DNA from: Verrucomicrobiota bacterium
GTDB taxonomy: Bacteria > Verrucomicrobiota > Verrucomicrobiia > Limisphaerales > AAA164-E04
DNA length: 64,000 nt
NCBI GenBank assembly: GCA_047947115.1
Contig: CP170459.1
Span: 5,536,001 to 5,600,000, forward strand
Direction: 5' to 3'
Shown here: in pieces, positions 1 to 64,000 of the stretch
How the letters are laid out: each line of letters opens with the position of its first letter
How positions within the stretch are numbered: position 1 is the first letter of the stretch
The notes under the pieces: model-generated
Told to the model about the DNA's origin: nothing
Database searches by the model: none
What the model saw: the letters and a program-made list of their open reading frames with translations, nothing else
Program-made: the position numbers and the translations under genes

Positions 1-1582
1 GTCGATCCTCTCCGAAATAATCCAAATGAATGGGTGCTTCCCGCCCCTTGATGATGTTGCGATAAATACCGATGGAACTGTCAAAAAACACATCCGGTTC
101 CACCACCAGGGAAACAACCGGCAAGGCGTGCTTCGAAACACCAAACAGGTAACTATATGTTTGAACCGCTCCCGACAATTTACCAATTTCCAGACTCCGC
201 ACACGAAGGATGGTGGTGTCAGTGACTTCAATCGGCCCCTGATACAAGGGCGATTGACTTCCAGGTACTGAACCATCCAAGGTGTAATGGATGTCACCCG
301 GAACCGCACTGCTCAACACCACCTGAAAAGGAACCTCATAATAGCCGCTCGCATGAGAGACAAGCACCGGTGCGGAAGGTGCGAGGGTCTCCACCTGGTC
401 TGGACCATTACTCGCACCAGGTGTCGGTTCGGCATAATATCCCCATCGGCCGGGCTGAAGAGGGTCTCGTCCATAAGAAACATCAGGATACTGCTGATCA
501 AAATAAACTTCATCGACTAACTCAACTTCCCCCAAGGTCAACACTCCTTTCATTTCCAACTGCCAACGAATATCGCTGCTGGTTCCACTGATCTGGTGAA
601 TTTCCGCAGCCAGCAGGTTGTTACCCTCACGAAGCAGGTGAACCGGAATTTCAAAGGTCAAAAAAGACCGCTCATCCCCCAGCCGGCTGGCTTGGGTTTC
701 ATATTCCACCGGCCCCGTCGGAAGATTGACCCTGAATACCTCCTCGCCATTGAGATAAACGATGGCACCATCATCCACGACCGCTCGGCAGGTGATGGCA
801 CTCAAAGAATCAACCCCACGCACATCAAAAAAATGCCGGAAATAATAAGTAGGAATCTTGTTTCTTGACGAAACCCCATAGTCCACGACAGTCGCCTCAT
901 CGTTATGCCCATATCCCAAGGGCGCTTCGCCGCTTCTCCAATCACGATCATCCCATCCTTCTTCTATCCAACTCACCCCTAAATTCTGACCCAAGTCATG
1001 ATAGCTCCAAATTGCATCCAGTGGAATAAGCGTCGAATCAGAGACTCCACCGGAAACTCGATACAAACCAACGGATTCTGCCTCTGCACTTAATTTGAAA
1101 TTGGTATGCAAATGCTGCACCGTAAAATCGTCCCATGGCGAATATTCCCGCACTGAAACATCACCGGGAACAGCGTCAAAACCATCGGCACGAACGACCA
1201 GATACGATTTGGCTGCGATCACCGCTTCCTCCGGAAAACTCCACTTAACCGGAGCCTCGGGATTGTCAGATAAAAAATACCCTCTCAGTTGGATCGCCTC
1301 ATTGCCTGGATTGTACAACTCGATCCAGTCAGAATAATCATCAAAGTCATGATTATCTGGAAAAACACTGATATTAGATGCCAGCAATTCATTGATGAGA
1401 AGATCAGCAGACTCCTGCGCGGTTGCCAACTGCATCAGGGCCACCAGCCCAGCACATAAAATCAGAACCTTTTTGAAGATTTGAATGGAGACATGATTCG
1501 GCAGGATGGCAAATAAGCAATCCCTGCCACCTTGAATGAATCGTCGGCACGCATTCTTTCCGGTAATCATTATTGATTTCAT
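1..1582 (-). CDS. Secreted lamin-tail-domain (LTD) protein, probably CotH kinase family; 3' end runs off the window (not in ORF track)
   Basis: Manual minus-strand translation from ATG 1582 (or 1570) gives a signal-like KKVLILCAGLVALMQLATAQ, then LLINELLASN...DYSDWIELYNPGNEAIQLRGYFLSDN...KWSFP...LHTNFKLSAE (LTD motifs). The same frame at the window edge reads KGREAPIHLDYF, as seen before CotH domains. The middle part was not checked codon by codon. Confidence 0.8.
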   Translation of the reverse strand, partial: MKSIMITGKNACRRFIQGGRDCLFAILPNHVSIQIFKKVLILCAGLVALMQLATAQESADLLINELLASNISVFPDNHDFDDYSDWIELYNPGNEAIQLRGYFLSDNPEAPVKWSFPEEAVIAAKSYLVVRADGFDAVPGDVSVREYSPWDDFTVQHLHTNFKLSAEAESVGLYRVSGGVSDSTLIPLDAIWSYHDLGQNLGVSWIEEGWDDRDWRSGEAPLGYGHNDEATVVDYGVSSRNKIPTYYFRHFFDVRGVDSLSAITCRAVVDDGAIVYLNGEEVFRVNLPTGPVEYETQASRLGDERSFLTFEIPVHLLREGNNLLAAEIHQISGTSSDIRWQLEMKGVLTLGEVELVDEVYFDQQYPDVSYGRDPLQPGRWGYYAEPTPGASNGPDQVETLAPSAPVLVSHASGYYEVPFQVVLSSAVPGDIHYTLDGSVPGSQSPLYQGPIEVTDTTILRVRSLEIGKLSGAVQTYSYLFGVSKHALPVVSLVVEPDVFFDSSIGIYRNIIKGREAPIHLDYFGEDR

Positions 1583-1831
1583 TTATAAAGGACGCACTAC
1601 CGCCCCACCGGAAAGTCAGCATTGAATATGCCAATATTAAAAAACATCGATGAAAACTTCTCATGATACAGACCTCATTCTCATGAAATAAATGCGCTGA
1701 GATGGCAAGTATTTCCCCAACACAAAGGGCGAAGCCATGGTGAATATCAATCGACACCCATCCCAGTGACTGATTAATCAACCAGAGCGTACAGGCTGTT
1801 TGACAGCCTCATTTACTCCAGAGAGATTCAA

Positions 1832-3148
1832 ATGCAGAATCAGCAGTTGAACACTCGTGCAACCGGCGGTAGGTTTAACGGCGTGAAAGGACTTCAATCA
1901 AGTTTCATACTTGCCCTAAGCATCGCTGCCTCAGTGTCCATTACACTCCATGCATCAGACCCTGAGATGAAAACAAGCGACAAACCACCCGCCAAAAGTA
2001 TTGAAAAAGCCATCCAGGCGAAAGAAGCACTTTTTGCGACTCTCTCCGGCAGACTCAAAGAGGTCATGGCAGCGGATGGCCCGGTGGCTGCCATTGATGT
2101 CTGCAGTAACGAAGCGGCCAGCATAACCCAATCCGTTGGCAACTCGATGGGATTAAAAATTGGACGCACCGCACTAAGACAAAGAAACCCAAAGAATCAA
2201 GCTCCTGAATGGGCCAAACCATTTCTCGAACAAACAACTCAGAAACCCGTGTTTACGAGATTGCCTGACGATCGAACAGGAGCACTGTTCCCAATCAAAC
2301 TCAAAGCGCAATGCCTCATTTGCCATGGAGAATCCATGTTCATTCCCCAAAACGTCCAACAAGCTCTCAAACAAAATTATCCGCAAGACAGGGCAATCGG
2401 TTTCAAGGTAGATGATCTGCGGGGATGGTTCTGGGTAGAAGTTAATGATGAAGACTCACGCCAAACAAAGGACCAAAGCAACACCTGGTTTCAATACGGG
2501 GAGATGCACCGCGTTATCGGACAAAAGGATCACAAAGGCCGCGTGCGTCTTGGAGATTTAACCAAACAGGCCAACATTTATGCTGTCGGAGCGATGGAAG
2601 GATTGCACGGAGAAGTCACCATTCTCGACTCTGTCCCCTATGTAACCACTCGTCATTCAGACAATAACTTGAGTACAAATCCAATCACCACAGATTCAGA
2701 AGCAACGTTGCTGATGGGGGCATCTGTGAGTGCCTGGGAAGACACCCCTTTTGAATCAACTCTTGGGCCGGACAAATGGGAATCCCATCTGGAACAAACC
2801 GCTCGAGCCAATCATCTCGATACCGACTCCCCTATCCTATTTCGGATGAGTGGACATTTCAGGGACACCGCCGTCCATGTCATCAATGGAGCTTGCCCCA
2901 TCCACGCCCAACTCCACGCCGAAGAACTTGCCCCCGATGAAAAACCGCACCAGCAAACCTTCGACACCATTCAGGGCACCATCGTAGGAGTCTTCGCCAA
3001 GGCTTCCAGTGGACGTTTGACTCATCCGGGAACTTCGGTTCATGCCCACCTGATCTACCAGTCGCCTGAAACAGGAGAATGGCTAACGGGACACATCGAG
3101 CAGACGTCTATCATGAAAGGTAGTACTCTGAGTTTGCCGAAACTGTAA
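1832..3148 (+). CDS. Exported fusion: DUF3365-like monoheme c domain + alpha-acetolactate-decarboxylase-like domain
   Basis: Signal-like N-terminus. DUF3365-type motifs GPVAAIDVC, IGRTALRQRNPKN, CLICH, YPQDRAIGFKVDDLRG. C-half has YAVGAMEGLHGEVTILD, HAH and LTGH, like the ALDC metal site. Confidence 0.7.
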   Translation: MQNQQLNTRATGGRFNGVKGLQSSFILALSIAASVSITLHASDPEMKTSDKPPAKSIEKAIQAKEALFATLSGRLKEVMAADGPVAAIDVCSNEAASITQSVGNSMGLKIGRTALRQRNPKNQAPEWAKPFLEQTTQKPVFTRLPDDRTGALFPIKLKAQCLICHGESMFIPQNVQQALKQNYPQDRAIGFKVDDLRGWFWVEVNDEDSRQTKDQSNTWFQYGEMHRVIGQKDHKGRVRLGDLTKQANIYAVGAMEGLHGEVTILDSVPYVTTRHSDNNLSTNPITTDSEATLLMGASVSAWEDTPFESTLGPDKWESHLEQTARANHLDTDSPILFRMSGHFRDTAVHVINGACPIHAQLHAEELAPDEKPHQQTFDTIQGTIVGVFAKASSGRLTHPGTSVHAHLIYQSPETGEWLTGHIEQTSIMKGSTLSLPKL

Positions 3149-3171
3149 TCATTCAGTTGAGAATCGGCAGA

Positions 3172-3897
3172 TCAAAATTCCCCAACCTGCAACTGCATCA
3201 GATCAACTGCCTGCAATTCCTGAAAAAGTGAATGCTCGGAATACATTTCCATGAGCGCTCCCTTCCTTAAACTTTGCATGGTCTGATCACGCCACTCTCG
3301 CTCAGCGGGTGAAAGACGTTTTCCACCTTCGGCTAACACTTCCAAAACCGCGATTTCTTCAGGCAGGGGTTGGTCGGCTATCTGGAGAGTCAACTGATCG
3401 ATTTGCAACTGCAAGCGACGATCCAACTCCTCACGATCAGCATCCGTCAAAGATGCTTCAAACCTATCCAACCGTTCACGCATCAAGTCAATTTTCATCG
3501 ACACTAGATCCCCTTCGCTTACATCATCAAACCCGGATGAAGCGATCGGGGCAGAGTCCTCGGTCATTTCCCAATCAGGCGATTGAGTTTGCGTTGGTAG
3601 TTCCTCCTGTTGTGGGGCTGCTTCGATCAAATGATCCTCCCCGGAGATAACTCCAGGATCCATCGATTGTAACATGTGGATCACTTGACGGTTTATTCTT
3701 GCCTGTTCCACCAGCACATCCTTCACCCTGTTACCAAAAGCCTCCTGCTGCTCGGAGGGCATTTGGAGTGAATAATCGGGAGAGCCAGTCTGAATGGCTC
3801 GCAAATCATTCACCAATCGAAATTGAGAAAAAGCCACAGCAAACAGCGCAGAAAAGGTCATCCAGTGGAAAAAAGTATCAAAAGGTCGATTCTTCAT
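3172..3897 (-). CDS. Membrane-anchored hypothetical protein, tandem paralog 3
   Basis: N-terminal hydrophobic segment. C-terminal LDRFEASLT...EL...LSP...LMEM motif shared with the two upstream genes. Confidence 0.75.
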   Translation of the reverse strand: MKNRPFDTFFHWMTFSALFAVAFSQFRLVNDLRAIQTGSPDYSLQMPSEQQEAFGNRVKDVLVEQARINRQVIHMLQSMDPGVISGEDHLIEAAPQQEELPTQTQSPDWEMTEDSAPIASSGFDDVSEGDLVSMKIDLMRERLDRFEASLTDADREELDRRLQLQIDQLTLQIADQPLPEEIAVLEVLAEGGKRLSPAEREWRDQTMQSLRKGALMEMYSEHSLFQELQAVDLMQLQVGEF

Positions 3898-3918
3898 TAT
3901 TGTCTTAGATCAGTTTGT

Positions 3919-4566
3919 TCATGGGGTCACAAGACCGGTAAAAGCTTCGTGCATTTCGATCAATGAAATGCGTTTAAAATTCTCAAAAATTCCATTTCTC
4001 AGTTTTTGCTGCCTGGGCGTTAGAGTAGACTCCTGAGCCGAAAGAAAAGCCACATCCTCAGGTTGGGGCATCCCAAGTCCTTCAAAGCCAGGAATCGTTC
4101 CGGTTGCAAGTTGTTGAATCCGGGTCTCTACCCGGTATTGCAGCTCTTCCCTGCCTTTTTCGGTCAATGAAGCCTCGAACCGCTTCAATTGTTCATCGAA
4201 TAATAAATCTTCATCAAGTCTGCCTACGTCATTGAAAGGAACAATCCAGGCATCCTCTGCTCTAGCCGGATAACTCTCACGATTATTTGAATCATTACCG
4301 GCTTCGCCTGTTCCATGTTGATGGTAACCATTTCCAGTCTCCTGACCTTGAAATCTACCCCGCACTGCGCCAAGGGTGGAATCAAGCTGACGCTGTTCTG
4401 TCACTAGCGATTCCAACATCGAAAGAACATCTCCTTCCCCGCTCTTCGGTATGGGCCACTCACTGTGATTGCCTCGGAACGACATCTCCTTAAACGAAGA
4501 TGCAGTAAGGTATTGGAACAGAACCAACAGCATAACAAAACCAGTCAAAGTAATTTTATCGTACAT
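3919..4566 (-). CDS. Membrane-anchored hypothetical protein, tandem paralog 2
   Basis: N-terminal hydrophobic segment; EQLKRFEASLT...GTIPGFEGLG...TLTPR...SLIEMH. Confidence 0.78.
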   Translation of the reverse strand: MYDKITLTGFVMLLVLFQYLTASSFKEMSFRGNHSEWPIPKSGEGDVLSMLESLVTEQRQLDSTLGAVRGRFQGQETGNGYHQHGTGEAGNDSNNRESYPARAEDAWIVPFNDVGRLDEDLLFDEQLKRFEASLTEKGREELQYRVETRIQQLATGTIPGFEGLGMPQPEDVAFLSAQESTLTPRQQKLRNGIFENFKRISLIEMHEAFTGLVTP

Positions 4567-4568
4567 TT

Positions 4569-5270
4569 TTATTTCCAGTATGAAAAACGATCTTCAAACA
4601 AGCCGATGTATTCGGCATGCATCTCCATGAGAGATAATTGTTTCGTTCTCCTAAGAATTCGTTCTCTGATCTCTCTTTTCCTTGGAGAAAGTGTTTTCGA
4701 ATCTGCTGTTAACAAGACGCTCCCTTTCCGCTTGCGCTGCCCTATCCCTTCAAAACCAGGAACTGTGCCGTTTTCCAGTTGTTTAAGTTTAAAAGCGATT
4801 CTACTTTCCAATTCGACATGTCCCATATCCGTCAAAGAGGTTTCAAATCGTTTCAGTTGCTCCCGAAAAATCTCCTCATTATTGTAGTCCAGATTCTCAC
4901 TGGTATAATCAGCCCAAAGTCGCTGGTATCGAATAGGAGGCTGAGGGTTGTCGTTCAACACTTTTTCTTTTTGCCAACTATCAGATTGAACCTCAACCTG
5001 TTCATTAGCTCGTTCCACTTTCTCTTGATGGTGGTTAGTATCTGAAAAACAACATTCCAGTGATTCCTGGTGATTGGTGTTTGCCCTTGTGTGTGAGTTC
5101 ATGTCGTCAGAACCAACCAAAAATTCGTTTTCAGCAAGAAAGGTGTTCACACGTGTCGATATGATTGGCAGTCTTGAAATCTGGGAATCAATAAAGCCAA
5201 CAAAAGACAGTGAGAACACCAGAATATACCATATTCCTTTTACGTTCATTGAAAACCTATCTATTCGCAA
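4569..5270 (-). CDS. Membrane-anchored hypothetical protein, tandem paralog 1 (start may be ATG 5249)
   Basis: N-terminal hydrophobic segment; EQLKRFETSLT...GTVPGFEGIG...TLSPR...SLMEMH. Confidence 0.78.
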   Translation of the reverse strand: MRIDRFSMNVKGIWYILVFSLSFVGFIDSQISRLPIISTRVNTFLAENEFLVGSDDMNSHTRANTNHQESLECCFSDTNHHQEKVERANEQVEVQSDSWQKEKVLNDNPQPPIRYQRLWADYTSENLDYNNEEIFREQLKRFETSLTDMGHVELESRIAFKLKQLENGTVPGFEGIGQRKRKGSVLLTADSKTLSPRKREIRERILRRTKQLSLMEMHAEYIGLFEDRFSYWK

Positions 5271-5797
5271 CCTCCATAAAGCATTAGGTAAAACCGTATA
5301 AGAGCATCCGCTTCTTCCCTTGCCTTTCTCATACTGTTCTCACGACGATTGTGGCAATCTTGGATGTCAAGCTCCCAATCAGCTCGACACCACGCTCCAC
5401 AATCCGCGGGATCAAAATCAACCACACACGGTAGCAGGCACCAGGCCAGTGACGAATTGGCGGAAGCAACGCAGGTAGCTTGAAAGGCATAAGCGCTGAC
5501 CAATTTGAGTCTCAAAGCAATGCAGAGTTGGGAGTATTCGGATTGGAATCGATTGTAATCCGTGTTGGCGTTGCTGGGTTCGACCAAATTGGAGGCATAC
5601 CAAAAATCATCGGACCACCCGCCAGCACCCGAACTGAAATATCGCCCACTGATGGTTTGACACGCGTAATAAGGAACTTCGCCCGCCCCTGGCGCCGGCG
5701 CGGGGGGAGGAGGATTATCTGCCGATTGGGAACCTGCGGAATGGGTAATCAGCATGGCTGACAGAATGGTGCAGCATTTCTTAACAAGATGATTCAT
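5261..5797 (-). CDS. Small secreted Cys-rich protein
   Basis: ATG 5797 (MNHLVKKCCTILSAMLITHSAGS, signal-like), Pro-rich linker, 9 Cys in the mature part. First gene of a tightly packed four-gene run. Confidence 0.7.
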   Translation of the reverse strand: MNHLVKKCCTILSAMLITHSAGSQSADNPPPPAPAPGAGEVPYYACQTISGRYFSSGAGGWSDDFWYASNLVEPSNANTDYNRFQSEYSQLCIALRLKLVSAYAFQATCVASANSSLAWCLLPCVVDFDPADCGAWCRADWELDIQDCHNRRENSMRKAREEADALIRFYLMLYGGCE

Positions 5798-6228
5798 CGT
5801 ATTCGTACAAATAAGATTTAGATTTGTGATTTTATTAAGCACAGTCCGCTCTTATGAATAAGGCGCACTGGAAACTCATCCGAAGAGATGACACTGATGG
5901 AGGAACAGACACTTGCCACCACCTCTTTCGAGTGAGTTGAAAGACAAACGAAACCAGCCTTTCAAATGAAGCGGACACACAATTCGTTCAACTTTATGGA
6001 AAAGTCAACTCAAAAAAGGATATTTAATTAACTTTTTATTTTACACATCTACCTCCTATCCAACATAAAGCGTAATATGTCGCATTTTAATACCTAATGT
6101 CGTTTTTCAAGATAACATATCGCACTTTAAGCCAGGAAAAGGCTTCATTAAAAAAACCAACAAAGAGTTTCCCGCCACACCTCCGCCACGCAGGTAGGCG
6201 ATCCAATCAACCTGACGATCTACCATCA

Positions 6229-6418
6229 GGCAGGACGTACCGTCCCCGACGCGTCACCTTGTGGCACATGATATCTCGAAGATCTCCGTTTCGGGAAAAC
6301 ATCAGCATTCGAAAGCCTCTACTCCGAACCGCAGGCCTTTGAGTTCAAATCAAGATCCTGATTAAACCCACGGCGCCAAACAGGTAGCATGTCCGTCCCC
6401 GACGCGCCCTTATGGCAT
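6229..6418. repeat. Two degenerate copies of a GC-rich intergenic (REP-like) repeat
   Basis: Exact 14-mer ccgtccccgacgcg at 6240-6253 and 6393-6406, each followed by a similar cct-t(g/a)tggca tail. Confidence 0.55.
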
Positions 6419-6558
6419 CCAAACTGGCCATTGTTTTAAAAGGGAAAAACCAACTGCATCCAACACCCAACAATCGCATCGTTGAAGCTCCCGTATGAGT
6501 CTGGATCCACTCACCCGCAAACACTCTACCAGCGATGCAATAAGCCTCATTCAATAGC

Positions 6559-9120
6559 TTGTCAGGGGTTTCTTATTCGTACATATTCGTAAGCATGGTT
6601 CACCGCATTAATATCAACTACTTTGCCGCATGCTCACGCATGTTTGCGGTGTTCGGCGTTTTGACTGGCCTGTGTGCTCACTCCTGGCCAGTCTTTGGAG
6701 ATCAAGCAAAGGAAGAGAACGTTTCGGATCACTCCAATGCATTGGTACCCATTCCTCAAACTCTGCAATTGAAAGTTGGGGACACTTGGAGACGATTTCT
6801 TGTTACCGACCAAACGGAGGACGGATTTCATCTGGACCTTTCCGATCAATATGGTCTGACCAGTCAGCAACCGGATATCTTTCATTTCGAAAACGGGAAA
6901 TGGATCGCCAAACATCCCGGTACAGCCTCGCTCACCTTACAGGACGACCGTGGAAATTTACTTGGTGAGATTCATGTGGAAGTATCAGAAGGAACCGAAA
7001 TGCCGTCGCCCCCAAACTTCGTCGACCACATTCAGCCCATCCTCACCAAAGTCGGTTGCAACAATGGAGCATGTCATGCAAAACCTGGCGGCCGCAACGG
7101 CTTCGAATTGTCCGTTTTCGGCTACGCCCCGGAAATCGATCATCGGGAAATCGTACAGGACAACCTTGGCCGACGCATCTTCCCGGCCAGCCCAGAAAAC
7201 AGTCTGCTGCTGCTAAAAGCAACGGGTGCAGTCAAACATGAAGGAGGCTCGCCGCTGGTCAAAGATTCTGAATTCTATCAAACCCTTGTCACCTGGATTG
7301 AATCGGGCATGCCCTACGAAAACAAAGATGCCCCCAAACTGAACCACATCGAAGTGGCTCCGGCAGGAGGGAGGCTGCAAAAAGGCAGCTCATTCATCCA
7401 TGCCGTCTGGGCGCATTATGATGATGGCTCCATCCGGGATGTCACCCACTTGGCTGAATATCAAAGCACGGACAAGGAACTACTCGAGATCGACCACCAC
7501 GGGCAGGCCACCACCCATCATCGCGACGGCCAAGTCGTCGTCGTAACGCGATTTTCCGGATTGATCGCAGAAAGCCGATGGATGATCCCGCGCGACGACA
7601 ACAGCTCCGTTTCCGATCCAAATGACGCAAACATCCAGCCAAACAATTTCATCGACACACACGCCTTCGCTTATTTAAAGGAATTGGGGTATCGTCCATC
7701 CGGATTGTGTTCTGACAGCGAATTCATTCGACGATCCTCACTCGACGCAACAGGCGTGCTGCCCACTCCCGAAGAAGCAAGAACCTTTCTGGAGGATCCT
7801 TCACCTGACAAACGGCAAAAGTGGATTCAACAACTGATGAAGCATCGCTGGATCGGAGATTACTGGGCCAACCAATGGACCGATCTTCTCCGCCCCAACC
7901 CTGATCGTGCAGGCATCAAGAGCGTTTATATGTTTGACCAATGGGTCAGAGAGTGTTTTCGGTCCAACATGCCATACGACCAGTTCGTAAGATCCATCCT
8001 CACGCTAGAAGGCAGCAATCACCAGGCAGGACCAGCATCGATCTATCGCGACAAACGCACCCCCGAAGACCTCACGGTATTATTCAGCCAACTGTTCCTC
8101 GGCGTGCGGCTCGAATGCGCCAAGTGTCACCACCATCCGTTCGAAAAATGGGGACAGGAAGACTTTTACCAGACAGCGGCCTTTTTTGGTTCGATAAAGC
8201 AAAAAGGAGCCGGAGTGTCCCCTCCCATCTCCGCTGGAACCGAAACATTTTATTTCCGAAAAGGTGGCAGCGTCCAGCACCCGCGCACCGAAGAAGTCAT
8301 GCATCCGGCTCCCCCCGGAGGCAACCATTCAACGATCGAAGAAGGCATCGACCCCAGAGGTTCCTGGATGGATTGGATGTTGGATCCGGAGAATCCATAT
8401 TTTGCCCAATCCATCGTGAATCGTGTATGGAACGTTTTCTTTGGAAAAGGATTCGTCAATCCAGTCGACGATTTTCGCACCAGCAATCCTCCGGTGCATG
8501 AACCACTCATGCAGGCCTTGGCCAGGGATTTCGTGGACCATGGTTACGACCTGCGCCACCTCATGTCCACGATCATGGCCTCAAGACTCTACCAGTCCAG
8601 CTCCAACCCGAACGAGACGAACCTCACGGACACACGTTATTTTTCACGTTACTATCGCAAGCGCCTGCCAGCCGAATTACTGCAGGACGCAGTCACCGAC
8701 GTGACGGAAATCGAAGCATCCTTTGATGGGCTTCCACCGGGATCCAGGGCGATCGAAACCTGGAATTTCAAAATAGAATCACAGTTCATGGACGCCTTCG
8801 ACCGACCAAACTCCAGCAGCGACCCTCCCTGCGAGCGCATCAACAAACCCAGCGTCGTGCAATCGCTCCACATGATGCACTCAGAAGGACTGCAATCGAA
8901 ACTCCAATCCGACAAAGGCTGGCTGGAAGCGCTGGTGCGCAGTGGACTGAAGCATTCGGACATGATTGACGCTGTATACTTGAAGATTTTCAGTCGCTAT
9001 CCAGATGCAGACGAAAGAGACATTGCAGAAAAGACCATTTCGGGAGAGAATCAACGCCAAGGACTGGAAGATTTGGTTTGGGCACTATTGAATTCGGCGG
9101 AATTCATTTTCAACCATTGA
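6559..9120 (+). CDS. DUF1549/DUF1553 (PSD1/PSCyt) protein with Ig-like domains and cytochrome c-type motifs (true start probably ATG further downstream)
   Basis: GCNNGACH, NNFID, EFIRRSSLDATGVLPT, QLFLGVRLECAKCHHHPFEKW, NPYFAQSIVNRVW..FFGKG...PVDD, EDLVWALLNSAEFIFNH. Confidence 0.92.
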   Translation: MSGVSYSYIFVSMVHRININYFAACSRMFAVFGVLTGLCAHSWPVFGDQAKEENVSDHSNALVPIPQTLQLKVGDTWRRFLVTDQTEDGFHLDLSDQYGLTSQQPDIFHFENGKWIAKHPGTASLTLQDDRGNLLGEIHVEVSEGTEMPSPPNFVDHIQPILTKVGCNNGACHAKPGGRNGFELSVFGYAPEIDHREIVQDNLGRRIFPASPENSLLLLKATGAVKHEGGSPLVKDSEFYQTLVTWIESGMPYENKDAPKLNHIEVAPAGGRLQKGSSFIHAVWAHYDDGSIRDVTHLAEYQSTDKELLEIDHHGQATTHHRDGQVVVVTRFSGLIAESRWMIPRDDNSSVSDPNDANIQPNNFIDTHAFAYLKELGYRPSGLCSDSEFIRRSSLDATGVLPTPEEARTFLEDPSPDKRQKWIQQLMKHRWIGDYWANQWTDLLRPNPDRAGIKSVYMFDQWVRECFRSNMPYDQFVRSILTLEGSNHQAGPASIYRDKRTPEDLTVLFSQLFLGVRLECAKCHHHPFEKWGQEDFYQTAAFFGSIKQKGAGVSPPISAGTETFYFRKGGSVQHPRTEEVMHPAPPGGNHSTIEEGIDPRGSWMDWMLDPENPYFAQSIVNRVWNVFFGKGFVNPVDDFRTSNPPVHEPLMQALARDFVDHGYDLRHLMSTIMASRLYQSSSNPNETNLTDTRYFSRYYRKRLPAELLQDAVTDVTEIEASFDGLPPGSRAIETWNFKIESQFMDAFDRPNSSSDPPCERINKPSVVQSLHMMHSEGLQSKLQSDKGWLEALVRSGLKHSDMIDAVYLKIFSRYPDADERDIAEKTISGENQRQGLEDLVWALLNSAEFIFNH

Positions 9121-9133
9121 GATCAATAACAAC

Positions 9134-10465
9134 ATGAGTCGAACAACCATCAATTGCGAAGGCATGACCCGCAGAGACTTCCTTCAAGTCGGACTGGGCG
9201 GAACCCTGGGGCTGGGGATGTGTGACCTGCTGAGAATGCAAGCGGACGCCAAGGCAAACGGAAAGCCCGGATCAGACATACGTTGCATCTTGGTCTGGCT
9301 GGATGGAGGCCCTTCGCACTATGAAACTTTCGATCCCAAACCGGATGCACCTGAGGACATTCGTGGAGAATTCAAAACCATCCCCACCTCAACCCCCGGA
9401 GTTCATTTCAGTGAAGTGGTGCCCAATCTGGCCAAAGTGATGGATAAATCCACCGTCATCCGATCCATTTGTCACAAGGATCCAAACCACGGCGGTGGCA
9501 ATCATTACATGATGACCGGAGCACCTACCCCGGTGCCGGTGGCGTGCGGCGCTTTTGTCACGTTTCATCCGAGCTTCGGTTCAATGGTTTCCTATGACCG
9601 CGGTATTCGAGGAGGATTACCCGCCTACATGAGTCTTCCGCGTGTTTCACGATCGGGCGGCCCGAACTTTTTGGGGGGCCAACACGCCCCGTTTGTCATC
9701 GACGGCGATCCGAACAACAAAAATTTTCGGGTCCGCGATGTCGTGCTGCCAAAGTCCATCAGTGAAGAACGCGCCGAAAACAGACGCGCACTCCGCAAAG
9801 CGCTGGACCGTCTGCAACGCATGCAGGACCCCCTGGCCAACGACCCGACGGTCACTTTCGATCAATTTTACGAACAAGGCGTGGATCTGGTTACCTCCCC
9901 GCAGGCACAAAAGGCTTTCGACATCCACCAGGAACCCGAAGCAGTCAGGGAGAAATACGGCCAGAATGATTTGGGACAACGCCTGCTGATGGCACGACGA
10001 TTGACCGAGGTCGGCGTGTCCTTTGTCACGGTTTATTACGGGGGATGGGACAATCACACCAATTTATTCGAACGATTCAAAGGCTCGTTCATGGGGAAAC
10101 TGGACCAAGGTTTGGCAGCTTTAATCGCCGACCTGCACGAACGTGGATCAGCCGAAAACACCATGGTCATTTGCCTGGGTGAATTTGGTCGCACACCGAA
10201 AGTGAACAAGGACGCAGGTCGTGACCACTGGCCGCACGCCATGTCGGTGATCATGTCCGGAGCGGGCATCCCGGGAGGCCAAATCGTGGGAGCCACCGAT
10301 GCCAAAGGGTTTTATGCCTCGGACAATGTGCATAGCCCGGAAGACTTCGCGGCATCGCTTTACACAAAAATGGGCATCGATCCGCACCAAACTCTCTACC
10401 AAGCCACCGGCCGACCTGTTCGCCTGGTCAACGGTGGAGAACCCATCAAAGAACTATTTGCCTGA
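9134..10465 (+). CDS. DUF1501 domain protein (Tat-exported)
   Basis: TRRDFLQ twin-Arg motif; WLDGGPSHYETFDPKP, GEFGRTPKVN, GRDHWP. Confidence 0.93.
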   Translation: MSRTTINCEGMTRRDFLQVGLGGTLGLGMCDLLRMQADAKANGKPGSDIRCILVWLDGGPSHYETFDPKPDAPEDIRGEFKTIPTSTPGVHFSEVVPNLAKVMDKSTVIRSICHKDPNHGGGNHYMMTGAPTPVPVACGAFVTFHPSFGSMVSYDRGIRGGLPAYMSLPRVSRSGGPNFLGGQHAPFVIDGDPNNKNFRVRDVVLPKSISEERAENRRALRKALDRLQRMQDPLANDPTVTFDQFYEQGVDLVTSPQAQKAFDIHQEPEAVREKYGQNDLGQRLLMARRLTEVGVSFVTVYYGGWDNHTNLFERFKGSFMGKLDQGLAALIADLHERGSAENTMVICLGEFGRTPKVNKDAGRDHWPHAMSVIMSGAGIPGGQIVGATDAKGFYASDNVHSPEDFAASLYTKMGIDPHQTLYQATGRPVRLVNGGEPIKELFA

Positions 10466-10580
10466 GTAGCCGCAGCCGCCAGAAGGTGGTTTCTCGAATG
10501 CCCGAGATGATGTAGGAACACTGTCGCAAGGGTACGGCAGGGTATCACATGTTTGCAAATGCGGCTGCCTGGGGTATTGT

Positions 10581-11072
10581 TCAGTCACTCAGAAAGAAAC
10601 CATCGGACGAACTCTTTCTAGCCCGGTAACGCTGCAGGAAGGAGGAGTTTTTGCCGGAAGGGTTCGTGCTGGAAGAACGCAAGTCGCGCCTCAGTTGACG
10701 TTGATTCTTTTTATTCTCGGCCAAAATGTTGCGTTGATGCTTTTCGATCGCCTTCTGGGACTCCTTGGTTTGGCGCAATAATTCTTCGCGCTTTTCCTCG
10801 GCCTCCTTCAGATTTTTTTTCTGCTGCTTTCGAAGCTCGCGCTCGGCATCACGACGTTCCTTTTCCACTTCCTTCAAGGTTTTCCCGGCAGGCTTTTCAG
10901 ATTGCTGCACGGATTGCGAAGCCTCCTTGACCACCGTTTCCTCCTTACCACGCTTTTTCCAAAACTTCCACCACTGAGCCTCGGCCTGTGGGCAACCCAT
11001 CGCAGTGCCTACCAGAAGGCAGGCGGTCAGCAGTAGGAATCTGCATCGAAAATAGGTAGATTTTGAAAACAT
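10581..11072 (-). CDS. Secreted basic coiled-coil hypothetical protein
   Basis: Signal peptide ending AEA-Q, then WWKFWKK and a K/E/R-rich helix. Confidence 0.65.
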   Translation of the reverse strand: MFSKSTYFRCRFLLLTACLLVGTAMGCPQAEAQWWKFWKKRGKEETVVKEASQSVQQSEKPAGKTLKEVEKERRDAERELRKQQKKNLKEAEEKREELLRQTKESQKAIEKHQRNILAENKKNQRQLRRDLRSSSTNPSGKNSSFLQRYRARKSSSDGFFLSD

Positions 11073-11085
11073 AGGCAGTAAAAAA

Positions 11086-11162
11086 TGGTGGGCCCAGAGG
11101 GACTTGAACCCCCGACCCAGCGATTATGAGTCGCTTGCTCTAACCAACTGAGCTATGGGCCC
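11086..11162 (-). tRNA. tRNA with CAT anticodon, most likely tRNA-Ile2 (lysidine type)
   Basis: Reverse complement GGGCCCATAGCTCAGTTGGTTAGAGCAAGCGACTCATAATCGCTGGGTCGGGGGTTCAAGTCCCTCTGGGCCCACCA: cloverleaf, encoded CCA, anticodon arm resembling E. coli tRNA-Ile2. Confidence 0.93.
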
Positions 11163-11376
11163 TAACTGTTGAGTATATTAATGTTACAACCAAGAGAACG
11201 CAGTACAAACCATCCCTTATCACCCTAAATCTGATATGGGTTATTTGCTTCAACCCACCAGAAGCATTTAGGATCGCTCAATCAGTATCCTCTCAACTTC
11301 CGAGGTGAGGTGACAACCGTTGCAACACCCGCATCATATTCATGTGACTGATTGCGGCAAGCATTAATCCTTGCCG

Positions 11377-11540
11377 TCACCATTTTGAGGAGACCTTTCC
11401 GTAGTAATAGTTCAATATATTCTCAAGACAGCCTCCAAGGGCCTCTTGATCTTCCGGATTCTGGTTTTCAAATTCGGGCTGGATGATTTTGTTGGGGAGC
11501 ACTTGGAGTGAACGCTCCTGGTCATAATACAGTTTCAATT
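11377..11540 (-). pseudogene. Remnant of the C-terminus of an integrase-core (rve) transposase
   Basis: YYDQERSLQVLPNKIIQPEF...LGGCLENILNYYY resembles the YxxERxHQGLxNxII...LGGLLxYY tail of these transposases. The rest of the gene is absent. Confidence 0.5.
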
Positions 11541-11548
11541 TATACCAA

Positions 11549-14424
11549 TCATTGCGGACGAAACGGAGCTTCATTTGTAGGTTCTTCCTTCGCTGTCTTA
11601 GCGCGTCGTTCGGCGTCCTCTTTCATCCAGCGAAGCATGAGTTCGGGGGCATCCATACGCGGGTAATCGTGGAGTGCTTGCCAGTTGAATTCCTTGTCTA
11701 AAGGATCATAAGCCTTTAAGGGATCAAATATTTGTGGATGAACGTCAACAGCTTCATAAGCACTGAAATCTGGATCAGCTGTGAACATGTCCGACAGGTC
11801 GCTTGCCATCGCATCATACATGTTTATGGCCGGCATGCCGTGAATCAGATTGATGGTTTTAATAATAGACGGGATGGAGGTGTGGATATGTGAAACATGT
11901 CCGCGTCGTGCATATGGGCTGATGACCAGGCAAAGGCTGCGATGATGATCCACGTGATCTCTGCCATTTTGCGCGTCGTCTTCGGTAACGAAAATAGCCA
12001 TTTCCTTCCAGTAAGGTGTATGGCTGAGCAACTCAACCACCCGTCCCAGTGCAAGATCATTATCTGCCATATAAGATGCAAAGTAGGGATAGCCTTCCTC
12101 CGGACGTTCGGTAGCACCGTGGTCGTTTGGCAATGACATGGTAATGATACTGGGAAAAGGCTCCGCGCCGGACAGCCACTTTTCCTTTAAATCCAATTCA
12201 AACATATCAACGCGAAACTGATCGGGTATGTTTGTGTTGTAGGTCGCAAATCGTCGCGATGTATGTTCGAAGAGAGGGGCGGGAATCGGATAGTTCACAC
12301 CGATCTTCACGCCCGTCAGCGCAAATTCCTCTCCCCCTCTTCCGCCACTCCGGGCATCTCAAATCCGAGTCCAAAATTAAAGAAAGGAATTTCGTGACGT
12401 GCGAAATGATCCCAGAGGCTCCCCACCTGCATGTAGTCCTCCGGCAGTAACCCGGCTGAGGCCCCGGTCACCGCCAGTCTGCCGGGTGCGGACGAATCAT
12501 ACATGTAGCGTCTACGATTTCCATAAGATGCCGAGGTGCTTGTCTCACAGAACACCCCGGGATAGACCCCTTGCAACCAACGATGTCCATCAGCTGAATG
12601 ATCCGAATCACAATAAAAATTGTCCGAACTGGCAAATCGGCGCGCCAGTATCTGGTGGTTGGGCATGACGTTGACATTCTCAAGCACATCGTCAGGGCGC
12701 AGATTGGAGCGAACCGTCGCATTTACCCCGAAATCAGCCAAACTAGTTTCCGCCCGGGCATTTGGTAGTTCACCATAAATCTGGTCAAAGGTTCGATTCT
12801 CCTTAGCGATGAATACCGTGTATTTGATGGGAGAAGGATAAGCGCCTCGATAAGGTGGCACCGGATTGCGTTCTTTTGTTTCCCATGGTCTGCGAACACC
12901 CAGGTGCACGTTGTTTTCAATGACTTGCGCTGTCTCAGCTGGTAGCTGGGAATCCGTGGGGATGGGGAGGATGGATATCGTTCCCCGCATCAAGTTTCCC
13001 ATTCCGGAGCGTCCATCGAGGTCAACACCCGGCCCGCCATTTGGACCGGCCCCAAAACCCTTGGCATTGGCGACAATGAGCTGCTGTCCGTCTGGTGAAA
13101 CCGCCACTTTGCTGGGAAACCAACCAACGGGAATGTGACCAACCACCTCGAGGCTTTGGGTATCAATCACTCCGACGGCGTTGATGCCTGACTCCGCCAC
13201 GTATAATCTGTCCTTGTCTGGAGCCAGAGCCAAGCCAAATGGAATCACCCCTCGATAAACGTCCAACGGTTCGGGTAATCTCAAAGTGATTTCTTTCACT
13301 ACTTGATTCAGTGTGGTATCAATCACTGAAATGGAATCATTGTTTCCATTGGATACAAAAACGTGTCGACCGTCGCAGATTGTGGAATTAGGCGCCGCAC
13401 CGCCTATCGCAGGAATCCCTTCCACCATTTCACCAACTTGGATGCCGGTCTTAATTCGTGCAGTGATGCTTGCGTCATGTGGATCGGTAATGTCAATCGC
13501 ATAAACGGAAACCGATTCCTCCACGTTAGGATCCCCCAAGCCAGGCACGACCTTTCCTTCCGCCGTGGTTCCTTCTCTCATCTCTGGTGAATCATAGCCA
13601 AATGGAGGAAAACTGAGACCGGTCGTCATGAATTGCTTGGGATCAAATCCTTCAACTGTGCTGTATTCAAACATGCCGATGTTTGCGACATACAGTCTTG
13701 AACCATCCGGTGTGCAGGAGATCCCAAACGGGTATCGGCCGACTGAAATGACATCGATCACCTCCATGCTCGACGTGTCCAGACATATCACACGAAAATT
13801 CATTTGATCCACCACGTAAAGATGTTTTCCGTCGGGCGTCAGGGTCATGTCCCCCAAGTAGCTGTCCCGCCATTTTCGGCCTTCGAAATCGATATTCAAA
13901 TCAATCGTGCGTAAACGTTCTCGCCTTTCGTAATCCCAGACCATGACCGTACCGTCATCCCCTCCGGATGCGAAAAAAATCCTGGATGATGGGGCCTGTG
14001 GAATGGCCACCCCCATAAAGCAGGCATTTAGAACACCCTCATCTGTTTTCACGCCTTCAGGAATGGATGTGAACGAACGATCCTTCTGAAGTGGATTGGT
14101 GAGAATGGAAAAGGAAAACGGTTCAGTTCCACTGTTGACGGTAATGAGCACCCGAGCATCCGCTGCGAGCGCCAATCCGTAAGGATGTGGTTCGACCAGC
14201 ACCTGTGAACCGCGTGGGGTCAGAACACGTCCGTTTGGAATGACGGTCGTTCCTGTCGGAAAGATTTCACAATACCGCGTGCCTGCGGGAGCGGTCATGA
14301 CAAGTTTTGAGGCATTTTCTGTGTATGTCGCACCTCGGATGTGGCATAGACCCATTTTTACAAGGGCAATCAACGCGATAAATCGCAACCAAGGTGCGGG
14401 CCAATTATTCAAATATCTAAACAT
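11549..14424 (-). CDS. Bifunctional YncE/YVTN beta-propeller + phosphoesterase protein, split by a single-base frameshift near 12335
   Basis: ORF 12316-14424 has YVTN repeats, GHIPVGWFP and PIKYTVFIAKENRTFDQ. ORF 11549-12310 has SLPNDH, ADNDLALG and EDDAQNGRDHVD. One extra G in the G5 run (C5 at 12333-12337) joins them as EEGGEEFALTGVKIG. Confidence 0.85.
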
Positions 14425-14468
14425 AAGATTCTATCAGGTTTCCATCACTCAACGACGTGCCTGAATGG

Positions 14469-15332
14469 TCAATCGTTGGAAATTGATGATATGGGTTTCA
14501 GCCCCGATTCATAACAAGCATCCAATTGGATCCCATCGACGCCATAGGCCAGCATGGATTTGATATCTTGCAGGCCTCTTGAAACAGGATCTCCTTCTCT
14601 GTAATGACCTGTGTTGATGCTGACAATGACTGACAATCCCATCTTCTGAAAACCTTTGACTTCCTGATCATCAAAATCTGCTCCATGATTGAAGACATAA
14701 TAATCCAAGGCCAGGTCCGAAGGAACCTTCTGCTCAGCCCAGGTTTGTTCCAAAGATTTTCGCCATGATATTTTTGCTTTGTGCAAGAATCGCCTGGCTA
14801 TCTTCTCCTGATTGTTAACAGGGGTTTTGTTGATCAGAATGAGACTGTTTTTTAATAGATGATATTTTTTCAAAGTACTTTCGATTTCGGACGCATAGGC
14901 ATCAATCTGTGCATCAGCACAACCTTTGAGATCTACCATCAGATCGATTCTCCCTTCGCATTTGCTGCAGAATTCCTCGAAAGTAGGTATGTGTTCCCCT
15001 GTATGCAATAGTTTTACTTTTTGAATCTGGTCCAGATTCATTTCTGAAATCCTTCCCATTACACCCGTTTGTTCAAACAGTTCGTCGTGATGAAAACAAA
15101 CAACACGGGAGTCCTTAGTGATTCTGGCATCGATTTCGACGTGGGAATACCCACGTCGAATAGCTTCTTCCAATGCCGAAAAACTGTTTTCAGGCAAGGT
15201 TTCGGTCACAAATCCTCCTCGATGGGCAATCTTCATGAGCGAAGGCGCTTCCGCTCCTTTTACGTGAATTGAACCGCCTGTCAGGATGCAGAGACAAATG
15301 AATATTGTATGTAGGATTTTAAATGAATTCAT
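14469..15332 (-). CDS. Secreted glycerophosphodiester phosphodiesterase (GDPD)
   Basis: IAHRGG, PENS, VEIDARITKD, CFHH, IPTFEE, GVDGIQLD; signal peptide. Confidence 0.9.
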   Translation of the reverse strand: MNSFKILHTIFICLCILTGGSIHVKGAEAPSLMKIAHRGGFVTETLPENSFSALEEAIRRGYSHVEIDARITKDSRVVCFHHDELFEQTGVMGRISEMNLDQIQKVKLLHTGEHIPTFEEFCSKCEGRIDLMVDLKGCADAQIDAYASEIESTLKKYHLLKNSLILINKTPVNNQEKIARRFLHKAKISWRKSLEQTWAEQKVPSDLALDYYVFNHGADFDDQEVKGFQKMGLSVIVSINTGHYREGDPVSRGLQDIKSMLAYGVDGIQLDACYESGLKPISSISND

Positions 15333-15623
15333 ACAGGTGCCAACCGATCAAATGCCATTTGTCCTTTGATTGTCCAGAAACAATTGCGGCTGTCCTGTTA
15401 CGATTTAACGACTTAATTGAAGATCCAAATTAAGATCCTTGTGGAGGATTTCTTAAAAGGTGCCGCATATGCCTTTGGACATACATCCGGTCATCCCTAT
15501 TTGAATATGGCATGGAATTCCGGATGGTTGCAAAAACTCCACCAAACTGTATTGGACATGTTTCCGAATGATACCAACAACTGTTACTTTGGACCTATTG
15601 CATTCCAGGCGTTGATCTGAACT

Positions 15624-17680
15624 ATGAAACTGATAAAACAAATGACTCTTGGTATGTCGCTTTTGCTGGCGCTCAGCGCCAATGCGGCAACGAACAATTC
15701 CGGGAATGCCCCAGCCTTTATCACCATTGACATCTGTTCCAATGGGATCGGTGATGGCGATGGAAATTTTGACGCACCGCGTATGGAACCGGAGGTGTTC
15801 GATATCGGATTGGATTTTGGAGCGGATGGAAGTGTGGACCGTTGGTTGTCCAATGAATCCGCCACCTACATGGGCCGAGGAAACAGTGATGTCATCCAAC
15901 CAGGTTCCTGGATTCGTCTGTATTTTTTTCAACTCGATGAGTTTACCGGGCAAAATGTGCAGGTCCATCTTGTTGATCGAAGTCAGGATTACTACATGGC
16001 CATCAATTCCATTCGTGTGAGCGGCGCCGATGGAAAGGTCATCTCCAATCCTCTCAAAAATGGATTCTTTGAAGATGGATTGACTGGCTGGAACGTCGTT
16101 GAATCATCGATTCAAAACCATGATACGCTGATTCATAAAGATACTGACGCGACATTCGTAAACTATAGTGGATCCTTTCTGTCCACGATGAGCAATCCTG
16201 ATTCCGGCGATTTCAGTGAAACAGCAGTCTTGGTTTCGGAGCCATTTCAACTTGCGCCAGTGACCAGTTTTATCTACGGCATGGTATCCGGTGGAGGCTC
16301 TGAGTTTGTCAACCTGCCGGGCGCCTTGGGCTCTGATAACAAATCAGGAGTCTATATTGATCTGGGCAGCGAAACTGAAGATCCGAATGGGCAGTATGAT
16401 GAAGGCGTCGATATTCCCCTGGTAGGTTTTTGGGGGGAGCCGCAGGAGGCGGTCGAAATGATTTTGCTTCCGTGTTCTTCAACACTTCGGGTAAAGAAGG
16501 ACTCAGGGCACAGGTGGTTGGGTTTGATGATTCCCTGGAATACCACATTTCCCTCGACGCATTCCGGATGAATTGGGACTGGGAAGAATCCATTATTGTC
16601 AATGGCGGATTCGATCAGGGCATTCCTACGCCAGAGAGTGATCCTTCCGCATTTGATTGGTTTGATGAAGTTGGGGATTTTCTCATGCCGAGTGATCACC
16701 CATCCGGATCCGTTCCCGGTTGGCAGATTAAAGGAGACACTTTCTTCTTTGATGCAAACGCCCGTAAAGATCACATGAGCGGGCGCACGTTTCTCGGAAC
16801 TGGTGGATTCGATTTGTTCAATACAGGTGCAGAAATTCGTTCTGATGTTTTCGTCATTCAAAACATCCCCGATGCGGCGACCAATGTGTTTGTTCAATTT
16901 GCTTCTGCTCAGGGAACAGACCGAATTCGTTACTCAAGTGAAGGAGCAGTGGCGTTTGCTCGCGTGGAACTTATCGTTGATGTGGATGGAAATGGCGAAT
17001 TTGGAGATGCTGCCGATTTCCGATATCTTCAAAGAAATCAAGGCATGGCTCCCAGCCAAAGCAATAGTGGTCGTGATCTATGGCATCACCCGGAATACCG
17101 TTGGTACATCAAAGAGGAGCACCAGGGAATGAGTGCCATATTCAGAGCCGAAGACAATTTTGGTCCCTTCAAAGCAAGCTGGGGATGGATGTGCATCGAT
17201 GATTTGTTTGTTTGGAATGGTCAATCGGCTGAATTGGCATTCCCGAACAGCGATTTCGAACAAGGGACATTGGACAACTGGAATGCTCAAATTTCCGGAG
17301 GTACCGGATTTGAAAGTTGGTTGTCAGGTTCGAAAAAATCCATTGAGGCCGGATTGGTGACACATAGCGTCATGAACAATCGAGTGGTGGAGATTGATGG
17401 TGATTTCGCCGCCGATACCGCTGCTCGCGAAACCGGAGGTGGAGATAGCGGCTTGGGAGTTTTAAGTTCCATACCATTTTCACTGCCCTCTCTTGCTCAA
17501 GGTGGTGGAGCTGCTTCCATCAAACTGACCGGCAACAATCAGGAAGTGGTCTTGGAATGGGAATCCGGGACATTGCACAGCGCTGAATCCGTTTCTGGCC
17601 CGTACAATGAAGTGACCGGCGCAACCAGTCCTCACCAAATAAGCCCATCGGGTACTGAGAAGTTTTTTATTGTCCGTTAG
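15624..17680 (+). CDS. Secreted beta-sandwich protein with conserved C-terminal domain, split by a single-base frameshift near 16435
   Basis: Signal peptide (ANA-A) and repeated NGxFE/NSDFE motifs. ORFs 15624-16571 and 16430-17680 join as VGFWGGAAGGGRNDF if G6 (16432-16437) is G7. Ends VSGPYNEVTGATSP...KFFIVR. Confidence 0.8.
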
Positions 17681-17719
17681 GACGGTTCTCTTTCGTTCGC
17701 ACAAGAATGATAATGGAAC

Positions 17720-17781
17720 GTGCAGACGCCGCAGTAGCAGAAAATTACCGTGTGGCACTGAGGCGTCTGCACACTTTATTT
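17720..17781 (+). terminator. Probable terminator hairpin
   Basis: Perfect 11-bp inverted repeat gtgcagacgcc (17720-17730) / ggcgtctgcac (17762-17772), followed by a T-rich tract. Confidence 0.5.
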
Positions 17782-18456
17782 ATCCCAGCACAAAAAATGT
17801 AATTCGCGAGAATGTCCGTCGACGGGGCAAAATTCAGGATCTTTTCAATAATGTTGCCGGAATTACCAAGGATAAATGCGGCGGACACGGCTACGAATCT
17901 TTTGGAATATTCCAACTTGGAAACCGGGCGGGGCAAGGTAAAAACCCGCTGACCACTGCCGGCATGTAATCACAGGAGCTTCTCGTCCTTGATGAGGACG
18001 ATTCTGGCAAAAAAAATTGCCCTGACGGGACCAACAACCACGGTTCAGCAGGGTGGAATCGGGGCTATGCGGATATGCACGCTGAATGGATTACATGTCG
18101 TCAAACCGCTCATGCAATTACGAACGCTTGGATGCCTACCGGCAGGGACTGTGACTGCGATGAAAAAGCTTATACCAGCATTTGTGGGCCAGCTGTTCAT
18201 CCCACCCGTTTGTGTCATGTCCGTTGGCCGCATTCACCTTGAATTTAGGGAGAAGTAGTTTGGCGGCAGCCCGTTTTGTAATTCACAAGTGATCTATTTT
18301 CCTTTTATGGACTTCTCGAGATCCTTGATTCGTCCAGAAAGGGTCTGCAATTTACGCTTCATCAAAAGTCCGTCGGCAAACATGCCGCAAATAAGAATGA
18401 TGGCTATAAGGCCTGTGTTTTCCATTTTGCTCGTTTAAAAGGTTGTGCAATATTTC

Positions 18457-18738
18457 TCACTTCCCAGTTTCATCTTTGCTGTTGTTCACCCAAGCTATCG
18501 AACTGGTGAGAATGAGTCCCAGACCTACCCATGAAAGCCTGTCCCTCAGGAACTTTATTAGGTCCTGGCGATCTCCGTCAATTTGTGAGTATGATCCATG
18601 CATGTCGCGGGTCAGATAGACTCTGGACATGGGTGTCGCTGCCCAGTATAGGGCAATGCCTCCCAGCAGAAGGGCCACCCCCGTCCATGCGAGAATTCGA
18701 ATCCTTTTTGAATGATACGTCGAATAATATGAGCTCAT
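18457..18738 (-). CDS. Small two-TM hypothetical membrane protein
   Basis: Two hydrophobic segments (ILAWTGVALLLGGIALYWAA; WVGLGLILTSSIAWV). Start uncertain. Confidence 0.55.
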   Translation of the reverse strand: MSSYYSTYHSKRIRILAWTGVALLLGGIALYWAATPMSRVYLTRDMHGSYSQIDGDRQDLIKFLRDRLSWVGLGLILTSSIAWVNNSKDETGK

Positions 18739-19011
18739 GATTGCGGATGAAGAACTGGTCAACCAGTTCCAATGACAATTGGCACACATCTTAATGTAGG
18801 TCCATTCACAGCATGCTAAAGTTTGTAATCGTCACAAATTTTTGGATTGTATCAGGGAGCCAACAAGACCGCTTCGAATAAGTGACGAGGACGTAACAAT
18901 TCCCGATCTAGTCGATTCATCATTGCGCCTTTGCTTACCCTCATGCGAACTTGCCACTCGTTGCTACTCCTGGCGACTTTCCAACTCTAATCCTGAAAAT
19001 AAATTGTACGA

Positions 19012-21669
19012 ATGAAACAATCCAAATTCTGGTTTCTATCGGTAATTGCAGCTGGTTCTCTGGCCATTCAGCCTGAGGTTTCAGCCCAATTGACCATATC
19101 GCCCGAAGCGGGAAAAAGCGCGGTGGTGGATGTTATCTGCCCTGATTGTGTGACGGCCGACTTGTTTCCAAGTCCCTATGTTGAACAAACGCTGCCTGGC
19201 ATCCGTGAAGCCTTGTCCTATATCGGCTTTGATCTGAAGGCAACCTTGCCTCAAGGATCCTCCATTACCAGCGCCGTTTTGGACGTCTTCGACCTCAACA
19301 CGGAAGTCGACGATCAATTTGTCAACGTTGTACTCCTGGATGTTCCATCCGATTGGGATCCCGAAACGTTGGATTTCAATCTTGCCAAGTCCACTTACGG
19401 TGCGACTTCTCAGGATTCCCCTTCCGCCACTGTGGGAGTTGATCCGGCCAAAGCATTGTGGCAGGGGCGAGTTGCCATGAATCTGGAATTCCAGCCAGGA
19501 CGAGCCACGGTTGGATCACGTGCCATTTTTGAAAGTCAGTCTCCTTCAACCGACGCCCAACTTGTCGCCGCATTGAATGCTGCATTGGCAAATGGCGACG
19601 GATACGTCACCTTTGTGCTATACGGAGAAACACTCGATGACAACAACATGGTGGGTATAGAATACGGGGACGGTGAGCCTGGCCCTACACTTACCCTTCA
19701 AATTGAAAGTGGAGCCACTTCGGGCGAAACAGTGGTGTTCGATTTTGACGGCAACGATCCGGCCGCCTGGACTTCCGTTCAATCATCGGCAAAGGAGAAT
19801 GGCCCTACGGATCTGGGCATTATCAGCACCGAGGATCCTACTGTTGGCAACTCTGTTCCTCCCACACCATTGACTGGAACCGGATTCATCGGTCCTGTTC
19901 CATTCGAGGCAGAAGACGGAACCAACACCCGTGACAATGCGCATGAAACGCTTGTCTACCGTTCACCTGAGTTCGAAATCTCTCCAAACGGAGAAATCTC
20001 ATTCGCCTTGATCGGTGGCGCCAAACCTGGTTTTGACCTGGATGCGATCAATCAGGACGGATTGCCTGCCGAATCGGATGGAAACGGTTCGATCGGTGTA
20101 GCATTGAGAAATGCTACGACTGGGGAGTACCTGACATTCAACACGCGTACAGAAAACGGTGGTCAAGCTTGGGAAACGATCATTCTCGATGAAGAGATCC
20201 TTGGTAATGTGATTGAAGTTGGCGAGTCCTACACGCTTGATTTCATCGACTACCACAGTGGTGGCTGGGGCTGGGCAGGCCTCGACAATGTCATTATCAA
20301 GCAAGGCACACCGATCACTAAATACGACTTTGACGATGAAACACTTCAAGGTTGGACCGTTGTTGCGGGCTCGAGTGTTGAAAATGGTCCGACACAATTG
20401 GGTGTGATCAGCGAGAACCACCCCACCGTGGGCAATTCGGTCCCCCCCGCACCTTTGAATGCACCCGCGTTCATAGGGCCCGTGCCTTTTGAGGCAGAAG
20501 ACGGAACCAACACGCGTGATAACGCGCACAGCACTCTTGTCGTGAGATCTCCGGAATTCAAAATTTATCAGGATGGTTTGATTTCGTTCGCACTGATCGG
20601 CGGTTCCAAACCCGGATTCAATATTGATAAAATCAACGCCAACGGCCTGCCGGAATCTTCCGACGGAAACGGCTCCATTGGCGTAGCGCTTCGCAAAGCC
20701 AGCACGGGTGAATACCTGAACTTCTATACCCGTGCCGAAAACGGCGGCCAAGCCTGGGAGACCATTATTTTGGGTGAAAACGAACTCCGTGGCATGATTG
20801 AGTTTGATGAATCATATACACTGGACTTCATCGATTACCACAGTGGAGGCTGGGGTTGGGCAGGCCTCGATGACGTCACCATTCAGGAAGGGACTCCCGT
20901 CATTCGTTACGATTTTGATGACGAAACACTGCAAGGATGGACGGTTGTTGGCGATTCGAGTGTTGAGAATGGTCCGACACGATTGGGTGTGATCAGCGAA
21001 AACGACCCGAACGTCGGCGATTCGGTTCCACCCACACCATTGAACTCACCCGCGTTTATCGGTCCTGTTCCGTTTGAAGCAGAAAATGGAAGCAATACCC
21101 GCGACGGTTCGCATAGCACCTTGGTGCTGCGTTCTCCTGAGTTCCCGCTCCATGCCGATGGTGAAATTTCTTTCGCACTCATCGGTGGCGCGAAGCCCGG
21201 ATTCGACATAGAGGCAGTCAACACCAACGGACTCCCAACCGATTCCGCCGGAGACGGCTCGATCGGTGTTGCACTCCGCAAAGCAAGCACGGGTGAATAC
21301 CTGACCTTCAACACCCGCTCCGAAAATGGCGGCCAAGCCTGGGAAACCATCATCCTCAACGGAGATGATTTCGGTGACATGATTGAGGAAGGAGAGCACT
21401 ACACTCTCGACTTCATCGACTATCACAGTGGTGGTTGGGGCTGGGCAGGAATGGATGATGTGATCATTCGCCCCGGAACACCCGCACCCGCTCAGGCTGG
21501 GGGTATTACGGGTGTCTCCATTCAGGACGGGTCCATCGTCATTGAATACTCCGGCCAATTGGAAGCATCTCAATCCGTAACAGGTGAGTGGACTCCAGTA
21601 AATGGCGCGACCAGTCCATACTCCGAGGCCATTACGGAAGATTCCAAATACTTCCGAATAGTTGAATAA
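19012..21669 (+). CDS. Large secreted protein: DNRLRE-like N-domain + three tandem 195-aa beta-sandwich repeats + conserved C-terminal domain
   Basis: Signal peptide; YIGFDL...ITSAVL...PTLTL; three copies ending YTLDFIDYHSGGWGWAG(L/M)D; C-terminus VTGEWTPVNGATSPY...KYFRIVE. Confidence 0.85.
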   Translation: MKQSKFWFLSVIAAGSLAIQPEVSAQLTISPEAGKSAVVDVICPDCVTADLFPSPYVEQTLPGIREALSYIGFDLKATLPQGSSITSAVLDVFDLNTEVDDQFVNVVLLDVPSDWDPETLDFNLAKSTYGATSQDSPSATVGVDPAKALWQGRVAMNLEFQPGRATVGSRAIFESQSPSTDAQLVAALNAALANGDGYVTFVLYGETLDDNNMVGIEYGDGEPGPTLTLQIESGATSGETVVFDFDGNDPAAWTSVQSSAKENGPTDLGIISTEDPTVGNSVPPTPLTGTGFIGPVPFEAEDGTNTRDNAHETLVYRSPEFEISPNGEISFALIGGAKPGFDLDAINQDGLPAESDGNGSIGVALRNATTGEYLTFNTRTENGGQAWETIILDEEILGNVIEVGESYTLDFIDYHSGGWGWAGLDNVIIKQGTPITKYDFDDETLQGWTVVAGSSVENGPTQLGVISENHPTVGNSVPPAPLNAPAFIGPVPFEAEDGTNTRDNAHSTLVVRSPEFKIYQDGLISFALIGGSKPGFNIDKINANGLPESSDGNGSIGVALRKASTGEYLNFYTRAENGGQAWETIILGENELRGMIEFDESYTLDFIDYHSGGWGWAGLDDVTIQEGTPVIRYDFDDETLQGWTVVGDSSVENGPTRLGVISENDPNVGDSVPPTPLNSPAFIGPVPFEAENGSNTRDGSHSTLVLRSPEFPLHADGEISFALIGGAKPGFDIEAVNTNGLPTDSAGDGSIGVALRKASTGEYLTFNTRSENGGQAWETIILNGDDFGDMIEEGEHYTLDFIDYHSGGWGWAGMDDVIIRPGTPAPAQAGGITGVSIQDGSIVIEYSGQLEASQSVTGEWTPVNGATSPYSEAITEDSKYFRIVE
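19732..21486 (+). repeat. Intragenic tandem repeat, 3 x 585 bp
   Basis: Units start at 19732, 20317 and 20902 (VVFDFD / TKYDFD / IRYDFD) with long near-identical peptide blocks. Confidence 0.9.
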
Positions 21670-21692
21670 ATCTTTTCTATATCAGTTGTCAA

Positions 21693-21737
21693 ACCGGCCT
21701 CCGATGAGGTTGTCCCCATCAGAGGCCGGTCTTTTTT
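21693..21737 (+). terminator. Rho-independent terminator
   Basis: accggcctc...gaggccggt stem followed by ctttttt. Confidence 0.85.
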
Positions 21738-21761
21738 GATAGGGACACTGTTTCAGATCTT

Positions 21762-24700
21762 TTGAACAATCGAGTTGGAATGCGATTTTCTGCAGAAACA
21801 CTTCATACCGGATTAAAAAAAGCCCTTGTCCTATTGTTGTGGATGGGCTCACTGGTTGTAGCATGCTCAGACGAGGACGCTGCCAGAGGTGAGGCGAAAA
21901 CCATTCAACCTGGCATCGCCACCGCGCCCGGTTTGAAAGAAGCCAGCGGTCGTTATGTAGCGCCGCTTGCCGATGCCATGCATCGTGTTGATCCGGAGCA
22001 AGACGGATGGGAGTCGGAGGTCTTCAGCGAAAACGCAAGTGGAAAACTCAAAAAATGGGCCAAAGCGCTGACACAACCTCCACAAACATCTTCCTACCCC
22101 AAAACGCACCTCTTCGCCAGCCCGGTGAATCTTGGATTGAAACCAAAGGATCTTGGTCTGGTATTTAAGAACGCATCGTTTGAAGTAAAACGCGCCCATC
22201 ATTTCCAAACGCTTGGGCAAGGACATCCTAACGAACTGACAGAATCGTTCATGAAAAGCCTGTTCGACGGACTCCCAAAACATGTCGAACTCAAACTATT
22301 CAAAGTGGCAATCGACACATCGAGTGTGTTCACACGTGTCTATTTCCATGCCAACGGATTTCAATCCGGCGCCCGAAACCAGGTGAATGCTGAATGGAAG
22401 GTAGAATGGACACGGAATACGCAAGAGCCATTGTTAAAGTCCATTGAAGCCATTTCGCATGAAGAAATAGTAGCCATCACGACCGGGGAAGCACCACTTT
22501 ATGAAGACTGCACCGAGGCGGTCCTTGGGCAGAATACAAGTTATCGAGAACAAATACTCCACGGAACGGATCATTGGAGGACCCGGCTTAGTCGTGACAT
22601 GGGTCTTGATGTGATCGCTCACCATGGAATGGCTTTGGGGGATTTGAACGGAGACGATCTGGAAGACCTTTACCTTTGCCAGCAGGGAGGCCTCCCAAAT
22701 CGACTCTTCCTACGAAGCGCCGACGGCACCCTGAGGGATGTGACAGAGTCGAGCCGAACCGGTTGGTTGGATTACTCCACCAGTGCCCTGCTCGTTGATT
22801 TTGACAATGATGGCTACCGAGATCTCGTGGTTTGCCTGGAAGATCAAATCGTTTTCATGAGCAACGACGGGTTAGCACGGTTTACGGTAAGGAATCAAAA
22901 GCGCACTGCGGCGCAAACGTTTTCCATGACGGCGGCGGACTATGATTTGGACGGAGACCTCGATTTGTTTGTTTGTGGCTACAACCCCTCCCACGATTTC
23001 GCACAAGCCTCAGTCATGGGAGAACCCGTTCCTTACCATGATGCAGAAAATGGTGGTCGCAATTTGTTGTTTCGAAATGAAGGGAACTGGAAGTTTAACG
23101 ATGTCACGAATGCAACCGGTTTGAATGTTCAAAACAATCGTTTCAGTTTTGCGGCGACCTGGATGGATTTTGATCGGGATGGAGACCCAGACCTGTATGT
23201 GGCCAATGACTACGGGCGAAACAATTTCTATCGAAACAACGCCGGCATCTTCACCGAAATTTCTGCTGCTTTGGGGGTGGAAGATATGTCTGCCGGAATG
23301 TCCGCAACATGGACAGATGTAAACAGGGATGGCAATTTGGATATTTATGTCAGCAACATGTTTTCCGCTGCAGGAAACCGTATTGCGTTTCATGATCAAT
23401 TCAAACCAGGAGTCGATCCATCAACACTGCAAGGATTTCGTCGTCATGCTCGCGGCAACACCTTGTACTTGGGTTCGGACAATGCTGGCCCCTTTCAGGA
23501 TGCGAGTGAAGACATGGGTGTGTTCATGGGACGTTGGGCTTGGGGATCAAGATTTGTCGACTTCGACCAGGATGGCTGGGAGGACCTGGTGGTTGCGAAC
23601 GGTTTCATCACCACCGAGGATACTGGCGATTTGTGAAGTGTCTATTGGCGGCAGGTCGTGTCGCAATCACCGGTTGAATCTACAAGCAATGATCAGGCTT
23701 CCAGCTATCGCCAGGGCTGGGCTGCTCTGAATCAAATGCTGCACGAAGGAAAATCTTTCAGCGGCCATGAACGAAACTGTGCTTTTCTGAACTTGGGAGG
23801 AAATTCCTTTGCGGATGTATCTGGTCTCATCGGGTTTAATTTTGACGAGGATGGAAGAACAGTTGTATCGAGCGATTGGGACTTCGATGGAGATCTGGAT
23901 TTGTGGACGACCGCGCGCACCGCACCTAGGTTGAGGTTCTTAAAAAACAACAGTGCCGCAGAGCAAAAAAACTTCTTGAGTGTTCGATTGGTCGGCAATG
24001 GCGTGGAGAGCAATCGTGATGCAGTCGGAGCCATCGTGGAACTCTATCTGAAGAATGAAAAAACACCGCTCATTCGCACGGTGACTGCCGGGGATGCTTT
24101 CATCTCCCAGAACTCCCAATGGCTCACCTTTCACTACAGTCCAGACCAATCGATTCGAAACCTTTTCGTTCATTGGCCGGGAGGACAAAAACAGGTGGTG
24201 GATGAACTGATCTCAAAATCGTTTTACAAGATCCAACAAGGGAAAAAGGTAGAAATGTGGCGCCCGCCTTTCAGACCCATCGATATGAAAAGCGGCTTAA
24301 GCAAAGCAAATGCGTCCTCTGAACAGGCACGAATTGTCCTCACGGGGCGGCTACCCATCGTTCCGATCCATATCCGGGATGAACATTCAGAATCCGAGTT
24401 GCCGCAACAATGGTTAAAGGGTCCCTTGCTACTGAATCTTTGGGCTCCCTGGTGCCAGCCTTGTGTCGAGGAACTTTCGTCGTGGACCCAATCGGAGGAG
24501 ATCTTGCAGAACGCAGGCCTGCGTATAGTGGCCTTGAATGCCGATGGATCGGCTATCGATTCAGCCGAAAGATTGCTCCGGCGATTGCGTTTTCCATTTC
24601 ATTCTGCCCACGCAAAGCAGCAGACTGTTCTCAATCTGGATTGGTTCCAACGTTCATTTTTGGACCATTGGGCGCCACTCCCCATTCCATCCAGTTTCCT

Positions 24701-25625
24701 GATCGACCGGCAAGGCGACGTGGCCGTTATATATAAGGGACCTGTATCTCCTGAGCAGATATTGAAGGATATGAAGCTTCTTGATTTGAACATGAGTGAG
24801 CGTCGCGATGCGGCAATCCCTTTTGCTGGCAAATGGCTCAAACCGACGAGGTTTCCCAATCCCCTCCTGGTTAACGGTCAGTTTGTGGCCCACGACGCCA
24901 TCAGTGAAGGAACCACATATCTCCGGCGCTACCTCGAATCGGTGGATGACAAAAGTGTAGCATCTCCGGAACACATTGCGAAAATTGCGCATACGATTGG
25001 AACCTTGTTGGCAAAGTCCGAGGATCCATCAGCAGCCAAGTCTTACCTTGCCAAGGCGCTGCGGTTCGCACCCGATCATACGGGCTTGCGCATTGAACTT
25101 GCAGAACTGCTGCTCAGTAGTGCTTCTATTGACCATATCCAAGAGGCGATTGCCATTTTGAAGCCTGATCCAAAAGTTCAAGTGACCGATCCTGCGTCTC
25201 GTCGATTATTGAGTCAGGCATTTTTTTTGTGGGGTGAGTCACTCAAAAGCAGTCGTCAATATCCAGAAGCAGAACAGGCCTTTCGTCAATCGATTCAACT
25301 CGATCCAACTCAGGTAAAGGCTGCAGAAAAATTGGCATGGTTATTTGTCTCTCAAAACCCGGACCAAGGCCAACGGAAATCAAACGCCCTTGCCATTGCC
25401 GAACGTCTATGCGCGATCACCCATCGTAAACATGCCGGCTATCTGGATTTGCTGGCTTTCATTCAAGCCTTACATGGCAAACTCGAACAAGCTATCCGCA
25501 CCGCGGAAGAGGCTCAAACGCTTCGAGCGGATGCGCCGGATTCCAAGGCTTTCAAGGAGGGCAAAAATCGGATGGATCATTACCACAAGCGTCTCATTCC
25601 AGATCTGCGATCCGAATCGGATTAA
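21762..25625 (+). CDS. CRTAC1/FG-GAP propeller + ASPIC/UnbV + TlpA-like thioredoxin + TPR lipoprotein with one in-frame TGA (candidate selenoprotein); appears as two ORFs, 21762-23636 and 23658-25625
   Basis: Lipobox SLVVAC; many DxDxDGxxDL repeats continuing across the stop (NGFITTEDTGDL*SVYWRQVVSQSP); NRDAVGAIV...HWPGG; NLWAPWCQPC; C-terminal TPRs. Both ORFs are in the same frame. Confidence 0.85.
23634..23670 (+). promoter_or_regulatory. Candidate bacterial SECIS hairpin directly 3' of the in-frame UGA
   Basis: TGA agtgtct ATTG-g-CGGCA GGTCG TGTCG-CAAT cac: bulged stem 23644-23667 with a GGUCG loop. GCAGGUC starts after a 14-nt spacer. Confidence 0.55.
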
Positions 25626-26111
25626 GTAACCACACAATCAGAATCCAATTCGATATGATCCAACCTAATGTTCTTGGATCCAGCTGATTTTCAGGAGTTT
25701 TTTCTGAAAAATAATAAAGAGTTTCGTGAATTTGCCGGTTAACTGCAAAGCCAGAGACGGAATGTATCCACCAAAGTGCATGGACTTTGTGAAAAAGGAT
25801 CGGAAATCGAAAATCGTTCAAATTAAAAAGGGATACAATTTTTGAATATTACAACGGTGATTTCTTTGATCGAAAAATAAAGAATAACGGACTGTTGGCA
25901 TGATTGTAACGACTTTACGGCAATTCGTGAGCAGCATCATGTCGATTCTGTTGGGCTAAGGTTAAAACTTGCTCCAATCCGACTTTGTCCTTCTTTTCAT
26001 AATTAAATATCCCCTAATTGTTGGGATGTCATATCCAATCCATGCATTTTGTCTGGCATGCTGGGTTCATAGAGTTAAACACACTACTAACCATAATAAC
26101 GAACACGAAAC

Positions 26112-29057
26112 ATGATCGCAAAGATATCACGCTTCGCCATGGCATTGCCCATCGCGTCAATAGCGCTCTTGGCAAACTTGAATGCACAGGTCCTCTTTCA
26201 AGAGGATTTTGAATCACTGCCCCTGGGCACGAATGTTGAAGAAGGCTTCGGCTTGGAAGTCTTCCAGGAAATTCCACCCAAAGGTTGGGACATCGTCAAT
26301 GAAGGCGTTCTTGCAGTCACCGAAGACGCCGATGGAAACCCCGTTTCCCGCATGGACAATGGTGTCTATGAATGGGTGGGTTGGAGTTTCGCTGACAAAC
26401 AATGGTGGGTCAATGTGGCCGGTGACCAACGTCGCTCCGAATTCGTCAATGGACAAGGCACCGTCATGATTGCTGATCCGGATGAATGGGACGATCAATC
26501 ACACCCAGATTCGGCCTCCAACGGATGGTATCGCACATTTATCACCACCCCAAGCATCGACCTTTCCGGTCAGGACGCAAACAGCACGGTCCTAGTTTTT
26601 GATTCCAGCTGGCGTGATGAATTCGATGGCAACTATCATCAAACCGTCAATATCACCGCCAGTTATGACGGTGGAGCCGCATCTGAAATTCTTCTCTGGG
26701 AATCCGACCCTGACAGCGACAACTTCAAGGATGACACACCGAACGAAACTGTCATTCTGGGACTCAACAATCCCGGAGGAGCTTCCAATCTGAAACTTAC
26801 CTTTGGTATGTTCGAGGCTGGTAACGACTGGTGGTGGGCAGTGGACAACATCAAAGTTGCCGTACCCCCAGTAGCGACCGGTGTTTCCGCGACAGCTTCC
26901 AGCTTCGACCTTTTACTTCTCGAAGGTCTTGGCAAGACGATTGACGAAAGTACTCTAACCATCCAAGTGGACGGCGCAGACGTAACCGGTTCGACCGTTC
27001 GTAATGATCTGAGTGGTGATTTCACTCAGCTTGTCTTCAGTTACGCGCATGATTCCCTCTGGGTTTCAGAATCCTTGCACACGATTAACTACTCCTTCAC
27101 GACTGGTGACGGAGTCCAAATCAGCAGCACCATCGATTTCACCGTGCCTCGCTTTGTGACCATTCCCGCAGGGCTAAAATTGGCGGATGTGGACACCAGC
27201 AACGAAGGATTCATCATGCGTGTCATTCAGGCTGACCAAGGCTTGGCCACCAGTATCGCTGTTCGTGAAGATCATTTGGCTGGCAGACTTCTGGACGCCA
27301 ACGGAGATCCTCTTGAAAATTATGCATTCACCCCGGACACACTCTATCCTCAGGTTGACGGAGAAGAATCTACCTGGTTTGTTCCTCTGATCAATTTGGA
27401 ACAAGATGGAAATGATCAAGGTGAATTCAATGGGGGTGCGACAGCTCCTATGGATGTGTTGGACAACATTATTCCAGGAATCCCTGGTGACGCCACTGCC
27501 GACACAGACAACATCACCGCTGAGATCTTCACTGTTGTTCGCATCCCTGAACCAGGAATGTACACCTTCGGATTCAACAGTGATGACGGTTTCCAAGTGA
27601 CAGCCGGCAACTTGCTCGATATCGAAGAACGTTTGGTTCTGGGTGAATTCGACGGAAGTCGTGGTTCTTCAACCACATCTTTTCCAGTTGCTTTTGAAGA
27701 AGCTGGCGATTATCAGATGCGCGCACTTTGGTTCGAAGGAACAGGTGGAGCCAACCTGGAATGGTTCACCATCACTCCGAACAAAGCCCTGTTGAATGAC
27801 ACAGACAATGGCGGATTGAAGACCTTTGCCTTCCGCTCCGGAAATCCTCTGGCTTTAACTTCTGTTTCCCCAGCCAATGGCACAGGTGGAGCGCCTTTGG
27901 CTCCAACCGTATCTTTCACCTTGGTGGACGGTTCCACAACTTTGGACGCAGCATCCATCGCGATGACCTTCGGCGGCGCCGATGTGACTCCTGAAGTGAA
28001 TACCACCGATGGCACACACGTCATCACCTACACATCCAGTAAGACTTACGGAAATGCCGAAGAGGTCAATGCTACTCTGACTTTCAGCGATTCCACCGGT
28101 CGATCCCGCACGGCCAGTACAACCTTCCGCACCTTGCGTGATGATTTGTTGGCTTATTGGGACTTCAACGATGATTCAGACGCTTCCAGCTCGGAAGACT
28201 TGAATCCCAACATTGATCTGCCTGCTTCATTGGTAGGTAACGCTGCATTCAGTGCTGATGCCGCTGGTGTTTCCGGGGCAGCTGGTGACCGTTCCATGTC
28301 CTTTGGTGACCCTCAGGACGGATCCAGCCTCTTGGTCCAAAGCGATTTCTTCAATGAAGCCGCTTACCAGGACACCGTCACGATTGCCTTGTGGCAGAAA
28401 TGGAATACCGATGTCACCGACAGTTCTGCCTTCTGGGTTGTATCGCCTACCACAGGTGGCAGCGCCCGCAGTGCTCAAGCCCATATTCCATGGAGCAATG
28501 GAAACGTCTATTTCGATACTTCCGGTTGCTGTGATGCTGCTACACAGCGTCTGAACCAGGCCATTACCGATTTCGATCCAAACTTTGATTGGACCGAATG
28601 GCATCACTTCACTTTCGTGAAAAACAAGGAAGTGAAGCAGATCTATGTTGATGGTCAGCCTTGGTTGGAAACCATCAATACCGGCGCCTTGCCAACCGAC
28701 AACGTTCAGCTCTGGATCGGGGCAGCCCCTCAGAGTGGCAATAGCATTGGTGGTTGGATCGATAACTTTGCCGTTTTCTCCAGCGCATTGACCGCGGATG
28801 AGATCTCTCAGTTGTTCGCTGGTGCGGCACCCCAAGACATCAAACCATGGGCAGAGTTCGCCGCATCATCTCCAGCCCCAACCTCAGGCATCAGTGGTAT
28901 TGCTGTTGTTGACGGTGGAGTTACCATCTCCTTCGAAGGTGTGCTTAAAAGCTCAACAACCGTCAACGGCTCCTACGCTCCCGTTGCGGGCGCCAGAGCT
29001 CCGTCCTATACAGTGAATCCGGACGTTGCCGAAACCATGTTCTTTATCGCTGAATAA
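26112..29057 (+). CDS. Large secreted multidomain protein (PA14-like, Ig-like, LamG-like) with conserved C-terminal domain
   Basis: Signal peptide; YTFGFNSDDGF...WFEGTGGANLEW (PA14); LLAYWDFND...WHHFTFVK...IYVDG...GWIDNFAVFSSALT (LamG); VNGSYAPVAGA...MFFIAE. Confidence 0.88.
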   Translation: MIAKISRFAMALPIASIALLANLNAQVLFQEDFESLPLGTNVEEGFGLEVFQEIPPKGWDIVNEGVLAVTEDADGNPVSRMDNGVYEWVGWSFADKQWWVNVAGDQRRSEFVNGQGTVMIADPDEWDDQSHPDSASNGWYRTFITTPSIDLSGQDANSTVLVFDSSWRDEFDGNYHQTVNITASYDGGAASEILLWESDPDSDNFKDDTPNETVILGLNNPGGASNLKLTFGMFEAGNDWWWAVDNIKVAVPPVATGVSATASSFDLLLLEGLGKTIDESTLTIQVDGADVTGSTVRNDLSGDFTQLVFSYAHDSLWVSESLHTINYSFTTGDGVQISSTIDFTVPRFVTIPAGLKLADVDTSNEGFIMRVIQADQGLATSIAVREDHLAGRLLDANGDPLENYAFTPDTLYPQVDGEESTWFVPLINLEQDGNDQGEFNGGATAPMDVLDNIIPGIPGDATADTDNITAEIFTVVRIPEPGMYTFGFNSDDGFQVTAGNLLDIEERLVLGEFDGSRGSSTTSFPVAFEEAGDYQMRALWFEGTGGANLEWFTITPNKALLNDTDNGGLKTFAFRSGNPLALTSVSPANGTGGAPLAPTVSFTLVDGSTTLDAASIAMTFGGADVTPEVNTTDGTHVITYTSSKTYGNAEEVNATLTFSDSTGRSRTASTTFRTLRDDLLAYWDFNDDSDASSSEDLNPNIDLPASLVGNAAFSADAAGVSGAAGDRSMSFGDPQDGSSLLVQSDFFNEAAYQDTVTIALWQKWNTDVTDSSAFWVVSPTTGGSARSAQAHIPWSNGNVYFDTSGCCDAATQRLNQAITDFDPNFDWTEWHHFTFVKNKEVKQIYVDGQPWLETINTGALPTDNVQLWIGAAPQSGNSIGGWIDNFAVFSSALTADEISQLFAGAAPQDIKPWAEFAASSPAPTSGISGIAVVDGGVTISFEGVLKSSTTVNGSYAPVAGARAPSYTVNPDVAETMFFIAE

Positions 29058-29087
29058 TCGCTGTCATTCAGCATCGAATCTATCTCA

Positions 29088-29118
29088 AGGCGCAGCTAAG
29101 GCTGCGCCTCTTTTGTTT
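29088..29118 (+). terminator. Rho-independent terminator
   Basis: aggcgcagc-taag-gctgcgcct followed by cttttgttt. Confidence 0.85.
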
Positions 29119-29680
29119 GTTCGGCGAAGTTGGTAAACTCTGCCGATTAATGACAGTTTTATAACGTCTGCCAAAAGTAAATTCAGAAAAAACTCTGCTT
29201 CACTGCGTCCAGCGTAGCGGACTTGAGAATAAGAAGCATCAGCGAGCCCTTGTGCGCAAATACTTTTGGAATCAGTTTCCCTGCGCTTCATTTACAAAGA
29301 TCGCGTACAGGTTCGGATTCGCTCAAGAAATTCTACCGTAAAACAGCTACTCCGCACTGATGGATGCCATTCACAGGGGCTAGACACACGACGTAACCGA
29401 CGGCCCAAATGACCTGTGACTCACATCTTGTCGTTTACACCATCATGAACTGATGGAAGGCTGGTGTTAATGGAGGAATCCCACAAAGACCGGGTTGTGT
29501 TCGAGAACCATTGTCAAACACTCCGGCAGGTAGTTGGGTTTCCTCATCATAAAAGAACCAACGCATAAGTTTGGATTGGAAACAGGCCTCCTATTGCCCC
29601 ACCCTGCAAGGCCTGGTTGTCTTAGTCCCGGACTTTTTCGCCCGGTATGGACTTGAGAGGTTTTCATCGTGTCTGTGGAG

Positions 29681-30199
29681 TTAATGTGAGAGCCGATTGG
29701 CGGAGAAAAGGACGCCCAAAAAAAGTGTAAAGGCTCCAATGGGTAACAGAAAAATACCCAGCCCAGGATCGCCTCCATAAGTGATCGCTCCCCCCAGGAA
29801 GAAGCCTACCGGTATTAAAATACCCGCTGCGATAAAACATCTGGAGATTGTTTGAAGTTTCTGGTGCGATGTGGCTGGCAAATGCGGGGTGGTGACCGCA
29901 AAAGCGATATGTACCAATGCCAGCAGGGTGCCATGGGCATGAGACAAAGTCCACATCAGGCGCCTTGTAGTGTTGGAGACATCGAGATAGGCCCCGACTT
30001 TGAATCCGTGCAGGATTTCAATTACGAAACCCATTGTAAGAAACACCAGAAGACTCCACCACCCCCATTTCAGATGTTTGTGAAGGAAGGGTGAGGAAGG
30101 AAGCTTCGTTGCCTGAGGTGGCGAAGGCGGGTCTGGGGCCGGGTGCCCCCCTTTGGCTTTGGGATTGGATTTCATGGATTTTAGATGATCAACTTGCAT
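29681..30199 (-). CDS. Four-TM hypothetical membrane protein downstream of the multiheme cytochrome
   Basis: HLKWGWWSLLVF, LHGFK, LSHAHGTLLAL, GDPGLG; four hydrophobic segments with His residues. Confidence 0.75.
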   Translation of the reverse strand: MQVDHLKSMKSNPKAKGGHPAPDPPSPPQATKLPSSPFLHKHLKWGWWSLLVFLTMGFVIEILHGFKVGAYLDVSNTTRRLMWTLSHAHGTLLALVHIAFAVTTPHLPATSHQKLQTISRCFIAAGILIPVGFFLGGAITYGGDPGLGIFLLPIGAFTLFLGVLFSANRLSH

Positions 30200-30223
30200 T
30201 CAGTGCACGGCGACAATTGTCTT

Positions 30224-32155
30224 TCACTCCTTGATGCTCACAGAACGATTGTCACGTTGGCGCAACAACCGCCGCAACGGTTCCTCGCTTAATTTCCCTG
30301 AATCATCCATTAGAAGTGCCGCATTCTTTGTGAAGAAAAGATTCTTCTGTTTCCACATTTCCATCGTATTCCTGTAGCTTTCCAGTCGAACCGGGTATTC
30401 ATCCATAAAATCAAAGGGCGGCAAATCATTAGGCCAGGCGGATTCCAGACTCCTGCGCCCAATATATCGAACCACCGGATAGGGATCCATCAACAACTGG
30501 GAAAGAAACGGCGGCATCCATTGCACGCCCGAAATCTCCTGCGCCGGTTTCCATCCCATGTGCCAGGCCACAATGGCACGTTGCGCTGCATGTCCTTTTA
30601 ACATCCACAAAAGCGCCGCTGAAACGCTTTTCTGCTCATCGGTCAGGGACAGGCTTGGAGCATTGTAACGATCCATCATGTGGGTTTGAGTCCACTCCAG
30701 AGTCTTGTCCAGATGACATAAATTACAGGCATTGGGCACGCCAAATACGGCGCTTCCCTGCAGTTTTGGTGATTTCATCTCGTGACTGCGAATGGCTCCA
30801 AACAGGGCATAAGTTGTGTGAGGCATATGGCAGTTCAAGCAATCGCTTCCAGAGGAGTCAGGCGCATGAAACGTGTGTTCGCTGATCCGGTCGTTGTATT
30901 TTGCCTCCTGATGACATTGTACACAGGCCTGGTTGGAATCCATTCCCGATTTCAATTGATCTTTCGGAGGAGATTGATGCATGGAATGACAAGAAAGGCA
31001 GGACATTTTTCCCGATAAATAGCATTCGGACGATGACATGGCTGTGAACTCGCGCCCGCCCGCAAGAATGGTTCCGTCCTCCCACCAACGTTCCTGAAAG
31101 AACTGAGGATTCTTCTCAAGTTCATCCCATCGCTCGGGAGGATCTCCTTCTTTCGGGTAGTGGATGTAATAACGCGTATCGAACAGGTTGTCACCCGGTT
31201 TGAATTGGACGCCTTCGTGGGCAATTTTCATTCCGACCCTGTTGTTGGGTATGAATACCCCATGGCACTGACCACACACATGACTGGAACGTTCATGGTT
31301 TAACTTGGCTGGGTTCACGATGGTAGTGTCATCCTTCGATCCCAGGTGGGTTTGATATCGGTGGATCGGATTCTGATGGAATGCAATATGCTCTTTGCCT
31401 GGTCCGTGACAGGCCTCACAGCTGATGCCCAATTCCGCCACTTTCGTTTCCAACATCCCCGTTTTATCATTCAATCCGGGATTCCAACCAGTACCGTGGC
31501 ATCGAATACAATGATGATTCCATTGTGTCACCATGCGCTCCTGGTCATCCGGCCCCCTCATAAATGCCGCTTCCCGGGGAATCCAACGCTGGTCTTTGAT
31601 CAGATAAACTAGTGGAAGTGTCTGCAAAATATTGTCCATACGAGGACTTTCCACCCAATAGGTCTGATAATGATGTGATCCGGTCGTCAGCACCACTTGG
31701 CGATTCACATGAGGAATCCTGGTCAAGTCTCCCCCCTTGCCGCCTTGTACGGCCTGCATCAGCAGATCCGGATCCGGCATGTTGGCCCAATAGGTCTGGT
31801 TGGTTTGCGTCACTGTGTAATCAAGCCCCTCTGATGAGATGGTTTGCCCACTAAAGTCTCCAAGAACATTACCTTCTACAGGTAACATGGTCATGGAACG
31901 ATGGAATGTCCGCATCCAGGAGGCATGTTCGTCTGGATGACAAGTTTTGCAAGTATCGGACGAGGAATAATTCCCAAAACCACCCAATTCCGGGAGTTGA
32001 TCCGCTAGAATCTTCTCAGATCTTATTTTGATAGTTGATTGATGTCTGGCCGACATCATGCCAAAGACCATCAACATTGAGATCAAAGCTCCTAGTGCAA
32101 AAAAGATTGCCAGGATAAATGATCTGCCGGGTTGATTGGGTTTAGGCGCTGTCAT
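30224..32155 (-). CDS. Membrane-anchored multiheme c-type cytochrome (8 CxxCH)
   Basis: CKTCH, CIRCH, CEACH, CGQCH, CLSCH, CVQCH, CLNCH, CNLCH; N-terminal TM after ATG 32155. The track's longer start at 32491 is unlikely. Confidence 0.88.
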   Translation of the reverse strand: MTAPKPNQPGRSFILAIFFALGALISMLMVFGMMSARHQSTIKIRSEKILADQLPELGGFGNYSSSDTCKTCHPDEHASWMRTFHRSMTMLPVEGNVLGDFSGQTISSEGLDYTVTQTNQTYWANMPDPDLLMQAVQGGKGGDLTRIPHVNRQVVLTTGSHHYQTYWVESPRMDNILQTLPLVYLIKDQRWIPREAAFMRGPDDQERMVTQWNHHCIRCHGTGWNPGLNDKTGMLETKVAELGISCEACHGPGKEHIAFHQNPIHRYQTHLGSKDDTTIVNPAKLNHERSSHVCGQCHGVFIPNNRVGMKIAHEGVQFKPGDNLFDTRYYIHYPKEGDPPERWDELEKNPQFFQERWWEDGTILAGGREFTAMSSSECYLSGKMSCLSCHSMHQSPPKDQLKSGMDSNQACVQCHQEAKYNDRISEHTFHAPDSSGSDCLNCHMPHTTYALFGAIRSHEMKSPKLQGSAVFGVPNACNLCHLDKTLEWTQTHMMDRYNAPSLSLTDEQKSVSAALLWMLKGHAAQRAIVAWHMGWKPAQEISGVQWMPPFLSQLLMDPYPVVRYIGRRSLESAWPNDLPPFDFMDEYPVRLESYRNTMEMWKQKNLFFTKNAALLMDDSGKLSEEPLRRLLRQRDNRSVSIKE

Positions 32156-32546
32156 ATGTGTGTGCGATCTGAAATTTGACAAACAGACATTCCATATAAC
32201 CAGGGTAAGGTGACGGTTTTCAAACAAAATGGAAAAGATTTGAAGGAGATCTGGAGCAACAGACAACCCGCAGGCTTTGGGCGCCGCGGTATGAGACAGA
32301 GAGGAAGCGGGAGCGTCCTGGAAAGCACTTTGCTGTCGTCGGGCGGTATGGCACCATGATTCAATCAGGATTGATCCCATCTGAATACTTTGAAAGCAAA
32401 CTCCATTATCAGAACGTTGAACTGACACTGCATGGGGACTACGAACCCAATTGTAACAATCTTGTGAACGCGTGGTTTCCGACTTTGCCAAATGGCAGAA
32501 TTTAAGGTAGGGTAGTGTCCGTCAATAATAACTCGCTCCTTTTTTA

Positions 32547-34082
32547 ATGATATCAGACCATGACTCTGACGGCTTGGCGTTGTTTGACAAGGACACGATT
32601 TCGAATCCTGATCCTGATCCAGCAGCGTCCCCTTCCCCCACCAAAAATAAACGCCCCAAAGCAAACCAGGGTCTAAAGGCACCTTCCAAAGTGGCCAAGA
32701 ACTTTATCCTGGACACGAATGTGCTATTGCATGATCCGTCTTGTATTGAGCGTTTTGACGACAACCATGTCTGTATTCCGGTAGAAGTGTTATCCGAATT
32801 GGATCGGTTTAAAAACGAGCCGTCGGACCGGGGAGCCAATGCGCGCGAAGTACATCGTAATTTGGTCAAACGATTTGAAAACAGCTCAGCGTCGATCACG
32901 TCAGGTATCCCTACGGCAGGTGGCGGAAGTTTGCGCATCGTGATCAGTGATATTGCCGAATCCAAGTCCACCCCTATCAAACGACTGAAAAGAGTCTTCA
33001 CCGAATGGGAAAAAGTGGACCATCGCATTCTCGCCTGCACTTTGCTGGTGCAGGAGCATAACACGGCCCCTGTAGTATTGGTAACCAAGGACCTGAACAT
33101 GCAGTTGAAGGCGAAGACACTGGGTATTCGCTGCGAAGATTATTTAAATGACAAGGTTTCGCCCAGGGAAATATCCAAATATGGCATACCACACATTGAT
33201 GTCAGCACAAGCGAACTGCAACGGTTTGCCAGTTCAGGCGTCCTGCCACTCCAGGATCGGACGGTCATCAAATCGATGCCTTGCAACCAATACCTGCTCC
33301 TACGCACCGAGTGCGGCAAAACCATGCCAGGCAGAATGGATTCCAATGGCATCCTTCATCGATTAAAAGGCGCCAATCAGATTCATATTCCTCGTGGTAT
33401 GAATTTGATTGCCCGGAATTTGGAACAACAATGCTTTTTGGACGCACTGCTCGATCCGATGATCTCATTGGTCACTTGCTATGGTCAGGCTGGAACAGGA
33501 AAAACATTGCTGGCAATGGCTGCAGGTCTTCAAATGGTGCTGGGTCAGGAATATGCCGGGATGACAGTCAGTCGTCCTGTGGTATCCATGGGCAAAGATA
33601 TTGGTTTTCTGCCCGGCACACTCGGTGAGAAAATGGATCCATGGTTGCAACCGATTCATGATGCGCTTGAGATTCTTTTGCGCCCGAACCAAAGCTCGAA
33701 AGACAAAAAACGCAGAAAGGAAGAACCAGCCCAACTTTCGGGCAGACAGTGGCAGGAGTCCTTGATCGAACAGGGATTATTGGAAATTGAAGCGCTCTGT
33801 TTCATCAGGGGACGATCCATCCCCAACCGCTATTTCGTTTTGGATGAAGCTCAACAATTGACTCCTTTGGAAGCAAAAACAGTGGTGACACGTATGTCAC
33901 AAGGTTCAAAATTGATCCTGATAGGTGATCCCGCTCAAATTGACAACCCCTACGTCGACAATAGAAGCAATGGACTTGTTTACACACGCAACAAGCTGAA
34001 AGGACAGCCATTCACCGCGCATGTATCACTCAATCGCGGTGAAAGAAGCGAACTTGCAGAGGTAGGCGCCACTTTGATGTAA
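32547..34082 (+). CDS. phoH: PIN-PhoH family ATPase
   Basis: FILDTNVLLHDP (PIN); GQAGTGKT; DIGFLPGTLGEKMDPW; IRGRS; LDEAQ; GDPAQID. Confidence 0.92.
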   Translation: MISDHDSDGLALFDKDTISNPDPDPAASPSPTKNKRPKANQGLKAPSKVAKNFILDTNVLLHDPSCIERFDDNHVCIPVEVLSELDRFKNEPSDRGANAREVHRNLVKRFENSSASITSGIPTAGGGSLRIVISDIAESKSTPIKRLKRVFTEWEKVDHRILACTLLVQEHNTAPVVLVTKDLNMQLKAKTLGIRCEDYLNDKVSPREISKYGIPHIDVSTSELQRFASSGVLPLQDRTVIKSMPCNQYLLLRTECGKTMPGRMDSNGILHRLKGANQIHIPRGMNLIARNLEQQCFLDALLDPMISLVTCYGQAGTGKTLLAMAAGLQMVLGQEYAGMTVSRPVVSMGKDIGFLPGTLGEKMDPWLQPIHDALEILLRPNQSSKDKKRRKEEPAQLSGRQWQESLIEQGLLEIEALCFIRGRSIPNRYFVLDEAQQLTPLEAKTVVTRMSQGSKLILIGDPAQIDNPYVDNRSNGLVYTRNKLKGQPFTAHVSLNRGERSELAEVGATLM

Positions 34083-34206
34083 GACATCGTATCGACTGCT
34101 ATTACAAGCATGTATTCATTTATTGAAACTTCGAATCCTGTTCCAAAAATAAAAAATTATACAAGTTCTTAACAGTATCGAAACCGAAACGTTTCTGAGT
34201 AGGCCG

Positions 34207-35652
34207 ATGATTTCCCTTCCTATGAACCGTTCTCGTCGTCACTTTTTCAAATCCGCAGGAATGACCGCAGCGGGCTTTCTTGGCATCCAGAAATTCTTGA
34301 CCACAGAGGTCTCTGGTCAAAGCATGTTCCCAAGGTCCTCCGGCCCCCAGGAATACCAAAATGAGGTCGACCGATACGGGAAACTCAACAAGGATCCAAG
34401 ACGACTATTGGATCTTCCTGAAGGTTTCAGCTATAAGGTACTTTCCGTGACTGGAGACGTGATGAGTGATGGATTGCGCACACCTGGCGCTCCCGATGGT
34501 ATGGCAGCATTCGCGGCCGAGAACGGAAAAGTGATTCTGGTTAGGAACCATGAACTTTCCGATAATCAAACGTTTGAAGGCCCCTTTGGTATTGTGAACG
34601 AACATTTGAACAAGCTGGATTTAAAAAAGCTGTATGATCCAGGTTCAGGAAAAATCCCTCAATTAGGCGGAACAAGCAACCTTGTGTTTGATCCAAAGAC
34701 ACAAAAACTGGAAAAACACTTTCTGAGCCTGGCCGGTACGGAACGCAATTGCGCAGGTGGCCCCACACCTTGGGGAACCTGGATTACCTGCGAAGAAACC
34801 GTATCGAAATCGGGAGACCATCGGGAAGTGGATCACGGTTACAACTTTGAAGTGCCGGCGACGGATGAAATCGGATTGGTGGATCCCGTGCCGCTGAAGG
34901 ATATGGGGCGTTTCAATCATGAAGCAGTTGCGGTAGATCCTGCCTCGGGAATTGTGTATCAAACAGAGGATCGGGATGACGGTTTGATCACTCGATTTAT
35001 TCCCAACGAGTCCGAAAACCTCAAGGCCGGAGGTAAACTGCAAGCGCTTGTCATCAAGGACCGCAGCAGTTGCGACACACGTAATTGGCCTGACACAGGA
35101 AAACCCAAATTTCCGGTGGAACAGGCTGTCGCAGTTGAATGGATGGATTTGGAAGACATACACAACCCCGATGATAAACTCCGCTCCAATGCTTATAAGG
35201 CAGGCGCTGCCATCTTTGCACGAGGAGAAGGCATGTGGTATGGGAACAATCGCATATACTTCGCCTGCACCAGTGGCGGCATTGCCAAATCCGGCCAAAT
35301 CTTTATTTATGAGCCCAGCCCCTATGAAGGAACAGCCAAGGAGGTGGAGCAACCCGGTAAGCTCATGCTATTTCTGGAACCCAACAACTCCAGACTGCTC
35401 GAGTATGGGGATAACCTAACGGTGGCTCCTTGGGGGGATGTGGTGCTTTGTGAGGATGGCGCTCGCGATCAGTATCTGCGCGGAATCACTCCTACAGGTA
35501 AAATCTACACGCTGGCCCGTTCCAGCTATGTGGGTAATTCCGAAATGTGCGGAGTTTGCTTTGCCCCCAATCATGCGACGCTATTCGTCAACATCCAAAA
35601 ACCTGGCATTACCCTGGCCATCACCGGACCTTGGAAAAATCTGGAGGCTTGA
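34207..35652 (+). CDS. phoX: Tat-exported alkaline phosphatase, PhoX family (DUF839)
   Basis: SRRHFFK; PDGMAAF; LVRNHE; NCAGGPTPWGTWITCEE; MGRFNHEA; RGEG; DNLTV; LCEDG. Confidence 0.92.
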   Translation: MISLPMNRSRRHFFKSAGMTAAGFLGIQKFLTTEVSGQSMFPRSSGPQEYQNEVDRYGKLNKDPRRLLDLPEGFSYKVLSVTGDVMSDGLRTPGAPDGMAAFAAENGKVILVRNHELSDNQTFEGPFGIVNEHLNKLDLKKLYDPGSGKIPQLGGTSNLVFDPKTQKLEKHFLSLAGTERNCAGGPTPWGTWITCEETVSKSGDHREVDHGYNFEVPATDEIGLVDPVPLKDMGRFNHEAVAVDPASGIVYQTEDRDDGLITRFIPNESENLKAGGKLQALVIKDRSSCDTRNWPDTGKPKFPVEQAVAVEWMDLEDIHNPDDKLRSNAYKAGAAIFARGEGMWYGNNRIYFACTSGGIAKSGQIFIYEPSPYEGTAKEVEQPGKLMLFLEPNNSRLLEYGDNLTVAPWGDVVLCEDGARDQYLRGITPTGKIYTLARSSYVGNSEMCGVCFAPNHATLFVNIQKPGITLAITGPWKNLEA

Positions 35653-35728
35653 TTGAATATCCCTCCTGTCCCGGCTTCAAAAGCATAGCCATATAAGCTG
35701 TATAAGCTTGTGGGGCCGGATAGTCATC

Positions 35729-36799
35729 TTAATTCAGACTGATTGAGGCTGAAATGAACTCTTCGGAAGAATAGGCTCTGGTCACTGCAGGTTTTCCGCA
35801 TTGCTTTCGAACCAACTGTTGACTGAACAGGTTCGCCGTGTTTTTCCATGTGAATGTTCTGGAAAAAGCCACGCAATCTGAACGGTCCAGAGTCAGACAT
35901 TTCTCGATAGCTGCGGATAGGTTATCATCCAAAGCTCCTGCCTTGGGATTCCGGATCACGTCGATCGGACCCGTCACTGGATAAGCGGCCACCGGCAAAC
36001 CGCACGCCATGGCCTCGAGCATGACCACTCCAAACGTATCGGTCTTGCTTGGGAACACAAAGACATCACCGGCGCGGTAACAGTCGGCCAAGTCCTTTCC
36101 ACGCTTAAATCCGGTCCAAACCACATCAGGAAACTGATGCTTAAGGGAATTAAAGGCAGGTCCATTGCCGATGACAACTTTGGTACCGGCCTGATCTGAA
36201 CGAAGAAATGCCTCTATATTTTTCTCACGTGCCACTCGGCCACAGTAAATCATGATGGGGCCAGGAAGGTGACGGAAGACGGATGATTCACCGGGAAAGA
36301 ATAGATCATGATCCACACCTCGTGTCCATACCCTGGTGTGCTGAATCCCTTGGCGATTGAGTTCGTCGCCGACGGATTTTGTCGGAACCAACACTTTCTC
36401 GGAAGCTGCATGAAACCGTCGAATGGCGGCAAATGTAAAAGATTCCGGAAGGCCGGTATAAGATTTCAAATATCGGGGAAATTGTGTGTGATAGGAACTG
36501 GTGAATCGAAACCCGTGTTTCCGACACCATTTTCTTCCAGCCATGCCTACCGGGCCTTCCGTGGCAATGTGAATGGCATCAGGTTGAAAAATTCCTACCT
36601 GCCTGATGAAAGCCGCTTGCGTCACCCACGCCAAGGGAATGGACTTGTAAAACGGACAAGGCATGGAAGGAAACAAGCCCGGATGAATCGTATGAACCAC
36701 ATGTCCGTCATTTTCCAACTCCCGGATCACATGCTGATAGCAGGTGACCACCCCGTTGATCTGGGGCTCCCATGCATCGGTAATCAATAGTAGGTTCAT
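35729..36799 (-). CDS. GT4 glycosyltransferase (Agt-like glycolipid synthase candidate)
   Basis: ITDAWEPQINGVV, IHIATEGPVG, FTSSYHTQFP, GRVAREKN, FPSKTDTFGVVMLEAMACG. Confidence 0.9.
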   Translation of the reverse strand: MNLLLITDAWEPQINGVVTCYQHVIRELENDGHVVHTIHPGLFPSMPCPFYKSIPLAWVTQAAFIRQVGIFQPDAIHIATEGPVGMAGRKWCRKHGFRFTSSYHTQFPRYLKSYTGLPESFTFAAIRRFHAASEKVLVPTKSVGDELNRQGIQHTRVWTRGVDHDLFFPGESSVFRHLPGPIMIYCGRVAREKNIEAFLRSDQAGTKVVIGNGPAFNSLKHQFPDVVWTGFKRGKDLADCYRAGDVFVFPSKTDTFGVVMLEAMACGLPVAAYPVTGPIDVIRNPKAGALDDNLSAAIEKCLTLDRSDCVAFSRTFTWKNTANLFSQQLVRKQCGKPAVTRAYSSEEFISASISLN

Positions 36800-36813
36800 G
36801 GAAGATATTCCGG

Positions 36814-38697
36814 TTAATTTTTACTGGATGAGGCTTCCTGCTGCGGGTCTGTTGCCAGGGAGTGCTGAGGACTGCCAAACGGAAACTCCGTTTGCCTTGT
36901 GAGTTCCAGAAGGCGGATCTTACCTGGGGAAACCCCCTTGTCCAGCAGTGGCAACCGCTCGCCTTCATGACGAATCAGCACCTCATCAGCTTGCTGATAA
37001 AGCATGCTCAGGTATTGATCCACCATTCCAGCCATGTTGTGATCATCCGTCAATTCCTGAACCTGATTTGACATATTGCATTGAGCCAACACGGAAATCT
37101 TTACTTTCAAAAGCTTGGCCGCCATCACCCCAACCAGCGCCATCGGCCCGCAGGAGAGGATCAACAGCTCAGTAAATCGTTCGCTTTCGATAAAAGAAAG
37201 AATTTCCATGAACGGTGGAAAGACAAATAGATTTTCCTGATTTTCGAGAATTTGAAACGTTCCCAGAGGCTGGAAATTCTTGACGTTCAAATCGACGACT
37301 GGTCTCGATTGTTGAGAGCTGATCAAGGTGACACTGCGATGTTGAGTCCGCGCTTCATTGACCCATTTCTGCAATGCATCACTGCGATCATGCAGATCTG
37401 TGACGGGATCCATCATGATGGCGACATTGGAACTTCGTTGGACCAAGCTCTGACTGACATCAAAATGTCGAGCCACATCCTGAATAAAGGACTCATCTTT
37501 ATGCTGTGTCGCAAAGGAGCCGATGTAAGGAGCAATTGAAAGAGAAATCGGTGCCAGCGAGGCCATGGATTGAAGGCTGTCGATAAAATTGCCTTCCTTC
37601 ATTTTATGGAAAAATCGTTTCAAAAACACCCAGCCCAGGTTCTGGCAGATGCGGCTTGAAAGAATGAAGCTGCGATCATAGTCCTGAAGATCCATTTCCG
37701 AAACAGGTGTTTGAAAAAGCTCCTGGAATTCAGTGACAACGGATCGTTCAGCTGAGGACATGCGCGCAAACGTAGCCATTTTACTCCATTTTCGAAAACG
37801 TGAACGCAATCCATTCTCAGAGGATGGTGCTACTGATCCTCCCTGATGCAGAATTTGCTGAAACAATTCAGTCAGCAGGTTATGACTGGGTCCATTCCCT
37901 CCGGAAACAGATTTGCGGTAATATTGATAGGCAATTTGATAAAAGCTCCGAGCCAGGAGTTTTGAATTCCCGGAAGAACCTGCCATCTCATGTTTGCCTT
38001 CTCGAAGGAAATTGAGATATTCCTCAACAGAATGCGCCTCAGGTGTTTCGGTATAGGCGCTGGCGATGTATAAACCACCATGATCATCACTTCCGCCGGT
38101 GAAACGCTTTATCCAGGGAGTATCTCCGACCGGTTGGATGCCATGCTTCTCGGCAGCGCGTTCAATCCAATCCTGATCCAGATTACGGAAAATCAAACGA
38201 ACCAGCTCGGCCGCTCTTGGGTCTCGTGTACCATTGATCCCTTCAAAACGATTGAAAAGGATGAGAATTTTTTCGACGTGCTCCGGGGAAACAGTGGTGT
38301 TGACCCTGAATAATGGATGAGCCAATGAATGAACAATGTCCTCCCTTACAAGATAATCCCGCAATTCGTAGATGTTGACTCGCAGCTTATCGATCTCCTT
38401 GAACTGATTCTCCGTAATACCGGTTGTCAATAAATGGAACTTGGCACCATCCTCCGGAAAATAAACAGTGACTTCGCAGCTGATGAACGTATTCGGAAGG
38501 TGTGCAATATCCAGAGCGCCATCAATTTTGTTGTGATCCGAAATGGTGACGAAGTTCATCCCCTTTTGGATGGCTTGATCGTATACTTCTCTGGGCTCGG
38601 TGTAGCATTCAGCTGAGCCAATACGACGCAGCACCCATTCACTGGGGCGATTTGAGTATTTTGTATGGACGTGGAGATCGGCTTTCGAGGTTTTCAT
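36814..38697 (-). CDS. PHP-family phosphoesterase fused to a truncated GT4 N-terminal domain
   Basis: ADLHVHT, TISDHN, LAHP, GGSDDHGG (PHP). A degenerate GT4 N-lobe follows, with no C-lobe. ATG 38697 overlaps the btaB stop (ATGA). Confidence 0.8.
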   Translation of the reverse strand: MKTSKADLHVHTKYSNRPSEWVLRRIGSAECYTEPREVYDQAIQKGMNFVTISDHNKIDGALDIAHLPNTFISCEVTVYFPEDGAKFHLLTTGITENQFKEIDKLRVNIYELRDYLVREDIVHSLAHPLFRVNTTVSPEHVEKILILFNRFEGINGTRDPRAAELVRLIFRNLDQDWIERAAEKHGIQPVGDTPWIKRFTGGSDDHGGLYIASAYTETPEAHSVEEYLNFLREGKHEMAGSSGNSKLLARSFYQIAYQYYRKSVSGGNGPSHNLLTELFQQILHQGGSVAPSSENGLRSRFRKWSKMATFARMSSAERSVVTEFQELFQTPVSEMDLQDYDRSFILSSRICQNLGWVFLKRFFHKMKEGNFIDSLQSMASLAPISLSIAPYIGSFATQHKDESFIQDVARHFDVSQSLVQRSSNVAIMMDPVTDLHDRSDALQKWVNEARTQHRSVTLISSQQSRPVVDLNVKNFQPLGTFQILENQENLFVFPPFMEILSFIESERFTELLILSCGPMALVGVMAAKLLKVKISVLAQCNMSNQVQELTDDHNMAGMVDQYLSMLYQQADEVLIRHEGERLPLLDKGVSPGKIRLLELTRQTEFPFGSPQHSLATDPQQEASSSKN

Positions 38698-39374
38698 GAG
38701 ATCAACTTTAAGAGTTTTGCTGGTTGAGCGGGGCGCTTGGATTGATGGGCGCTTTGGGGTGTCGGGCTGCCTATAAAAACAAAATAAGTCCAAAGCCCTG
38801 CATATGCCTGATATTTCCGAAAACTAATGGGTTGATGTTCGGAGACACATTCCATCAACAAATTCGGATCAAAATTCACATGGTTGATATCCATCCACTC
38901 TCTAAACCAGGTAAAAGGTGTCTCGAGAAAATCCAACACCATGAACAGACCGTCGGGCTGAAGACAATGCCTCGCTTCACGAATACACTGGAGACGAGCA
39001 TCCCCCATCATGGAAAGCGAATAGGAACAGAGTATCAGGTCGAAATTTTCCTCCTCATGAAATAACGTTGCTCCGAAAGGAGCTTTCATGAGGCTCACAC
39101 GTTTCCCTGCCACTCGTCGCAAGTTACGGTGTGCCTTTTGAAGCATGGATTCACTCAAATCAACACCGGTCAAATTTGATTCGGGAAATGCTTTTGCCAA
39201 CATGGCGAGATTCGCACCGGTGCCACAACCGATTTCCAAAATCCTTTTCGGTTGCTTGACGGCCCTTATCCATTCGGGAAGTCGGCGTCGCCCAAAAAGG
39301 AATGCCCATCGTGTCAAATCATAAATGGGGGCCTGTAGCTTGTAGTAGTTTCGAACTTTGTCTTGCTGGTCCAT
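38694..39374 (-). CDS. btaB: SAM-dependent methyltransferase, BtaB-like (betaine lipid synthesis)
   Basis: YYKLQAPIYDLTRWAFLFGR, LEIGCGTG, SYSLSM; directly downstream of btaA. Confidence 0.85.
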   Translation of the reverse strand: MDQQDKVRNYYKLQAPIYDLTRWAFLFGRRRLPEWIRAVKQPKRILEIGCGTGANLAMLAKAFPESNLTGVDLSESMLQKAHRNLRRVAGKRVSLMKAPFGATLFHEEENFDLILCSYSLSMMGDARLQCIREARHCLQPDGLFMVLDFLETPFTWFREWMDINHVNFDPNLLMECVSEHQPISFRKYQAYAGLWTYFVFIGSPTPQSAHQSKRPAQPAKLLKLIS

Positions 39375-39384
39375 CCTTCAATCC

Positions 39385-40599
39385 TCAGGAGGTAATGGTT
39401 GCGGTAAAAGTGCATCCGTACGTTCCAACTCGATCCAATGCATGCAATTCTGTCGCTGATGCTTCATCGATGCTCAATCGATCCGTGACCCAGGCCGGAA
39501 GAAATTCAATGCGCCGTGCCGCTGAACGCATCAGTACCTTTGCCCCGGGAGCCGCATGCTTGAAAATTTCCCTCCACTCCTCTTCCAATAATTCAGGCGC
39601 AACGTGCGCCAGCCAATCCTGGTGATCCAGGAGCACGAAGTTGGTGAACGTTTCCGATGTTTGCTGAAGGTACTGGGTCAGAGTTCTCGTATGGGTTTCA
39701 ATTCTGGCAGCGCGGTCCTTCAGAAAGGAATAATGCTCCTTTTTCAGATAATTCGGACAGCATTCTCTGGTGTAAAACCCCTTGATGTACACATGCCAGA
39801 AATAGTTGTCATGGATGGGCGTTTTGGTCAGGGCCTGTCGTAAACTTGCCTTGATGTGCTCGATCATGCCCTCGTTTGGGTAACTGGATTGGATCAAATC
39901 CATTTGAGCCGTTGGAACTCCCAACAAGGTCATCAATGAAGGTTGCTTCAAAAACCAACAAACCAACCGGTTCAACAGGACGGGTTCAATGCTCGCATAA
40001 ATTCTGGCCTGATCATCCAGGCTGTCCGCTTCCAGCAAACTCATCACCGTATGCCGCAATCTCGGCGAGCGCTTTAAGAACTGATGAAAGCAGAAAGCTG
40101 CTTTACCGGATGTTCCCTGGAAATAGAATGATGGAAATACCTTGTTCCGCCGAAAATAGTGTTGCCTTTCATCCCAATACCTCGCGGCATACGCAGGAAG
40201 ATTGGGTTTCATATATCGGTACAGACTTTCAAATGAATGGTGTTGTCCGCAACCGAACAGGCGCCAAAGATCCGCATATGAAAGTGTCTTGAACACCGCC
40301 TTTTTCAATTCCAACAAGGCATTCTGTCGATAGTTCATATCGACACAGACAACCTTTTCAGGATCGTCCAACAAGTAATCAAGGGCGTTGCACCCAGCGC
40401 TGGTGATCATCAGCACACGACTGGATGCATCCATCGTCATCCAACTTCGATCCATTCGGGGATCCTCCCAGCAGGTGTTGTAAATAAGCTGACTACCGTG
40501 GATTCGACGGAACCACTTTTGGTTCATTCCGTTCAACAAACGGCGACCACTGGATTGAACACATGCCTTGGGGCCTGGATAAACAAAATACATGCTCAC
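39385..40599 (-). CDS. btaA: BtaA / DUF3419 SAM:diacylglycerol 3-amino-3-carboxypropyl transferase (start uncertain)
   Basis: LIYNTCWEDPRMD, ITSAGCNALDYL, VDMNYRQNALLELK, DNYFW, LLDHQDW, DRVGTY. Confidence 0.9.
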   Translation of the reverse strand: MSMYFVYPGPKACVQSSGRRLLNGMNQKWFRRIHGSQLIYNTCWEDPRMDRSWMTMDASSRVLMITSAGCNALDYLLDDPEKVVCVDMNYRQNALLELKKAVFKTLSYADLWRLFGCGQHHSFESLYRYMKPNLPAYAARYWDERQHYFRRNKVFPSFYFQGTSGKAAFCFHQFLKRSPRLRHTVMSLLEADSLDDQARIYASIEPVLLNRLVCWFLKQPSLMTLLGVPTAQMDLIQSSYPNEGMIEHIKASLRQALTKTPIHDNYFWHVYIKGFYTRECCPNYLKKEHYSFLKDRAARIETHTRTLTQYLQQTSETFTNFVLLDHQDWLAHVAPELLEEEWREIFKHAAPGAKVLMRSAARRIEFLPAWVTDRLSIDEASATELHALDRVGTYGCTFTATITS

Positions 40600-40959
40600 A
40601 ATGTTTTTTGAAAAAGGTGATTACGCTGAAATTTTGAACAAATTCACTGCGGACAAATCGAGGAGGCGTCTGGTTTCCTCGATTTGTCATGAACAGCTGT
40701 GGGTTACGGCCGGGGTGCGAACGGATACATCGCAAACTTCAACAAATTATTGGTTGAATCTGCATTGGCAATGTGTCGTTGACATGTGCTTTATGTGACG
40801 AAGTTGAAAAGAAATCATTACGTGCGATGTCCTGGAAGTCACGCAAATCATACTCGTTTCAACAGGTCCTTATCCGCTCAGTGCTACGGTTTTGTGACAT
40901 TATCAAACAATTGCCGAAAAGAATTGAATTGATCATGGAATCGCATTAACCCCGCTTGA

Positions 40960-42363
40960 TTGGATTTTGATGTGATCATATTGGGAAGTGGTGCGGGTGG
41001 TGGTGTCGCAGCTTATCAGTTGGCCAGCCGTGGATGGAAGGTCCTGTTAATTGAAAGAGGTTCTTTCGTGAAAGATGGTCATGCTTCACACCCCATATCC
41101 TCAGGTTTGGATCAGCAATCCTACCTTGTGAATGGAAGACACAGAAAGCTCACGGTAGGATACGGCTTGGGCGGTGGCACTGAAGTATACGGCGCAGTAT
41201 TGATGCGACCACACGAAGTTGATTTCGCTCCTGGCCAACACTATTCAAACTTGTTTCCAAAAGCGGAATGGGATTGGCCGGTAAGTTTTGCGGAAATGCG
41301 GCCCTATTATGAACAAGTTGAAAACCTTTTCGGCATCACCCCTTTCCAAGCTCAAAATGAATTGCCTGCCGGTCAAACGGCTCCCATCAATGAACGCTTG
41401 CACCAGGCATGGAAACGCAACCATATCGCTTCGGGCATACTGCCTCTGGCCATCCAGAGAAATAGTTGTCTGGAATGTGAGGATTGCCCGGGTTTTCTAT
41501 GCCCAAATGGTTCACGCCTGGGAGTCCGACACCTGATTGAGCGTGCCATGCGCTCCCATGATTTAGAGGTATGGAGCGGATTCCACGCCCTTCAGATCAA
41601 TAAAAATAGAGGAGAGGCGCTTTTGGAAAATGTGCGCACCAGCGAACAAAAAACAGTTAAGGCCAGCATTATAGTCGTATCGCTGGGCGCCATGCAATCG
41701 CCCGCCTTGTTCTTACGATCAGAATGGGAAGACTCGAGCGGATTACTGGGACGTCGTTATATGTACCACGCAGGCGGGGTCGTTGCCGGATGCTTCATAA
41801 ATCAAACGCAGGCGGGTGAGAGATTCGTAAAACAACTGGGTACAGACCAATTCTATTTGGGTTCACCACAGAGCAACAATGAAAAGTGGGGCGTGATTCA
41901 ATCCTTACCCACTCCTCGATTGCTACCTTCGTTTTTAAGGAACCGAACTTATCTCATGATGGCGACGGTTGAGGATATTCCGCAGGCGGACAACCGTATT
42001 ACCATTGATCGAAAGGGAAATCCGGTGCTGCACCACAGGTTTCATTCATTTGATTTGAAAAGATCCAAGGATGCCGTTCGGATATTGAAAGGACTCCTGC
42101 GAATGGGAGGAGCCGTCGGCACGATCGGCTTAACGGCTGATCGAAATAATACACACGTAGGACACCAGGTTGGCACCATGTGTTTCGGTAAGAATTCCAA
42201 AACATCTGTTCTGGATCCATATTGCCGACCTCATGGAACCGAACGGATGTTCGTGTTGGATGGAAGCTTTATGCCTACTTCACTGGGAGTCGGACCGGCA
42301 TTAACCATTATGGCCAATGCGCTGCGTGTCACTGACTGGATTTGCAAGCAATATGGAAAATAA
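40960..42363 (+). CDS. GMC-family FAD oxidoreductase
   Basis: DVIILGSGAGG, GLGGGT, CLECEDC..FLC, HQVGTMCFG, DGSFMPTSLGVGPALTIMANALRV. Confidence 0.9.
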   Translation: MDFDVIILGSGAGGGVAAYQLASRGWKVLLIERGSFVKDGHASHPISSGLDQQSYLVNGRHRKLTVGYGLGGGTEVYGAVLMRPHEVDFAPGQHYSNLFPKAEWDWPVSFAEMRPYYEQVENLFGITPFQAQNELPAGQTAPINERLHQAWKRNHIASGILPLAIQRNSCLECEDCPGFLCPNGSRLGVRHLIERAMRSHDLEVWSGFHALQINKNRGEALLENVRTSEQKTVKASIIVVSLGAMQSPALFLRSEWEDSSGLLGRRYMYHAGGVVAGCFINQTQAGERFVKQLGTDQFYLGSPQSNNEKWGVIQSLPTPRLLPSFLRNRTYLMMATVEDIPQADNRITIDRKGNPVLHHRFHSFDLKRSKDAVRILKGLLRMGGAVGTIGLTADRNNTHVGHQVGTMCFGKNSKTSVLDPYCRPHGTERMFVLDGSFMPTSLGVGPALTIMANALRVTDWICKQYGK

Positions 42364-43150
42364 ACATCGCAAAGTTGTCATCACCGGTATCACCGGTGTC
42401 CTCGGGCAGGCACTAGGAAAGCGTTTTCACCAGGAGGGAGCTTTCGTCATTGGAGTCAGTCGCTCCAATCAGTTCGAAGCACCGTGGTTAAGCCAATTGC
42501 TCACGCTGGATCAGAATTCATTAGCGGACGTTGGTCCAATATTGGATGTGGATCCCGATGTGATCATCCTCAATGCAGGTCAAATCGAGAAAGAGATTGG
42601 AGACCATGGCGAACCTTTACCGCAACATGCAGATTCCATTAACCGGATCAACTATCAATGGCCATGCGATGTGGCGATGGGAGCCATGAATCGAAGCTGG
42701 ACACATCCTCTTGATGTCATAGCGATTGGATCCATTGCTGATTGCTGCCCTTCAAGTTTCGGGCCGGTTTACCATTCCTCAAAGATTGCGCTCCATTACT
42801 TTTGGACCGGAGCCGGACCTATCTTTCATGCGGGGAGTCAACAACAAATAAGACTGCGACTGTATCGCCCCGGAGCCATCAAGAGCGACCTGGCATGGGC
42901 GCCGATCAATCGCTTGATCGAGGGCGGCAAAGGTCATCAGATGAGAAAAAAACGCGTTGCGGCGTCCCCTTCAGGAGAGCAGGTGGCTGATCACTTTCAT
43001 AAATGGTTTCTCAAACCCAATGCGTGGGTGGGTGGATGGGGTGAACCCATATCATTCAAAGCCCTTCGATTGATTTTTGGCTGTTTCCCGAATTTTTTTT
43101 ACAAGATGCAATGTTGGGCATGGAAAAAACAAAGCCGATTTTCTCAGTGA
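42353..43150 (+). CDS. Short-chain dehydrogenase/reductase
   Basis: VVITGITGVLG, ILNAG, IGS, YHSSK, RPG; overlaps the GMC gene end. Confidence 0.82.
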   Translation: MENKHRKVVITGITGVLGQALGKRFHQEGAFVIGVSRSNQFEAPWLSQLLTLDQNSLADVGPILDVDPDVIILNAGQIEKEIGDHGEPLPQHADSINRINYQWPCDVAMGAMNRSWTHPLDVIAIGSIADCCPSSFGPVYHSSKIALHYFWTGAGPIFHAGSQQQIRLRLYRPGAIKSDLAWAPINRLIEGGKGHQMRKKRVAASPSGEQVADHFHKWFLKPNAWVGGWGEPISFKALRLIFGCFPNFFYKMQCWAWKKQSRFSQ

Positions 43151-43419
43151 TTTCATTGCATTCTCTCCAGCGAATAGCCTCATTTCTTCACTCTTGATTC
43201 ATTACGAGATGTTATCAAAAACCGACAATTTGTTACAACCCTAAGACAGGTCTGCTTCATTTATGACTTTTAGGTTTCACTCGTGTAAAAGCGTTCTTTC
43301 GTAACGTGATTGAGATTGCAGGGAACAGTTGTTGTTCACTTTGATCAGCCCGTTCTTTTCCTGTTGAGAAGGAAAGGGATGGTTGGTTCATCAACTAAAA
43401 AACAGCAACTGACTTGCTC

Positions 43420-46400
43420 ATGAATATTAGCGAGAAATGGAAAAAGATCGGCGCTGCTCTGGCAGCGTTGTTTATCGCCTCTTCAGGAGGAATACACGCG
43501 CAGACACCTGCGAAACTCCCTACACCGGAACCCGGAGTCCTTTACAGCCGTGATGGTGTGGACGTCTTCGACAGTGGTTACGGATCCGGCATGGCTCAGC
43601 ATCCGTCCGATGCCAACCTGTTCTACTTAATGACCGATCGCGGGCCCAATTTTGACGGAGCCGAGTCTGGCATCAAAGTTTTTCCGGTTCCGTCTTTCGC
43701 TCCCCGCATCGGGCTTTACCGACTGGCAGGAGAGGAACTGGTGCAGGAATCCATCATCACCATCAAGGACGCCGCCGGCAACGATATCAGCGGCCTCCCC
43801 AATCCTGAAGGAGCTGGCAGCACTGGAGAAACAGCTCAGGATTTGGATGGAAATATCCTGGAACCTGATCCGGAGGGCTTGGATCCCGAAGGTCTGGTTG
43901 CATTGGCTGACGGCACTTTCTGGATCAGCGATGAATACGGCCCTCACATTCTCCATATCAATGCGGATGGCAGCACCATTGAGCGCATCAATCCGTTTGG
44001 AACCGGAGAAGGCGGCCGCAGGTTGCCCAAAGTTTTCGGCAACCGACGCGCGAATCGCGGCATGGAAGGTCTGACGATCACTCCGGATGGTAAAAAACTG
44101 GTGGGCATCATGCAGTCGGCCTTGGATAATCCATTCGAATCTCGCAGCTGGATTCGCGGCAATTCCCGTGCAACCCGCATCCTCGTTTATGACATTGCCT
44201 CCGGAGACAGCCAACAGTTTGTTTACTTTCAGGATCGCCCCAACTTGTCCAACAGTGAAATCCGCGCTTTGTCGGACACCGAGTTTGTGGTGTTGGAACG
44301 TGATGGAGCATTCCCCAATTTCGAGGAAGGCAGCACGGTCATGAAGCGATTCTATCGCATTGACATTTCAGGCGCATCCGATGTTTCAGATCCCACCGAC
44401 GGGGAAATGGGACGCATGTTTGATGTGAACGGTGAAATGAAAACATTGGAACAAATGACCACCCTTGAAATTCTCGACGCAGGAGTGGTTCCGGTTTCCA
44501 AGAAACTCTATGTCGATCTGCTGGCCGAACTACCAGAAGGCTATTACCACGACAAACCTGAAGGTTTCGTGATTGCCGGAGACCAGGACATCTTCATCAT
44601 CAACGATGACGATTTCGGAATCGACAGCGATGGAGCCGGCAGCATTGTTCAGAAATTACTGCCCGACGGCCAAGTGGATCGCAACATTCTTTATCGCGTT
44701 CAAAACACCCAGGAAGCTCCTGCCGGATTTGCTCTTCAAATCATCCATAGTTCGGACAATGAATCCTCTTTCCAGGATCCGGACACTTTGGAACCCAAAA
44801 TTCTCAACTACGGAGCAATCGTTGGAGGGCTGCAGCAACTGGCGGAACGGGAAAATGCCGGTTCGATTTATGTCACCGCCGGTGACCACACCCTACCAGG
44901 CCCATTTTATGAAGCCGCAGCCGATGCCCCTTCCCTGGGTGCTCCCGGTATGGGCGACATCGCTTTTTTCAACGCCATGGGCTTGACCGCAAATGGCATC
45001 GGAAACCACGAATTCGACGGCGGCATCAACGACTTTGCCGTCATGTTGAACGCCGCTCAATACCCCTTCATCTCGGTCAACTTGGACTTTTCCAATGTTC
45101 AACTCACCGACGGAACACCCGCTATTCAGCGTGGTGTGGATGGGGGCAGTGTTCTCGAAAACGCCGGCAAGGTGGTTCGCAGCGCTTATGTGGAAGTCAA
45201 CGGTGAAAAGATTGGTTTGATCGGTCGTTCACCTGCCGATTTCTTCAACGTCATTGCCGATCCTGCCACCACACTTCCCGGATTGGAATTCTTCGGAGGT
45301 CGCAACCCTGAAGACAACCAACCACTGGTGTCCGCTCTCGGCATGGTGCTTGAACAGGTGGATATCCTGAAAGCCCAAGGAATCAATAAAATCGTTCTTC
45401 TGGATCACGCTCAGGATTTTACAGGCGATCCGCTTTCAGCCAACGCATTACGTGACATCGACGTCATCGTTGCAGCTGGTTCAACCGGGTTCATGGCGAA
45501 CCCTGAAGTCATGGGGCCATTCAACCTCCTGCGCTCCGGAGACAAGGCCCAGGCTGATTACCCAACCATGCGCGAAGACAGCGAAGGCAACCCAGTTTTC
45601 GTCGTGAACAGTGACCAGCTCTACGCCTAAGTGGGGCAGTTGATCGTGCGTTTTGACGAAAACGGCATCGTCACTTCAGTCGACGATCGTAGCGGTCCCA
45701 TCGCAACCACAGCTGAAGGTGTGGCTGCTCTGAGTGAATATCTGGTGGTTCCGACCTTGCAACCCAATGCCGAGGTTCAGTCCACCTGGGACGCATTGCT
45801 GGAAACCCCGTTTATTCAGGACCTGAACACCATCGTTGGGACAACCAGTCATCCTCTGCAGGGCGCCCGCGCCTTTGTTCGCAGCCGCGAAACCAACCTG
45901 GCGCGCATGGCTGCCGATTCCACTTTATGATTCGCCAACAAGTGGGCACGTGAATCGGGCCAAGGCATCTTCGTGGATATCGCCTTGAAGAACGGCGGTG
46001 GAATTCGCAATTCCATCAACGGACCAAACGTCACTCGATTCCTCGTGGCGCAGGCACTGGCTTTCAATAACAAATTGGCCATTGTAGAAATAGCCGGTCA
46101 TGAGTTGCTGGCTGCGATGGAAAACGCCATCAGCCGTTATCCAAGCCTTGACGGTCGCTTTCCTCAAGTGGCTGGCATCGAGTTGGAATTTGATCCCAAT
46201 CGTCCAGGCATCTCCGACCAAATCAGTCTTCGTCATGCTTCCCGCATCGGAAATTTGACCGTCATCCGCGCCAGTGGTGAACGAGTCGAATTGATCAAAG
46301 ACTTCCGCGTGGTTGGAAACTTGGATCAAACGTTCTTCCTGGCAACCAACAATTTCCTCTTGACCGGGGGAGATGGTTACACGGCGTTCAAAGCGATCAA

Positions 46401-49400
46401 TGATGATCCTGCCCGCAAGGTTTTGATTCCGGAAACGGGCGAGCAGCAGATTCTGGAAAACTACATCGTTCAAGCCTTCGGAGGAACGGTCAACGTTCCC
46501 ACCAAGCTCGACCGCCCACGCGTTCAAGTTTACAACTACCTGAAGGCCGAAGGCACCTACTCAACCGGCGCCTTTGATGAAAGTGCTGCTGAGATTGTCA
46601 CCTTCGATCCTGTTCTTCGACGTCTCTTCGTCTCCAATGCATTCAATAACTCCGTCGAAGTGTTGGACGCATCCAATCCAAAACGTCCGGAATTCCTGTT
46701 CAGCGTTCAGGCAGCCGGCGGCAATGTGAATTCGGTGGCCGTTCATAATGGCATCGTTGCATTGGCCGTTGAAAACAATGAAAAGACTGAAAATGGTTTT
46801 GTTCTGTTTGTTGACGGTATTGCCGGAACGGTGTTGAACAAGCTGGAAGTCGGTGCTTTACCTGACATGCTGACTTTCACCCCGGACGGCTCCAAAGTGC
46901 TGGTGGCCAATGAAGGCGAGCCCAACGACGATTACACCATCGATCCTCGTGGCAGCGTCTCCATCATTGATCTCGGCAGTGGATCATTCATGGATGTCGT
47001 CATGGCCAAACAGTCGGATGTGACGCCTATTACCTTCGAGGCATTTGATCCCTTGACGGACATCTTCCGATCCATTGGCATTCGCATTTTCGGTCGAATC
47101 AACGATCCTCTCACCGGAGAGTTTCTCCGTGAATCCAAAGCTTCCGAAGATTTGGAGCCTGAATACATTGCGGTTTCTCCCGATGGGAAAAAGGCCTTTG
47201 CCACAATGCAGGAAAACAACGCAATCGCTGTCATCGACCTTGAAACAAACACACTGATCGACCTTGCACCGCTAGGATTCAAAGACCACAGCATTGAAGG
47301 CAACGGCCTTGATGCCAGTGACAAGGATGGCGGCATCAACATCCAAACCTGGCCTGTTATGGGAATGTACATGCCTGATGCGATCGCTTCATTCGAAAGC
47401 CTGGGCAAAACCTTCGTGGTGTCCGCCAATGAAGGCGACAGTCGCGACTATGACGGGTTCAGTGAAGAAGTCCGTGTGGAAGACCTTGTGCTGGACCAGG
47501 AAACTTACCCTGAAGCAGAGATGCTTCAGGCAAGCGAAAACCTGGGTCGATTGAAGACAACCATCACGATGGGAGACTATGATGAAGATGGAGATGTCGA
47601 CCAAATCTTCTCTTACGGAGCGCGTTCATTCTCCGTTTGGGATGAGGAAGGCAATCTGGTCTGGGACTCCGGCGATGAGTTCGAACGTCGCCTGGCCGAA
47701 CTGATGCCAGAGAACTTCAACTCCGCCAACGATGAGAATGATTCCTTTGACAGTCGTTCGGACGACAAAGGCGCGGAACCCGAAGCCATCACCATCGGCG
47801 AAGTTGATGGACGCATCCTTGCCTTTATCGGTCTGGAACGCGTCGGCGGCATCTTCATTTATGATGTGACCTATCCCTACGCTCCCAAATATGTCAACTA
47901 CCTGAACAACCGGGACTTCACCGTGGTTTACGAATCCGGAAGTCCAAACGACGTAGAGTTGAACGCCATTGGAGACCTTGGACCGGAAGGCATCATTTTC
48001 GTTTCGGGAGACAAAACTCCGAGTGGAGAGCCCATGCTCATGGTGGCAAACGAAGTGAGTGGCAACACCACCATCTTCACCGTGCGCATTCCGCCTATGG
48101 TGGACTACAAACTGCAGGTGCTGCACAGCTCCGACAATGAGTCGGCATTCCAAAACCCGAATACATTGGAATCCACCATTCTGAACTACGGTACAGTGAT
48201 GCACGGTCTTCAGGCAGTTGCCGCAAAGGAAGGAATTCCTTCGATTTACCTGACAGCCGGCGATCACACCTTGCCTGGTCCGTTCTATCAGGCTTCCGCG
48301 GAAGTGCCCGAATTCGGAGCTCCAGGTCTGGCTGACATCGCTCTCTTCAATGCGATGGGCTTGACCGCAAATGGCATCGGCAACCATGAATTCGACGGTG
48401 GCATCAATGACTTCGCCCGCATGCTCTCCAAGGCCAACTACCCGTTCATCGCGGTCAACCTGGATTTCTCCAAGGTTGAACTCGAATCCGGCGCCCCTGC
48501 CATTCGACGCGGTGTGGACGGAGGCAGTGTTGAGGAGAACGCCGGTAAAGTGGTTCGCAGCGCTTATGTGGAAGTGGGCGGCGAGAAGATCGGTTTGATC
48601 GGTCGCGCACCTGCTGATTTCTTCAATGTCATCAGCGATCCTGCCAGCACCTTGCCTGGACTGGACTTCATCGGCGGCCGCAATCCTGAGGATAATCAAC
48701 CTCTGGTATCCGCCTTGCAATTCGTTCACGAGCAAGTCGCTCTATTGGAATCCAAAGGGATCAACAAGATCATTCTTCTGGATCATGCACAGGACTTCAC
48801 CGCCGATCCTCTGTCTGCTTCGTCACTGCACGGGATCGACATTGTGGTGGCCGCTGGTTCCACTGGTTTCATGGCCCGTCCTGAAGCGGAGGGTCCGTTC
48901 AACATGCTACGACCAGAAGATGCTTCCAGTGCTGCTTACCCAACCGAACGCACAGACGCCGATGGGCATACTGTGCTGGTGGTGAACAGCGAACAGTTGT
49001 ATCGCTACGTTGGCAACCTGATCGTTGGATTTGATCCGGAAGGGCATATCAACTTCATTGATGATCGCAGCGGCCCGGTGGCAACCACCAAGGAAGCCAT
49101 CAAGGCATTGGAAAGCTACATCGGAGACTTCAAACTGGAAACTCCAAGCGAAGTTACCGCGATTTATCGCAGCCTGACCCGCACTGAATTGATTCGCAAA
49201 CTGTATGAAGTAGTTGGTGAAACAACTGCACCTCTGAACGGATTGCGAGCTGATGTGCGCAGTCGCGAAACGAATCTCGGACGCCTGGCTGCCGACTCCA
49301 CACTGTGGTTTGCCCGCAGCTACGTGGCGGACAACGGTCTTGATATCCCGGTGGACATCGCCCTTAAAAACGGTGGCGGCATTCGCAGCACGATCAGCGG

Positions 49401-50316
49401 CCCGGCAATCCTCCAATTGCAGGTGGAAGCCGCTCTGGCCTTCAACAACAAGTTGGGCATCCTGCCACTGACCGCGGAACAACTGATTGCTTCCATGGAG
49501 AACGCTGTCAGTCGCTACCCCGCTCGTGACGGTCGATTCCCTCAAGTTGCCGGAATGTTCCTGGAATATGACGCAGAGAAAGAGGGCGTGTCGGATCAAG
49601 TCACCCTGAGCGTTCCTTCCCGTCTGAAAACCCTCGTGATCTTCAAACAAGACGGTACCGAAGATGTGGTGGTTGAGAATTATACGGCTCAAGGCGACTT
49701 GAATCGTGTATTCTGGATGGCCACCAACAACTTCTTGCTGACGGGAGGAGATGGCTATGCGGCGTTCAAGGCCGTCAATGACAATCCGGATGCACAGGTT
49801 ATCATTCCTGAAATGGGCGAACAGCAGATCCTTAAAGATTACATTCAGGATGAACTGGATGGCATGGTGGTTCTGCCGGAACCCCTCCTGGACAGCCGCA
49901 TTGTCAACATCCACGATGTTCCTATGTTGACGGCTTATCAGGTTCATGCACTCACCGTATTCGGTCGCGTGACGGACGATGCCGCTCCCGAAGCGGACTT
50001 CGACAAAGATGGAATCAGCAACTACACCGAATTCCACTTTGCCAGTGGTTCGGACAATCCGGATTCCCGCCCAATGGTTCAGGCCGGGGCAAACACCGAA
50101 GGCTTGATCACCTTGCGTCACACCCGGGCAGCCGGTTCAGATGCCACCTGGGTTTATGAAGCCACCGAGGACCTGATCAACGGAACATGGGACACATTGG
50201 TTGAAGGTGAACACTTCCAAATGCTGGTTACCGAGCAGGACGGCGTTGAGACAGTCGAACTTCAAACCTTGAACACAGGGTTTGAAACGTTGTTCGTGCG
50301 TGTTCGCGTTGAGTAA
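43420..50316 (+). CDS. Giant secreted phosphatase: phytase-like esterase + 5'-nucleotidase + choice-of-anchor-I propeller + second 5'-nucleotidase; interrupted by two in-frame stops (TAA 45628, TGA 45928)
   Basis: ORFs 43414-45630, 45631-45930 and 45973-50316 share one frame. TDRGPN/DPEG/SDEYGP/NRGMEG (phytase-like); HSSDNES/GNHEFD/RETNL/NGGGIR/DGRFPQVAG twice; SAAEIV/ANEGEP/EPEYI/RSDDKGAEPE/GLERVGG (anchor I). Confidence 0.85.
44728..49910 (+). repeat. Intragenic duplication of the 5'-nucleotidase module (about 44728-46530 and 48106-49910)
   Basis: Colinear at a 3378-bp offset from the HSSDNES motif through ADSTL, with long near-identical DNA and peptide stretches. Confidence 0.9.
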
Positions 50317-50347
50317 GTCATCGTTCAACAAGTTGTTTTAAGACATC

Positions 50348-50380
50348 AAGGCCCGGAGGATTCCCCTCCGGGCCTTTTTT
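50348..50380 (+). terminator. Rho-independent terminator
   Basis: aaggcccggagg-attc-cctccgggcctttttt. Confidence 0.9.
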
Positions 50381-50551
50381 CTAATCCAAACCGGGCTGAT
50401 ACCGATTACCGGAAAACGAGTCTTTTTGATTACTCCACCCCAAGTTCATCGAAGATTCCCCGGTGGTTGCAGGTTCAGAACATAGGTAACACAAAAGGCA
50501 AAGGACGAGGTATCGGTGCATACAGCAGGAAATATCACTATCTTCTGAAAT

Positions 50552-51667
50552 TCATGAGAGCCGCAGGACGGCACGTTTTCCGGGATGCGATTTGGCATAT
50601 TCGACGGCTTTTGCCGCTTCCGTCAATTCAAACTCTGCCCCGATCAATTCATGCCAGGGCAAATTCTTACCTTGTCCGGCCATGAACCGGGTGGCGTGCT
50701 CCAAATCTTCCGGTCGATAATTATGATTACCCATAATTGTCAGGGAACGACGAACGATTTGATCCGGATCCATCGACAAGGGCGGCGATGGAAAAACAGT
50801 TCCCGCCAAAACCAATCGTCCTCCATTTCGAAGCAACTCCAATCCCATGACTGCCGCCTGTGTGGAACCAGCCAACTCAAGGACGACATCGTGTTCCCGA
50901 AGCTTTGAGGGATCCTGTTCGAGGTATTGCTTTGAAAAAGTCTCCGGATGCCACACAACATCTGCGCCAAAAGAACGGGCACGCTCATGGAGATCGCAAT
51001 TGGGTTCAAACACCACCACCCTCCCACAACCCTGTGCCTTTGCCAATGCCACCGCGCACAACCCGGCATAACCTCCCCCCATGACAACCAGTTTTGTTTC
51101 CGCATCAAAGTTCACGCCACTTTCACGCAACATCGCAACCGCCGTAGAGACGGCACAATTGATGGGGGTGGCTGAATGTGCAGGAATCGTATCCGGCAGC
51201 TTAAGGACAGGCGTTCCGGGTTTGAGGATAATATAATCAGCCATGCCTCCACTCGAGCCTTCTCCGGTCGGGGAAACGGGTTCATGGCCGTATTTAAACA
51301 ATTGTTCGCACTTCTGAGGTAATCCATGCCGACAGAAAAAGCACTCCCCGCAATGCGCATAGATTGCCCACGTGATCCGATCTCCGACACTCAATTCCTG
51401 CTCACTGAAATCCTTGAGGACGGCCCTGTCTCCAAACGCAACAATTTTTCCGATGATTTCATGCCCAAGCACCGTCGGAGTTGAAACCTGCCTGCGACCG
51501 CACATGGTGTGCACATCACTTCGACAAATGGCACAGTGAGTGATTCTTACCAGGATTTCCCCGCCCGTTGGCTGCTGCCACGTAGCAGAGATCAATTCCA
51601 GCTCGGTATCCGGCCCATGATACAAAGCAATCCGACCGACATAATTTTGACAAGGTTCCACGCTCAT
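50552..51667 (-). CDS. Zn-dependent alcohol dehydrogenase, phosphonate-catabolism-associated type
   Basis: CRSDVHT..GRR, LGHE, CGECFFC...LPQKC, NCA, GNHNY; adjacent to DUF5690 and near a PhnZ-like gene. Confidence 0.8.
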   Translation of the reverse strand: MSVEPCQNYVGRIALYHGPDTELELISATWQQPTGGEILVRITHCAICRSDVHTMCGRRQVSTPTVLGHEIIGKIVAFGDRAVLKDFSEQELSVGDRITWAIYAHCGECFFCRHGLPQKCEQLFKYGHEPVSPTGEGSSGGMADYIILKPGTPVLKLPDTIPAHSATPINCAVSTAVAMLRESGVNFDAETKLVVMGGGYAGLCAVALAKAQGCGRVVVFEPNCDLHERARSFGADVVWHPETFSKQYLEQDPSKLREHDVVLELAGSTQAAVMGLELLRNGGRLVLAGTVFPSPPLSMDPDQIVRRSLTIMGNHNYRPEDLEHATRFMAGQGKNLPWHELIGAEFELTEAAKAVEYAKSHPGKRAVLRLS

Positions 51668-52980
51668 TAAGTAAAGGATTTCGACGGAACCTTAACCTTT
51701 AATTTCAGATAAAAGTAGCATAAAGCCAAACCAAATGCGCTCACTCCCAGCATGCCTACGAGCCAGCAGAGCATCTCGAAGAAAGCGAGGGGATCTTCCG
51801 GGCCAGGTAGTTTGTTTTTGAGCAGCATCAAAACAACATAACCCAGGTAGCCCATCGAATCAGCCAAATACATCAGGTACCCAATATTTCCTTTGTCGGG
51901 TGTGACTGCCATAATGCGCTCAAAAAGCGTGGTATGAACCAACACATATGGCAGGTATAGTCCAAGTCCAATCAACACCATAAACCAATACGGAGAAATC
52001 CATTGATAATGCAGTGCGAGCAAATTCGCAGGCAGCAGCCCTAAACCCAAAATGCAGGCCATCAATGCGTGAAAAAGAGCCATCCGATTGTTGCGGTAAA
52101 GAGAAAAGAATCCACTGCATATCATGATTCCCAAAGCGATCCACATTTCCGAGGTAGAAAATAACTCAGGTGTGGTTTCCACTCCCAATCCCTTCCAGAT
52201 TTCAGGAGCAAAATCTCCTCTTAAACTCCGGATGAGAGTGATCAGAAGATAGGCGACAATGATGGCCAACAAACCCGGAGCGTAGTGCATGAAATAGCGG
52301 CGACGATCAACGCCATTCATCAGGACACGTTCCTGACGTTCTTTCTGATCATCCAGATCAGGCAAAGGAATGCACTGCAGCATCCAGAGAAAAAGCAGCA
52401 AAGGAGCCATGAACAGCGCCCCGGCACAGAAAGGCATCCAGGTTTCAGTGATGCCTCCTTCAATCAGCCATGCTCCGACGGATTTGGTGACACCATCTGC
52501 CAGGATGAAACTGGCGCACAACCCCGCCGCCAGAAGTTCGGTCATCCGGCGTCCCTCCAGAAAACCGAGCACCAAGCCAAAAACCATGCCCAGCATCAGT
52601 CCGTTTCCAAAAAGAAAAACGATAGAATAGGGAATGGGGACAATGGCAAAACCAAGCAGGCAAAGTAACGCAACCGAGGTGAGGAACAAAATCCCCCGAA
52701 CCCGCTTCTGAGGCGGCATCTCAGCGATGACTTTAATTCCGATGAATTTGGATAGCATGTATCCAATCACCTGAACGATCACCAACACCGATTTGAGATC
52801 CATACCAAACGCCTGCATGCCATCATAGCTGGTCGAAGTAAAAGGCTTTCGGATTCCATACATGCAGAAATACGCGCCGAATGCAGCCACCATGCACCAT
52901 ATTGCAAAAGGCGTTCCATGAGGCGACCAGGATCCGGCGCCAAAGCGGGGCTTGGGTTGAGTTGTGTTCGATGAATGCAT
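51667..52980 (-). CDS. DUF5690 family MFS-like membrane protein (putative phosphonate transporter)
   Basis: AAFGAYFCMYGIRKPF, GYMLSKFIGIKV, FLEGRR.TE, YLADSMGYLG; many TM segments. Confidence 0.82.
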   Translation of the reverse strand: MHSSNTTQPKPRFGAGSWSPHGTPFAIWCMVAAFGAYFCMYGIRKPFTSTSYDGMQAFGMDLKSVLVIVQVIGYMLSKFIGIKVIAEMPPQKRVRGILFLTSVALLCLLGFAIVPIPYSIVFLFGNGLMLGMVFGLVLGFLEGRRMTELLAAGLCASFILADGVTKSVGAWLIEGGITETWMPFCAGALFMAPLLLFLWMLQCIPLPDLDDQKERQERVLMNGVDRRRYFMHYAPGLLAIIVAYLLITLIRSLRGDFAPEIWKGLGVETTPELFSTSEMWIALGIMICSGFFSLYRNNRMALFHALMACILGLGLLPANLLALHYQWISPYWFMVLIGLGLYLPYVLVHTTLFERIMAVTPDKGNIGYLMYLADSMGYLGYVVLMLLKNKLPGPEDPLAFFEMLCWLVGMLGVSAFGLALCYFYLKLKVKVPSKSFT

Positions 52981-53143
52981 GTGATGATTTGAAGTGTGAG
53001 GAGCAGTGTGTTGGATGCTAAAAGATCAAACCACTCTTTTTTGATGGAGAAACGTTACGATTTTGTGGCGGGATTTACAAAATCTGATGAGAAATCTGAT
53101 CGAATGTTCACATTTCAAAGCTTGACCTAATGTCTCCTGGTTA

Positions 53144-54835
53144 TTGAATAATGGGTTTATGCGATGGCAAACCTCCACCGGTATCTTACTCTTCTTAGCA
53201 TGTTCTTTTCAGCAACTGGCTCAACCTATAGAGCGCATCGCCATTCTTGGTTGCCACAAGCAATTGGAGCCGGCCCCAGCCTTGGTTAGTTACGTTGAAA
53301 GCGAGCCTGATCTCTGTCTTTGGATCGGAGACAACATTTACTCAGACACCACCGAGGACGTTTCTTTATTAACGAGGAACTACGAGGTACTGGCAGCCAA
53401 ACCTGCCTTTCAACAACTACGGTCCACCGGGCTTCACATGGCGACCTGGGATGATCATGATTTTGGTCTGAACAATGCCGGCAAGGAATATCCTCTCAAG
53501 GAATCAAGTCGAAGAATTTTCAGAACTTTTTGGGGATTGGAAAACGAGATCCCGATGGAACGAGAAGGTGTTTATTATGCCAAACGATTCGTGCACGAGG
53601 GGCATACACTTCAAGTCATCATGCTGGATCCACGCTACCATCGTGATCCTCCTGACACGGATGGAGACACTCTTGGAGAAGATCAATGGAAGTGGCTTGA
53701 GGAGCAACTGAAATTAAAAGCCGACCTGCGTTTGGTGGTGTCGGGTTTTCAAATACTTCTGGATGGTGATTCCAAATCCGAGACCTGGGGGAAGTTTCCC
53801 CAGGCCAAGGAACGGCTATTTGAAACCATACGCCGGACCGGAGCCGAAGGGGTGGTGTTCTTGACCGGAGATCAACATTACGGAGAAGTGGCACGCTTGC
53901 CTCGCGCTCTGCGATACGATGCCATCGAACTTCAATTTTCGGGCATCAACCAGATCGAAGATCCGGAATTCAACACCTGGCGAGTCTCACCCGTGGCCAC
54001 CTCCGTTCACAGTCTGGCGTTGATCGATATCCAATGGATGGACGATTCGCATTCTCCGGCACACTTGATGTTTCAGGTTTGGAATGCTCTTAGCAAACAA
54101 CTTGAATTGGCTTACCGGGTCAACCTCCACGAACTCAAACCATCCATGACGATACAAGGCGACAAACACTTTCATCAGCAACAGATGGTGCAAATCCAGC
54201 ATGATTACCATCCTTTGCAAGTTCGCTACACCTTGGACGGATCGGAGCCGAATGCCTCCTCCCGGTTGTATGATGGGCCTCTTCCTATTCAGAAATCATG
54301 CACGATCAAGGCAGCATTTTTTGAAGAAAACGGTACACCTTGGACAACCGTGTTTGAACGTCCATTTCAACATCTCACCTCCCTGACAAGTCTTCAGCCC
54401 AAGTCCTTGATGCCGGGATTGAGGGTCGTTTACGTTGAGGGCAATTTTGAAAAACTTCCTACATTTGAGGAATACCCTCCCAAATGGTCCGGAATGGTTT
54501 CAAGCCCATCATTGGAAGCTGTAACGACGCGAGAGGATCATTTTGCCATTCAATTTTCCGGTTTATTGAATGCGCCTGTTGAAGGTGTTTATGATTTCAG
54601 CCTCATTTCGGATGATGGCAGTCGGCTTTGGATTGGAAACCAACTGGTGGCCGACAATGATGGTTCGCACTCTGTAAAAACCGTTCCTGGAAAAGTGGCG
54701 CTCAAAACAGGTTGGCATGCCTTTAAATTGGAGTATTTTGAAGACTACGACGGGCAGAGCCTGGCACTTCTCTGGGCTCCTCCGGGATATCGACTGCGCG
54801 CCATTCCGGATTCGCACTTCTCACATCAACCATAG
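53144..54835 (+). CDS. phoD: PhoD-family alkaline phosphatase + FN3-associated/chitobiase-C domain + PA14
   Basis: WIGDNIYSD, TWDDHDFG, LDPRYHR, LGEDQWKWL, LTGDQH; RYTLDGSEP; SDDGSRL...DNDGSH. Confidence 0.88.
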   Translation: MNNGFMRWQTSTGILLFLACSFQQLAQPIERIAILGCHKQLEPAPALVSYVESEPDLCLWIGDNIYSDTTEDVSLLTRNYEVLAAKPAFQQLRSTGLHMATWDDHDFGLNNAGKEYPLKESSRRIFRTFWGLENEIPMEREGVYYAKRFVHEGHTLQVIMLDPRYHRDPPDTDGDTLGEDQWKWLEEQLKLKADLRLVVSGFQILLDGDSKSETWGKFPQAKERLFETIRRTGAEGVVFLTGDQHYGEVARLPRALRYDAIELQFSGINQIEDPEFNTWRVSPVATSVHSLALIDIQWMDDSHSPAHLMFQVWNALSKQLELAYRVNLHELKPSMTIQGDKHFHQQQMVQIQHDYHPLQVRYTLDGSEPNASSRLYDGPLPIQKSCTIKAAFFEENGTPWTTVFERPFQHLTSLTSLQPKSLMPGLRVVYVEGNFEKLPTFEEYPPKWSGMVSSPSLEAVTTREDHFAIQFSGLLNAPVEGVYDFSLISDDGSRLWIGNQLVADNDGSHSVKTVPGKVALKTGWHAFKLEYFEDYDGQSLALLWAPPGYRLRAIPDSHFSHQP

Positions 54836-54846
54836 AAAGAAAAACG

Positions 54847-55395
54847 ATGCACCCAGCTATCGAACGCATAACCGAGATATTCAATCAACGTGGATCGGAT
54901 CAATATGGAACCGAGGCCGTCACACAGTTGCAGCATGCCTTGCAAAGCGGTCTGCTTGCCCAGGAATCCGGGGCGCCTGAATCGTTGGTTGTGGCTGCCT
55001 TGCTACATGACCTGGGTCACATCTTCAAGGACGACGCGCTTCCTTTGTCCTGCGATCAGAACCTGGACGACAAGCACGAGTTTGTTGCCAACGCCTGGTT
55101 GAAGGAGCATTTTGGAAAGGTCGTTGCCGATCCAATTCGCTTGCATGTCGTTGCGAAGCGCTATCTTTGCACCAAATATCCGCACTACGAAGGTGAACTC
55201 TCTCCGACCTCCCGTAAAAGCTATCATGATCAGGGAGGCCCGATGAGTGAGGAAGAATTGGCGGCATTCGAACAAGAGTCTTTGTACCGCGAAGCGTTGG
55301 AACTTCGCAAATGGGATGACCTTGCCAAAGATCCGCATAAGCAAACCCCACCCATTGAACATTTCATTCCAGCCATGCAGGCATGTCTTGCGTAA
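54847..55395 (+). CDS. phnZ: HD-domain phosphonate C-P cleaving oxygenase, PhnZ-like
   Basis: YGTEAVTQLQHALQ, ALLHDLGH, HE, HVVAKRYL, LSPTS..S...QGGPM, LRKWDDLAK. Confidence 0.85.
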   Translation: MHPAIERITEIFNQRGSDQYGTEAVTQLQHALQSGLLAQESGAPESLVVAALLHDLGHIFKDDALPLSCDQNLDDKHEFVANAWLKEHFGKVVADPIRLHVVAKRYLCTKYPHYEGELSPTSRKSYHDQGGPMSEEELAAFEQESLYREALELRKWDDLAKDPHKQTPPIEHFIPAMQACLA

Positions 55396-55520
55396 TTCGC
55401 AATAATTGACGATCGACAGATTGAATCAAGTCTGACCGGAACCATTCCGAAACAATTTCTTGTCGGAATCTTCATAAAAGGTGAGGAGTTCTGTAACAAT
55501 GGAGCTCCATTCTCCGGTGC

Positions 55521-56336
55521 GTGCTTGACAAGATTTCTACTCGTCACCAACGGGGTTTCACCTTAATCGAATTGCTGGTCGTCATCGCTATTATTGCGAT
55601 TTTGGCGGGAATGCTTTTGCCAGCCTTGGGTAAGGCCAAGGAAAAGGCCAAGCAGATTAAATGTACCAGTAACATGCGCCAGATCCAGCTCGCCTGGGCC
55701 ATGTATGTGGATGATCATGAAGGTCGCGCCCACCCTCGTCGAAATTGGATGCGATGGATCAAGACCGGTGGTGATTTTTCCAACCCAAATCCTTCTCGCG
55801 AAAACATGATCGAACCCGGTCACTTTGAAGCCTATTGGGGAGTGCCATATGCGCCTTACATGGGCTGGTCCAATAAATCCTTTTTTTGCCCATCCACTAA
55901 AATAATTGACGATCAGTATGATGCGGGAACCCATCAGGATGGGAAATTCAAGGAAGGATTCAAGTTCACCACCTATGCTTACAACGGTGTGCATCAATCA
56001 AAAAACCCGGCCGCCAATCAGGTTCCGCTCGCTTTGTGGGATGGGAAAGTAAACGTCGCATCCACCACCGTTCGCGCCAATAAAGTCGACACTCTGCCTA
56101 TGGCAAGTGAGACCATCCTTTTTCAGGATGCATGGGAATCGCTGCTGGATGGGAACGGAGATCTTCCGATTGACATGACCCAATGGGTCAGTCTTCCCGA
56201 CAGAGTGAGCGAATGGTACCGCCACTCCAGCCGTCGAGCCAACGTCATGTGGGCCGACGGTCATGCTTCTTCTGAAAAGGAAGGTGAAGTCAACTGGAAG
56301 GAAGATTGGTGGATCGGACGTCCGCTCAATCGATGA
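55521..56336 (+). CDS. Prepilin-type N-terminal cleavage/methylation protein with H-X9-DG motif
   Basis: [40 protein letters not shown]. Confidence 0.9.
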
Positions 56337-56453
56337 GCCATCCCCGCCTATCGAACAATCCATTAGCATCACACATCATCAACCAACTCAATAAAAACAG
56401 AAAATAAATGCGTCGAACCCAGGCCATTCGCCCGAAATCGACGCCTTGAAACC

Positions 56454-59400
56454 ATGAATAAATATACAAACTATCTGCAATTATTTGTTGCATCAGGCCT
56501 GTTGGCGACATTTGGTCAGCAAGGTCTAGCACAAGGTATCGAAACCACTACCGTGGTCTTCCAGCAGGGACTGAACGGATACGAGGGAACTTTCCAAATG
56601 CGCCTTGGCGCAGCGGGTGAAAATGATTTGGGTGTCGATGTCCCCGAAGGGCAATACTACCTGGACGGAAGTCCGTTCACCAATGTGGGCGACGACAAGG
56701 TAGACATTCTTCGCTTTGATGACATCTTCGGAAATGGAGCCAACCAGATTCCCTCAAATGCCACCATCCTGCACGCCGAGATAGCCTATACCACCGGAAC
56801 AGATGGAAACGCACGCACCGGTGGTGTTTATCACACGGCCAAACTCATCGAAGAAGTGGATGATTTGTTCCTTTATGATGACTGGCCCCTGGATCCTCCC
56901 GCCACACGTGGACCTCGCTCAGCTGCCATGCTTCCATTTGGTTCCGGAACCGGTGAAGTGGAAGGGCAAACCAAATTCACGATGGATGTCACCGACTATG
57001 TGCAATCCTGGGTGGACGGTGAACCCAACTATGGAACCGTGACGTTCGCAAACGATACCACCGACGGTCTTCAGTTGAGCACTGTCAGCAATACGGACAT
57101 CGAAAAACGTCCAAGCCTGACCGTGACCTATACAACCGAAAATGTGACCATCCGTGAGTACACCGCCAGCCGTTCTGCTCTGGTACGCAGCAATACGGAA
57201 ACAGTGGACGGATCCACCATTGACGCCGAGTTTCTGGACTGGGCAGAAGGCGACATTATCGAATCACTCTTCTTTTTCGACGTATTTGCTGAGGGAAACA
57301 ATCGGATCACTGATGAAATGCTCGTTCTGGGAGCCAAGCTGATCCTCCAAACTCCCGGTGATGCCATCGCCGATTATCCGGCATACAGCACTGCAGCCGA
57401 CACCAATGATGCTTTTGAAGTGGCTCAAATGCTCGTTAACTGGGACACCACCACCACATTCGACGTGGCCGGCCCCAACGAGCTCAACGGAGCAACCGGT
57501 CCTGCGGTTGACATATTTTACGGGATGGGTGAATGGAGCCGTGCTACTGCCGATGTGAGTTCCATCGTTCAAAACTGGAAAGCCGGCCAGGAAAACTTCG
57601 GATTCAATGTTGCTCCAGCCAATGGAAGCTCGAACGGATGGCAGATCCTTTTCCCCGGGACGAGTCTTCAGGAACTCCAGCCGACCCTGCGCGTTTGGAC
57701 CGTCAAAGTTCCTGGTTTGCCTTCAGCTGTCGCCAATGCCGATATCACCGAAGGTCCCTCTCCTTTGACAGTCCAGTTGGACGGCACTCAATCCTCCGAC
57801 TCAGACGGCGGAGCCCTTACCTACCTCTGGGATCTCGGGAACGGAGCCACCTCCACCGAGGCCAGCTTGAGTCATACCTTTGAACCTGGCATCTACAACG
57901 TGCTGCTCACCGTCACGGATCCCGACGGCAATGAATCCCAATCCATTGTCACCATCACATCCATTGGCGCACCCATTGCTGTATTCAGTATCAATGATGA
58001 TAACGCACCGGAACCTTTTCGTCTGATGGCCGATGCCAGCTCGTCCATTGACCCTGATGGTGGTGCGGTTGAAATAACCTGGAACTTCGGAGACGGAAAC
58101 ACCGCCACAGGAGCCATAGTGGACCATATTTTTCGCCAGGGCGGCACTTTTAATGTCAAACTGACGGTGACGGATGACGAAGGCGTTTCCACTACCGAAA
58201 CGAAACAAATCACCGTCTGGGAAACTTCTCTGGAATACACAAGTTTCCAACAGGGGATGGGTGGATACGAGGGAACCGTTGAACAAATTGTTCGAGCCAA
58301 TGGCTCCATTGATCTGGGGCAGGATCGCGAAGAATCTTATTTGGATGGTCGCCCACAAGATGCAAACCAGGCCGCCAACGATGCCGTGGAATTGATCCGA
58401 TTCGATGGCATCATTGGTAACGGCGAAGGTCAGATTCCCGCCAATGCAAAAATTGTTCGTGCTTCTCTGACCTATCATACAGGCACTGATCCGAATTCGG
58501 ATGCGGACGGACCCTATGTCATCGGTTTCTTGATGGAAGGTTTTGATGAAAACACAGACTACGAGACACTCGATGCCGGTACGGATATCCCTGAAGAACG
58601 AGGTCCGCGAGGGGAAGTGGATTTCCGCTACCTGGCAGGATATGCTGACATAGCCAATCAGGAAGTGGTCACTGCCGATGTGGCACCTTATGTCCAACGA
58701 TGGGTCGATGGCGAAACCAATCATGGTCTGGCTGTCTTCACCGATGATACTTCAAACGGCTGGCAGATTCGCACGATCGGAAATGCGAACCCTGCATTCA
58801 GACCTCTTCTGGAAGTGGTTTACACCACCAGTGAGGTGAAGGAATACAGCCCGGAATTGGAAATGTCCATCATCGCAGCCAAAGACGAAAACGAATCAAC
58901 ACTCGATGGAAGTTTTCTGGGTGCAAGCTACCTGGATGGTGGCGGTGATCCTGACTACAAGGAAGGCCTCTTCAAATTCGAAGACCTCTTTGGAGCAGGA
59001 ACCGGAACCATTGGTGATGACGAACGTGTCCTGGCTGCCTACCTCATCCTCGAAACAGGCGGTGTGCCGGATGCGGATCTCAATGCCGATTCGGACGATC
59101 CATACTCTGTGCATCAAATGCTTGCACCTTGGACGGTTGAAAGTAATTACGGCACTGCAGGAGTTTCGATTGAAAACGGAGAAGCTTCTCCTGCTTTTGA
59201 CGAGTTTCTCGGCATGGGAGAAAACAGTCGGGCCATTGCTGATGTAACGAAGATTGTCAATAACTGGGCTTCCGGAGAACCCAATCATGGCTTCGTGGTC
59301 AAGCCTCAAGGTGGCGACGGCTGGCAGGTTTGGTGGGGGGATGCTCCGCTTGAGTTGCTCCCCCGCCTGGTGGTCTACACAGAAACCGCCTTGCCTCAAC

Positions 59401-59648
59401 CCGAGCCCAGCACTCCTGATGTGACTCCATTCGACATCACGACCGTCGCGCTTGATCAAAACGGCATGTTGAACGTCACTTGGGAATCGGTGGACGGAGC
59501 TTCCTACAAGGTGGAAACCACTTCCGATTTCCAAACCTGGAACACTCAATCTGACAATATCAATTCACAGGGAACTTCGACCACCATCGAACTTCCCATC
59601 GAAGCCGTTGCGCAAGCATTCTTCCGCATCAGCTCGGTGACTCCCTGA
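56454..59648 (+). CDS. Large secreted protein: duplicated DNRLRE-like blocks flanking two PKD domains, with conserved C-terminal domain
   Basis: Signal peptide; FQQG..GYEGT twice; RFD.I.GNG..QIP.NA.I twice; YLWDLGNG and TWNFGDG (PKD); ends AFFRISSVTP. Confidence 0.85.
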   Translation: MNKYTNYLQLFVASGLLATFGQQGLAQGIETTTVVFQQGLNGYEGTFQMRLGAAGENDLGVDVPEGQYYLDGSPFTNVGDDKVDILRFDDIFGNGANQIPSNATILHAEIAYTTGTDGNARTGGVYHTAKLIEEVDDLFLYDDWPLDPPATRGPRSAAMLPFGSGTGEVEGQTKFTMDVTDYVQSWVDGEPNYGTVTFANDTTDGLQLSTVSNTDIEKRPSLTVTYTTENVTIREYTASRSALVRSNTETVDGSTIDAEFLDWAEGDIIESLFFFDVFAEGNNRITDEMLVLGAKLILQTPGDAIADYPAYSTAADTNDAFEVAQMLVNWDTTTTFDVAGPNELNGATGPAVDIFYGMGEWSRATADVSSIVQNWKAGQENFGFNVAPANGSSNGWQILFPGTSLQELQPTLRVWTVKVPGLPSAVANADITEGPSPLTVQLDGTQSSDSDGGALTYLWDLGNGATSTEASLSHTFEPGIYNVLLTVTDPDGNESQSIVTITSIGAPIAVFSINDDNAPEPFRLMADASSSIDPDGGAVEITWNFGDGNTATGAIVDHIFRQGGTFNVKLTVTDDEGVSTTETKQITVWETSLEYTSFQQGMGGYEGTVEQIVRANGSIDLGQDREESYLDGRPQDANQAANDAVELIRFDGIIGNGEGQIPANAKIVRASLTYHTGTDPNSDADGPYVIGFLMEGFDENTDYETLDAGTDIPEERGPRGEVDFRYLAGYADIANQEVVTADVAPYVQRWVDGETNHGLAVFTDDTSNGWQIRTIGNANPAFRPLLEVVYTTSEVKEYSPELEMSIIAAKDENESTLDGSFLGASYLDGGGDPDYKEGLFKFEDLFGAGTGTIGDDERVLAAYLILETGGVPDADLNADSDDPYSVHQMLAPWTVESNYGTAGVSIENGEASPAFDEFLGMGENSRAIADVTKIVNNWASGEPNHGFVVKPQGGDGWQVWWGDAPLELLPRLVVYTETALPQPEPSTPDVTPFDITTVALDQNGMLNVTWESVDGASYKVETTSDFQTWNTQSDNINSQGTSTTIELPIEAVAQAFFRISSVTP

Positions 59649-59690
59649 GCCTTTCTCATCCACAAGTAACGGTTAATGGTAACGCAACGT

Positions 59691-59722
59691 AACCCCGTCC
59701 TCGTTCGAGGGCGGGGTTTTTT
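59691..59722 (+). terminator. Rho-independent terminator
   Basis: aaccccgtcctcg-tt-cgagggcggggtttttt. Confidence 0.85.
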
Positions 59723-59898
59723 CATTCAAAATGGCTGTCCCCCAGGAACGATTACTGAGTTTCCGAAATTGATCAGCACGTTTATTTCAGGAAATACAAA
59801 AAAAAGGATGATGCCATCGGTAAAATCTTCCCTATTGCCATCCCTTTTGAATTGATTGCCCCGGTTTACCAAGGCAGAATAGTTTCATTCCAATAACC

Positions 59899-62421
59899 AT
59901 GAACTCATTTTTTAGCATGAAGAAACATTGCCGATGGATACGCAACCTCAGCCTGATCGGAGCCTTAGCCTGGTCTGGCCCGGAGATACTACAAGCTGCC
60001 GAACCGCAGGCAACCGCCCCTGATTCCTTGAATATCAAGGAAGGCTTCAACGTCGAGCTGCTATATTCCGTACCCAAAGACCAGCAAGGCTCCTGGGTGG
60101 CCATGTGCGTGGACGACAAGGGACGCATGATTGCTTCGGATCAATACGGCAGCCTGTTCCGCATCACGCCCCCGCCCATCGGCCAATCGGAAGGTTCCAA
60201 GGTGGAAGTGATCAAACTTGATATCGGTCATGCACAAGGTTTGGTTTACGCTTGGAATTCTCTCTACGCCGTCACCAACGCCACGGAGCATCAGGGACGA
60301 GGACTCTACCGCATCACAGACACGAATGGAGACGATCAGCTCGACAATGTTGTTCTACTGAAAAAATTTGCTGAAGAAGGCGGCGAACACGGCCCGCACG
60401 CCGTGATTGTGGGACCCGACGAACAGTCGCTCTACGTCGTCATTGGCAACCAAACAACCATGGTGGATCATGACATCAGCCGCCCTACCCCGGTGTGGCA
60501 GGAAGACTTGCTGCTGCCACGGATTTATGGAAACGGGTTCATGCGTGGCGTTCTGGCACCCCGGGGATGGATTGCCAAAACCGATCCCGAAGGCAAATCC
60601 TGGGAGATCATCGCAACGGGTTTCCGAAATGAATACGATGCCGCCTTCAACCGCCATGGCGAACTGTTCACCTATGATGCGGATATGGAATGGGACGTGA
60701 ACACACCCTGGTACCGGCCGACACGTGTCTGCATGGTCCCCAGTGGGGCGGAATTCGGATGGCGCAACGGCTCAGGTAAATGGCCGGCCTACTACCCCGA
60801 CAGCCTTCCTCCGGTGGTGGACATCGGCCCAGGTTCGCCAACAGGTGTGTGCTTTGGTTACGGAGCCAAATTTCCTGCAAAGTATCAGGAAGCCTTTTTC
60901 ATCAATGACTGGAGTTACGGAAAACTATATGCTGTTCACCTGAATCCGGAAGGATCCGCTTACTCCGCCGAGTTCGAAGAATTCATCACCGGTTCCCCCC
61001 TCCCCCTGACCGACATCGTGGTCAGCCCTCACGATGGAGCCATGTATTTCGCTATCGGAGGACGACGCACCAAATCCGGACTTTACCGCGTCACCTACAC
61101 AGGCAATGAATCCACAGCACCATCCTCCGTCATGACAGGTGGCGAGGCCGAACGTGCCGTGCGACGCCATCTGGAATCTTTCCACGGACGCCAGGATCCA
61201 CAGGCCATCATCACCGCATGGCCATTTCTCGGCAGCAAAGACAGGTTCCTCCGATTTGCCGCCCGCATTGCCATCGAACATCAACCCGTAAGCTCCTGGT
61301 CGGAAAAAGTATTCGAAGAAACTGATGTGCACGCCCGCCTGACCGGATTGCTCGCTTTGACTCGAGTAGGCACTCCCGACCTGAAAGGAAAAATCCTCGA
61401 GGCATTGAACGCTGTTTCCTGGAATACCCTGACGGATGAACAAAAGCTTGAGTTTCTCCGGGTCTACAGCCTCACGTTCATCAGAATGGGAGAAGCCACC
61501 GCAGCCGAAGCACAAAAGGCCATCGCAAAATTGGACCCTGTATTTCCAGCTGACGACCGATTTATCAACGCCGAGTTGTGCCAACTCCTGGTTTACGTTC
61601 AATCACCGCAAACAGCCGCCAAGGGAGTGGCGTTGTTGGAATCAGCCCCCAGTCAGGAAGAACAGATCGATTACGCAAAATCCCTCCGCCTGCTGAGGAG
61701 AGGCTGGAATTCCAACCTTCAAGAGCGCTACTTCAAATGGTTCATCAAAGCGGCTTCTTATCGTGGAGGCGCCAGTTTCAGCAAGTTTGTCGAATCCATC
61801 AAGACCGATGCCCTCGGCATGCTCACCGATGCACAGAAGGAATCCATGAAAGATATTCTGGAAGCGGAACCTGAATTCACCTCGCCGCTCGAAGTGTTGG
61901 CCGCTCGCAGTTTCGTCAAGGATTGGTCTGTCGACGAACTGGCCAAGGCAGCCGAAGAAGGTCTGAAAGGCGGACGCAGTTTCGCCAAAGGTCGCAAGGT
62001 CTTTGGCGAGGCAGCCTGTTTCTCCTGTCACCGTTTCAGCGGTGAAGGCGGTTCCATGGGACCGGATCTGACCAGCGCAGCCGGTAAATTCAGCGCGCGA
62101 GACCTTCTGGAATCCATTATCACACCGAGCAAGGAAATCAGTGATCAATATGCACCGAGTGTCTTCACCCTGGAAGACGGAGATTCGGTCACCGGCCGCA
62201 TCGTAAATCTGGGCGATGACAACATCACAGTCAACGTGAACATGTTCGACCCCAATGGCAACGTCGGCATCGACAGAAAAAAGGTGGTCAGCATCAAACC
62301 CTCCACCGTTTCCATGATGCCGGAAGGACTCGCCAGCATGCTCGAAAAAGAAGAAATCCTCGACCTGTTGGCCTACGTGCTGTCGAGAGGTGACAAGAAT
62401 CACACGATGTTTAAAGAGTGA
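59899..62421 (+). CDS. PVC-type heme-binding dehydrogenase (sorbosone-DH-like propeller + HEAT + cytochrome c)
   Basis: GEHGPHA, GFRNEYD, TYDADMEWD..PWYRPTR, GPGSPTG, CFSCH, GPDLT, SMMPEGL. Confidence 0.88.
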   Translation: MNSFFSMKKHCRWIRNLSLIGALAWSGPEILQAAEPQATAPDSLNIKEGFNVELLYSVPKDQQGSWVAMCVDDKGRMIASDQYGSLFRITPPPIGQSEGSKVEVIKLDIGHAQGLVYAWNSLYAVTNATEHQGRGLYRITDTNGDDQLDNVVLLKKFAEEGGEHGPHAVIVGPDEQSLYVVIGNQTTMVDHDISRPTPVWQEDLLLPRIYGNGFMRGVLAPRGWIAKTDPEGKSWEIIATGFRNEYDAAFNRHGELFTYDADMEWDVNTPWYRPTRVCMVPSGAEFGWRNGSGKWPAYYPDSLPPVVDIGPGSPTGVCFGYGAKFPAKYQEAFFINDWSYGKLYAVHLNPEGSAYSAEFEEFITGSPLPLTDIVVSPHDGAMYFAIGGRRTKSGLYRVTYTGNESTAPSSVMTGGEAERAVRRHLESFHGRQDPQAIITAWPFLGSKDRFLRFAARIAIEHQPVSSWSEKVFEETDVHARLTGLLALTRVGTPDLKGKILEALNAVSWNTLTDEQKLEFLRVYSLTFIRMGEATAAEAQKAIAKLDPVFPADDRFINAELCQLLVYVQSPQTAAKGVALLESAPSQEEQIDYAKSLRLLRRGWNSNLQERYFKWFIKAASYRGGASFSKFVESIKTDALGMLTDAQKESMKDILEAEPEFTSPLEVLAARSFVKDWSVDELAKAAEEGLKGGRSFAKGRKVFGEAACFSCHRFSGEGGSMGPDLTSAAGKFSARDLLESIITPSKEISDQYAPSVFTLEDGDSVTGRIVNLGDDNITVNVNMFDPNGNVGIDRKKVVSIKPSTVSMMPEGLASMLEKEEILDLLAYVLSRGDKNHTMFKE

Positions 62422-62566
62422 ATAGAGAATTCAAAATAGTAAATGACTGAGGATGGCGTGTTGGTTGCTGTGGGTTTTCCACCCGAGATTGAACTCAAAG
62501 GACGAAAGCACAGGACCACACGCCGGGACGGCACGTTCCATCAATCATTTACTATTTGAAATTCAA

Positions 62567-63298
62567 TCACCACCATTTCCAATCGGAATCGGGAGCGGGC
62601 GACCAAATCCAATCAGGTGCTTCATCCGGGAACTTGAAAAAATCGACGTGACCATCCCCGAACAGGATGTTGTTTCGAAACTGTCCTTTGATGTTGTGCC
62701 ATAGATACTGGACATCATCGTTGCCACGGTTTGGATGCCAGTTCCAGTCGCCTTGAATGATCTTGTTGACGGGACTCCGGGCGATTTCGCTGGTCTTAAT
62801 GGATCGAACTTTAGGGTCGCCCTTGATCCCGCACACCATCTTCACGCGAAAGGATGAATGGGAAAACTGTGGCAGATAACTGTTGCCATATGATTTGAAA
62901 CATTGTTTCACCTTGTGCAAGGAATCGCCTTTGTCAGAGGGACAAGCGAATACTGTTTGTCCGGGCGCATAGTGATTCAACGGTCGCTCCTCAAACGGAG
63001 TTTCCCAACTGTATAAACCCGGTTGACCTGGCAAATCCCCCCTCTGCCCTCCAGCCGTTCCCCAGTTCGTCAAAGCCGGATAATAATCATCATTGTCATC
63101 GGCATACATGATGTAGGCCAGGCCAATTTGCCGTTGGTTGCTCAGGCACTTGACATTTTGAGCCTTGGATTTCGCCCGGGAAAGAGCCGGGAGCAACATA
63201 CCTGCCAGAATGGCAATAATAGCGATGACCACCAATAGCTCGATTAATGTAAAGCCAGAAAAGGAACGTCGATTCAGGAAGGTAAACGATCGGTTCAT
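62567..63298 (-). CDS. Prepilin-type N-terminal cleavage/methylation protein with H-X9-DG-like motif
   Basis: [32 protein letters not shown]...[10 protein letters not shown]. Confidence 0.9.
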
Positions 63299-63322
63299 AA
63301 CAATGGGATTTTTTTGGGAGTT

Positions 63323-64000
63323 TTATTTGATAGGAAAATGAATCATGGTGACAGTGTCTTCTTCTTTGGTCGTTGATGGATCACTTTCGTAAATCTCAAA
63401 AGCTGGGATTTTTTTGTTTTGCCGAAACACTTTGGCTTGGGCGCGCATCATTCCGGATGACCAGGCATTCCCCAAATGGTGATAGGGGCCGGTATGCTTC
63501 ACGCGAAAAACCGGGCAAGCAGTCAATTCGGCACTGACAAAGCCTTCCGGCAAGTTTTCAGGCACGGCTTTGACCGGATAACCGGTGGTGAATTCCGTGG
63601 TCCCTTTGGATAGGTGAAACCTATGATAGACCGCAAATGGATTCTCAGCGATTTCTAGATTGGAATCCTTGAACCATTGCACAAGCCTCTCAAAATCTGC
63701 TTTCATCTGATCGCCGATCTGTGTCATGGAGCATTGCGCCCGAATTCCCACGTACTGGAACCCTTCAAAATCTGCTTGCCCAGGATATTCCAATTTGGAA
63801 TGCACATTGCCGGTTTCGAGATAGTCCTTCAACATACGCAGGCCGCGGTCATAATCCATCCCGATCATGGCAATCATCATGCCCTTCATGAAAAAGAGAA
63901 ACGATGGCAAGGAACTGTCCATGGTCCAGGTGACCCGCACACCATCGCCTTCTGGCTGAAACAAAAAACTGAATGTCGCTTTTGATTTCCAGGGCTTGAG
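63323..64000 (-). CDS. SRPBCC + GyrI-like effector-binding protein; 5' end beyond the window
   Basis: VTWTM...IGMDYDRGLRMLK (SRPBCC end); HTGPYHHLGNAW, FEIYESDP (GyrI-like). Confidence 0.82.
   Translation of the reverse strand, partial: LKPWKSKATFSFLFQPEGDGVRVTWTMDSSLPSFLFFMKGMMIAMIGMDYDRGLRMLKDYLETGNVHSKLEYPGQADFEGFQYVGIRAQCSMTQIGDQMKADFERLVQWFKDSNLEIAENPFAVYHRFHLSKGTTEFTTGYPVKAVPENLPEGFVSAELTACPVFRVKHTGPYHHLGNAWSSGMMRAQAKVFRQNKKIPAFEIYESDPSTTKEEDTVTMIHFPIK

What the first reader, a model, noticed from the sequence alone, without database searches (positions are those of the whole stretch)
3172..5797. Orphan four-gene operon: secreted Cys-rich protein followed by three diverged paralogs of an unknown membrane-anchored domain
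Seen: four closely packed minus-strand genes in an AT-richer stretch. The last three each have an N-terminal hydrophobic anchor, a variable linker and a shared C-terminal domain of about 80 aa (L(K/D)RFE(A/T)SLT...EL..R...(I/L).QL...L(S/T)P....R.......L(M/I)EM); two also share GT(I/V)PGFEG(L/I)G. I recognise no family. Inference: one secreted effector or ligand plus an array of diverged cognate partners, as in toxin/poly-immunity or ligand/receptor cassettes, or a dedicated chaperone set.
Basis: partly seen in the sequence, partly recalled or inferred. Interest (0 to 1): 0.72.

Follow-up and report, generated by a model that had tools for sequence, protein, structure and literature searches.

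The report
Orphan operon of four exported proteins
A few estuarine Verrucomicrobiota carry a conserved four-gene operon, also found in RNA libraries, for one cysteine-rich protein and three old paralogs with no detectable relatives; all four are predicted to be exported and likely act together in the cell envelope, but their function is untested.

Summary
Window 3172-5797 (minus strand) carries four tightly packed genes. One encodes a 178-aa protein with a signal peptide and nine invariant mature-part cysteines. The other three are true paralogs (BLASTP E 1e-23 to 5e-8). Each has an N-terminal hydrophobic segment, a variable acidic linker and a roughly 100-aa three-helix C-domain.

All four genes are under purifying selection (dN/dS 0.11-0.43). 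Contigs of four metatranscriptome runs cover them. Gene order is the same in the one other species genome that has the cassette.

Pfam, NCBIfam, PADLOC, PHROGs, PDB sequences, Foldseek and VIA-align give no significant match. The paralog family has 16 clusters among 5.8 billion proteins and 12 of 1.84 billion representatives. The Cys-rich family has 5 clusters.

The three paralogs are separate, conserved orthogroups, and the Cys-rich core is nearly invariant. This argues against a variable toxin/poly-immunity array. The paralogs have no cytoplasmic domain, which argues against receptors.

My best reading (about 0.35) is one fixed extracytoplasmic complex. In it, three tethered helical heads would bind each other and/or a hairpin protein predicted to be disulfide-stapled. 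The families are new, the clade is narrow and the function is open, so interest is moderate.

The parts
5261..5797 (-). Gene for the 178-aa Cys-rich protein. It has a signal-peptide-like N-terminus (residues 1-24), a Pro-rich spacer, a nearly invariant core (43-137) and a variable helical tail. Nine mature-part Cys are invariant, with the symmetric spacing C109-x10-C120-x3-C124-x8-C133-x3-C137-x10-C148.
   Evidence: ORF. Alignment of 6 sequences. Conservation and Cys spacing. dN/dS 0.20 against G007. No family match. The AF2 model is poor (pLDDT 47.9) but all-helical.
4569..5249 (-). Paralog C (226 aa from the ATG; an alternative TTG at 5270 would overlap the upstream stop). It has a hydrophobic N-terminus, a disordered linker and a three-helix C-domain with the GTVPGFEGIG loop.
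   Evidence: AF2 model: helices 120-138, 141-160 and 189-215 at pLDDT about 82-93 per 10-residue block, linker below 50. dN/dS 0.43. Orthologues start at the same ATG.
3919..4566 (-). Paralog B (215 aa): same architecture, C-domain with the GTIPGFEGLG loop.
   Evidence: dN/dS 0.11. Orthogroup support 100/99.
3172..3897 (-). Paralog A (241 aa): same architecture, but it lacks the PGFEG loop and has a C-terminal extension. Its linker (residues 36-135) is hypervariable between species.
   Evidence: Against G007: linker 40% aa identity, N-terminus 97%, C-domain 91%. Orthogroup support 99/98.
5798..5953 (-). Likely 5' leader of the operon transcript.
   Evidence: A contig of RNA run X15 spans 4720-5953 and ends there. 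What follows is a loose end that I recognise from memory as sequencing adapter (tables 7 and 8). This is one run only and is an inference.

Best explanation
This conserved operon, also covered by RNA-library contigs, encodes four proteins of two families without detectable relatives, all predicted to be exported, which likely form one fixed cell-envelope complex. Shown directly: the four genes are real and evolve under purifying selection. Three are ancient paralogs kept as separate orthogroups. The gene order Cys-rich, C, B, A is conserved in all four-gene contexts seen. Nothing known matches. Inferred: (1) each paralog is held at, or released from, the inner membrane by its N-terminal hydrophobic segment. 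An acidic, disordered linker of 60-100 residues would then project a three-helix head into the periplasm. (2) The Cys-rich protein would fold in the oxidising periplasm into a long helical hairpin stapled by three nested disulfides (C124-C133, C120-C137, C109-C148). That leaves C46, C92 and C177 for one more bond plus one free or intermolecular cysteine. (3) The three heads share invariant charged residues (R, E, E, R, E in RFExSL...EL..R...L.EM). They would use this common surface to bind one another and/or the hairpin protein in a fixed 1:1:1:1 set. What the complex does (structural tether, surface display or envelope maintenance) is unknown.
For: Real genes: dN/dS against G007 is 0.20, 0.43, 0.11 and 0.23 for Cys-rich, C, B and A. 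RNA libraries: contigs of 4 of 4 RNA runs laid cover parts of the cassette. Contigs bridge all three gene junctions (X15 records 6 and 5, X17 record 21). RNA contigs of the neighbouring gene begin at 6608-6626 in all 4 runs with no loose end there, while DNA contigs X1 and X2 run through. This is a weak hint that the material is RNA. Fixed set: there are exactly 3 paralog copies and 1 Cys-rich copy in the complete own genome and 3 paralog copies in G007. The order of all four genes is the same in G007 and in 4 metagenome loci of that same lineage. A C-type gene follows the Cys-rich gene in the divergent L028. Old, non-redundant paralogs: groups A, B and C are each one side of a branch (99/98, 100/99, 80/83). 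Shared surface: the invariant columns R134, F135, S138, L139, E146, L147, R150 and M210 hold across 19 sequences. Architecture: a confident three-helix C-domain behind a low-confidence linker. Hairpin: symmetric Cys spacing 10-3-8-3-10 with all six Cys invariant, and AF2 puts them on two consecutive helices, 107-126 and 130-174. Export: all four have N-terminal hydrophobic runs of 11-16 residues after a basic start. No cytoplasmic domain precedes them.
Against: The Cys-rich model is too poor (pLDDT 47.9) to check disulfide geometry. The parts do not evolve as one unit between G000 and G007: Cys-rich, C and B are 95-97% identical (dS 0.04-0.13), whereas A is 70.5% identical (dS 0.90). Gene context is unknown for the more distant family members (P0023, P0024, P0026-P0028), so the link to a Cys-rich gene rests on one genus-level clade. 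Co-transcribed exported proteins need not bind each other. Sec export, cleavage and topology are inferred from hydrophobicity alone.
Confidence: 0.35

Rival explanations
1. Secreted toxin or bacteriocin plus immunity proteins. The Cys-rich protein would be an exported, disulfide-stabilised toxin, and the three periplasm-facing paralogs would protect the producer.
For: A small Cys-rich exported protein gene is followed by small genes with hydrophobic N-termini. Distribution is very narrow and patchy: 2 of 8 genomes of the genus. The Cys-rich/C/B segment is 96-99% identical between two species whose flanks are about 88% identical, as after a recent exchange. GC is slightly low.
Against: The supposed toxin is nearly invariant in its core (80 of 95 columns) rather than polymorphic. 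The supposed immunity genes are a fixed triplet of old orthogroups, not a variable array. No toxin, secretion, processing or defence family matches. No transporter or maturation gene lies in the operon. Neither family was found in viral contigs.
Confidence: 0.17
2. Dedicated periplasmic chaperones or maturation factors. The three helical proteins would help the nine-cysteine protein fold or stay soluble, working like Spy/CpxP or the eukaryotic RAP.
For: The heads are small, Cys-free, charged helical domains placed next to a client-like Cys-rich gene. LT/SP-type helix starts loosely recall LTXXQ motifs (my recollection of that motif). RAP chains appear among weak matches (2ftu E 0.39; 2p01 E 2.6).
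Against: Searches of the own genome with LTXXQ (PF07813) and Metal_resist (PF13801) at E up to 10 do not hit the cassette, though they find other loci. hhalign against the genome's own LTXXQ protein gives probability 1.2%. The Q of the motif is not conserved among the paralogs. The RAP matches are at noise level. Three non-redundant chaperones for one 15-kDa client would be unusual.
Confidence: 0.12
3. Co-transcribed but independent exported proteins, for example lineage-specific surface or matrix proteins, with no specific contact between the Cys-rich protein and the paralogs.
For: Divergence between G000 and G007 is unequal along the operon. There is no evidence of binding. Long disordered acidic linkers are common in surface proteins (general knowledge).
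Against: The order and copy number of all four genes are conserved in every four-gene context seen. Gene spacing is tight at 2-21 nt. Charged residues are invariant across all three paralog groups, which suggests a common ligand.
Confidence: 0.2
4. Ligand plus membrane receptors that signal into the cell.
For: One secreted protein gene is followed by three genes with possible membrane anchors.
Against: At most about 12 residues precede the hydrophobic segment, so there is no cytoplasmic signalling domain. No regulator, kinase or sigma factor gene is adjacent.
Confidence: 0.03

Closest known systems
HP0242 of Helicobacter pylori (Pfam DUF1104) and the knotted proteins designed from it (PDB 3mlg, 7sq3)
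   Same: A small all-helical domain. The helix motif 'SLTD.GREELE.RI..KI.QL' aligns with 'LSDEQRRELEEKIKFKLAEL' of 7sq3. This entry or its parent design tops three independent but weak searches: PDB sequence profile E 0.094, Foldseek E 1.8, and VIA-align Z 4.8, rmsd 6.2 over 88 residues. HP0242 is an intertwined homodimer (abstract of PMC5159899, seen in the listing), which fits an oligomerising head.
   Different: All scores are at noise level for helical proteins. A DUF1104 profile search of the own genome at E up to 10 does not hit the cassette. HP0242 has no known function, so a match would explain little.
CpxP/Spy/ZraP periplasmic chaperones (Pfam LTXXQ PF07813, Metal_resist PF13801)
   Same: Exported, Cys-free, small helical domains behind an N-terminal hydrophobic segment. 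The genome's own LTXXQ protein (L013:1177-1770) has that layout.
   Different: No profile match. hhalign probability is 1.2%. The LTXXQ glutamine is not conserved. No such chain appears in the fold lists, which is inconclusive.
Toxin/immunity and bacteriocin/immunity cassettes
   Same: A gene for a small exported protein is followed by several small genes with hydrophobic N-termini. Distribution is narrow and patchy, with signs of recent exchange between species.
   Different: The partners are a fixed triplet of old orthogroups and the Cys-rich protein is nearly invariant. No known toxin, immunity, secretion or processing domain is present.
TonB/TolA-type periplasm-spanning tethers (comparison from general knowledge)
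   Same: An N-terminal membrane segment, a long low-complexity spacer and a small C-terminal interaction domain.
   Different: No sequence or fold match. No ExbBD/TolQR-like genes are adjacent. The spacer is acidic rather than Pro-rich or Lys-rich.
Twin-CX3C helical hairpins (small Tim proteins, plant alpha-hairpinins; recalled, not fetched)
   Same: A C-x3-C ... C-x3-C pattern on two consecutive predicted helices.
   Different: The protein is bacterial and about 150 aa when mature. It has a third, outer Cys pair at x10 spacing and three further Cys. No Pfam match of any kind was found at E up to 1.

Membership tests
LTXXQ / CpxP-Spy (PF07813) | Match to the family profile at or near its cut-off | tested here: not met
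   hmmscan of the three paralogs against Pfam at E up to 1 gives no LTXXQ hit. The PF07813 search of the own genome at E up to 10 lists 6 places, none in the cassette.
LTXXQ / CpxP-Spy (PF07813) | Conserved LTXXQ motifs | tested here: not met
   The candidate sites read LTDAD / LTEKG / LTDMG and LSPAE / LTPRQ / LSPRK. The Q is present in one paralog at one site only.
LTXXQ / CpxP-Spy (PF07813) | Profile-profile similarity to a bona fide member | tested here: not met
   hhalign of A3 against the genome's own LTXXQ protein: probability 1.2%, 42 columns. The query profile is shallow (Neff 3.2).
Metal_resist (PF13801) | Match to the family profile | tested here: not met
   The own-genome search at E up to 10 gives 4 places, none in the cassette.
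DUF1104 / HP0242 (PF06518) | Match to the family profile | tested here: not met
   The own-genome search at E up to 10 gives 1 place, not in the cassette. There is no Pfam hit.
DUF1104 / HP0242 (PF06518) | Shared fold (intertwined helical dimer) | tested here: inconclusive
   3mlg_B is the top VIA-align row but only at Z 4.8, rmsd 6.2, 88 aligned. 7sq3 is the top Foldseek row at E 1.8. The monomer model cannot show intertwining.
Polymorphic toxin / immunity cassette | Recognisable toxin, immunity, or secretion-linked domain | tested here: not met
   No Pfam, NCBIfam, PADLOC or PHROGs family at meaningful E for any of the four proteins.
Polymorphic toxin / immunity cassette | Variable toxin tip and variable number of immunity paralogs between strains | tested here: not met
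   Three copies in each of the 2 genomes that have the family. The three groups are separate orthogroups. The Cys-rich core is invariant in 80 of 95 columns, and only the last 41 residues vary.
Polymorphic toxin / immunity cassette | Toxicity of the first product and protection by a partner | not testable with these tools
   This needs expression assays.
Twin-CX3C helical hairpin | C-x3-C ... C-x3-C on two antiparallel helices | tested here: met
   C120-x3-C124-x8-C133-x3-C137, all invariant. They sit on predicted helices 107-126 and 130-174 (low confidence).
Twin-CX3C helical hairpin | Nested disulfide pairing | not testable with these tools
   The model (pLDDT 47.9) is too poor and no coordinates are returned. 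This needs disulfide mapping.
RAP (alpha-2-macroglobulin receptor-associated protein) | Sequence or fold match to a RAP domain | tested here: inconclusive
   Only noise-level rows: 2ftu E 0.39, 2p01 E 2.6 and 8jxh E 7.6.

The most novel reading that the evidence does not exclude
The cassette builds a previously unknown envelope module. Three anciently split, membrane-tethered paralogs would intertwine their helical heads, as HP0242 does, around a triple-disulfide-stapled hairpin protein. Most of the module (the Cys-rich, C and B genes) has recently been exchanged between species, while the stalk of the third paralog diversifies.
Probability: 0.2. Interest if true: 0.6.

Novelty: categorically new. 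Interest (0 to 1): 0.4.

Why it matters
Both protein families have no detectable relative in any curated library, in solved structures, or outside 12-16 clusters of billions of predicted proteins. Yet they are conserved, under selection and present in estuarine RNA libraries. If the four proteins form one complex, it would be a new envelope component of free-living Verrucomicrobiota, a phylum whose envelope is poorly known. It would also be a natural example of a helical hairpin stapled by three nested disulfides. The caveats are real. Orphan exported-protein operons are common in such genomes, the clade is very small, and no function can yet be assigned. 'New' here means new families, not a demonstrated new mechanism.

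Tried and rejected
1. Co-folding was not available. Complex prediction, set up with the three C-domains plus the mature Cys-rich protein, was never accepted, so there is no result of any kind on binding.
2. The AF2 model of the Cys-rich protein (6-sequence alignment) reached only pLDDT 47.9. I did not use it for fold searches.
3. Fold searches with the paralog C model found nothing usable. Foldseek against PDB had 0 matches at E <= 0.001. Foldseek against BFVD had 0 at E <= 0.001. VIA-align against 48,161 chains had 0 at Z >= 5.
4. ESM Atlas gave no usable hit for the Cys-rich protein or the paralog B head.
5. The PDB profile search with the Cys-rich alignment returned only antibody heavy chains at E 0.017-0.9 over a YYAC...W stretch. 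I read this as chance.
6. The LTXXQ/Spy idea came from my recollection of the motif. It was tested and dropped.
7. Three of the 8 metagenome loci found with the Cys-rich alignment (L029-L031, 27-35% identity) lie antisense inside a 486-aa ORF that I recognise, from memory and without a scan, as IMP dehydrogenase. They are artefacts of the GWSDDFW search pattern.
8. Two weak paralog-profile hits were treated as spurious from their score and frame alone and were not inspected further. G013 scored E 0.00875 in a 965-aa frame. G111 scored E 7.7e-4 in a 949-aa frame, matching linker positions 34-118.
9. The promoter and terminator scan found 3 and 3 sites, against 4.5 and 3.7 expected from shuffles, so it adds no information. 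Rfam gave nothing (one hit at E 0.95).
10. I tried to define an insertion site by synteny with G006. The neighbours of the G006 orthologue lie 0.6-0.9 Mb away in G000, so the region is rearranged and no clean boundary can be drawn.
11. RNA contigs leave 6001-6400 almost uncovered. A part without cover is not evidence by itself.
12. Viral contigs held no relative of either family. The 19-row alignment A7 was too diverse for that tool.
13. The literature search 'Verrucomicrobi + cysteine-rich + secreted + paralog' listed 9 papers, none on such a cassette by title or abstract start. I ran no other search for prior description.
Full report
WHAT IS THERE

The window is G000:C1:5536001-5600000 of a complete 6.08-Mb single-contig genome. 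The one other species genome with the cassette (G007, also fetched as L023) is titled by its record as an uncultured Verrucomicrobiota MAG.

Four ORFs lie head to tail on the minus strand:
- Cys-rich, 5261-5797, 178 aa from the ATG.
- Paralog C, 4569-5249, 226 aa from the ATG. A TTG at 5270 would overlap the upstream stop.
- Paralog B, 3919-4566, 215 aa.
- Paralog A, 3172-3897, 241 aa.

The gaps between them are 11, 2 and 21 nt. The flanks are a convergent Tll0287-like/acetolactate-decarboxylase-like fusion gene (1832-3148) and a divergent PSCyt2/PSD1 gene followed by a DUF1501 gene (6559-10465). GC is 0.463 for the cassette against 0.499 for the window, which puts it in the lowest 5.5% of same-size windows. 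This is due mainly to paralog C at 0.411.

THE PARALOGY IS REAL

BLASTP gives 1e-23 for B/C, 7e-11 for A/B and 5e-8 for A/C, all over the C-terminal 90-113 residues.

With 19 family members aligned, R134, F135, S138, L139, E146, L147, R150 and M210 (paralog C numbering) remain invariant. E136, L207 and E209 are at 90% or more.

A short helix with a conserved EQ..L motif follows the hydrophobic N-terminus. The proteins are therefore homologous along their whole length, with a fast-evolving middle.

AF2 with a 13-sequence alignment gives an N-terminal helix (3-26), a linker below pLDDT 50, and a C-domain of helices 120-138, 141-160 and 189-215 at pLDDT about 82-93 per 10-residue block.

The N-terminal uncharged runs are 13-16 residues, and the best 19-residue hydropathy is 1.1-1.7. 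'Membrane-anchored' is therefore not settled, and cleaved signal peptides are equally possible. Linkers are acidic (pI 4.1-5.0). The heads differ in charge (pI 8.9, 4.8 and 4.4 for C, B and A).

THE CYS-RICH PROTEIN

It has a signal-peptide-like start, a PPPPAPAP spacer and a core (residues 43-137) that is invariant in 80 of 95 columns across 6 sequences that are 73-95% identical overall. The last 41 residues keep only 11 invariant columns.

Nine mature-part cysteines are invariant. Six of them are spaced symmetrically: C109-x10-C120-x3-C124-x8-C133-x3-C137-x10-C148. AF2 places them on two consecutive helices (low confidence).

I infer a helical hairpin stapled by three nested disulfides. C46, C92 and C177 would be left over, so one cysteine is unpaired or intermolecular. 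This is inference from the sequence and has not been shown.

THE GENES ARE USED

Against G007, dN/dS is 0.20 (Cys-rich), 0.43 (C), 0.11 (B) and 0.23 (A). The flanking PSCyt2/PSD1 gene is at 0.07 (my Nei-Gojobori script).

The stretch was found in 20 run rows from 14 studies of estuary, seawater, marsh and lagoon metagenomes. Six of those rows are RNA libraries.

Contigs of 4 of 4 RNA runs laid cover parts of the cassette. RNA-run contigs bridge all three gene junctions: X15 record 6 (4720-5953), X15 record 5 (4360-4668) and X17 record 21 (2894-4066).

RNA contigs of the neighbouring gene start at 6608-6626 in all four runs, with no loose end there. DNA contigs X1 (2501-7500) and X2 (4368-6692) run through the same place. 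By the tool's own standard this is a weak hint that the material is transcript rather than carried-over DNA. Contigs cannot prove a single transcript.

DISTRIBUTION

The own genome has exactly three paralog copies and one Cys-rich copy.

In whole genomes:
- Family level: 3 of 22 genomes ring at E <= 0.01. These are G000, G007 (three matches, same genus) and one weak hit in G013 that I regard as spurious. Within the genus, 2 of 8 have the cassette.
- Order sample, searched with a broader 19-row profile: 3 of 401. These are G000, G007 and one weak linker-only hit in G111.
- Phylum sample: 1 of 401, which is G000 itself.

In protein collections:
- Among 5.8 billion protein clusters, the paralog profile finds 14 clusters of 197-2000 aa, out of 7,995 candidates scored, and 2 fragments of 55-196 aa.
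- The Cys-rich protein finds 5 clusters out of 65 candidates.
- An exhaustive HMMER profile search of 1.84 billion representatives finds 12 proteins at E <= 0.001. A few are more distant members with the same layout: P0023, P0024, P0026 and P0028.
- Viral contigs hold neither family.

Gene context:
- The order Cys-rich, C, B, A with the same flanks is found in G007 and in four metagenome loci. Those loci are the same lineage as G007 and are not independent.
- In L028, where the Cys-rich protein is 71% identical, a C-type gene starts 8 nt after the Cys-rich stop, and then the contig ends.
- Equal 'longest contig' lengths hint that P0013 (A) sits with P0017 (Cys-rich), and P0002 (C) with P0012 (A). 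This is inference only.
- I could not read the context of the distant members.

KNOWN FAMILIES

- Pfam, NCBIfam, PADLOC and PHROGs give nothing meaningful for any of the four proteins at E up to 1.
- PDB sequence profiles have a best E of 0.054-0.094 for the paralogs and return antibody noise for the Cys-rich protein.
- Foldseek against PDB and BFVD has no match at E <= 0.001. VIA-align against 48,161 chains has none at Z >= 5.
- The same weak top hit recurs in three searches: the knotted proteins designed from H. pylori HP0242. That protein is an intertwined helical homodimer (abstract of PMC5159899 in the listing). However, its Pfam family (DUF1104) does not ring at the cassette.
- The 'TLTPRQQ' stretch reminded me of LTXXQ chaperones. 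The test failed: no profile hit, hhalign probability 1.2% against the genome's own LTXXQ protein, and the Q is not conserved.

EVOLUTIONARY PATTERN

In a maximum-likelihood tree of the C-domains (19 rows, none dropped), groups A, B and C are each one side of a branch, with support 99/98, 100/99 and 80/83. P0024 and P0027 join A on long branches, so that placement is unsure. P0026 and P0028 fall outside. The triplication therefore predates the lineages that carry it, and each copy has been kept.

Between G000 and G007, divergence is a mosaic:
- 4200-5700 is 96-99% identical at the DNA level. Flanks are about 81-96% in 150-nt bins (BLAST 86-89% overall). The paralog A linker (3451-3750) is 57-61% identical with no gaps.
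- dS is 0.04-0.13 for Cys-rich, C and B, 0.50 for the flank and 0.90 for A.
- Within A, the N-terminus and head are 97% and 91% identical, and the linker is 40%.

This looks like a recent exchange or sweep of the Cys-rich/C/B segment, plus a rapidly diversifying or swapped stalk in A.

HOW IT MOST LIKELY WORKS

The data suggest one multi-subunit extracytoplasmic assembly rather than a toxin with a variable immunity array. The relevant points are:
- a fixed set of four genes;
- three old, non-redundant paralogs that share invariant charged residues;
- no cytoplasmic domains;
- a nearly invariant Cys-rich partner.

I put this reading at about 0.35. The steps 'exported', 'disulfide-stapled hairpin' and 'they bind' are all inferred.

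The rivals are independent exported proteins (0.20), toxin/immunity (0.17), dedicated chaperones (0.12) and ligand/receptor (0.03). The remainder is for something not considered here. The unequal divergence of paralog A against the rest counts against a tightly co-evolving complex.

LIMITS

- Co-folding could not be run.
- The Cys-rich fold is unresolved.
- Contexts of the distant homologues could not be fetched.
- The RNA evidence comes from assembled contigs only.
- One literature search found no description of such a cassette. That is thin evidence of absence from print.

VERDICT

This is a real, conserved operon that is probably expressed. It encodes two protein families with no detectable relatives and is confined to a very small estuarine Verrucomicrobiota clade. 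It is new at the family level, its function is open, and its interest is moderate.

Noticed in passing
window 3172-6000 compared with L012 (G007:C75:9000-24000): Divergence between the two species is a mosaic. 4200-5700 is 96-99% identical, flanks are about 88%, and the paralog A linker (3451-3750) is 57-61% identical with no indels. dS runs from 0.04 to 0.90 within one operon. This suggests a recent inter-species exchange or sweep of part of the cassette. In the truncated variant table (40 of 100 rows shown), only 3 listed sites fall in 3172-5797, against 16 in 2627-3171 and 21 in 5856-7194.
   Followed up: partly
window 6239-6406: A 14-nt direct repeat (CCGTCCCCGACGCG at 6240 and 6393) brackets a 153-bp stretch that one DNA contig (X9) skips. 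G007 also has indels here. This is a repeat-mediated deletion polymorphism in the intergenic region upstream of the operon.
   Followed up: partly
window 1832-3148 (+): A 438-aa fusion of a Tll0287-like domain and an alpha-acetolactate-decarboxylase-like domain. Among 5 genus genomes searched it was found only in G007, the same genome that has the cassette. The two may therefore belong to one variable region.
   Followed up: partly
window 6559-11162: The PSCyt2/PSD1 and DUF1501 gene pair is covered by single RNA-run contigs of about 4.5 kb (6626-11162) in X15 and X17. These contigs end at a tRNA-Met gene (11086-11162, minus strand), where many contigs show loose ends.
   Followed up: no
L013:1177-2083 (G000:C1, about 3.95 Mb): The genome's own LTXXQ-family protein (197 aa, N-terminal membrane segment, Gly/Pro-rich tail) sits directly downstream of a 103-aa ORF with a single hydrophobic segment. 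This may be an envelope-stress pair.
   Followed up: no

Follow-up and report, generated by a model that had tools for sequence, protein, structure and literature searches.

The question raised by this locus is whether an in-frame TGA codon ends a gene or is read as selenocysteine (Sec), and what such a residue would do in the protein concerned. The window, by which we mean the whole 64,000-nt stretch of DNA that was analysed, comes from a marine Verrucomicrobiota genome. As an earlier note on this DNA had described, and as translation bore out, two ORFs share one frame on the plus strand across 21762-25625 and are split only by the TGA at 23634-23636, the sole internal stop (junction ...TEDTGDL*SVYWRQVVSQSP...). 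Gene callers return two pieces, of 624 aa and 655 aa. Numbered from the TTG at 21762, as here, the TGA is residue 625; numbered from the ATG at 21780, it is residue 619. Coordinates are collected in Table 1.

Table 1. Features of the read-through gene (positions in the window)
Feature	Position	Strand	Basis or remark
Read-through gene	21762..25625	+	1,287 aa from TTG 21762, or 1,281 aa from ATG 21780
Predicted lipoprotein signal peptide, ending in lipobox VVAC (Cys35, codon 21864-21866)	21762..21866	+	sequence
N-terminal alpha/beta domain, no known family	21939..22481	+	AlphaFold model
FG-GAP (integrin-type, CRTAC1-like) beta-propeller with helical insertions, spanning the TGA	22500..23933	+	Pfam PF13517/PF01839; model; Foldseek
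Asn539, Sec-linked residue	23376..23378	+	76% of Sec copies vs 2% of sense copies
In-frame TGA, inferred Sec codon, residue 625, opening predicted helix 625-633	23634..23636	+	
SECIS-like hairpin, 6-bp stem, loop GGUCG 23654-23658	23648..23664	+	
Ser667, Sec-linked residue	23760..23762	+	99% of Sec copies vs 17% of sense copies
ASPIC/UnbV domain	24021..24215	+	Pfam PF07593 above cut-off
TlpA/ResA-like thioredoxin domain	24405..24725	+	Pfam PF00578/PF08534; matches to PDB TlpA 1jfu and ResA 1st9
WCQPC motif with Glu904, in TlpA/ResA-like domain	Cys898, 24453..24455; Cys901, 24462..24464	+	
TPR repeats	24981..25523	+	Pfam TPR families

The product had been described as an FG-GAP/ASPIC-UnbV-thioredoxin-TPR lipoprotein, and each part of that description was found: VVAC at Cys35, WCQPC, and matches to UnbV_ASPIC, AhpC-TSA/Redoxin and TPR families. 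The lipoprotein assignment, made by eye and by pattern, reflects a basic start, a hydrophobic stretch and the VVAC; a loose pattern for the lipobox matched 25 of 57 full-length Sec copies, and most of the others have a hydrophobic N-terminal stretch. The N-terminal alpha/beta domain had no Pfam match, and its look-alikes in the Atlas were 'hypothetical protein' clusters only. Pfam places FG-GAP repeats on both sides of the TGA, and the AlphaFold model closes a single propeller across the stop (propeller region, pLDDT 93.7 and pTM 0.94; one four-domain model, pTM 0.94). The proposal that Sec lies in a propeller loop was thus right as to the propeller but not as to a plain loop, since in the model the residue opens a helix within a helical insertion. 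A phmmer search of the PDB with the propeller alone gave no match, and a plasmid search gave one weak, unrelated FG-GAP match. In the thioredoxin region, PF00578 scores above its cut-off, and WCQPC, a conserved Pro976 in the cis-Pro loop and the fold matches are all present. The Cys of ERNC (Cys673) is not conserved together with Sec.

An assembly or sequencing error was considered and rejected on the grounds that contigs of runs X4, X10 and X15 cross the TGA and all of their differing letters lie elsewhere. The TGA is also kept in independent assemblies, and a paralog in the same genome, of 35% identity, has TGA at the same column, which likewise speaks against a sequencing error. Contigs of RNA runs X15 and X16 cover parts of the gene but intergenic DNA as well, and hence do not demonstrate transcription.

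The TGA recurs among homologs, as the Sec proposal had implied. After removal of duplicate loci and of L027 and L044, which are distant Bacteroidota paralogs, 134 distinct related loci from three phyla remained; they show an in-frame UGA at one column with coding conservation on both flanks, 119 having TGA there and 15 a sense codon. With all stops read through in the count, none of the 134 has TAA, TAG, TGY or TGG at this column. Likewise, of the 200 matches from genome searches, 183 contain a TGA and 17 have no stop, and TAA or TAG occurs in none. Of the genomes sampled, 60 of 301 Planctomycetota and 17 of 61 relatives of the source genome carried the family, in up to 9 copies per genome.

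Directly downstream of the TGA, the 6-bp stem pairs 23648-23653 with 23659-23664 around a 5-nt loop (-8.7 kcal/mol); the UGA is separated from the stem by 11 nt and from the loop by 17 nt. The longer bulged hairpin drawn previously (23644-23667) is indeed the minimum-free-energy fold of 23634-23690; the earlier note had likened it to the E. coli fdhF SECIS. Taken alone, the hairpin did not exceed dinucleotide shuffles in stability (z +0.36 to -0.92), and Rfam SECIS models did not match it, the sole Rfam match being a chance one to a CRISPR repeat (E 6.9). A loose stem-loop filter was passed by this junction and, in all, by 13 of 294 long-ORF/TGA/long-ORF junctions in the genome. The hairpin is significant because it is conserved, and not because of its stability in a single sequence. 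In 24 distinct sequences, hand-chosen by the analyst from main-register subfamilies, 144 of 144 cells were paired, with 16 double changes at 3 of the 6 pairs, a pattern of compensatory pairing; 0 of 500 shuffles scored as high, and slid controls reached 15-70%. TGA copies had a fold energy of -11.3 vs -6.7 in synonymous-codon shuffles, the native fold being stronger in 118 of 119, whereas sense copies gave -6.8 vs -6.9 and were stronger in 5 of 15 only. The bSECIS model asks for a 3-9 nt loop, a 4-16 bp stem and an energy of at most -7.5 kcal/mol (PMC13188914, section 5), with G in the first two loop positions and 16-37 nt from the UGA (PMC13188914). Here the values are a GGUCG loop, 6 bp, 17 nt and -8.7, and among the TGA copies 117 of 119 reach the -7.5 limit and 118 of 119 have a loop G at +21. 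In-frame UGA, a hairpin in the coding region and a loop G 16-37 nt behind are features shared with SelB/bSECIS selenoprotein genes such as FdhA and SelD, and the geometry is that of the genome's own examples: the loop starts at +20 here, at +21 in its FdhA-like gene and at +20 in its SelD and GrdB-like genes.

A check for Sec machinery was likewise positive. The source genome has selA, selB, a Sec-type selD and tRNA-Sec(TCA) (selC), and at least one of selA, selB and tRNA-Sec was found in 97 of 99 TGA-bearing genomes; no Sec gene was seen in two drafts, G019 (85% complete, 500 contigs) and G240. In one genome, G022, tRNA-Sec (selC) and selD lie directly behind the gene. Among family-free genomes, selA was found in 18 of 44 and 168 of 241. 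Genomes with sense copies only still have selA or selB in 9 of 10 cases, so that the codon state does not strictly track the machinery.

Two explanations would dispense with Sec. Read-through by a near-cognate tRNA (Trp, Cys or Arg) under stimulation by the hairpin, or a genetic code in which UGA is sense, would fit the A that follows the TGA in 75 of 81 copies, the two TGA-bearing genomes lacking Sec genes and the rarity of Cys homologs. We nevertheless regard it as very improbable, for TGA is the commonest stop among the long ORFs of the source genome (1,543 of 3,066 ends, vs 1,522 for TAA and TAG together) and its sole tRNA with a TCA anticodon is tRNA-Sec, the two observations on which genetic codes 4 and 25 were rejected; moreover, Trp occupies the Sec column in 0 of 132 unsplit homologs, TAA and TAG are never seen there, and both the hairpin geometry and the co-occurrence with Sec genes noted above are those of Sec decoding. 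Still less credible are two real genes with a conserved split and re-initiation behind the stop. An ATG does follow the TGA directly in 6 of 97 copies, a GTG lies 7-8 codons on in many, and the halves are stored as separate database proteins, but the first possible start ranges from codon 1 to codon 102 and none lies within 8 codons in 28 of 97. Between stop and start the encoded residues also remain those of the unsplit homologs (Trp in 95 of 97), the changes being synonymous and the frame unbroken; an ordinary stop would come to be replaced by TAA or TAG, and the C-half lacks its own signal peptide. Conservation of the column, covariation of the hairpin, its decay in sense copies and the Sec genes together argue, at the level of sequence, that the in-frame UGA is very likely read as Sec, as the earlier note had proposed.

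That note also envisaged an extracytoplasmic Sec/dithiol relay, for which there is real support in that Sec and the CxxC of the thioredoxin domain are lost together, though docking revealed no physical Sec-Cys contact. CxxC is intact in 96 of 99 domain-bearing TGA copies vs 1 of 12 sense DNA copies, and in 75 of 78 vs 8 of 95 with protein representatives included, a contrast that may be inflated in that Sec and sense copies were for the most part gathered by separate searches. The exceptions are 3 Sec copies that have the thioredoxin fold without CxxC and 8 sense copies that retain it. On a FastTree tree, from which rows with <300 residues upstream or <110 downstream were excluded, the Sec state switches at least 18 times, and in independent pairs CxxC follows Sec in 6.4 of 9 and opposes it in 0.2 (median p 0.03; sign test p = 0.008 to 0.375 over pairings). 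Rooting with three distant source-genome paralogs failed, as the paralogs did not group; the counts stood at 27 losses following a single gain, against 30 gains. Columns 625, 667, 539, 898, 901 and 904 are mutual top co-varying partners, that is, the six-residue set Sec625, Asn539, Ser667, Cys898, Cys901 and Glu904, and sense copies lose Asn539, Ser667 and CxxCxxE together. Among 16 complete Sec copies without thioredoxin, 8 have UxC, 2 have Ux4C and 6 have no nearby Cys.

The propeller and thioredoxin parts of one homolog, P0001, docked when folded apart, with a score of 0.81 vs 0.00 for the best of 3 controls; of 157 solved complexes 116 attain the mark applied, and of 215 mismatched pairs 2 do. 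Both P0001 parts come from one chain. The runs share 72% of contacts, with partner pLDDT of at least 84. Residues in contact include those of the loop ahead of the thioredoxin's cis-Pro (992-997) and those where the Sec-bearing helical hairpin ends (680, 682); the Sec-equivalent Cys644 and Cys917/Cys920 are all absent from the confident ones. A DsbD-type gene is present in the source genome. From the joint loss of Sec and CxxC, and from the nearby Cys of most Sec copies without thioredoxin, we judge that Sec and the dithiol probably act together.

What replaces Sec in unsplit homologs bears on its role. The residues are mostly Glu, Asp, Ser, Ala or Asn; among the 132 unsplit representatives in the best 150 matches we counted 41 Glu, 24 Asp, 22 Ser and 3 Cys, so that the expectation of Cys or Ser mostly failed as regards Cys. 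Cys stands at background level, the 3 of 132 being known as protein only, with codons out of view, and two of these three lack CxxC; none of the 15 sense DNA copies has Cys. A metagenome scan for the contig of the Cys-bearing P0005 did not find it. Abundant Cys homologs, a customary mark of selenoproteins that lies outside the mechanism, were not found.

These substitutions invite a reading in which Sec is inserted as an anionic metal ligand or covalent nucleophile, the thioredoxin domain keeping it reduced or serving substrates of its own. Glu and Asp are the commonest stand-ins (65 of 132), Glu is found in the three nearest distant paralogs of the source genome, Cys hardly ever substitutes, and both the 6 copies with neither thioredoxin nor nearby Cys and the missing Sec-Cys contact in P0001 would fit. 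Yet Glu, Asp, Ser and Asn are also residues preferred at helix starts, Ser and Arg lie one base from TGA, and the joint loss of Asn539, Ser667 and CxxCxxE in sense copies indicates that a carboxylate does not keep the site; we hold this reading to be fairly unlikely. Considerably less probable is a selenium-dependent switch, in which what counts is how much truncated N-half is made relative to full-length protein, and Sec has no chemistry. Sec decoding does compete with termination, and many residues are tolerated at the column, but in the model a stop inside the propeller would leave the N-half short of blades, and the co-loss of CxxC, Asn539 and Ser667, together with the UxC subfamily, points to chemistry at the residue.

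The reading we prefer, and think reasonably likely, is that of one Sec-containing gene for an exported CRTAC1-like propeller whose selenium redox centre is reset by its own CxxC domain. SelB would very probably bind the G-containing loop ~20 nt behind the UGA and deliver Sec-tRNA, yielding a predicted membrane-anchored, exported propeller protein. In the model Sec625 opens a helix of the helical cap that covers the propeller, a position predicted to stabilise a selenolate, and Asn539 and Ser667 are likely to belong to the pocket. The selenolate would attack an oxidised extracytoplasmic substrate (peroxide, sulfoxide or protein disulfide), and the oxidised Sec would be reduced by Cys898/Cys901 with electrons from a DsbD-type protein; the relay as a whole we rate somewhat better than even. 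The TPRs would bind protein partners. In most Sec copies without thioredoxin, Sec would be resolved instead by a Cys that follows it at a distance of two or five residues, and copies that lose Sec drop the six-residue set and are likely redox-dead binding or scaffold proteins.

The flanking secreted proteins had been suggested as clients, a suggestion that found no backing. Pfam assigned 20 neighbours to mixed secreted LamG/PA14/CBM/CotH proteins, with only 2 Cys in each of the proposed clients, and clustering over 60 loci gave no conserved partner beyond FG-GAP genes, opposite-strand shadows and scattered families. As none is conserved, the neighbours give no pointer to the substrate.

With regard to known systems, the best Foldseek match is murine CRTAC1 (PDB 9etn; E 8e-24, TM 0.72 by target; profile match E 4e-30), which shares an FG-GAP propeller followed by a UnbV_ASPIC domain. 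Identity is 15%, however, and an extra N-terminal domain, the Sec helical cap, the fused TlpA-like domain and the TPRs are peculiar to the present protein. Literature searches found no catalytic or Sec role for the CRTAC1/ASPIC-UnbV family. With the extracytoplasmic thioredoxins TlpA, ResA and DsbE it shares WCxxC with a Glu three residues on, export and a DsbD-type electron source. Neisseria PilB, a TlpA-fused methionine sulfoxide reductase, serves as a working analogy of a catalytic domain joined to its own reductant, the propeller here taking the place of MsrA/MsrB. Unlike in the UGC/UxxC TlpA-like selenoproteins, Sec lies outside the thioredoxin fold (NF041054, score 28 vs cut-off 300). 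In NCBIfam 20.0 no model scored above cut-off, all matches being far below it and none on the junction; NF010625 matched weakly, over the thioredoxin part only. The 2026 catalogue of 119 prokaryotic selenoprotein families (PMC13188914, Table 1) has no FG-GAP, ASPIC or CRTAC1 row. The family is uncatalogued in both.

Sec kept in three phyla, almost never exchanged for Cys and lost together with the rest of the six-residue set suggests chemistry of which Cys is incapable, and hence, as a tentative proposal to which we give slightly less than even weight, a new class of exported selenoenzyme on a CRTAC1/integrin-type propeller. The finding adds a large multi-phylum family of probable selenoproteins, with a fold unlisted for Sec, whose members stand in protein databases as two halves. 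The rule of Sec/Cys pairs, on which prediction tools depend, does not hold for it (deep-Sep, by its own account, may miss families without Cys homologs), and it offers a test case for Sec retention. The function-less CRTAC1/ASPIC-UnbV family gains a defined candidate active site, together with natural 'dead' controls. If the proposal is true, the ASPIC/UnbV family would have its first catalytic site, and the present selenoprotein family would be among the largest in bacteria, proof that Cys-homolog filters conceal entire families.

Translation showed that window positions 21762-25625(+) form a single reading frame whose sole internal stop is the TGA at 23634-23636, as the earlier note had read the two ORFs on either side of it. 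The proposed FG-GAP/ASPIC-UnbV/thioredoxin/TPR make-up was likewise borne out by Pfam, with FG-GAP repeats to the 5' side of the TGA and UnbV_ASPIC, AhpC-TSA/Redoxin and TPR domains to the 3' side. The TGA is kept in contigs of sequencing runs X4, X10 and X15, and a 35%-identical paralog in the source genome (G000) has a TGA at the same column; the closest named relative, from a Pedosphaera MAG (Verrucomicrobiota), is 93% identical over the junction. The study-gene TGA is very probably a selenocysteine (Sec) codon, for residue 625, and we hold with high confidence that its UGA would be decoded by SelB-dependent Sec insertion.

Among 61 relatives of G000, we observed 28 matches in 17 genomes, each with one TGA and all at column 625. 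The 301 Planctomycetota gave 133 matches in 60 genomes (TGA in 123, no stop in 10), and the phylum of genome G062 (151 genomes) gave 39 in 31 genomes, 32 of them with TGA. The fetched part of these matches, with duplicates and two distant paralogs removed and all stops read through, comprised 134 distinct loci. TGA recurred at column 625 in 119, and 15 had a sense codon (GAG 6, GAC 2, CGC 2, five singles); TAA, TAG, TGG and TGY were found there in none of the 134. Re-initiation behind the stop was rejected, as the first possible start ranges from codon 1 to codon 102 and the codons directly 3' of the TGA preserve residues of unsplit homologs. Tandem TGA-bearing paralogs with a shifted hairpin register were seen at two loci, four in L156 (G313:C204) and four in L163 (G241:C19), and one genome (G061) has 9 copies of the family gene. 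Copies at L136 (G087:C78), L113 (G079:C397) and L061 (G010:C42), with additional TGA codons or a frame ending soon after the Sec column, are probably broken genes or assembly errors.

The SECIS-like hairpin described in the earlier note is present and conserved, but in the study gene alone (6-bp stem, 23648-23653 with 23659-23664; loop GGUCG; -8.7 kcal/mol) it is no stabler than shuffles and an Rfam scan gave no match. Covariation was evident in 24 distinct main-register sequences of our own choosing, in which 144 of 144 stem cells paired with 16 two-sided changes; 0 of 500 shuffles reached this pairing, and slid stems paired at 15-70%. The stem register is fixed in 73 of 97 loci; in the remaining 24 the stem is shifted yet still folds around the same G. 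When compared with synonymous-codon shuffles, which hold the protein sequence fixed, the native fold was better in 118 of 119 TGA copies (-11.3 vs -6.7), but in just 5 of the 15 sense copies (-6.8 vs -6.9). Hairpin and TGA go together. A G at +21 occurs in 118 of the 119 TGA copies (predicted unpaired in 106), although by itself it proves little, because a conserved Val codon begins with it and 13 of the 15 sense copies have it too. These hairpin features agree with the bacterial SECIS model set out in section 5 of PMC13188914.

All the Sec genes looked for are present in G000: adjoining selA and selB, tRNA-Sec(TCA), and a selD that itself contains an in-frame TGA. TGA is the most frequent true stop there (1,543 of 3,066 long ORFs), and the genetic code is therefore standard. 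The hairpin loop starts at +20 in the study gene and its paralog, and four other UGA genes of this genome have a hairpin as well.

Other UGA genes with a hairpin in G000; of the four, only SelD was checked with the family model
Gene	Position	Strand	Hairpin loop start	Remark
FdhA-like (UHxP)	G000:C1 3463806	+	+21	name from motif
SelD	G000:C1 3993863	-	+20	tested with family model
GrdB/PrdB-like (UxxC)	G000:C1 1612214	-	+20	name from motif
Peroxiredoxin-like (UxxC)	G000:C1 3793083	-	+24	name from motif

Elsewhere, 97 of the 99 genomes in which a match carries the TGA also had selA, selB or tRNA-Sec (relatives 16/17, Planctomycetota 56/57, third phylum 24/24, plus G062), the two exceptions (G019 and G240) being drafts. 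Family-free genomes had selA in 18 of 44 and 168 of 241 cases; these genome counts include kin and are not independent, so that no p-value is given. Nine of 10 genomes with sense copies only keep selA or selB, which runs counter to a simple mirror of the machinery; Sec loss is therefore specific to this gene. One of the 60 loci examined, L079:7162-12519 (G022:C19), has tRNA-Sec (11378-11475) and selD (11491-12519) behind the TGA-bearing gene and on its strand, and the contig ends shortly past selD.

The best 150 protein representatives comprised 132 unsplit proteins and 18 half-proteins divided at the TGA. The expectation that the TGA would align with Cys or Ser held in part: column 625 in the unsplit set was Ser in 22 and Cys in just 3, with Glu (41) and Asp (24) commoner, and Ala 14, Asn 11, Gln 6 and Met 5. 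Where the thioredoxin domain is present, its CxxC (Cys898/Cys901) was intact in 96 of 99 TGA copies vs 1 of 12 sense DNA copies, and, in a comparison that took in protein representatives, in 75 of 78 Sec vs 8 of 95 sense copies. With the Sec column excluded from tree building, a tree of 203 rows showed at least 18 changes of Sec state; in 9 independent pairs CxxC went with Sec in 6.4, against it in 0.2 and showed no difference in 2.3 (median p 0.03, range 0.008-0.375). Sense copies are nested in Sec clades at several places on the unrooted tree. Asn539, Ser667, Cys898, Cys901 and Glu904 distinguish Sec copies most sharply and form with column 625 a closed co-varying set (ancestry uncorrected). 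The family is atypical in its scarcity of Cys counterparts, and its thioredoxin domain co-evolves with Sec. Sixteen complete Sec copies have no thioredoxin domain (UxC 8, Ux4C 2, neither 6). A short subfamily with neither thioredoxin nor TPRs has the site PDG-U-x-C (L083, L130, L137, L162, L133, L141, L160 and L209), which gives it a UxC motif of its own.

An AlphaFold2 model covering residues 60-1033, computed from 104 rows with Cys in place of Sec (pLDDT 93.7, pTM 0.94), comprised an N-terminal domain, a propeller closed across the TGA, and ASPIC/UnbV and thioredoxin domains. The propeller spans the TGA as had been proposed, but residue 625 is predicted to open a helix within a helical insertion and not to lie in a propeller loop; Glu, Asp, Ser and Asn are generally preferred residues at such helix starts. 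Among solved structures the model comes closest to murine CRTAC1 (9etn), followed by TlpA/ResA, which matches the tail. In a two-chain fold of a Cys-bearing homolog, P0001, its propeller (225-748) docked with its thioredoxin part (866-1052) at a score of 0.81, and the best of the 3 controls scored 0.00; this mark is attained by 116 of 157 solved pairs and by 2 of 215 mismatched ones. Between runs, 72% of contacts coincided, and partner pLDDT was 84 or higher; docking is unsurprising, as the two parts belong to one chain.

We favor, with some reserve, a redox reading in which the selenolate at the helix start of this protein, predicted to be exported and lipid-anchored, would react with an oxidised extracytoplasmic substrate and would then be reset by the fused CxxC, itself fed by a DsbD-type protein of G000; the fused reductant is presumably analogous to that of Neisseria PilB. 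The Sec/dithiol relay of the earlier note gains support from the co-occurrence of CxxC with Sec. Against it, the modelled P0001 contacts, which reach the loop that precedes the cis-Pro as well as the end of the hairpin bearing Sec, involve neither the Sec-equivalent Cys nor the CxxC cysteines. The main rival, that Sec serves as a metal ligand or nucleophile, we consider rather unlikely.

The suggestion that flanking secreted proteins are clients was not upheld, as neighbours of the family loci gave no hint of a substrate. The neighbours at window 19012-21669 and 26112-29057 are secreted, and each closes with a tail of ~45 residues whose last strand reads (F/Y)(F/Y)(R/I). This pattern is present in 74 of 1,170 G000 ORFs of at least 500 aa and suggests a C-terminal sorting domain of Verrucomicrobiota; in genomes of this family, genes of this type are frequent neighbours of the Sec gene. 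Upstream neighbours at L089:2114-5857 and L093:9926-13618 are FG-GAP/ASPIC-UnbV proteins with an N-terminal SCO1/SenC thioredoxin-fold domain and a C-terminal beta-helix, and window 30224-32491(-) encodes a 755-aa multiheme c-type cytochrome with paired CXXCH and c554-like matches.

Full-text searches of the openly accessible literature found no report of the family as a selenoprotein, and no NCBIfam 20.0 model matches it, in agreement with the earlier note. The words FG-GAP, ASPIC, UnbV, CRTAC1 and propeller are absent from the 119-row Table 1 and searched text of PMC13188914 and from passages of PMC12013277; a word search for the family gave no match in PMC13326102 and its one supplement, and the search also took in bioRxiv 2022.07.06.499078. 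Within these sources, this is an uncatalogued, widespread family of very probable selenoproteins, and the study-gene feature is real. A high share of the Planctomycetota sample has selA (227 of 301 genomes, 75%), and the propeller selenoprotein family may be among the users of that Sec machinery.
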